IMG/VR virus record: IMGVR_UViG_3300037467_002622
Strand: one strand, 5' to 3'
DNA from: an uncultured virus (IMG/VR IMGVR_UViG_3300037467_002622)
Taxonomy: Duplodnaviria > Heunggongvirae > Uroviricota > Caudoviricetes
Length of the DNA: 20,000 bases
Numbering within the stretch: position 1 is the stretch's first letter; each line of letters starts with the position of its first letter. Below, in pieces: positions 1 through 20,000 of this stretch. The notes under the pieces were generated by a model. That model ran no database searches. It had not been told where the DNA came from and worked only from the letters and a program-made list of their open reading frames with translations. The position numbers and the translations under genes are program-made.

Positions 1-2
1 AG

Positions 3-245
3 ATCGTCACGCGCCGGGCTGTGGCCGTCGTCGGCGAGGAGGAGAGTCGGAAGCACTACGAGCTGGAGGACCACCTGCGCGAGATCGCCGAGCTGATCGG
101 GCCGGACCGGGACACCGTCGGCTGGCTGATCCGCGAGGGCGATGAGCAGGGCGACATCCAGCGCTACGGCATCCGGCGCGGCAAGCTGGTCACCGAGAAG
201 GCCGACGTCCGCTGGCCGGACGGCTCGCTGGTCTACCGCAACTGA
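3..245 (+). CDS. Partial hypothetical protein (5' end outside window)
   Basis: Frame is open from the window edge (ATC GTC ACG CGC...) to TGA at 243-245, with GC3-rich codons, followed by a large hairpin. Confidence 0.7.
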   Translation: MVTRRAVAVVGEEESRKHYELEDHLREIAELIGPDRDTVGWLIREGDEQGDIQRYGIRRGKLVTEKADVRWPDGSLVYRN

Positions 246-257
246 CCCTGAACACAA

Positions 258-311
258 CGAACCCCCGCGCGGAGAGCACTGTCCTAGGGAGACAGATCCG
301 GCGGGGGTTCG
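258..311. terminator. Probable bidirectional intrinsic terminator between convergent genes
   Basis: CGAACCCCCGC (258-268) pairs with GCGGGGGTTCG (301-311), with a nested CTGTC/GACAG stem. Confidence 0.65.
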
Positions 312-358
312 CTGCGTAGAAGCGGGCCCCTAACCCACGCAGGTCAGGGTACCTCGGG

Positions 359-886
359 TCAGGCCTGCTTGCGGGCCTCGCCCTCGGTGATGTTCACGGT
401 CGCGATGTCGCCCGCGACGACGTCCACCGCGTGGGTGATCGTCAGCTCGCCGAGGGTGATCGTGCCGACCGCCGAGCCCGGCATCCCGGCGACGACCGTG
501 GCCTTGCGCGGGTCTTCGTTGAACGTCCGGTAGGTGAAGACGCTCTCGTCCGAGCTGGTGAACGTCGGGTTGTCGGTGTCGTCACCGACGCGGTCGAGGA
601 CCTCCGCGCCCTTCGCGTCGGCGGCGGTGAGGACGATGTCGAACTCTTCGTCGTCGTGGATCTGGGCCATGGCGCTACCAGCCTTTCCGGTGGGTTCCAG
701 GGTGTTCTGCTTCACGATGGGGCCGAAGGTCACCGACGCCGTAGCCGGGCCGGTGAGGAAGGCGTAGAAGCGGACCGCCGTGGCGAGTACCGCGTTCCTG
801 CTCTCCTCGAACTGCACGTCACCGAACGACTCGGCGTGCAGCTTCACGGCCTCGGTCAGGGCCAGCGCCCGTTCCGGGTTCACCAT
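359..886 (-). CDS. Hypothetical protein, C-terminal Ig-like (Big_2-like) beta domain (175 aa)
   Basis: ATG at 886 (MVNPERAL...) follows a GAGGGGG RBS-like sequence. The C-terminal FTSSDESVFT...ATVVAGMPGSAVGTITL resembles the W/F-xSSDxxV Ig-like pattern. This is the only well-supported minus-strand gene. Confidence 0.65.
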   Translation of the reverse strand: MVNPERALALTEAVKLHAESFGDVQFEESRNAVLATAVRFYAFLTGPATASVTFGPIVKQNTLEPTGKAGSAMAQIHDDEEFDIVLTAADAKGAEVLDRVGDDTDNPTFTSSDESVFTYRTFNEDPRKATVVAGMPGSAVGTITLGELTITHAVDVVAGDIATVNITEGEARKQA

Positions 887-952
887 GCTGGCGTTGCCCC
901 CTCGGTTCCTGAGCGATGCTCGAACGATCGACAGCCTAGCTGGCCGGGGGAC

Positions 953-982
953 TTGCGACATCCCTACCCATTCGGGTAGTGT
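953..982 (+). promoter_or_regulatory. SigA-type promoter with palindromic operator CTACCCATTCGGGTAG (964-979)
   Basis: -35 TTGCGA (953-958), 18-bp spacer, -10 TAGTGT (977-982). Extended RBS CCGCACCGGAGG at 993-1004. Confidence 0.75.
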
Positions 983-1011
983 TAGGGGACCACCGCACCG
1001 GAGGAGGCCAC

Positions 1012-1749
1012 ATGGGCTGCGACATCCACATCTACGTCGAGAAGAAGATCGGCGACACCTGGTACCCGCTCACCCCGCCCCAGCACAACCCGTACTACGA
1101 GCCCGGCGACGAGGAAGAGGGCGGTCCCTGGAGCCAGCCGCTGACCCTCGACCACCGCGACTACGACATCGGCCGGAACTACCGGGTCTTCTCGATGCTC
1201 GCGGGTGTGCGTAACGGCCACGGCTTCGCGGGGATCAAGACCGGCGAGCCGATCACCCCGATCTCCGAGCCGCGCGGCCTGCCGGACGATGTCTGCGCCG
1301 AGATCAAGGAGATCTCCGACGCCTGGGACATCGACGGCCACAGCCACTCGCACTTCACGCTGGCCGAGCTGGACGCGGTGCCCTGGAAGCAGAACGAGAT
1401 CCACAGCTGCGGCTGGGTCGACGCGGCGCAGTTCCAGGTCTGGGAGAAGGAGGGCCAGCCCCAGCAGTGGTGCGGCGACATGACCGGCGACTCGGTCGTG
1501 AAGATCCCCAACGACGAGATGCGGGCCATGCTCGCGCTCGAAGGGGCCGACCTGGAGCTGCCGGACAACCCCTACTTCGGGTTCGCGAAGCTCAACGGGA
1601 CCACGTTCCTCACCCAGGTCGAGTGGTCGAACAGCTGGGCCGAGATCGCCGGAGAGCTGCTGGCCAGCATGGAGAAGCTGCGCGCGGCAGGCGCCGCCGA
1701 GGGCTTCGGGCCGGGCCAGCTCCGGTACACCTTCTGGTTCGACAACTGA
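1012..1749 (+). CDS. Conserved phage hypothetical protein (MGCDIH...RNY...GVRN...PRGLP...HSHS...FWFDN type, 245 aa)
   Basis: ATG 1012 follows the extended RBS. The motif string is one I recognise from widespread phage hypotheticals. Confidence 0.85.
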   Translation: MGCDIHIYVEKKIGDTWYPLTPPQHNPYYEPGDEEEGGPWSQPLTLDHRDYDIGRNYRVFSMLAGVRNGHGFAGIKTGEPITPISEPRGLPDDVCAEIKEISDAWDIDGHSHSHFTLAELDAVPWKQNEIHSCGWVDAAQFQVWEKEGQPQQWCGDMTGDSVVKIPNDEMRAMLALEGADLELPDNPYFGFAKLNGTTFLTQVEWSNSWAEIAGELLASMEKLRAAGAAEGFGPGQLRYTFWFDN

Positions 1750-1800
1750 TCTTCCTTCATCCGGGATCCCCCACGCTGCTGGAACAGCGTCCCGGAGGTT

Positions 1801-1840
1801 GAGGGCCCGCGTCTGCTTGGGCGAGACGGCGCGGGCCCTC
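1801..1840 (+). terminator. Hairpin/terminator immediately upstream of the next promoter
   Basis: GAGGGCCCGCG (1801-1811) pairs with CGCGGGCCCTC (1830-1840). Confidence 0.6.
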
Positions 1841-1847
1841 CCGCTAC

Positions 1848-1876
1848 TTGCGCAGCACTACCCGATCGGGTAGGGT
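1848..1876 (+). promoter_or_regulatory. SigA-type promoter with perfect palindrome CTACCCGATCGGGTAG (1858-1873)
   Basis: -35 TTGCGC, 17-bp spacer, -10 TAGGGT. CCGCACCGGAGG at 1896-1907. Confidence 0.78.
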
Positions 1877-1915
1877 GGGCTCTACCAACAACGGACCGCA
1901 CCGGAGGTCAAGATC

Positions 1916-2281
1916 ATGAGCGTGGACTTCAGCGTCGAGAGCACCACCTTCGACCACGACCCCGTCTGGGAGGCCGCGCCCAGCATGAACCTGGCGAACG
2001 GCAACGCGGGCTCGCTCCTGGAGGTGCTCGGTTTCCCGACCGACCCGTGGAACCTGCCGGAGGACTTCGAGTTCCCGACGGGCCACGACATGCTCGGCCG
2101 GGTGCTGCTCGCCCTCGGTGTCGCGCCGAAGGACGAGGGGATGGACTGGGTGCCGGACGCGGAGAACCCGCGCTGGCAGGGCAACCTGCGCCGGTCCGGC
2201 TACACCCAGGACAAGCTCAGCGAGATGCACGCGCTCGCGGAGTACGCGATCGCCCACGACCGCCGGATCACCTGGGGCTGA
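1916..2281 (+). CDS. Hypothetical protein (121 aa)
   Basis: ATG follows the extended RBS; strong codon bias; terminator follows. Confidence 0.85.
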   Translation: MSVDFSVESTTFDHDPVWEAAPSMNLANGNAGSLLEVLGFPTDPWNLPEDFEFPTGHDMLGRVLLALGVAPKDEGMDWVPDAENPRWQGNLRRSGYTQDKLSEMHALAEYAIAHDRRITWG

Positions 2282-2287
2282 TCAACC

Positions 2288-2319
2288 GGCCGGGACGGAT
2301 TCACCGTCCCGGCCTTCTT
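2288..2319 (+). terminator. Intrinsic terminator
   Basis: GGCCGGGACGG/CCGTCCCGGCC 11-bp stem followed by TTCTT. Confidence 0.7.
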
Positions 2320-2336
2320 CCTGAAAGGATCCGCCC

Positions 2337-2552
2337 ATGATCGCCATCAACATCATCTTCGACGGCCCGCCCGGACCGGATGGTCCGCGTTTCGTCGAGG
2401 TCGAGGACGACCAGGGCAACAGCATCCGGATCGGCGACTGGGCCGAGTACCAGCCCGAGGGCTACGAGCACGAGGGGTTCTGGAAGCTCCGGATCTCCCT
2501 GGCCGAGCTGAAGGCGCTGGACGCTACCACCGAATTGCCCGAGGAGTGCTGA
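2337..2552 (+). CDS. Small phage hypothetical protein (IIFDGPPGP..RFVEVED type, 71 aa)
   Basis: RBS AAAGGA upstream; TGATG coupling to the next gene. Confidence 0.8.
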   Translation: MIAINIIFDGPPGPDGPRFVEVEDDQGNSIRIGDWAEYQPEGYEHEGFWKLRISLAELKALDATTELPEEC

Positions 2553-2836
2553 TGACGAACGTCGTGGGGTTCGCCTGGCGGACCGAGGACTACTGCCCGC
2601 GCTGCACGCTGGAGGCCATGGGGATGGCGACCACCGGCCCCGTGCGCTACGGCGCGGTCCTGGAGAGTGAGATCGATCTCTGGGCCGAGGAGAACGGCCT
2701 CACGCACATGCGCGAGACCACCGAGGTCCCCCAGCCGATCCTCGACACCGACGACGCGCTGGACAACGACGGGCGCCCGCGTACCTGCTGCCGGTGCCAC
2801 GAGCAGCTGATCGAAATCGACGAGGAGCAATCATGA
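2552..2836 (+). CDS. Hypothetical protein with CxxC...CxxC (putative Zn-binding, 94 aa)
   Basis: ATG overlaps the upstream stop; RBS GAGGAG; CPRC and CCRC motifs. Confidence 0.78.
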   Translation: MTNVVGFAWRTEDYCPRCTLEAMGMATTGPVRYGAVLESEIDLWAEENGLTHMRETTEVPQPILDTDDALDNDGRPRTCCRCHEQLIEIDEEQS

Positions 2837-3297
2837 TCGAAGTAGTGCTGGCCGCCGACGCGGTGGTCTTCCACGAGGACGGCGACTTCCGCTACTCGCT
2901 GTTGCTGATCCAGCGCCAGGACGACGGCTCCTGGGCCCTACCGGGCGGCTGCGTGGAGGTGGACCTCTACGAGCCGGTCGAGGACGCCTGCGAGCGTGAG
3001 CTGGCCGAGGAGACCGGCCTGGTGGTCCCGTTCGCGAGCAACAACTGGATCCCGCTGTTGCCGCGCTCGGCGCCGGACCGCGACCCCCGTGGCCGGTACG
3101 TCAGCTTCCCCTTCACCCTGCTGCTGACCGGCCAGCGGCCGCCGGTGCGGGGCGCGGACGACGCCCTGGTGGCCGAATGGGTGCCGCTGCACGAGGTGGA
3201 GCTGGACGATCTGGCCTTCGACCACGGCGACATCGTGCGCGCGGCCGCGCTGAGCCACGGCCTGAGCCACCTCACCTGGAAGACGGGGCTTGTGTGA
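2833..3297 (+). CDS. Nudix hydrolase, ADP-ribose pyrophosphatase/NrtR-like (154 aa)
   Basis: WALPGG..E....E....ACERELAEETGL Nudix box, plus RDPRGRYVS, DDA..AEW and LAFDHGDI motifs; ATGA coupling. Confidence 0.92.
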   Translation: MIEVVLAADAVVFHEDGDFRYSLLLIQRQDDGSWALPGGCVEVDLYEPVEDACERELAEETGLVVPFASNNWIPLLPRSAPDRDPRGRYVSFPFTLLLTGQRPPVRGADDALVAEWVPLHEVELDDLAFDHGDIVRAAALSHGLSHLTWKTGLV

Positions 3298-3318
3298 CCC
3301 TACCCGTTCGGGTAGTAT
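3290..3318 (+). promoter_or_regulatory. SigA-type promoter with palindrome CTACCCGTTCGGGTAG (3300-3315)
   Basis: -35 TTGTGT, 17-bp spacer, -10 TAGTAT. CCGCACCGGAGG at 3340-3351. Confidence 0.75.
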
Positions 3319-3360
3319 CTTCTTCATCGACACCGAGCCCCGCACCGGAGGAGGCCCCCG

Positions 3361-3525
3361 ATGAAGAGCATCCCGCTGATCGACGGCGACGAGGTCGACG
3401 CCCTGGCCCCGGCCCGCAAGCGCTCGACCTACCGCCCCGGCGTCCGCAAGGCGATCAAGGGCAAGATCGCGCGCCGGGGTCGCCACGCGGCGCGCCGGGA
3501 CCTCCGTCAGGGCCGCTTCGAGTGA
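3361..3525 (+). CDS. Small basic protein (54 aa, MKSIPLIDGDEVDALAPARKRSTYRPGVRKAIKGKIARRGRHAARRDLRQGRFE); not in the ORF track
   Basis: Translated by hand. It has its own promoter, extended RBS and terminator. Confidence 0.82.
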   Translation: MKSIPLIDGDEVDALAPARKRSTYRPGVRKAIKGKIARRGRHAARRDLRQGRFE

Positions 3526-3530
3526 CCGTC

Positions 3531-3553
3531 AGCCCCCGCTCCGGCGGGGGCTT
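3531..3553 (+). terminator. Intrinsic terminator
   Basis: AGCCCCCGC-TCCG-GCGGGGGCT. Confidence 0.65.
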
Positions 3554-3570
3554 CCCACTGAGGAGACATC

Positions 3571-3939
3571 GTGTCCACCAACTTCTACCTGCACCGCGAT
3601 CCGCAGAACTGTGGCGAGTGCGGCAAGCCCGGCCGCGAGGCCGAGATCCACATCGGCAAGCGCTCGGGCGGCTGGGTCTTCGTCTGGCAGGGCTTCAACG
3701 GAGGGGACATCCCCGACGTCCCCGCACTGTTCGACGAGTCCACCTGGCACAAGTTCCTCTTGACCGAGGTCAGCCAGGGCGCCCAGATCAAGGACGAGTA
3801 CGGCCAGAAGTACACGTCGGAGGGCTTCCTCATCCAGGTCGCCGAGCAGCGCGGCTTGAAGCGCCAGAGCGTGGAGTACCCGGACGCGGGCTTCGCGCCG
3901 GTCGGCCCGGACGAGGTGCACTACGGGACGTGGTTCTGA
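3571..3939 (+). CDS. Conserved phage hypothetical protein (TNFY...HIGKRSGGW...DEYG type, 122 aa)
   Basis: GTG start after GAGGAG; CxxC motif; TGATG coupling. Confidence 0.82.
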   Translation: MSTNFYLHRDPQNCGECGKPGREAEIHIGKRSGGWVFVWQGFNGGDIPDVPALFDESTWHKFLLTEVSQGAQIKDEYGQKYTSEGFLIQVAEQRGLKRQSVEYPDAGFAPVGPDEVHYGTWF

Positions 3940-4271
3940 TGCGCACCGTGATCCGGATCCTCGACGCCGAGCTGGACGGGCTCCGGCTGGACTGCGAGGA
4001 CACCGCGCGTGTGCATGTCTGGTGCACGACGCCCGGGTCCCGGCGGGCCTTCCTGACCTCCGGCGAGCCGCTCATGGAGTTCATGGCCTGGGCGCCGGAG
4101 GACTACAGCTCGGCGAACGTGGCCAGCCTGGTCGGCCTGCGGTTCATGGCCGAGTTCGACGAGCCCGCCGCCGAGCCTCCGCCGGGCGAGCGGATCGAGC
4201 TGCGCAACATCTCGTTCCCCAGCCCGATCCCGGCCAACTGGCTCTCCGGCTCCAGCGTGGAGGAGGCATGA
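3939..4271 (+). CDS. Hypothetical protein (110 aa, MRTVIRILDAEL...)
   Basis: Overlaps neighbours by TGATG and ATGA; 3' part of the listed 364-aa ORF. Confidence 0.72.
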   Translation: MRTVIRILDAELDGLRLDCEDTARVHVWCTTPGSRRAFLTSGEPLMEFMAWAPEDYSSANVASLVGLRFMAEFDEPAAEPPPGERIELRNISFPSPIPANWLSGSSVEEA

Positions 4272-4759
4272 CGAAGAAGCAGGGTCGCGGCGACCGCCTG
4301 AAGTACGCCGCCTCGATCGCCGGATTCGCCGCGCTCGGCGGCATCCCGCTGTCCGCCTGCGATGGTGCCTGGGACACCGCCAGCGCGCCGGATGCGCAGT
4401 ACGGCCTGGTCTGCGTCTCGCACGACACCGGCAACCGCGTGGACGACGACCAGTGCCCCGAGGACCGGATCGGCGACGACGGGTTCTACGACGGCGGCCC
4501 GCACGGGTCGTACGCGACCTGGTACCCGATCATCTCGACCTACGACGTCCCGGCCGTCGGCGCGCATGTGAACAACACCCCGCCGCTGCGGGTGGCCAAG
4601 GGCGCTCCGATCGCGCGCGGCGTGCCGACGACGGGCGCCTCGGCGAAGTCCGGCGGCATGACCTCGATCCAGCGCGGTGGCTTCGGTGTGAAGTCGGGCT
4701 CCGTCGGTGGCAAGGCCGGAGCGGGTGCGGCGGCCAAGGGCGGAAGCGGAGGCAGCTGA
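4268..4759 (+). CDS. Putative lipoprotein with Gly-rich RGGFG tail (DUF1190/YgiB-like, 163 aa)
   Basis: Basic N-terminus, hydrophobic stretch and lipobox LSAC; CV...RVDDDQC; C-terminal IQRGGFG followed by a G/A/S/K tail. Confidence 0.72.
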   Translation: MTKKQGRGDRLKYAASIAGFAALGGIPLSACDGAWDTASAPDAQYGLVCVSHDTGNRVDDDQCPEDRIGDDGFYDGGPHGSYATWYPIISTYDVPAVGAHVNNTPPLRVAKGAPIARGVPTTGASAKSGGMTSIQRGGFGVKSGSVGGKAGAGAAAKGGSGGS

Positions 4760-4787
4760 TGGAGGGGGAGAAGGGCGAGGACTCGTC

Positions 4788-5165
4788 ATGACCGTCTCGA
4801 CGCAGCCGCATATGCGACTGGAGGGTGAGATCCCGGTCCCCTGCGGCTGCCAGCTGGGTTACCACCATCACCCCGATGGGGCGCCCTTGATCGAGCACCA
4901 CGAGGACGGCGAGGTCATCCGAGACCTGGGCCGTCACCCGTACTGCGTGGGCGTGTGCAAGTACTGGGGCACGCCGACCGAGGAGTTCGACTTCCGGCTG
5001 GTGACCGGCGCCCGGCTCTCCGAGCGTCGCGTCGCAACCGGCTACGAGATCACCGACTACACCGTCCCCGAGGCTCCCACCGTCTCGTGGGACAACGATC
5101 CCATCTCGGCCTGCGAGAAGGTGGGACTCGTCCGCCTGGCCGTCTGGAAGCGAAAGGAGCGGTGA
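4788..5165 (+). CDS. Hypothetical protein, Cys/His-rich (125 aa)
   Basis: ATG after GAGGA; good codon bias. Confidence 0.7.
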   Translation: MTVSTQPHMRLEGEIPVPCGCQLGYHHHPDGAPLIEHHEDGEVIRDLGRHPYCVGVCKYWGTPTEEFDFRLVTGARLSERRVATGYEITDYTVPEAPTVSWDNDPISACEKVGLVRLAVWKRKER

Positions 5166-5170
5166 CGCTC

Positions 5171-5509
5171 ATGGACCCCCTAACCCTCATCGTCGGCGCG
5201 CTGCTCGCGCTCGTGTTCTTCGCCCTCGGGCGCATGAGCGGGCGTCGGCAGGCGATCGCCAGTGGACAGGCTCCACCGCCGCCACCGAAGCCCATCTGCG
5301 GTTGCACGCACGGCCTGCACGAGCACGACCTGGAGGGCGGCAAGTGCCACGCCGAGATCAAGAAGTGGGCGGGCCAGCACCGCGACAAGCGCGGTGAGCT
5401 GTGGGACAACTACAAGTTCGTCACATGCGGCTGCCGTCGGTACACCGGCCCGATCCCGGCCGAGGAGTACCTGGCCCAGCAGCTGCTCCCGCCGGTTGAG
5501 GGGGTCTGA
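5171..5509 (+). CDS. Membrane-anchored Cys/His (putative Zn-binding) protein, paralog 1 (112 aa)
   Basis: N-terminal TM helix, Pro linker, CGCxHxxxxH..GKCH...CxCxxYxGP. Confidence 0.82.
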   Translation: MDPLTLIVGALLALVFFALGRMSGRRQAIASGQAPPPPPKPICGCTHGLHEHDLEGGKCHAEIKKWAGQHRDKRGELWDNYKFVTCGCRRYTGPIPAEEYLAQQLLPPVEGV

Positions 5510-5511
5510 TC

Positions 5512-5829
5512 ATGGAGACCCTCATCCTGCTCGGCGGCTCGGCGGGCGTCGGCACGATCCTCTTCGTCGTCGGCTTCCTGCTCGGCCGCGTCAGCCCGAA
5601 ACCCGTATCGCGGCCGCCCCAGCCGGTCTGCGGCTGCGACCACGGTCTCAACATGCACGGGACCGACGGCAAGTGCCACGAGATCGACATGATCCCCGTG
5701 AACTGGGACACCTACGGTCGCGCGAACCAGTGGAACGAATACCCCTGCACCTGCCAGAAGTACGTCGGCCCGAAGCCGGTCGAGGAACTGTTCACCACCC
5801 CGATCCTGCCGCCGGAGGTCCAGTCATGA
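5512..5829 (+). CDS. Membrane-anchored Cys/His (putative Zn-binding) protein, paralog 2 (105 aa)
   Basis: Same architecture and motifs as the preceding gene. Confidence 0.85.
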   Translation: METLILLGGSAGVGTILFVVGFLLGRVSPKPVSRPPQPVCGCDHGLNMHGTDGKCHEIDMIPVNWDTYGRANQWNEYPCTCQKYVGPKPVEELFTTPILPPEVQS

Positions 5830-5981
5830 GACTGATCGAGATCGACTGGGACCCGGAGGCCCACTGGTACACCGTGCGGGCCCGAGCTGACGAGAGCCAG
5901 CCCTGGGGCCATTTCGACGGCCCCGAGGAGGACGTGGACATCCTGCTGTCGCTGGCCCGGGACACGATGACCGGCGGCTGA
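5826..5981 (+). CDS. Small acidic hypothetical protein (51 aa, MRLIEIDWDPEAHW...)
   Basis: ATGA overlap; RBS GGAGG. Confidence 0.68.
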   Translation: MRLIEIDWDPEAHWYTVRARADESQPWGHFDGPEEDVDILLSLARDTMTGG

Positions 5982-5988
5982 TGTAGCC

Positions 5989-6054
5989 CTATCCGATCGG
6001 GCAGGTTGTGACGATCACCGGGCTGGACAGCCGCACTACCCGTTCTGATATGGT
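5989..6054 (+). promoter_or_regulatory. Two degenerate operator copies (5989-6004 CTATCCGATCGGGCAG; 6036-6051 CTACCCGTTCTGATAT) and a probable promoter
   Basis: -10 TATGGT (6049-6054) sits in the same register as in the other copies. The -35-like TGGACA (6024-6029) gives a long 19-bp spacer. Confidence 0.5.
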
Positions 6055-6060
6055 GGTGGA

Positions 6061-6123
6061 GCAGTTGGCGATCAGGTCGTAGTCAGGGCCCCCGGCCCAG
6101 GGTGCAACTCAGTCGACAGCTGC
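6061..6123 (+). ncRNA. Candidate small structured RNA
   Basis: GCAGTTGGCGA (6061-6071) pairs with TCGACAGCTGC (6113-6123) around an internal GGGCC/GGCCC hairpin. It starts at the expected TSS, is followed by a terminator and has no RBS-led ORF. Confidence 0.45.
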
Positions 6124-6128
6124 AACCT

Positions 6129-6172
6129 GAAACCCCCGGTCACACCTCCTAGAGGATGTGGTCGGGGGTTTC
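6129..6172 (+). terminator. Strong intrinsic terminator
   Basis: GAAACCCCCG...CGGGGGTTTC with inner CACA/TGTG and CCTC/GAGG pairing. Confidence 0.72.
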
Positions 6173-6258
6173 TGGCGTTCGTAACGGTCTCGCCCACTTT
6201 CCCCGGAATCTCGCGATAGCCGTGCGAGAGACAGCCGAGATCAAGGTGTGCTTGCGCC

Positions 6259-6277
6259 CTACCCGTTTGGGTAGTAT
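6259..6277 (+). promoter_or_regulatory. Palindrome CTACCCGTTTGGGTAG (6259-6274) with -10 TAGTAT
   Basis: Motif copy; the -35 is weak at standard spacing. CCGCACTGGAGG at 6303-6314. Confidence 0.7.
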
Positions 6278-6320
6278 CGTCGACTCCATCACGGATCCCC
6301 TGCCGCACTGGAGGCGCCTG

Positions 6321-7013
6321 ATGTGGGACATCATCCTCGACATCTTCCTGTTCATCGCGGGGCTGGCCATCGGCCGCGTTTACGCCCTGATCGCCGTCGC
6401 TGCTTGGCGGGCTTTCACCGCCCGGAACCTCGACCGCGTGCGCGTGGGGGCCGATGTGGTTGCCCTGCTCTGGCCGGTCAGCACGCCGGTGCTGAAGGTC
6501 TACGACCTCGTCACGACCAGCGGTGAGAACGTCTTCATGAGCGACGAGACCTACGGCCATGTTGTCCGGAACACGGCCTACGCGTCCGAGCGCGACCGCG
6601 AGGCCGCGATCGCGCAGGCGCACGCCGAGTGGCAGGCCCGGGTGAACTACTTCTACGCGCTGGGCGCCAAGGCCGAGGAGGCCGGAGACTGGCTGGCCGG
6701 AGAGCGCGTCGCCGAGAACCTCGACTTCTTGCTGGAGACGGAGCCACCCAAGCCCAAGGTGGAGGCGGTCAGCGTCACGTCGGCGAAGCCCCCGGCCATC
6801 AAGGTCGAGCGCAAGGTCAAGAAGGCCGACATGGAAGAGCTGTGGACCCGGATCGAGCGCAAGGCCGAGATCTACCGGCGTGAGACCGTCCGTCCCGAGA
6901 CCTACTTCTGCAACGTCTGCACCGGGGAGCTGAAGGCGGCGAAGTTCGAGTTGTGGAAGGTCGCCGGGATCTGCGACCCCTGCTTCACCGAGATCCACAA
7001 GGGAGACCAGTGA
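6321..7013 (+). CDS. Membrane protein with C-terminal CxxC...CxxC (230 aa)
   Basis: ATG follows the extended RBS; hydrophobic N-terminus; CNVC and CDPC motifs. Confidence 0.8.
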   Translation: MWDIILDIFLFIAGLAIGRVYALIAVAAWRAFTARNLDRVRVGADVVALLWPVSTPVLKVYDLVTTSGENVFMSDETYGHVVRNTAYASERDREAAIAQAHAEWQARVNYFYALGAKAEEAGDWLAGERVAENLDFLLETEPPKPKVEAVSVTSAKPPAIKVERKVKKADMEELWTRIERKAEIYRRETVRPETYFCNVCTGELKAAKFELWKVAGICDPCFTEIHKGDQ

Positions 7014-7282
7014 GTACTGATCGTTTCTGCAATGCGGTGAGCCGAAAGGGGCTGCTCTGCGACTTCCGCGAGCACCCCGGCCAGGTCCACTGGACCTGGA
7101 TCAACGGCTGGCCGACGCCGTGGATGTTGATCCCCGAGCCCTGGCGCAACCAAGCCGCCAACGAAGACCCCCTGCGAGACGCGCCCGGCGCCTTGCGTGA
7201 GATCGATCTGGGAGCCCGAGATGACGACCGCCGAGGTTTGTCCGAACCCCAAGACCCACTACCCGACCCAGGGACACGCTGA
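7010..7282 (+). CDS. Hypothetical protein (90 aa, Cys/His/Trp-rich N-half)
   Basis: GTGA coupling with RBS AAGGGAG. The 62-bp overlap with the next gene lowers confidence. Confidence 0.5.
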   Translation: MSTDRFCNAVSRKGLLCDFREHPGQVHWTWINGWPTPWMLIPEPWRNQAANEDPLRDAPGALREIDLGARDDDRRGLSEPQDPLPDPGTR

Positions 7283-7487
7283 AGCGGTCCTGGAGCGGAT
7301 CCTGAGAGACCCGGACCCGTGGCGAGACCACAACCCCTGCCGGGTGATCGAGTGCGAGCACTGTGACGACTGGGTGCTCACCAGCCTGAAGAAGAGCCCG
7401 AAGCGCGAACAGCCGTTGGTCAGGCGCAAGCCCGCTCAGCGCGGCCGCCGGAGCTGGTCCGGCGGCGGTCGCAAGACGAAGTTCTGA
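7221..7487 (+). CDS. Small Zn-finger-like phage protein with basic tail (88 aa)
   Basis: C..K..Y.T...A...R..EC..C..W.LTS pattern; RBS GGGAG. Confidence 0.72.
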   Translation: MTTAEVCPNPKTHYPTQGHAEAVLERILRDPDPWRDHNPCRVIECEHCDDWVLTSLKKSPKREQPLVRRKPAQRGRRSWSGGGRKTKF

Positions 7488-7507
7488 GACGAGACGAGGA
7501 GACCGAG

Positions 7508-7975
7508 ATGAAGCTGCTGGACCCCTTGCGCCACCTGTTCACCTATCGGACCCGGGGCCGGTACGTCGTGCTCATGGCCACCTGCCAGGACCGTCACGCG
7601 CTGGTCCTGCTGATGGTCCTGCACCGGGGGATCTCCTACGAGGTCTACAACTCGATGCACGCCAGCCGGGAGCCGGTGCAGTTCGACCACTACGAGCCCG
7701 CCCTGCGGTACATGTTCCCGCGCTCGATCGAGGCGGCCCAGACGCCGGAGAACCAGCGCCTGCGCCGCTGGGCCCAGGGGAACGCCGAGGACGAGCTGAT
7801 CTTCCGGGGCGAGATCGCCGCCCCCTTCCGCCCACGCGCGGGCGGCGAGGAGCAGAGCGACGAGCACCTGAAGACCGCGATCATCGCTCTGGGTGGTGTC
7901 GGTACCGACCGGGCGGCCGCGCTGGCCATGGAGATCCACCGGGGGATGGAGCGCCGCCGCAAGGAGCTGCCGTGA
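7508..7975 (+). CDS. Hypothetical protein (155 aa)
   Basis: RBS GAGGAG; codon bias. Confidence 0.8.
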   Translation: MKLLDPLRHLFTYRTRGRYVVLMATCQDRHALVLLMVLHRGISYEVYNSMHASREPVQFDHYEPALRYMFPRSIEAAQTPENQRLRRWAQGNAEDELIFRGEIAAPFRPRAGGEEQSDEHLKTAIIALGGVGTDRAAALAMEIHRGMERRRKELP

Positions 7976-8130
7976 AGGCCACCTGCCGCCTCTGCGGGAT
8001 GCCCTTCGAGGGCGAGCCCGCCGTGGTGCGCGAAGAAGTCGCCGAGCACTTCACGCGCGGCGAGCACCTGCCCGCCGGGACCCGCTGGCCCTTCCGCGAA
8101 GAGGACCGGCCAAGCTGTTGCCCTACCTGA
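7972..8130 (+). CDS. Small C2H2-like zinc-finger protein (52 aa, MKATCRLCG...EHFTRGEH...); not in the ORF track
   Basis: GTGA coupling; RBS AAGGAG; translated by hand to TGA at 8128-8130. Confidence 0.62.
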   Translation: MKATCRLCGMPFEGEPAVVREEVAEHFTRGEHLPAGTRWPFREEDRPSCCPT

Positions 8131-8170
8131 ACGAGTAGACTACCCTTCTGGGTAGTATCCGCACTGGAGG
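8123..8170 (+). promoter_or_regulatory. Tandem operator copies (degenerate 8123-8138; CTACCCTTCTGGGTAG 8140-8155) abutting the extended RBS (8159-8170)
   Basis: -10 TAGTAT (8153-8158) is directly followed by CCGCACTGGAGG. Confidence 0.72.
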
Positions 8171-8179
8171 AGGAATCCT

Positions 8180-8446
8180 TTGCCCAGCGAAGAAATCAAG
8201 GCCGTCAAGTTCACCTGCGGCGGCTGTGGTGCCACCGCGATCGTCGAGCAGGGCGCCCGGCCCGAGGGCTACCACGGCCGCATCGAACTGGCGACCATCA
8301 AGGGTGAGACCGGCGGCGAGGTCTACGCCTGCCGCAAGGCCTGCATCCGCGCAGCGGTGCTCAACGCCACCGGCGGCAGCAACACCGACCTGCCCGAGCC
8401 CGCCGAGAGCGACGAGCCCGACTTCATCCCGGGACCGACCCGATGA
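8180..8446 (+). CDS. Small CxxC...CxxxC protein (88 aa)
   Basis: TTG start after GGAGGAGG. Confidence 0.75.
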   Translation: MPSEEIKAVKFTCGGCGATAIVEQGARPEGYHGRIELATIKGETGGEVYACRKACIRAAVLNATGGSNTDLPEPAESDEPDFIPGPTR

Positions 8447-8628
8447 GCGTCCTGCGGGTGGAGATCCGCCAGGGCAACGCCGCCTTCGCTCAGGACGCCG
8501 ACCGGGAGACCGCGAGCATCCTGCGCAAGCTGGCCGACCGGATCGAGTCGGGCGACGCCTATCGCGGCGTGCTCCACGACGGCCACGGCGGCCCCTGCGG
8601 GGGATACGAGTTCAGCGAGGAGGACTGA
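8443..8628 (+). CDS. Conserved small phage protein (NAAF...E...ILRKLADRIE type, 61 aa)
   Basis: ATGA and TGATG coupling on both sides; familiar motif. Confidence 0.8.
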   Translation: MSVLRVEIRQGNAAFAQDADRETASILRKLADRIESGDAYRGVLHDGHGGPCGGYEFSEED

Positions 8629-9209
8629 TGCCTGAGGACGCCCTGTTCATGGGCCGCTACCCGGCCCGCTCGCGCGTGCGCAGCGACCTGGTGAGCACGC
8701 TGCTCGCCGGACGCCAGGAGGGCAAGACCACCCGGCTGATCGAATGGCTGCTCCAGGGCGAGCGGATCGACTCGTGGCCAAGCTGGAGCCGGGTCCTGAT
8801 CGTCGCGGAGGCCCGGCAGATCGAGCCCATCCGGAGCAACTACACGGCGGCCGACCAGCAACTGCGTGAGCAGGGCTGCGTGGGCGGGCTGGGCAAGGTC
8901 GTCCTGAGCGTGGGCAGCTATTCCCTCCACCGCCTGCGGCTGTCCGACGTCGAGGTGGCGGTGGACAACGCCGAGGACCTGATCACCCAGCAGCTCGGCT
9001 TCCGGCCGGACGTGGTCTCGATGACCGGCGCTCTGTTCGGGGCTGATGTGGCCCACACACCGCGCAAGGACGCCAAGGGCGTCCTGCACCTCTGGTACCC
9101 GATCGACCGCCAGTGGGGCCACGTGGGCCGCAAGATCGGGCCCTGTGCGGACCAGGAGTGCCCGGACTTCGGCCGGGATTCGGCCGGGCATCGGCTGGAG
9201 GAACAGTGA
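8628..9209 (+). CDS. Degenerate/minimal P-loop NTPase-like protein (193 aa)
   Basis: Walker A-like AGRQEGKTT, strand VLIV, Walker B-like VAVDNAE. Confidence 0.62.
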   Translation: MPEDALFMGRYPARSRVRSDLVSTLLAGRQEGKTTRLIEWLLQGERIDSWPSWSRVLIVAEARQIEPIRSNYTAADQQLREQGCVGGLGKVVLSVGSYSLHRLRLSDVEVAVDNAEDLITQQLGFRPDVVSMTGALFGADVAHTPRKDAKGVLHLWYPIDRQWGHVGRKIGPCADQECPDFGRDSAGHRLEEQ

Positions 9210-9234
9210 CCGACGAGCGCGCGAGGAGGCGTCG

Positions 9235-9567
9235 ATGAGCGGCTCGATCGATCCGCAGCCGCGCCGGACCTGGGTATCCCACGACCCCCAGAGCAAGATC
9301 CGGTGTCACCTGGGCATGAGCGGCCGCGTTGCCCTCGGCGAGGTCTACAACCACTTCGTCGAGCACTACCCCGACGTCGACTTCTGGAACATCGAGTGGT
9401 CGGCCGCCTCGGTCACCTGGGAGGACGAGCCCACCGAGGAGGAGAGCAAGAAGCGAGCCGAGTGGGGCAGCAAGCAGCGCGAGCGCACCGAGGAGTGGGA
9501 GCGCAAGACCTTCGCCCGGCTCAAGGCCAAGTTCGAACCCGATTCCGCACAGGAGGAACCCACATGA
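9235..9567 (+). CDS. Hypothetical protein (110 aa)
   Basis: RBS GAGGAGG; ATGA coupling to the next gene. Confidence 0.75.
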   Translation: MSGSIDPQPRRTWVSHDPQSKIRCHLGMSGRVALGEVYNHFVEHYPDVDFWNIEWSAASVTWEDEPTEEESKKRAEWGSKQRERTEEWERKTFARLKAKFEPDSAQEEPT

Positions 9568-10322
9568 TCAAGACCACCGATGTCCAGCCCACCGCGCTGG
9601 ATGTCAAGGTGCCCATCGGCGAGATCGTCGTCACCGTCCAGGAAGGCCTGAAGTACGGCTCCGTCGTGCTGGAGCCGATCCAGCACGACGACGAGGACGC
9701 CGCCTGGATGATCGAGAACGCCAAGATCGTGACCGCCGGGAGCAAGCTGGTGGTGGACATCCCGGCGAAGTCCTACGAGGGCGTGGTCGTCCACGGCGGC
9801 CGCAGTTCGGTCGTCATCGGGCGCGGCAACATCGTGATCGGCAACAACATCCGGATGCAGGGGAACTACGTCTCCGGCGGGGGCGCCATCCACATCGGCA
9901 GCTCGGGCGTGCGCGCGAAGATCGCCATCCCCTCGGGGGTCAGCGCGAAGCTGCGCGGCGAGGACACCGACGTCCGCGTGGTCGGCATGCTCGCCGCGCT
10001 GGACGTGCGCACGACGAACGGGAACATCGGCTCGGGCCAGCACCAGGAAGAGGTCGAGGTCGAGTCCACCAACGGCTCGATCTACCTGGAGTCGGTCGGG
10101 CGCGCCGAGGTGCACTCGACGAACGGCAGCATCACGGTCCAGCGGGTTCTCGGCAAGACCAAGCTGCGCGCCACCAACGGCAGCATCGACGCGGTCACCC
10201 AGACGGACAAGTTCACCGCGCGCACCACGAACGGCTCGTGCCGCGTCATCGCCGACGGTGTCCAGCTCGACGACGACGCGGTGAGCACGACCAACGGGCG
10301 CCGCAGCCTCATCCGGCGCTGA
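9564..10322 (+). CDS. DUF4097/putative-adhesin beta-strand repeat protein (252 aa)
   Basis: Six (T/S/A)TNG repeats about 16-20 aa apart. ATG follows CCGCACAGGAGG (9545-9556). No signal peptide is apparent. Confidence 0.85.
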   Translation: MIKTTDVQPTALDVKVPIGEIVVTVQEGLKYGSVVLEPIQHDDEDAAWMIENAKIVTAGSKLVVDIPAKSYEGVVVHGGRSSVVIGRGNIVIGNNIRMQGNYVSGGGAIHIGSSGVRAKIAIPSGVSAKLRGEDTDVRVVGMLAALDVRTTNGNIGSGQHQEEVEVESTNGSIYLESVGRAEVHSTNGSITVQRVLGKTKLRATNGSIDAVTQTDKFTARTTNGSCRVIADGVQLDDDAVSTTNGRRSLIRR

Positions 10323-10332
10323 GAGGGAGATC

Positions 10333-11019
10333 ATGAAGCACTTCTACGACCTGGAGTTCCTGGAGAACGGCCACACCATCGAGCTGATCTCCATCGGCAT
10401 CGTCTCCGACGACGGCAGCGAGTACTACGCGGTCAACTCCGACATCCAGACCGACAAGGATCTGCACGAGCGGATCTCCGAGCACGACTTCCTGGCCAAG
10501 GAGGTGATCAAGCACCTCCCGCTGGTCGACGACCACAAGGTGGCCGAGCAGCTGAAGGCGGCGGCCATGAGCAAGCGCACTCCGTACTTCGAGCCGTCGA
10601 GCAGGCAGTACACCGATGACGCGACCCGGCTGGACTGGGAGCTGGACATGACCGACATCGACGTCAAGCCGAAGTGGGTCATCGCCAACGAGGTGCAGAA
10701 GTACTTCCTCAACCGGCTCGACCACGGCATCCATGACCCGGAGATGGACGACGAGGGCGAGGTCGAGCTGTGGGCGAACTACGGCGCCTACGACCACGTG
10801 GGCTTGATGCAGCTCTGGGGCCCGATGATCAAGCGGCCGAAGAACCTGCCGATGTTCACCCACGACCTTCAGCACTTCGCACACGAGATCGGCTTCTCGC
10901 GTGCCGACTTCCCGGAGCAGGAGGCGGCCAAGCACGACGCGCTGGCCGACGCCCGGCACAACCAGCTCATCTGGTCGTTCCTGGACGCCCAGCGGCGCCG
11001 TCAGGAGGTCGGCGTCTGA
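10333..11019 (+). CDS. DEDDh 3'-5' exoribonuclease, RNase AS (Rv2179c/DUF5051)-like (228 aa)
   Basis: FYDLEFLENG.TIELISIGIV.DDG.EYYAV; LWANYGAYDHV.LMQLWG.M; HDALADAR. Confidence 0.92.
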   Translation: MKHFYDLEFLENGHTIELISIGIVSDDGSEYYAVNSDIQTDKDLHERISEHDFLAKEVIKHLPLVDDHKVAEQLKAAAMSKRTPYFEPSSRQYTDDATRLDWELDMTDIDVKPKWVIANEVQKYFLNRLDHGIHDPEMDDEGEVELWANYGAYDHVGLMQLWGPMIKRPKNLPMFTHDLQHFAHEIGFSRADFPEQEAAKHDALADARHNQLIWSFLDAQRRRQEVGV

Positions 11020-11336
11020 TGGCCTACCCGTTCCGCGAGGACTGGGTCAGGAAGGCCCTGGAGGAGAAGGACACCCTCCCGGTCTCGCACGCGGTCGCGC
11101 TCGGGTCGATCGCCTGGCACGCCTACGTGGCGACCGGACGCCAGTGCACGCTGGAGCGCGCCGCCGAAGCGGCGGAGATCGCCTACGAGGTCTTCCGCGA
11201 CGAGAAGGTCACGGTGCTCAGCTACCTCCAGATGATCGAGTACACCGAGGCGCTGATCGAAGAGCACTTGCGCAATACTGCCCATTCGGGTAGTGTGGAA
11301 CAGACAGGCGGGGAGCAAGACCCCGCATCCTCGTAA
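11019..11336 (+). CDS. Hypothetical protein (105 aa)
   Basis: TGATG coupling; the 3' end overlaps a promoter/operator. Confidence 0.7.
   Translation: MAYPFREDWVRKALEEKDTLPVSHAVALGSIAWHAYVATGRQCTLERAAEAAEIAYEVFRDEKVTVLSYLQMIEYTEALIEEHLRNTAHSGSVEQTGGEQDPASS
11268..11296 (+). promoter_or_regulatory. SigA-type promoter with operator variant CTGCCCATTCGGGTAG (11278-11293), likely driving the RNA cluster
   Basis: -35 TTGCGC, 17-bp spacer, -10 TAGTGT. CCGCACTGGAGG at 11393-11404. Confidence 0.72.
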
Positions 11337-11412
11337 CGGATCGGGGGCCCGCGCCGACTTCGGAGCAGGCCCCCGGCCACGAGACCACTTCACCGCACTG
11401 GAGGTGACCCCC

Positions 11413-11511
11413 ATGGGGTTCAAGATCAACGTCAAGACCGACGCCGAGGCCCAGGAAGAGCTGAACGAGATGCTGGGTAAGTGGCGGGACGACTGCCGCA
11501 AGGGAACGTAA
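11413..11511 (+). CDS. Micro-protein (32 aa, MGFKINVKTDAEAQEELNEMLGKWRDDCRKGT)
   Basis: ATG lies 8 nt after the extended RBS; GC3-rich codons; stops 9 nt before the tRNA-like element. Confidence 0.6.
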   Translation: MGFKINVKTDAEAQEELNEMLGKWRDDCRKGT

Positions 11512-11520
11512 GATCCAACC

Positions 11521-11623
11521 GGGGATGTAGCTCAGTTCGGAGAGAGCACGGTGTGGGTAACGGCCAGCGCGCAGGCCCAGTCCCTGTGATCCGAGGTCGG
11601 TGGTTCAAATCCACTCATCCCCA
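11521..11623 (+). ncRNA. tRNA-like RNA with expanded (45-nt) anticodon arm
   Basis: Acceptor GGGGATG/CATCCCC-A; D arm GCTC-AGTTCGGAGA-GAGC; AGGTC variable loop; T arm GGTGG-TTCAAAT-CCACT. The anticodon arm (11549-11593) is 28 nt longer than canonical. Confidence 0.8.
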
Positions 11624-11723
11624 CGGTCTCGTAAGTCGGCGGGGATGCCCGTGGTCGGCGCGAGATAGCTGGAAACCGTGAGGTCCGGTGGCCGGGCGGG
11701 GACACCCGTCCGGTCTGGCCTAC

Positions 11724-11795
11724 AGGGGTGTAGCTCAGCGGAAGAGCAGCCGTCTCCAAAGCGGCCGGTCGGGGGTTCGATCCCCTCCACCCCTG
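11724..11795 (+). tRNA. trnW: tRNA-Trp (CCA), 3' CCA not encoded
   Basis: AGGGGTG/CACCCCT-G; D arm GCTC/GAGC; anticodon arm GCCGT-CTCCAAA-GCGGC; T arm GGGGG-TTCGATC-CCCTC. Confidence 0.95.
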
Positions 11796-11938
11796 CGGCG
11801 GATGCCCGCACGCACCCTGGCGTGCAACCGGTTAGTCCCGGTCATGGGGCATCGGGAGGCCAACTCCAGGCACGGCGCGTTGCGATCCACCTGGAGCAAG
11901 ATCCCGGTGCGGCCGAGGGTTTACGGCCCCCGCGTTCT

Positions 11939-12018
11939 GGTGGTGCAGGAAGAGCGGTTCAACCCCGACGGCCTGCTGAAGAGGCCTCTTCAGCCGAGTT
12001 CGAGCCTCGGCACCACCC
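11939..12018 (+). ncRNA. Second atypical tRNA-like RNA (possible pseudo-tRNA)
   Basis: Acceptor GGTGGTG/CACCACC; T arm CCGAG-TTCGAGC-CTCGG; 5-bp stem GGCCT/AGGCC with non-canonical loop GCTGAAG; irregular D region. Confidence 0.62.
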
Positions 12019-12252
12019 CGGACCGAGATGACCAGCTGGACGACGTCGTGGCGCTGATGGGTGATAGGCGTCCCACCAGGCGAAGTCCAGCCCCTGCGGG
12101 GAAGCGGCGCGATCTCGGAGTCACCCAGCGCGCAGGGCGTAGAGCCGGAGGATGTCTCCGGACAGGGCGAGTTGCGGCCTGCGATTGATCACCTGCGCGC
12201 ACCTCTCGGCCGCACCTGGGCGGCCGAAGGAACCACACCGGAGGAGCACTAC

Positions 12253-12564
12253 ATGATCAACTCTTCGTGGCAGAAGTCTGTCCTGAGCGAGCCCAATGGC
12301 GGATCCTGCGTCGAGATCCAGCGAGGTCCGGACGGCGTCCGGGTGCGAGACACCAAGCTGGGCCCGGACAGCCCAGTCCTGTACTTCACCGACCTCGAAT
12401 GGGAGTGCCACCTCCTGGCGGTCAAGGGCGGCCAGCACGACCTTCCCGACAGCGACCGCGTGAGCGTGCTCGCCAACGCGATCAGTGCGCTGTCCGACGT
12501 CGAGATGCTGGAGCTGAGCGCCACCATCAAGACGCGCACGATGGAGCTGCTGCTGCGCGGCTGA
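12253..12564 (+). CDS. DUF397 (BldB/Scr2-like) protein with C-terminal extension (103 aa)
   Basis: WQKS..S...GGSCVEI....GVRVRDTK.....VLYF...EW...L.AVK.G; RBS variant CCACACCGGAGG (12233-12244). Confidence 0.9.
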   Translation: MINSSWQKSVLSEPNGGSCVEIQRGPDGVRVRDTKLGPDSPVLYFTDLEWECHLLAVKGGQHDLPDSDRVSVLANAISALSDVEMLELSATIKTRTMELLLRG

Positions 12565-12576
12565 CCGGCACCGACT

Positions 12577-12615
12577 TCACGCCCCGGGACCTCCCTGCCC
12601 GGGGCGTGATCTTTT
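12577..12615 (+). terminator. Intrinsic terminator
   Basis: TCACGCCCCGGG/CCCGGGGCGTGA stem followed by TCTTTT. Confidence 0.78.
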
Positions 12616-12677
12616 GTCCACGTTTTGTCATCCCGGTGATAGGTTTCTGTCAATAATTGCCCGCACCGGAGGTGATC

Positions 12678-12995
12678 ATGTCCTGGATTCACCACTCTCT
12701 GCTTCACCTGAACATCGACTTCAATCCGCTGCATCACCCGTTCCCCTGGCTCGTCTCAGTCGGCAACGTGACCTCGGTGCTGTTCACCCGGCGAGGCAAG
12801 ATCGCGGGCTGGTGGATTCTCGCGGCCGCGCAGCTGATCTTCATCGCGCACAGCGTCACTACGCCAACCGACACCGGCTTCATCCTGGGCAACCTGACCA
12901 TGCTGGTCGTGGCGCTGGACTCGGTCCGGGACTGGCGGACCCGCAAGAGCGGCCGCCTTCCGCAGCATCTGGAAGAGCCAGTCGCGCCGCGCTGA
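12678..12995 (+). CDS. Small 3-TM membrane protein, PnuC-like (105 aa)
   Basis: Three hydrophobic segments with a RRGKIAGWW...Q.IFI...GF pattern, as in phage PnuC-like proteins. CCGCACCGGAGG at 12661-12672. Confidence 0.68.
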   Translation: MSWIHHSLLHLNIDFNPLHHPFPWLVSVGNVTSVLFTRRGKIAGWWILAAAQLIFIAHSVTTPTDTGFILGNLTMLVVALDSVRDWRTRKSGRLPQHLEEPVAPR

Positions 12996-13006
12996 TCAGC
13001 GACTGC

Positions 13007-13041
13007 TTGCACCCACCCTACCCAATCGGGTAGGGTGGGTG
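13007..13041 (+). promoter_or_regulatory. SigA-type promoter with extended 14-bp-arm palindrome CACCCACCCTACCC-AATC-GGGTAGGGTGGGTG
   Basis: -35 TTGCAC, 18-bp spacer, -10 TAGGGT. CCGCACCGGAGG at 13053-13064. Confidence 0.78.
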
Positions 13042-13069
13042 TATCACATCGACCGCACCGGAGGTCCTC

Positions 13070-13750
13070 ATGGCCGAGAACCCGTACCTCGACTTCTACG
13101 AGCGCCGCCAGCACCACCAGCAGGTGTGCGATCAGGCCCGGAAGCATAGCTTCGACGGCAGCCGCCCCTCGCGTTGGCAGACCTGCCAGTGCAAGGGCAG
13201 CACGGCCTCGGTCGCCGAGCCCACCAAGAAGTTCTCCTGGGCCATCCCGAACGAGAAGGCCTTGACCACGATCGCCGAGCACTCGCCGAACGGCGTGGTG
13301 GAGATCGGCGCGGGGGGCGGCTACTGGACGAAGATGCTGCGCGAGCGTGGCGTGGACGTCATCGCCTACGACCCGGCGCCGCACGTCTCGGACTGGCACG
13401 AGGGGGCGTGGACGGAGGTCCTGCTGGGCGACCACACCGCCGTCATCGGGCACTCGAACCGCACGCTGCTGACCGTCTGGCCGGAGTACGAGGCGACCTG
13501 GTCGCACCAGATGATCGAGCTGTTCGAGGGTGAGAAGGTCGTCTACGTCGGCGAGGGCTGGGGCGGCTGCACCGGCGACGACCGGTTCCACCAGCTGCTC
13601 GGCGGCGTCGGCTGCACCTGCTGGGCCAGCGAAGAGGACTGCACCTGCGACCTGAGCGCGGCGCTCTTCAAGGAAGTCGCCACGGTCGGCATCCCGCAGT
13701 GGGCCGGGATCCACGACTACCTGACCATCTACCAGCGCCTGGAGGCCTGA
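13070..13750 (+). CDS. Class I SAM-dependent methyltransferase-like protein (226 aa)
   Basis: Motif I VVEIGAGGGYW, strand DVIAYD, LLTVWP and VVYVGE..GGCTG. Confidence 0.85.
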   Translation: MAENPYLDFYERRQHHQQVCDQARKHSFDGSRPSRWQTCQCKGSTASVAEPTKKFSWAIPNEKALTTIAEHSPNGVVEIGAGGGYWTKMLRERGVDVIAYDPAPHVSDWHEGAWTEVLLGDHTAVIGHSNRTLLTVWPEYEATWSHQMIELFEGEKVVYVGEGWGGCTGDDRFHQLLGGVGCTCWASEEDCTCDLSAALFKEVATVGIPQWAGIHDYLTIYQRLEA

Positions 13751-14073
13751 TGACCGATTTCCTGCCCGAGCTGCCCGAGGGCTACCACTGGCAGCTGATC
13801 ACCGAAGACCGCCGGGACTGTACCGCCGAGTACATGGCCGAGCCAGACGCCGTCGAGGCCCGGCTGTGGTGCGACAACGGCGACGCCGTCGTGGTGCTCA
13901 AGCGGACCGGTGACTTCGGATATTGGGGTCCGAACGGCGTGGGCGGGGAGGGTGGCTTGCGCAAGTGGGTCATCGAGGGCCAGGCGCCGCAGGGCCTGTA
14001 CGACTGGGAGCAGTTCGAGACCCTGTCCCAGATTACTCACCGTATCGATCTGCCCACCGAGGAGAACGCGTGA
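13750..14073 (+). CDS. Hypothetical protein (107 aa)
   Basis: TGATG coupling; RBS GGAGG. Confidence 0.75.
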   Translation: MTDFLPELPEGYHWQLITEDRRDCTAEYMAEPDAVEARLWCDNGDAVVVLKRTGDFGYWGPNGVGGEGGLRKWVIEGQAPQGLYDWEQFETLSQITHRIDLPTEENA

Positions 14074-14813
14074 CCGAGCACGAAGAGCAGCAGCTGCCGA
14101 CCCCGAACGGCAGCCCGCACATCCACGACCTGGTGTCCGAGGATCACCAGGCCCGCAAGGCGCTCGGTACCGAGCGCTACGGCACCCCGCTCCAGGCCGA
14201 CAACGGCCGCGACGCCCTGCGCGACGCCTACGAGGAGTCGCTGGACCTCTCGGTCTACCTCCGGCAGGCGATCGAGGAGCGCAACCTCCAGGCGGACAAG
14301 CTGCGCGAGCGGCTGGAGAACGCCGTCCCGGACACGATGGCCACCGGCGACCGCAAGGCGGTGCTGGACGAGGTACTCCAGCTCGTGATGCCGTTCGTGG
14401 CGACCCCGGCCCGGCCGCCGGTGGTGCGCTGGCACGACGCCACCGGCGAGACCTGGACCGTCGATCCCGGCAAGACCATGCAGTTCCCGGGCGGCGTCGG
14501 CGCCTTCTCGCTGTCCTTCGGCGAGGAGAAGGTCGAGGAGCCCGAGATCTCGCCCATCGCGAGCGCGGCCGACGCCGCGTACGAGGCCTTCATCGCCATG
14601 GACCCGGCCGCGTCCGAGCCGGACCTGAGGTCGGTGCACGAGGCCCTCTCGGCGGTCGACGAGGCCAAGCTGGACGCGCTGCTCGGGTCGACGGAGGCCC
14701 TGCGCACCGCGATCGTGCAGCGCAAGCAGCGGTCCGTCCTGACCCAGATCCGGCGGGAGCAGGCGGGCCGGGGCCTGGTCACCACCCTCGGCGAGATCGG
14801 CGAGGTCGACTAG
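14070..14813 (+). CDS. Phage protein with N-terminal G.ERYG.PL...NGRD.L.DAYEE.LD..VY domain (possible MazG-like all-alpha fold, 247 aa)
   Basis: GTGA coupling; recognisable conserved phage motif with EExxD. The fold assignment is inference. Confidence 0.75.
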   Translation: MTEHEEQQLPTPNGSPHIHDLVSEDHQARKALGTERYGTPLQADNGRDALRDAYEESLDLSVYLRQAIEERNLQADKLRERLENAVPDTMATGDRKAVLDEVLQLVMPFVATPARPPVVRWHDATGETWTVDPGKTMQFPGGVGAFSLSFGEEKVEEPEISPIASAADAAYEAFIAMDPAASEPDLRSVHEALSAVDEAKLDALLGSTEALRTAIVQRKQRSVLTQIRREQAGRGLVTTLGEIGEVD

Positions 14814-14822
14814 CGGCAGGCG

Positions 14823-14853
14823 GAGGCCGGGAGGGCGAACCTCCCGGCCTCTT
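14823..14853 (+). terminator. Intrinsic terminator abutting the next promoter
   Basis: GAGGCCGGGAGG-GCGAA-CCTCCCGGCCTC followed by TT. Confidence 0.75.
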
Positions 14854-14880
14854 GGCATATACTACCCGATCAGGTAGTAT
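14852..14880 (+). promoter_or_regulatory. SigA-type promoter with operator CTACCCGATCAGGTAG (14862-14877)
   Basis: -35 TTGGCA, 17-bp spacer, -10 TAGTAT. CCGCACTGGAGG at 14899-14910. Confidence 0.8.
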
Positions 14881-14915
14881 CAAGGGCACCACTACCAGCC
14901 GCACTGGAGGCGAAG

Positions 14916-15359
14916 ATGGATCCCATCGGCACGGTCCGCCGCGAGGACCACCGCGACGACGGCGAGGCCCCGGGCTACTCGATCTGGGTCCGCATGCAGC
15001 CGACCTACCCCGACGACCAGTTGCCCGACACCGAGTGGACCTGCCTCTGGTCGACCGCGCCCGGCAACATCGGCGTCCGGCACGGCGACGAGATCGCCAG
15101 GCACTCCGAGGTCGTCGGCCAGATCCCGGGCTCCCCGGCTTACACCGGCTCGGACGTCCAGGTGGGCGACAGCGTCCGGCTGCGCGAGGCGGACGTGATG
15201 GGCCGGGTCAGCACCTTCCACGAGATCAACCGCTGGCGCGATCAGCGGTACTTCTTCGTCACGGTGATGACCAGCAACGGGCCGGTGGACGTGGGCGAGT
15301 TCCGTCGCCCGGACTTCGAGTTGCTGGAGAGCGACTTCAACGAGTCCACGGAGGACTGA
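14916..15359 (+). CDS. Hypothetical protein (147 aa)
   Basis: ATG follows the extended RBS. Confidence 0.82.
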   Translation: MDPIGTVRREDHRDDGEAPGYSIWVRMQPTYPDDQLPDTEWTCLWSTAPGNIGVRHGDEIARHSEVVGQIPGSPAYTGSDVQVGDSVRLREADVMGRVSTFHEINRWRDQRYFFVTVMTSNGPVDVGEFRRPDFELLESDFNESTED

Positions 15360-15574
15360 TGAGCAAGAAGATCACGTTCACCACGCCGGAGTGCCAGGTC
15401 TGCCACCAGACCGGTTTCGTCATCGCGCCGGAGGAGGGCGTCAAGCTCTGGCAGGAGGGCGCGTTCATCCAGGACGCGCTCCCCGGTCTCACCGCCAACG
15501 AGCGCGAGCAGATGGTCTCGGGCTTGCACCCCCGGTGCTGGGACACCCTCTTCCCTGAGGGCGAGGAGGACTGA
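15359..15574 (+). CDS. Conserved small Zn-binding phage protein (CxxC...IQDALP.L...EREQ..SG.H..CW, 71 aa)
   Basis: TGATG coupling; familiar motif. Confidence 0.82.
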   Translation: MSKKITFTTPECQVCHQTGFVIAPEEGVKLWQEGAFIQDALPGLTANEREQMVSGLHPRCWDTLFPEGEED

Positions 15575-15575
15575 C

Positions 15576-15788
15576 GTGGCCACCAACGCCGAGCTGATGC
15601 GGCGCTACAACCGGATGCCGTGGTGCGACACCTGCGAGCGCCCGGCTGTCTTCAGCGAGCTTTTCGGCATGCGGCACAGCTCGCAGGACTTCCCGTTCGG
15701 CATCCCCGAGCACCTCGACGACAGCGACGGCCACGAGGTGACCATGCAGCGGTGGTTCGACACCCCGCTCTACCCGGCGGAGGACTGA
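15576..15788 (+). CDS. Hypothetical protein (70 aa, CxxC/His)
   Basis: GTG after GAGGAGG. Confidence 0.72.
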   Translation: MATNAELMRRYNRMPWCDTCERPAVFSELFGMRHSSQDFPFGIPEHLDDSDGHEVTMQRWFDTPLYPAED

Positions 15789-16024
15789 TGATCTTCGAAG
15801 GCGACATCGAGTGGCACGTCGAGGACGGCGGTCAGGCGCTCATCGTCGAGATCGACGAACAGCCGTCCGACATCGGCGTCACGATCACCTCGTGGGCGGC
15901 CGACGGCGGCGGCCCGCACTTCAACCGGTACGACATCGGTGATGTCGCGAAGCTGCACCCCGAGCTGGCCAAGCTCATCGCGGGCAAGTCGCGCCTGCGC
16001 ATCACGGTCGAGGCGCTGGATTGA
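15788..16024 (+). CDS. Hypothetical protein (78 aa)
   Basis: TGATG coupling at both ends. Confidence 0.72.
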   Translation: MIFEGDIEWHVEDGGQALIVEIDEQPSDIGVTITSWAADGGGPHFNRYDIGDVAKLHPELAKLIAGKSRLRITVEALD

Positions 16025-16404
16025 TGGCCCGCGCGAAGACGGCGGTGCACTTCTTCCGCGACGACGGCTTCATGGTGCGCGGCGTGACCGATCCGTGCGA
16101 GGCCTACCGGCTCGCGCTGGAGGAGTCCGCCGACTCGGCCTGGGACGGCCAGCGCGTCGGCGGCTGGGCCTACGACGCCGGACAGCCAGAAGTCGAAGGC
16201 GAGACGGCGTTCCCGGACACTGAGAAGGGCATCGCGGCGCTGGCAGACGAGGTCTGGGGAATGATCAAGAACGCACGTGTCCGACGCTGCCGGATCGTCC
16301 CGACCGGCCCCGACCACCCGGACGGCTACGCCTGGATGGTCTGGGAGCTGGACGACGATGCCAAGGGGCCGGGGATCTTCACCGCCGTCATGTTCTTCCC
16401 CTAG
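16024..16404 (+). CDS. Hypothetical protein (126 aa)
   Basis: TGATG coupling; codon bias. Confidence 0.75.
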   Translation: MARAKTAVHFFRDDGFMVRGVTDPCEAYRLALEESADSAWDGQRVGGWAYDAGQPEVEGETAFPDTEKGIAALADEVWGMIKNARVRRCRIVPTGPDHPDGYAWMVWELDDDAKGPGIFTAVMFFP

Positions 16405-16500
16405 TTGTAGGCCCCCGTCGGACGGCTCATATGCCGTCATAGGCGCGCCAAGTAACGCCGCCCCCACGGATTTTTCGCACTTCACTCGAAAGGAGCAACG

Positions 16501-16734
16501 ATGGACGAGTTCGAGGGCGTCCAGCTGCTGCCTGAGGCCGCCCAGGAGGCGCCGGAGGTGTTCGAGGTCGTCATCACCCTGACCACGCGACACCCGGCTG
16601 ATCTGGGGCCCGTGGTGGACGCCATCGAGAACATCGTCCGGGTCGCGCCGAACGTCACCGGCAAGGTCGACGGCGGCGAGCAGTACGCCCGTACTTTTTA
16701 CGGCTGGGATCTCATCCAGGAGTGGACACGATGA
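16501..16734 (+). CDS. Hypothetical protein (77 aa)
   Basis: RBS AAAGGAG. Confidence 0.75.
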   Translation: MDEFEGVQLLPEAAQEAPEVFEVVITLTTRHPADLGPVVDAIENIVRVAPNVTGKVDGGEQYARTFYGWDLIQEWTR

Positions 16735-16994
16735 CCGAGGACTACTGCGAGAAGTGGGACATGCCCGCCAGCATGTGCGCCCACTGCCGGGGCAACACGA
16801 AGACGCCGGAGGAACAGGCTGAGGTCGAGACCGCCGCGCTGCGCAAGCGGTTGCTGGCGACCGATCCGCGCTGGTTCCCCGCCCAGTATCCCGGGGTCTG
16901 TCGCTGCGGGACTGGCTTCGGGCCCGGCGCACTCATCCGCCAGCCCGGCCCACCGGACTTCAGCTGGGTCGCTGAGTGCTGCGCGGATCAATGA
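16731..16994 (+). CDS. Cys-rich hypothetical protein (87 aa)
   Basis: ATGA coupling; C......MCAHC and AQYPGVCRCG...G..I motifs. Confidence 0.72.
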   Translation: MTEDYCEKWDMPASMCAHCRGNTKTPEEQAEVETAALRKRLLATDPRWFPAQYPGVCRCGTGFGPGALIRQPGPPDFSWVAECCADQ

Positions 16995-17422
16995 CCGGGA
17001 ACCTGGATCCGTCGCCCAGCCTGATGCCCACGCGGCGGCGCGAGTGGCTGGTCAAGCCGCTCACCTACGAGCGCGGTCTCTACAACGATCACGAGGCCGA
17101 GCTGCGCGACGCCATGCTCTACCGGAAGATGATGATCGAAGAGCGCGGATGCAGCTGGTTGACGGCCGAGGCCGTTCTGCGCTCGGCGATCTGGCTGCGC
17201 GATGGCGGCCGCTGCCGGTACTGCGGACGGCTTGTCGAACTGCGCCGGACCGGCGATATCCCGGTTGAGGACCGGATGACCTTCGACCACGTCATCCCGG
17301 TCAGCCGAGGCGGAGAGCACACCTACGCCAACATCTGGGCCAGCTGCCACGAGTGCAACACCCTCAAGGGCGGCATGACGCTGCCCGAGTTCGACGCCTG
17401 GCTGCTCTCCGAGCTGGCCTGA
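16991..17422 (+). CDS. HNH endonuclease (143 aa)
   Basis: RDGGRCRYCG...TFDHVIPVSRGGEH...NIWASCHECNTLKG. Confidence 0.93.
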   Translation: MTGNLDPSPSLMPTRRREWLVKPLTYERGLYNDHEAELRDAMLYRKMMIEERGCSWLTAEAVLRSAIWLRDGGRCRYCGRLVELRRTGDIPVEDRMTFDHVIPVSRGGEHTYANIWASCHECNTLKGGMTLPEFDAWLLSELA

Positions 17423-17448
17423 ACCACCCCGCACTGGAGGAGATCACC

Positions 17449-17727
17449 ATGCCGACCCCGATCAAGCCGCCCATCCTGGCCTTCGTCGAGCTGACCGACT
17501 GGGGCGAGGCCAGCGTCGTGTTCCCGGACGTCGACCTCTGCGGCTCGATCCGGCGCACCGGCCGCCAGAGCTACATCGCCTTCGCCGAGGACGGCGCCGA
17601 GGCGGGCCGGGCCGCACGTTACGAGTCCGCTGCCCGCGCGCTGGCCCGCCACCTGGGCCTGCGCGACAAGCACATGATCAACGTGGAGATCGTCGACTCG
17701 ATCCCGCGAAGAACCCACACCCCCTAG
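17449..17727 (+). CDS. Hypothetical protein (92 aa)
   Basis: ATG 8 nt after CCGCACTGGAGG (17429-17440). Confidence 0.75.
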   Translation: MPTPIKPPILAFVELTDWGEASVVFPDVDLCGSIRRTGRQSYIAFAEDGAEAGRAARYESAARALARHLGLRDKHMINVEIVDSIPRRTHTP

Positions 17728-17753
17728 ACGGGTACTACTCAAGCGGGTAGTAT
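17725..17753 (+). promoter_or_regulatory. Promoter with operator variant CTACTCAAGCGGGTAG (17735-17750) upstream of the LuxR-HTH gene
   Basis: -35 TAGACG, 17-bp spacer, -10 TAGTAT. Confidence 0.7.
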
Positions 17754-17794
17754 CGAATCCAGGAGTACCCCCGACTCAGAGAGCGAGAACGAAC

Positions 17795-18067
17795 ATGAGC
17801 ACGACCGAGCACCGCCCCTTGACGGCGAAGGAGGACGAGGTCTTCCGGCTGGTGGCCGTGGGGCTGACCAACGAACAGATCGCCGGGCACATCGAGACCG
17901 GCGTGGACAACGTGAAGTCGCACATCCGCAGCATCTTCGGCAAGGTCGGCGCGAACAGCCGCACCCAGGCCGTGAGCCTCGGCTTCCGGAAGGAGCTGCT
18001 GAACCGCGCCGACATCGACTCCCTGGCACAGAGCCTCGACAAGGCTCCGGCAACCGTCGAGGACTGA
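17795..18067 (+). CDS. Stand-alone LuxR/GerE-type helix-turn-helix regulator (90 aa)
   Basis: LTAKEDEVFRLVAVGLTNEQIA..I......VKSHIRSIFGKVGANSRTQAV. Confidence 0.93.
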   Translation: MSTTEHRPLTAKEDEVFRLVAVGLTNEQIAGHIETGVDNVKSHIRSIFGKVGANSRTQAVSLGFRKELLNRADIDSLAQSLDKAPATVED

Positions 18068-18099
18068 CGGTCACCGGCACGTGAGCGAGGGGTGCGTGA

Positions 18100-18131
18100 C
18101 GACCCCCGGAAGAGTGATCTTCCGGGGGTCG
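18100..18131 (+). terminator. 14-bp perfect hairpin terminator
   Basis: CGACCCCCGGAAGA-GTGA-TCTTCCGGGGGTCG. Confidence 0.75.
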
Positions 18132-18132
18132 A

Positions 18133-18161
18133 TTGCACTACACGTTCGGGTAGTCTAGGAT
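18133..18161 (+). promoter_or_regulatory. Promoter with operator variant CTACACGTTCGGGTAG (18138-18153)
   Basis: -35 TTGCAC, 17-bp spacer, -10 TAGGAT. CCGCACAGGAGG at 18177-18188. Confidence 0.7.
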
Positions 18162-18195
18162 GATTAGTACGACAGACCGCACAGGAGGTCCGACT

Positions 18196-18504
18196 GTGAT
18201 CAAGCTCGCAGTCGCATCGCAATGTGTGGACCCATCCCTCGTCAACCTGGAGCCGAGGATCATGACCGACACACTGCTGACCGGCCGCCCGAGATCATTC
18301 CTCCGAGCGGTTGCCGCCGGGCGGGCCATGCTGACCGTGAGCAGCGAACCCGACCTGTTCATCGACGGCCTGAGCTGCGGCGATCAGCCGCTGGCTCACC
18401 AGCTCGCTCACCTGGGCCTGCTCGCCCCCGGCTGCACCGGAGGCCTCGGCGAGCGCGTGCCCGCCACCTTGACCCCCGCCGGGCTTGCCGCCATCGGCAA
18501 CTAG
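18196..18504 (+). CDS. Hypothetical protein (102 aa; LRAVAAGRA...EPDLFIDGL..DQ..AH.L...GL...LTPAG), probably winged-helix-like
   Basis: GTG 7 nt after the extended RBS; alternative ATG at 18262. Confidence 0.75.
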   Translation: MIKLAVASQCVDPSLVNLEPRIMTDTLLTGRPRSFLRAVAAGRAMLTVSSEPDLFIDGLSCGDQPLAHQLAHLGLLAPGCTGGLGERVPATLTPAGLAAIGN

Positions 18505-18552
18505 CCACCGAAGCCCCGGACAGCGGGCTCCCCGACACCTGCTGCCCGGTCA

Positions 18553-18594
18553 GAACGAGCCCTCGCGGTAACCCCGAGCCGCGAGGGCTCGTTC
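18553..18594 (+). terminator. 16-bp perfect hairpin terminator
   Basis: GAACGAGCCCTCGCGG/CCGCGAGGGCTCGTTC. Confidence 0.75.
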
Positions 18595-18642
18595 ATCACC
18601 TGGGAACGTCTGCACCGGAAGATCCCGCACAGGAGGAAGTTC

Positions 18643-18927
18643 GTGGACAAGATCAAGAAGATGACCTACTGCGCCACCAAGGTGCAGGGCAGGACCTATC
18701 AGGAGCTGGACGAGCGCGCGCGCGAGTACGGCGCCCGGTTCTTCGAGTTGCCGATCGAGCGCATCAGCGTCTTCATCGTCGAGGACGCGCGCCCCGTCGC
18801 CCACGCCAAGCACGGCGACGGCGAGCCGGAGATGTGGGCCGCGAAGTTCCGCATCGGCTGCGAGGTCGAGGCGGACGACGACCCGGACCCCCAGGACGAC
18901 ACGGGCGAGGACCTCGACGATGAGTGA
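18643..18927 (+). CDS. Hypothetical protein with acidic tail (94 aa)
   Basis: GTG after CCGCACAGGAGG (18625-18636). Confidence 0.78.
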   Translation: MDKIKKMTYCATKVQGRTYQELDERAREYGARFFELPIERISVFIVEDARPVAHAKHGDGEPEMWAAKFRIGCEVEADDDPDPQDDTGEDLDDE

Positions 18928-19429
18928 GTGCCGCAACCGGCACGACGACGGCGGCGAGATCCTCTTCTGCGACAAGCCTCCGGGCAACCACATGAACTGC
19001 TCGGGCTGGAGTGACCGGTTGAGCGGCTTCAAGGACTGGCCGAACCCCGCCTACACGGCGCCCAAGGTCGCCCAGGACGCCCCAGCGGCCTCCTCCCGGC
19101 TCCAAACCATGGCCAACCGCGTGAACGGCGCGCAGGCGGGCAAGGAGGGCTCGGAGCGGGCCGCCGCAAGCTGGACTCCCGCGCAGCGGAAGATGGTCGA
19201 GTCGGCCATCACCGAGGTGGCTGCCCGGCAGGACGAGTTCACCACCGACGACCTCTGGGGCGTGCTCGGGCAGACGGTGCCGAAGACGGCCGGGATGGCC
19301 GCCATGCTCCGGCAGGCCACCTCGCGGGGCTTCATCGAGCCGACCGATCGCCACGCGGACTCGCAGCGCGAGCGGACCGACCATGATCAAGGCCGTCGGC
19401 TGCGGGTCTGGCGTTCCAGGATGCGTTAG
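18920..19429 (+). CDS. Phage protein with N-terminal Cys/His knuckle and FTTDDLW...GFI...S.R..H...RVWRS (winged-helix-like) domain (169 aa)
   Basis: 8-bp overlap with the upstream gene; motif seen in phage hypotheticals. Confidence 0.78.
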   Translation: MSECRNRHDDGGEILFCDKPPGNHMNCSGWSDRLSGFKDWPNPAYTAPKVAQDAPAASSRLQTMANRVNGAQAGKEGSERAAASWTPAQRKMVESAITEVAARQDEFTTDDLWGVLGQTVPKTAGMAAMLRQATSRGFIEPTDRHADSQRERTDHDQGRRLRVWRSRMR

Positions 19430-19444
19430 CATCAGCAGCACTCC

Positions 19445-19508
19445 CCTGGGGTGAGCAACCCCAGGCTGACGCCCCCGGCAACCCCTCCATCCTCGGCCGG
19501 GGGCGTTT
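19445..19508 (+). terminator. Tandem hairpins/terminator
   Basis: CCTGGGGT/ACCCCAGG and ACGCCCCCGGC/GCCGGGGGCGT followed by TT. Confidence 0.65.
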
Positions 19509-19585
19509 CCATGCCTTCCTCCTGTACTCCCGGACGCCTTCCCAACCCAATGTCCGAGAAGCATCCACGAGGAAGGCGTCAGTCC

Positions 19586-20000
19586 ATGCCCAACAGCCAA
19601 GACGTTGCGCAGTTCCTGCGTGAGGCAGCTCAGGCGGACTCGCTCGCCGAGCAGCAGCGGCTCGTTGCCGAGGCCGAGAAGGCCACGCAGGCGATCCGCG
19701 CCGAGGCACAGGCGGCGCGTGACGTCGATCTGGCCAGCGCGATCATCGGCGACCGCTTCGCGCCCGTCCCGGTCTTCAGCCACATCACCGCCAGCAGCGA
19801 CTGGCTGGACACGATCGACACCGCGCCCAACCGCGACGCGATGGCCCAGCAGATCACCGCCGAGGCCACGCTCTGGTACGAGGCCGTCAGCCCCGAGGTC
19901 AAGGCCGAGCCGGAGGAGTTCGGCCAGCATCTCGCCGGGCGGGCCGCTGTCGTTGCCGGACCGTTCGGCCAGCACCGCGACGACGCCTTCACCTCCTTCG
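19586..20000 (+). CDS. Partial Ala-rich helical protein (MPNSQDVAQFLREAA...), runs off the window; not in the ORF track
   Basis: RBS GAGGAAGG; no stop before the window end; strong GC3 bias. Confidence 0.8.
   Translation, partial: MPNSQDVAQFLREAAQADSLAEQQRLVAEAEKATQAIRAEAQAARDVDLASAIIGDRFAPVPVFSHITASSDWLDTIDTAPNRDAMAQQITAEATLWYEAVSPEVKAEPEEFGQHLAGRAAVVAGPFGQHRDDAFTSF

Follow-up and report, generated by a model that had tools for sequence, protein, structure and literature searches.

A tRNA-shaped gene with an over-long anticodon arm in the tRNA operon of an uncultured soil phage

tRNA-like RNAs of phages and the operon under study

Phage tRNA clusters can encode stable tRNA-like RNAs of obscure role, examples being species 1 and 2 RNA of T4 and RNA1 and RNA2 of T5. 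Phage tRNAs themselves are known to counter tRNA-cutting defences. In the genome records, RNA1 and RNA2 of T5 are annotated as “tRNA-like stable RNA with unknown functions” (NC_005859), and rnaC and rnaD of T4 as species 1 and 2 RNA, small stable RNAs (NC_000866). The locus described here, a tRNA-shaped gene (gene 1) in the tRNA array of an uncultured soil phage, resembles these four genes in being encoded inside a phage tRNA cluster and in apparently not decoding; with T5 RNA1, T5 RNA2 and T4 rnaC, it also has in common an acceptor/T-arm minihelix without an anticodon loop. Three differences set it apart: (i) BLAST of gene 1 against a phage collection that includes T4 and T5 revealed no sequence similarity to their RNAs; (ii) the Rfam tRNA model, which fails to match T5 RNA1 and RNA2 at E up to 0.01, gives gene 1 a score of 48.5 bits, and gene 1 has a canonical D arm; (iii) the RNAs of T4 and T5 accumulate, whereas gene 1 is known here from sequence alone.

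A further likeness is to archaeal tRNA genes with short introns (e.g., L031-L034 of the metagenome contigs considered below), whose anticodon arms are likewise longer by some tens of bases. By hand reading, L031 and L033 keep a canonical loop beside the intron, whereas gene 1 has no such loop and, on inspection by hand, no recognisable bulge-helix-bulge motif, and its phage looks actinobacterial. The longest anticodon stem described for a natural tRNA is 6 bp, as far as the accessible text of the source goes (PMC7609411), and the accessible part of the literature, actinophages included, yielded no phage tRNA-shaped RNA with an arm such as that of gene 1.

The window, i.e., the whole stretch of 20,000 nt that was analysed, has a G+C content of 68%, and its genes lie almost all on the + strand. 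Family matches among the 31 window ORFs scanned include NUDIX, HNH, a LuxR-type regulator and DUF397, and a DnaQ-like/Rv2179c-like exonuclease is matched at 10333-11019. The best DNA matches of the window are to phages of Gordonia, Mycobacterium and Streptomyces; because of these matches to actinobacterial phages and the presence of DUF397, the host is most likely an actinobacterium. The sole syntenic relative that was found (L004/G001; IMG/VR contig IMGVR_UViG_3300041409_000610) has 155,347 bp and terminal repeats and is rated complete; its neighbouring DnaQ-like protein is 72% identical. Gene 1 occupies the first position (slot 1) of an array with the following features:

11268..11296, + strand: putative operon promoter, TTGCGC, 17 nt, TAGTGT; hexamers identical in L004, 5 of the 17 spacer bases different
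11297..11412, + strand: conserved leader with two G+C hairpins and a GGAGG ribosome-binding site, from the alignment to L004
11413..11511, + strand: small ORF of 32 codons (MGFKI...), directly upstream of gene 1; start codon and ribosome-binding site kept in L004
11521..11623, + strand: gene 1, tRNA-shaped, 103 nt; Rfam RF00005, 48.5 bits, E 8e-8, model positions 1-71
11724..11796, + strand: canonical tRNA-Trp(CCA), next in the array after gene 1; ARAGORN, and Rfam with 62.8 bits
11939..12018, + strand: gene 2, tRNA-shaped, 80 nt, in the same operon; minihelix scan, fold and conservation

Promoter and leader are identical to L004 in 137 of 151 aligned columns, including a long fully identical run, and the small ORF differs from its L004 counterpart by an in-frame 18-nt indel. 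A scan for the sigma-70 consensus did not call the TTGCGC-17-TAGTGT site, which we only infer to be the operon promoter; the stretch 11265-11511 as a whole may be a cis-regulatory leader for the tRNA operon. The tRNA-Trp is identical to that of L004 at 68 of 73 positions and to that of a third contig, L073, which was reached through its tRNA-Trp, at 72 of 73.

An over-long arm in a soil metagenome sequenced to about tenfold depth, with no second sample covering the element, might be the product of an assembly chimera or another metagenome assembly error. This explanation is extremely improbable: the probable source run also yields a Logan contig (21,373 nt) that agrees with the window at every position of 10300-12329, free of gaps, and the insert sits within an otherwise collinear, conserved operon. 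Because the Logan contig is independent, gene 1 is not the artefact of one assembler. The element is covered by the probable source run only, the depth being 0 over 11301-11608 in sample X2 and at most 0.91 in X3; the depth of 0 on gene 1 in the RNA library X7 has no bearing on expression or variation. The same library, from rhizosphere, contains a 163-nt contig (depth 162) identical to window positions 12035-12197, the start of the DUF397 ORF; the fold of this stretch is unremarkable on both strands (z about 0).

The body and the anticodon arm of gene 1

The initial annotation of this DNA had placed gene 1 correctly in sequence and coordinates, and had described textbook acceptor, D, variable and T regions around an anticodon arm 28 nt too long. 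Both points are confirmed by the Infernal/Rfam search that it had proposed, in which cmscan aligns gene 1 end to end with the tRNA family RF00005; the 48.5 bits lie above the gathering score of 29, and the alignment holds 39 nt where the model has 11. The parts of the gene are:

11521..11527, + strand: 5' strand of the acceptor stem, GGGGATG, pairing with 11616-11622 (CATCCCC); cmscan alignment and sequence
11530..11547, + strand: D arm, GCTC / AGTTCGGAGA / GAGC; cmscan alignment
11549..11593, + strand: anticodon-arm region of 45 nt (canonical, 17 nt) with base helix CGG/CCG; cmscan, fold and excision models
11555..11584, + strand: inner bulged hairpin, GGG-TAAC-GGCC-AGCGCGCA-GGCC-CAGT-CCC; minimum-energy fold of the arm
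11566-11573, + strand: apical loop AGCGCGCA, closed by GGCC/GGCC; sequence and fold
11585..11590, + strand: TGTGAT, which with C11584 reads CTGTGAT, the form of a GUG anticodon loop, without a closing 5-bp stem; sequence
11594..11615, + strand: variable region AGGTC and T arm GGTGG / TTCAAAT / CCACT; cmscan alignment

Outside the arm, gene 1 has the features expected of a tRNA: the acceptor stem is 7 bp long, the D arm carries G18-G19, and the T-loop is closed by a T stem of 5 bp. The 7 acceptor, 4 D and 5 T pairs are all standard (16/16, one of them G-U), and the elbow, in hand numbering, has U8, A14, G18-G19, a G15/C48 pair, G53-C61 and the T-loop TTCAAAT. A11623 serves as the discriminator, and CCA is not encoded. 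Unrelated organisms have the identical acceptor stem and T arm in tRNAs for Met, Phe and Val, so that an isotype is not assignable. When both strands of the whole window were scanned for a minihelix, i.e., an acceptor stem of 7 bp that adjoins a T stem of 5 bp with the loop TTCRA, exactly three matches were obtained in the 20 kb: gene 1, the tRNA-Trp and gene 2. As controls, 100 dinucleotide shuffles of the window gave no match (0/100), and the scan recovered T5 RNA1, T5 RNA2 and T4 rnaC. YrlA (RF02553) and Y RNA gave no match in the window at the gathering threshold, nor in 10900-12300 at E up to 5.

The minimum-energy fold of the isolated arm consists of the helices CGG/CCG, GGG/CCC and GGCC/GGCC and the loop AGCGCGCA, just the bulged hairpin that had been described. 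It is a weak structure, with 10 pairs in 45 nt, -13.6 kcal/mol and pair probabilities of 0.54-0.76; when the inner 39 nt were shuffled, 86% of 1000 sequences folded at least as well as the arm (z +1.0). The stability of the arm is at chance level. For the whole gene 1 RNA, the energy is -36.7 kcal/mol with the cloverleaf enforced, compared to an unconstrained optimum of -40.9 kcal/mol, in which the D arm is broken.

The apical loop at 11566-11573 indeed presents an A-flanked, self-complementary hexamer, as noted in the initial annotation, which likened it to the kissing-loop dimerisation hairpin of the HIV-1 DIS type. Two arms cofolded give an extended duplex of -44.3 kcal/mol, compared to 2 x -13.6 kcal/mol for the separate hairpins, which is expected of any palindromic hairpin, concentration and kinetics lying outside the model; the loop could possibly pair with that of a second copy. 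GCGCGC is not enriched in the window, with 24 occurrences compared to the approximately 30 expected from composition, and the palindromic loop is unremarkable, requiring no special explanation.

No second copy of the inserted sequence that might indicate its origin exists within the window, and the inner bulged hairpin (11555..11584) occurs there once at up to 3 mismatches. Two candidate sources were rejected: the stretch 11431-11454 of the small ORF matches at 17 of 24 positions, a chance level that 9 of 60 shuffles reach as well, and the L004 genome yields a weak match only, a 13-nt GC-rich run. An exact 12-mer, CCAGCGCGCAGG, occurs both at the apex of the arm (11564-11575) and at 12125-12136, 561 nt downstream within the DUF397 ORF, which is borderline with respect to chance.

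The arm offers no anticodon that could be read. A 5-bp anticodon stem with a 7-nt loop, U33 and a purine at 37, as a tRNA has it, is absent, and the CTGTGAT sequence is followed by only 3 bp and serves as the canonical loop in none of the excision models. With fixed arm borders, two 28-nt excisions leave 5 pairs and a 7-nt loop, UGGGUAA (with G33) and CCCUGUG (with C33 and U37), both lacking U33. The initial annotation had found no single 28-nt excision that restores a canonical loop; this result holds in a search widened to 1026 models, in which 0-2 nt could precede the stem, the variable region could measure 3-21 nt and the cut could fall anywhere; none of them combines 4 or more pairs with U33 and R37. 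The same 0/1026 rules out a long variable arm or a shifted register.

Splicing to a working decoder would nevertheless be conceivable for an intron-bearing tRNA. ARAGORN in its default mode misses gene 1, its sole call being the neighbouring tRNA-Trp(CCA), and in intron mode, another check that had been suggested, it forces a non-canonical tRNA-Pro(GGG) with a 23-nt intron; as a second candidate, a Thr(GGU)-like arm with a 5-bp stem and the loop UGGGUAA would result from the removal of 28 nt from the 3' stem strand. We consider such a decoder very unlikely. Besides the failure of all 1026 models, the tRNA-Pro model has a mismatched stem, G32, U37, an 11-nt variable region and zero bases between the D and anticodon stems, and the unspliced Thr-like arm would fold at +4.3 to +10.3 kcal/mol, compared to -13.6 kcal/mol for the observed fold. 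Around either 5-pair excision, no bulge-helix-bulge could be drawn by hand, and excision leaves no canonical anticodon stem-loop, unlike the removal of the intron from an intron-bearing tRNA. The remark in the initial annotation that the insert is too short for a self-splicing intron is correct, since 28 nt cannot hold a group I core; likewise, no Rfam intron family matches at gene 1, and no splicing endonuclease or RNA ligase family was found among the 31 window ORFs scanned. To our knowledge, actinobacterial hosts, the most likely ones here, have no protein-based tRNA splicing. We conclude from these models that the gene 1 RNA would be unable to decode as transcribed and that simple splicing would rescue nothing; the view of gene 1 as a non-decoding tRNA-like RNA is thus supported by the missing anticodon stem-loop, the failure of any single excision to make one and the shortness of the insert.

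Slot 1 and the look-alike genes in related phages

In L004, slot 1 (4217-4290) is occupied by a tRNA-Phe(GAA) of 73-74 nt without the insert, followed by tRNA-Trp and then tRNA-Lys(CTT). Like gene 1, this gene lies after the conserved leader and the small ORF and before tRNA-Trp; the T arms are one loop base apart, and the two genes have A73 as discriminator and the 3' flank ACGGTCTCG in common. Unlike gene 1, it has a 17-nt anticodon arm, CTCGC / CTGAAAC / GCGAG, and a shorter D loop, and the acceptor stems differ at three pairs, two of which are non-standard in L004. These two are adjacent (4:69 and 5:68), yet the L004 gene scores 62.6 bits. Outside the arm, 47 of 59 aligned columns are identical between the two genes (21/28 in the 5' part, 26/31 in the 3' part with flank), compared to 68/73 for tRNA-Trp and 74/80 for gene 2; slot 1 therefore evolves faster than its neighbours. 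The initial annotation had named beforehand, as an outcome that would speak against its reading, a relative with a normal tRNA in this place and the insert unconserved; this is what L004 shows, in a comparison with one relative.

Searches for an insert-bearing homologue elsewhere had a negative outcome in viral, metagenome and genome contig collections (exact and gapped DNA patterns) and in isolated phages (BLAST). The metagenome contigs yielded 8 long-armed tRNA loci, all unrelated, several of which look archaeal by hand reading; the viral contigs yielded 3, again all unrelated; and the 28 loci from genome contigs are all tRNAs of normal length (72-74 nt), mostly of Saccharibacteria. Of 50,697 phage records, 6 were matched by gene 1 in BLAST, each time partially and in the 3' half of a tRNA-Pro or tRNA-Phe gene. 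The tRNA array of Streptomyces phage Frankenweenie consists of 10 ordinary tRNAs and contains no extra look-alike, and Streptomyces phage ZL12 has the DnaQ-like gene in common with the window, with no tRNA genes annotated in the stretch examined. Over-long anticodon regions from the pattern scans include those of L018, L024 and L028 (viral), of L002 and L003, and of L031-L034 and L038 (metagenome); among them is an 83-nt gene whose arm is longer by about 9 nt and which recurs in three viral contigs, and several of the metagenome loci resemble archaeal intron-bearing tRNAs.

Gene 2, in the same operon, is likewise tRNA-shaped without an anticodon loop. It has a perfect acceptor stem and T arm and an odd D-side arm with an inner T-loop-like hairpin, and in place of the anticodon arm a 6-bp hairpin capped by GGCC, with no anticodon; the fold is a four-way junction of -35.3 kcal/mol (z -2.0). 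Gene 2 is missed by the Rfam tRNA model (E up to 5) and by default ARAGORN. The minihelix scan located its copies in L004 (~4981-5060, + strand) and L073 (~525-604, - strand), so that the gene (79-80 nt) is present in 3/3 related phages, with a mean column identity of 95%. Over the three copies, the 27 predicted pairs show 1 compensatory change (A-U to G-C, in the capped hairpin), 2 one-sided pair-keeping changes and 1 pair broken in the window. Gene 2 thus differs from gene 1, which occurs once and combines a loose bulged arm with a textbook D arm, by its occurrence in all three phages, its crisp 5-6-bp GGCC-capped hairpin, its non-tRNA D side and its invisibility to the Rfam tRNA model. Its conservation argues for a function, and the comparison suggests that gene 2 is an undescribed tRNA-shaped RNA family.

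A further tRNA-shaped gene is found in the two relatives:

L004 4744-4860, + strand: 116-nt tRNA-shaped gene right after tRNA-Lys; also in L073 at 725-841, - strand

Its D stem is GCTC/GAGC, its D loop carries a large insertion, and its 9-bp arm ends in a loop of 5 nt. Both this gene and tRNA-Lys are kept in the two relatives and missing from the window, where a deletion lies between 11797 and ~11850; because of these losses, the tRNA array of the window is undergoing reduction. Since gene 2 is conserved and the 116-nt gene is common to two relatives, non-decoding tRNA look-alikes are demonstrably maintained in this phage group. The family of gene 2 is a more solid gain than gene 1: standard tRNA finders and Rfam miss it, and it is open to comparative study across three phages.

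Origin and possible role of gene 1

Like a pseudogene, gene 1 is tRNA-derived and, as judged from its arm, unable to decode; what remains of its structure is an intact body, present in one copy with one distant orthologue, in a slot that changes faster than its neighbours. Our tentative preference is to see in gene 1 a decoding-dead derivative of the slot-1 tRNA gene, specific to this lineage, that would still be co-transcribed and probably processed like a tRNA. It may have arisen in the following manner: Some 28 nt of unremarkable G+C-rich sequence would have been inserted within the anticodon arm, or the whole arm would have been exchanged, with no change to the acceptor stem, D arm, elbow and T arm. 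The gene would still be co-transcribed, and the transcript would be cut by RNase P and 3' nucleases and then given CCA, resulting in a 103-nt (plus CCA) tRNA-shaped RNA that could not read a codon. Co-transcription and processing seem plausible because gene 1 follows the promoter-like site, leader and small ORF, all conserved, and tRNA-Trp comes directly after it; processing is suggested also by the known substrate requirements of RNase P and the CCA-adding enzyme.

Gene 1 may instead be a young tRNA look-alike under selection, of the sort known from phage tRNA clusters, which is quite possible. The intact acceptor, elbow and T arm would then allow tRNA-like processing and binding, and the altered arm would keep the RNA off the decoding site of the ribosome; it might act as a decoy or competitor for a host factor with the tRNA body as its recognition element, for example an end-modifying toxin or a defence nuclease that cuts tRNAs, a role that is purely conjectural, or as a processing scaffold of the operon. 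The same operon, after all, holds gene 2, found in 3/3 phages with its compensatory and pair-keeping changes, two relatives have the 116-nt look-alike in common, and the scan that detected gene 1 also recovers the annotated T5 RNA1 and RNA2 and T4 rnaC. Phage tRNAs that counter tRNA-targeting defences have been described, as far as the accessible text of these reports goes (PMC10264068, PMC11464382, PMC11555353). A selected gene 1 is harder to reconcile with an insert that is unconserved, L004 having tRNA-Phe in the slot, and with an arm whose stability is at chance level; as a single sequence, gene 1 offers no covariation, and no candidate partner emerged.

The insert is absent from slot 1 of L004, the one orthologous slot, and no insert-bearing homologue was found elsewhere; the arm is no stabler than expected by chance, and the conserved look-alikes have clean capped hairpins; slot 1 evolves fast in an array that is losing genes, and the L004 copy has two non-standard acceptor pairs. 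All of this favours the disabled tRNA gene. Against it stand the 16 intact stem pairs outside the arm and the intact elbow nucleotides, the fact that stem damage in slot 1 is all on the side of L004 and none in the window, and the conserved anticodon-less gene 2 in the same operon, which shows that RNAs of this type are selected in this phage group; moreover, the slot comparison comprises one relative. Since a long-dead gene should show damage, either the insertion is recent or the body is under selection, and we infer a recent insertion. The argument of the initial annotation that preservation of the other arms speaks against decay is a fair one in itself, although it cannot separate recent insertion from selection; the intact body is also weaker evidence than it seems because elements get flagged for intact-looking bodies. 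The selected mimic or decoy envisaged there is not demonstrated, given the normal slot in L004, an arm no stabler than shuffled sequence and GCGCGC at composition level, and the idea stays alive because of gene 2. On balance, a recently disabled tRNA gene is slightly more likely than an adapted mimic.

A bolder version, which we regard as rather unlikely, would make gene 1 a newly born member of a set of anticodon-less look-alikes in the tRNA operon of this soil actinophage group, beside gene 2 and the 116-nt gene of the relatives, observed shortly after the conversion of a tRNA gene, with tRNA-like processing and binding and the role of a sponge or decoy by which a host factor specific to the tRNA body would be occupied. 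Should gene 1 be selected, it would illustrate how the conversion of an ordinary tRNA gene into a look-alike begins, next to an older, conserved look-alike already present in the operon; as a fresh relic, it would represent ordinary gene decay in a shrinking tRNA array.

Two side observations concern the spacer between gene 1 and tRNA-Trp (11624-11723, + strand). It is strongly structured (-54.2 kcal/mol, z -3.0), with 1 of 200 shuffles folding as well. It also contains, at 11641-11647, a GGGGATG that copies the 5' acceptor strand of gene 1 and could pair with the 3' acceptor strand instead.

What the first reader, a model, noticed from the sequence alone, without database searches (positions are those of the whole stretch)
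11624..12227. About 600 nt of densely structured non-coding sequence around tRNA-Trp: array of unknown RNAs or one large ornate RNA
Seen: in an otherwise wall-to-wall coding window this stretch has no RBS-led, codon-biased ORF, and stems tile it end to end. There is a hairpin at 11690-11715. A three-way junction is closed by GATGCCC/GGGCATC (11801-11853) and encloses GCACGC/GCGTGC and ACCGG/CCGGT. CTCCAGG/CCTGGAG spans 11864-11896. CCGAGAT/ATCTCGG (12023-12118) encloses GCTGGAC/GTCCAGC and CTGATGGG/CCCACCAG. GCGCGCAGG/CCTGCGCGC (12128-12200) encloses two hairpins, and a final hairpin lies at 12206-12227. Several units are roughly tRNA-sized and closed by 7-9 bp stems. Established: large phage ncRNAs such as GOLLD and ROOL often lie next to tRNAs. 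Inference: a polycistronic small-RNA operon punctuated by tRNA-like processing signals and driven from the operator-bearing promoter at 11268. High GC content inflates chance pairing.
Basis: partly seen in the sequence, partly recalled or inferred. Interest (0 to 1): 0.75.

Follow-up and report, generated by a model that had tools for sequence, protein, structure and literature searches.

The report
Phage tRNA operon carrying unknown structured RNAs
This non-coding stretch of a soil actinomycete phage is a tRNA operon in which a real tRNA-Trp and anticodon-less tRNA look-alikes alternate with conserved, folded RNAs of no known family, much like the two unexplained stable RNAs of phage T4.

Summary
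The window is a 68% GC actinophage-like sequence with no close sequenced relative.

From a repeated phage promoter at 11268, the + strand reads:
- a 32-aa ORF;
- a tRNA-Pro(GGG)-like gene with a 23-nt insert;
- a folded spacer (11624-11723);
- tRNA-Trp (11724-11795);
- a 137-nt four-way-junction RNA (11796-11938);
- an anticodon-less tRNA-like unit (11939-12018);
- two more folded units (12019-12118, 12125-12200);
- a hairpin (12206-12227);
- a DUF397 gene.

The four-way-junction RNA recurs in three other phage or metagenome contigs, each time starting one base after a tRNA(-like) discriminator. It is 87% identical to a relative whose neighbouring gene is 52% identical. Eight of its base pairs changed on both sides.

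The open frame across it is not a gene: 3 of 4 homologs carry in-frame stops. The downstream units are 93% identical to a closer relative, against about 77-83% in genes, with compensatory changes and no third-codon bias.

A metatranscriptome contig (depth 162) matches 12035-12197 exactly. Rfam finds only tRNAs.

Thermodynamic stability alone does not support the claim (z -0.9 for the whole stretch). Function and processing are inferred, not shown.

The parts
11268..11301 (+). Promoter with palindromic operator-like core: CTTGCGC, then N.. CCCATTCGGGTAGTGT
   Evidence: Member of a repeated motif (TTGnnn, 15-19 nt, GGTAGnnT). There are 6 matches in the window (953, 1848, 3290, 11268, 13007, 14852) and 22 in G001, most followed by the leader CCGCACCGGAGG. 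The generic sigma-70 scan found none.
11414..11511 (+). Small ORF (32 aa, MGFKINV...) behind the canonical leader and RBS
   Evidence: L052 has the same start, MGFKI.... It is first in the transcription unit.
11521..11623 (+). tRNA-Pro(GGG)-like gene with a 23-nt insert just 3' of the anticodon; the insert pairs with the anticodon
   Evidence: Rfam tRNA 48.5 bits, with 39 nt in place of 11 in the anticodon arm. ARAGORN finds it only with introns allowed (structure). In the fold, UGGGU pairs with GCCCA.
11624..11723 (+). Folded spacer (RNA-0): closing helix CGGTCTCG/CGAGAT, plus the 3' hairpin at 11690-11715
   Evidence: z -3.0. Homologous to L052 5291-5409 and L001 2801-2921, and starts CGGTCTCG right after the upstream tRNA in all three. 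The 3' hairpin has 3 double-sided changes between L052 and L001.
11724..11795 (+). tRNA-Trp (CCA); no encoded CCA end
   Evidence: ARAGORN; Rfam 62.8 bits.
11796..11938 (+). Four-way-junction RNA. The conserved core is 11797-11933. Helices: P0 GCGG/CCGC; P1 domain with hairpins GCACGC/GCGTGC and ACCGG/CCGGT; P4 GCATCGGGA/TCCCGGTGC; P2 CTCCAGG/CCTGGAG; P3 GGCCG/CGGCC.
   Evidence: Homologs in L001/G001 (179 bits), L025 (168 bits) and L052 (38.6 bits with model R1, 77.7 with R2). On the 4-sequence alignment, 8 pairs changed on both sides and 99.3% of cells are paired. Slid controls give 0 double changes and about 40% paired. It is 87% identical to L001, against 76.7% for tRNA-Trp and 51.6% for the neighbouring gene.
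11939..12018 (+). Anticodon-less tRNA-like unit: acceptor GGTGGTG/CACCACC, T arm CCGAG-TTCGAGC-CTCGG, and a middle arm capped by tetraloop GGCC
   Evidence: It is 1 of only 3 hits in the window for a T arm plus 7/7 acceptor pairing; 100 Markov shuffles gave 0. It folds as a cloverleaf, z -1.9 here and -3.0 in L052. Double changes occur at 11979/11990 (L052 and X5), 11977/11992 and 11947/11974 (X5). The Rfam tRNA model does not reach E 10.
12019..12118 (+). Long irregular hairpin unit closed by CCGAGAT/ATCTCGG (12023-12118)
   Evidence: 6 substitutions in 96 nt against L052. One is a double change (12053/12069) and two are one-sided changes that keep pairing. z -1.4 here, -2.4 in L052. The RNA-library contig covers it from 12035.
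12125..12200 (+). Three-way unit closed by GCGCGCAGG/CCTGCGCGC
   Evidence: 2 double changes in the closing helix and 1 in the inner hairpin against L052. z -2.9 together with the next hairpin. Absent from the X5 variant. Covered by the RNA-library contig up to 12197.
12206..12227 (+). Hairpin TCGGCCGC-ACCTGG-GCGGCCGA, 13 nt before the RBS of the next gene
   Evidence: The stem sequence differs but still pairs in L052 and in the 37 nt that X5 has here. The loop core CACCTGG is kept in both.
12253..12564 (+). DUF397 protein gene with RBS GGAGGAG; marks the downstream limit of the RNA stretch
   Evidence: Pfam PF04149, E 6.9e-13. Same gene in L052.

Best explanation
The stretch is the RNA-gene part of a phage tRNA operon. 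One transcript from the promoter at 11268 carries, in alternation, tRNA-shaped units and folded non-tRNA RNAs.

- The tRNA-shaped units are a masked-anticodon tRNA-Pro-like gene, a true tRNA-Trp and an anticodon-less tRNA-like unit.
- The non-tRNA RNAs are a 100-nt spacer RNA, a 137-nt four-way-junction RNA, and a roughly 180-nt two-domain RNA.
- Each non-tRNA unit begins one base after a tRNA(-like) discriminator.
- The four-way-junction RNA ends 5 nt before the next tRNA-like unit.

The likely mechanism is that host tRNA-maturation enzymes cut the cargo RNAs out as discrete, stable molecules. RNase P would cut at the 5' side of each tRNA shape. RNase Z or a related 3' activity would cut after each discriminator. 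The anticodon-less tRNA shapes would be kept as cutting handles rather than as decoders.

Shown here: conservation, base-pair covariation on the + strand, the tRNA-like anatomy, the promoter family, and one abundant RNA-library contig. Inferred: co-transcription, the cutting enzymes, the exact ends, and any function in trans. The released RNAs most likely act as protein-binding or decoy RNAs during infection, as is suspected but unproven for T4 RNAC and RNAD.
For: 1. Not coding.
- 3 of 4 homologs of the four-way-junction RNA have in-frame stops: TAA in L001 and L025, TGA in L052.
- Pfam and PHROGs give 0 families for 11802-12188.
- Against L052, 9 of 19 substitutions in 11941-12150 fall on third codon positions. 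In the tRNA-like part, 2 of 8 do.
- X5 carries a +1 insertion at 12022 and a -1 deletion at 12062.

2. Selection on structure.
- 8 of 39 pairs changed on both sides, against 0 in all six slid controls.
- 6 of 58 pairs changed on both sides in 12018-12235.
- 8 of 35 pairs in the spacer, on a poor alignment of the window row.
- G-U pairs occur in 5 cells of alignment A3. They would be C-A mismatches on the other strand, so the + strand is the RNA.

3. Conservation above that of genes.
- The four-way-junction RNA matches L001 at 120 of 138 positions. tRNA-Trp matches at 56 of 73 and the neighbouring gene at 392 of 759.
- Positions 11938-12118 have 14 substitutions in 181 nt against L052, where genes are 77-83% identical.

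4. Junction rule. In 4 of 4 contigs the four-way-junction RNA starts CGGCGG one base after a discriminator. The upstream unit is tRNA-Trp in the window and L001, and a different tRNA-like unit in each of L025 and L052. The spacer starts the same way in 3 of 3 contigs, and the unit at 12019 in 2 of 2.

5. Operon. G001 has a promoter, three tRNAs, a tRNA-like unit, the four-way-junction RNA, a terminator and then the next promoter. No protein gene lies between them.

6. Expression. Run X4 is an RNA library. It holds a 163-nt contig at depth 162 that is identical to 12035-12197. From the rest of the 993-nt stretch it holds only a foreign tRNA-Trp.

7. Precedent. In T4, rnaD lies 1 nt after tRNA-Arg and rnaC 6 nt after rnaD.
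Against: - Stability gives little support: z -0.9 for the whole stretch and -1.6 for the four-way-junction RNA in the window.
- Only 4 sequences carry the four-way-junction RNA, and only 2 (plus the difference table for X5) carry the downstream units. Alignment A3 was fitted to the model, which favours the structure.
- Contigs cannot show RNA ends, strand or level, and DNA can be present in an RNA library. X4 shows no cover of the four-way-junction RNA or the tRNA-like unit.
- The RNA contig starts at 12035, not at 12019 as the model predicts.
- The tRNA-like unit does not reach E 10 with the Rfam tRNA model.
- The high W-L052 identity in 11924-12118 could partly reflect a recent exchange of that segment.
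- There is GC3-like periodicity at 11800-12040.
- L001 and L025 have no tRNA-like unit after the four-way-junction RNA, so a 3' handle is not universal.
Confidence: 0.55

Rival explanations
1. The folded units are only structured spacers of the tRNA precursor. They would serve as nuclease entry sites or protective hairpins (RNase III or RNase E sites, 3' stabilisers) and have no life of their own after processing.
For: They lie between tRNA genes. The units are long irregular hairpins of the kind RNase III cuts. The set of units differs between relatives. The last hairpin sits just before the next gene's RBS.
Against: Loop and junction sequences are conserved, not just the stems. GGCGCGTTGCGA, AGGGTTTA and GGGAGGCCAAC are identical in 3 of 4 homologs, while the flanking stems covary. 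The four-way-junction RNA is more conserved than the tRNA it follows. A contig at depth 162 in an RNA library suggests one unit accumulates.
Confidence: 0.2
2. The 137-nt RNA abutting the tRNA is a self-cleaving ribozyme of a new class. It would cut at its own 5' end and so make the tRNA 3' end, as proposed for the HDV-like theta ribozymes of gut phages.
For: It starts one base after the discriminator in 4 of 4 contigs, behind three different tRNA(-like) units. Its junction sequences are strongly conserved. Theta ribozymes lie within 5 nt of phage tRNAs and are proposed to process tRNA 3' trailers (PMC10879173, passages read).
Against: No ribozyme family of Rfam reaches E 10. I could not fit the HDV-type nested double pseudoknot by inspection. 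The spacer and the 12019 unit follow the same junction rule with unrelated sequences, which points to a shared host enzyme rather than to three ribozymes.
Confidence: 0.08
3. Units 12019-12227 are a cis-acting leader (attenuator or riboswitch-like) of the DUF397 gene rather than separate RNAs.
For: They lie directly upstream of the gene in the window and in L052. The last hairpin ends 13 nt before the RBS and keeps its loop CACCTGG in the window, L052 and X5.
Against: X5 lacks the 12128-12200 unit but keeps the gene start. The RNA-library contig stops at 12197 and does not run into the gene. No known leader family matches.
Confidence: 0.1
4. One large ornate RNA of about 600 nt, of the GOLLD/ROOL kind.
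For: The stretch is a continuous run of structure next to tRNAs.
Against: Rfam finds no GOLLD or ROOL match. The units occur independently in relatives. A true tRNA and a tRNA-like unit interrupt the run. I found no supported long-range helix joining the units.
Confidence: 0.04
5. A small protein gene: ORF 11688..12188, or a sub-ORF starting at GTG 11940.
For: The frame is open in the window and shows GC3-like periodicity of 0.80-0.90 over 11800-12040.
Against: 3 of 4 homologs have in-frame stops. There is no RBS. No third-position bias is seen: 9 of 19 against L052, and 3 of the first 11 listed X5 changes. X5 has a frameshifting indel pair. Pfam and PHROGs give 0 hits. The ORF also overlaps tRNA-Trp.
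Confidence: 0.02

Closest known systems
Phage T4 stable RNAs RNAC (species 1, 139 nt) and RNAD (species 2, 119 nt)
   Same: Both are non-tRNA RNAs of 119-139 nt lying directly 3' of the last tRNA of a phage tRNA cluster. In T4 the gaps are 1 nt and 6 nt. T4 rnaC folds with a T arm and a closing helix, so it is tRNA-like with expansions. Their function is still unknown (PMC9697503, passages read).
   Different: There is no sequence or structure homology: model R2 scores 3.2 bits at most on the T4 region with filters off. The host phylum and GC content differ. Here an anticodon-less tRNA-like unit also follows the cargo RNA.
HDV-like theta ribozymes next to phage tRNAs (PMC10879173)
   Same: Both are structured RNAs abutting the 3' end of phage tRNAs, within 5 nt.
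   Different: Rfam ribozyme models give no match. I found no HDV-type fold by inspection. The RNA here is about twice as long and occurs in high-GC soil phages rather than gut phages.
tRNA-like processing handles: MALAT1 with mascRNA, and the tRNA-miRNA transcripts of murine gammaherpesvirus 68 (recalled; PMC8457004 and PMC4337559 were seen only in the search listing)
   Same: A tRNA shape that does not decode is used so that RNase P or RNase Z can define the end of a neighbouring non-tRNA RNA.
   Different: Those systems are eukaryotic and use RNA polymerase II or III. Processing has not been shown here.
GOLLD and ROOL large phage RNAs
   Same: They are phage-borne, lie next to tRNAs and have unknown function.
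   Different: No covariance-model match. The RNAs here are modular units of 80-180 nt, not a single 500-800-nt RNA.

Membership tests
tRNA (Rfam RF00005) | Covariance-model score above the gathering threshold (29 bits) | tested here: met
   11724-11795 scores 62.8 bits and 11521-11623 scores 48.5 bits, the latter with a 39-nt anticodon-arm segment in place of 11.
tRNA (applied to the unit at 11939-12018) | Covariance-model score, and a 7-nt anticodon loop | tested here: not met
   No tRNA hit at E up to 10 in a 236-nt search. The middle arm ends in a tetraloop. The would-be anticodon base 11979 covaries with 11990.
tRNA-like element (applied to the unit at 11939-12018) | 7-bp acceptor helix stacked on a 5-bp T stem, with a TTCRANN loop and a G53-C61 pair | tested here: met
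   7 of 7 acceptor pairs and T arm CCGAG-TTCGAGC-CTCGG. Only 3 such sites occur in the 20 kb, and none in 100 shuffles.
GOLLD / ROOL | Match to the Rfam covariance models | tested here: not met
   Searches list neither family at E up to 10.
HDV-like / theta ribozyme | Lies within 5 nt of a tRNA 3' end | tested here: met
   The RNA starts one base after the discriminator in 4 of 4 contigs.
HDV-like / theta ribozyme | Nested double pseudoknot (P1, P1.1, P2, P3, P4) and a match to the family model | tested here: not met
   No Rfam ribozyme hit. By inspection I found no P1.1 partner in the candidate L3 loop and no free 5' strand for P2. I did not run a descriptor search.
HDV-like / theta ribozyme | Self-cleavage | not testable with these tools
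   Needs an in-vitro transcript.
T4 RNAC / RNAD | Position directly 3' of the last tRNA of a phage tRNA cluster | tested here: met
   T4 layout.
T4 RNAC / RNAD | Sequence or structure homology | tested here: not met
   Model R2 on the T4 tRNA region, filters off: best score 3.2 bits.
tmRNA | ARAGORN tmRNA call with a tag peptide | tested here: not met
   One search finds none in the window.
Protein-coding gene | Frame kept open in relatives, third-position bias of changes, and an RBS | tested here: not met

The most novel reading that the evidence does not exclude
Phages of soil actinomycetes use tRNA shapes that no longer decode as cutting handles. Host RNase P and RNase Z would then excise non-tRNA cargo RNAs from a tRNA operon. 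That would be a bacterial-virus counterpart of MALAT1/mascRNA and the herpesvirus tRNA-miRNA transcripts. The best-conserved cargo, the 137-nt four-way-junction RNA, would be a new functional RNA class, possibly catalytic or a decoy for a host tRNA-directed enzyme.
Probability: 0.3. Interest if true: 0.8.

Novelty: new variant of a known kind. Interest (0 to 1): 0.62.

Why it matters
Non-tRNA stable RNAs inside phage tRNA operons have been known from T4 since the 1970s (recalled) and still have no assigned function (PMC9697503). This locus gives an independent, high-GC example with three useful properties.

- The cargo RNA is under stronger constraint than the tRNA beside it.
- It has moved between different tRNA(-like) partners while keeping the same one-base junction.
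- Decoding-dead tRNA shapes are retained next to it.

Together these make the "tRNA shape as processing handle" idea testable in a bacterial virus. They also add at least one well-supported candidate family to the list of unexplained structured RNAs. The comparative set is still small, at 4 sequences.

Tried and rejected
**Searches for known families**
- Rfam at gathering and at E up to 10 found only tRNAs.

**Searches for relatives among sequenced phages**
- blastn of the region against 50,697 phage records found only tRNA matches.
- tblastn with two window proteins found no close sequenced relative.

**Pattern scans of viral contigs**
- Searches found only G001. The 13 other loci were a protein gene or chance.
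- One search found only the L052 contig. The other 10 hits were coding chance matches.
- One search was wasted. My second gap range (22-34) excluded the true spacing of 19, so it could not find even the known members. Its 3 hits were coding.

**Other collections**
- Metagenome scan: 1 real homolog (L025) among 9 loci.
- Genome-contig scans: 0 hits, then 12 chance hits that all score under 16 bits.
- Model R2 on 151 sampled genomes of the class of G002: 0 matches, but only 20 candidates per genome were scored, so this shows little.
- No second copy in the window, G001, L025 or L052-L054.

**Other checks**
- Gordonia phage Pupper and Streptomyces phage Frankenweenie loci gave no match.
- I tried K-turn, T-loop and HDV-type readings of the junctions by eye and dropped them.
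- The 15-nt complementarity between 11903-11917 and 12205-12219 is not kept in L001, so I treat it as chance.
- The search of earlier findings returned nothing.
- X4 gave no cover of 11812-12015.

I did not run a protein homology search on the 82-aa frame.
Full report
**Context.** The window is 67.9% GC and no whole genome is held for it. Its ORFs hit phage families: a NUDIX hydrolase, an Rv2179c-like or "RNase H" exonuclease at 10333-11019, and a DUF397 protein at 12253-12564. No sequenced phage is close.

Three related contigs were found.
- G001/L001 is a 149.7-kb complete viral contig. It is syntenic with the window, with proteins 37-72% identical.
- L052 lies in a 155-kb viral contig and is closer. 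Its exonuclease is 72% identical at the protein level, and its genes are 77-83% identical at the DNA level.
- L025 is a 12.7-kb metagenome contig.

**Observation.** Stability alone does not single the region out.
- 11797-12252 folds at z -0.90 on both strands.
- Sliding 120-nt windows between 11800 and 12120 give z -0.7 to +1.6.
- Single units do somewhat better: -3.0 for 11625-11723, -1.6 for 11797-11935, -1.9 for 11939-12020, -1.4 for 12023-12118 and -2.9 for 12125-12230.

The case has to rest on comparison with relatives.

**Is it coding?** ORF 11688..12188 shows GC3-like periodicity of 0.80-0.90 over 11800-12040. It is nevertheless not a gene.
- It overlaps tRNA-Trp and has no RBS.
- Pfam and PHROGs give no hit.
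- The frame carries TAA in L001 and L025 and TGA in L052, so 3 of 4 homologs are closed.
- Against L052, 9 of 19 substitutions in 11941-12150 are at third positions. In the tRNA-like part, 2 of 8 are.
- The X5 variant has a +1 insertion at 12022 and a -1 deletion at 12062. Of its first 11 listed changes, 3 are at third positions.
- 11938-12118 has 14 substitutions in 181 nt, about 92% identity. That is well above the 77-83% of the genes around it. Protein constraint would not produce this pattern.

**The four-way-junction RNA (11796-11938).** It directly follows tRNA-Trp. The same about 137 nt follow tRNA-Trp in L001, with no indel.

A covariance model built from these two sequences (R1) scores as follows:

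| Sequence | Bits |
|---|---|
| Window | 182 |
| L001 | 179 |
| L025 | 168 |
| L052 (reduced form: one hairpin replaces the two 5' hairpins) | 38.6 |
| L052 with the 4-sequence model R2 | 77.7 |

The minimum-energy fold is the same in the window and L001. It has:
- a terminal helix P0;
- a 5' domain with two hairpins;
- a long arm, P4 then P2, with a conserved internal loop (GGCCAA opposite CAAGA) and an apical loop holding GGCGCGTTGCGA;
- a hairpin P3.

On the 4-sequence alignment, 99.3% of cells pair and 8 of 39 pairs changed on both sides (P2 4, P4 3, hairpin P1a 1). Partners slid by 1-3 columns give 0 double changes and 37-44% pairing. None of 500 shuffles reaches the observed values. The alignment was fitted to the model, which favours it. 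However, the four P2 swaps are already visible in the ungapped pairwise comparison.

It loses 3 of its 7 pairs in L052, whereas P4 keeps all pairs through 3 double changes. G-U pairs in 5 cells place the RNA on the + strand.

Conservation is striking. The window matches L001 at 120 of 138 positions. tRNA-Trp matches at 56 of 73, and the neighbouring exonuclease gene at 392 of 759 aligned columns.

**tRNA shapes that do not decode.**
- *Motif scan.* I scanned for a T arm (5 pairs, TTCRANN loop, G53-C61) followed by a 7/7 acceptor pairing. Only three sites turned up in the 20 kb: 11521, 11724 and 11939. One hundred Markov shuffles gave none.
- *Unit 11939-12017.* It folds as a cloverleaf whose middle arm ends in a GGCC tetraloop. 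L052 and X5 change 11979 and 11990 together. X5 also changes 11977/11992 and 11947/11974 together. Selection is therefore on pairing, including at the base that would be the middle of a GAA anticodon. The Rfam tRNA model does not reach E 10 for this unit.
- *Gene 11521-11623.* It scores as a tRNA (48.5 bits). It carries 23 extra nt just 3' of a GGG anticodon, and these pair with the anticodon.
- *L025.* The unit before the four-way-junction RNA has a 7-bp stem and a TGCA tetraloop where the anticodon loop should be.
- *L052.* The unit before it is a 116-nt tRNA shape.

**Junction rule.** In 4 of 4 contigs the four-way-junction RNA starts CGGCGG one base after a discriminator, behind three different tRNA(-like) units. 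The spacer 11624-11723 starts CGGTCTCG in the same way in 3 of 3 contigs (window, L052, L001). The unit at 12019 starts CGG or CGA in 2 of 2. In the window and L052, the four-way-junction RNA ends 4-5 nt before the next tRNA-like unit.

**Downstream units.** Against L052, 6 of 58 predicted pairs in 12018-12235 changed on both sides. These comprise 1 in the long hairpin, 2 in the GCGCGCAGG/CCTGCGCGC helix, 1 in its inner hairpin and 2 in the last hairpin.

X5 replaces 12119-12231 with 37 nt. These again form an 8-bp hairpin with the loop core CACCTGG. The 12128-12200 unit is therefore dispensable.

In the RNA library X4, a 163-nt contig at depth 162 equals 12035-12197 with no difference. The only other part of the 993-nt stretch covered there is a tRNA-Trp with 12 differences, which comes from another organism. 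This fits one abundant, stable RNA. Contigs cannot give ends or strand, and DNA carry-over was not excluded.

**Operon.** The promoter at 11268 belongs to a family: TTGnnn, a spacer with the palindrome CTACCCGATCGGGTAG, and TAGnnT. There are 6 copies in the window and 22 pattern matches in G001, usually followed by the leader CCGCACCGGAGG. The next copy in the window is at 13007.

In G001 one such promoter is followed by three tRNAs, a tRNA-like unit, the four-way-junction RNA and a terminator. The next promoter follows, with no protein gene in between.

**Mechanism.** The best reading is a tRNA-punctuated precursor. Host RNase P would cut 5' of each tRNA shape, and RNase Z or a related activity would cut after each discriminator. 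Together these would release the cargo RNAs, with the non-decoding tRNA shapes retained as handles. This is inference from anatomy. The rivals are listed separately.

**Comparison with known systems.**
- *T4.* It has the same layout, with tRNA-Arg, rnaD and rnaC separated by 1 nt and 6 nt. rnaC folds with a T arm. The function of both is still called unknown (PMC9697503, passages). There is no homology: model R2 scores 3.2 bits at most.
- *Theta ribozymes.* They abut phage tRNAs within 5 nt (PMC10879173, passages), but no ribozyme model or fold fits here.
- *GOLLD, ROOL and tmRNA.* None match.

**Limits.** There are four sequences for the main RNA and two for the rest. Supplements of the cited papers were not opened.

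Noticed in passing
window 953, 1848, 3290, 11268, 13007, 14852 (+ strand): A repeated promoter motif, TTGnnn then CTACCCGATCGGGTAG(t/g)(g/a)T, with a perfect palindrome overlapping the -10. It is usually followed by the leader CCGCACCGGAGG. G001 has 22 pattern matches. It looks like a phage-wide promoter plus operator system.
   Followed up: partly
window 11521-11623: A tRNA-Pro(GGG)-like gene with a 23-nt insert at the canonical intron position. The insert pairs with the anticodon. Bacteria have no known enzyme to remove such a short insert. L025 (about 1994-2109, minus strand) and G001 (16101-16207, minus strand) carry other long tRNA shapes of 107-116 nt.
   Followed up: partly
window 11340-11412: The 5' leader of the operon is identical to L052 over about 70 nt, in a background that is 77-83% identical. 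It includes a strong hairpin; the 11280-11399 window has z -5.2.
   Followed up: no
window 10333-11019: An Rv2179c-like 3'-5' exoribonuclease gene lies just upstream of the RNA operon in the window, L052 and G001. It could take part in trimming these RNAs, but the same gene is common in actinophages that lack them.
   Followed up: no
L052 5483-5659: Relative to the window, L052 has about 385 extra nt after tRNA-Trp. They comprise a folded stretch, tRNA-Lys and a 116-nt tRNA-like unit, and come before its reduced four-way-junction RNA. The units evidently shuffle between operons.
   Followed up: partly
window 11800-12040: There is GC3-like periodicity (0.80-0.90 at one phase) in sequence that relatives show is not coding. 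It could be a relic or chance. It would mislead gene callers.
   Followed up: yes
window 11903-11917 and 12205-12219: A 15-nt, 93% complementary pair links the 3' part of the four-way-junction RNA to the last hairpin. It is not kept in L001, so it is probably chance.
   Followed up: partly
window 12960-13119: Strongly negative folding z (-4.4 to -5.3) around the promoter at 13007, between two genes.
   Followed up: no
L069 (T4) 2409-2547, minus strand: T4 rnaC folds (z -4.6) into a closing helix, two arms and a canonical T arm (CCGGG-UUCGAAU-CCCGG). It is itself an expanded tRNA shape.
   Followed up: partly
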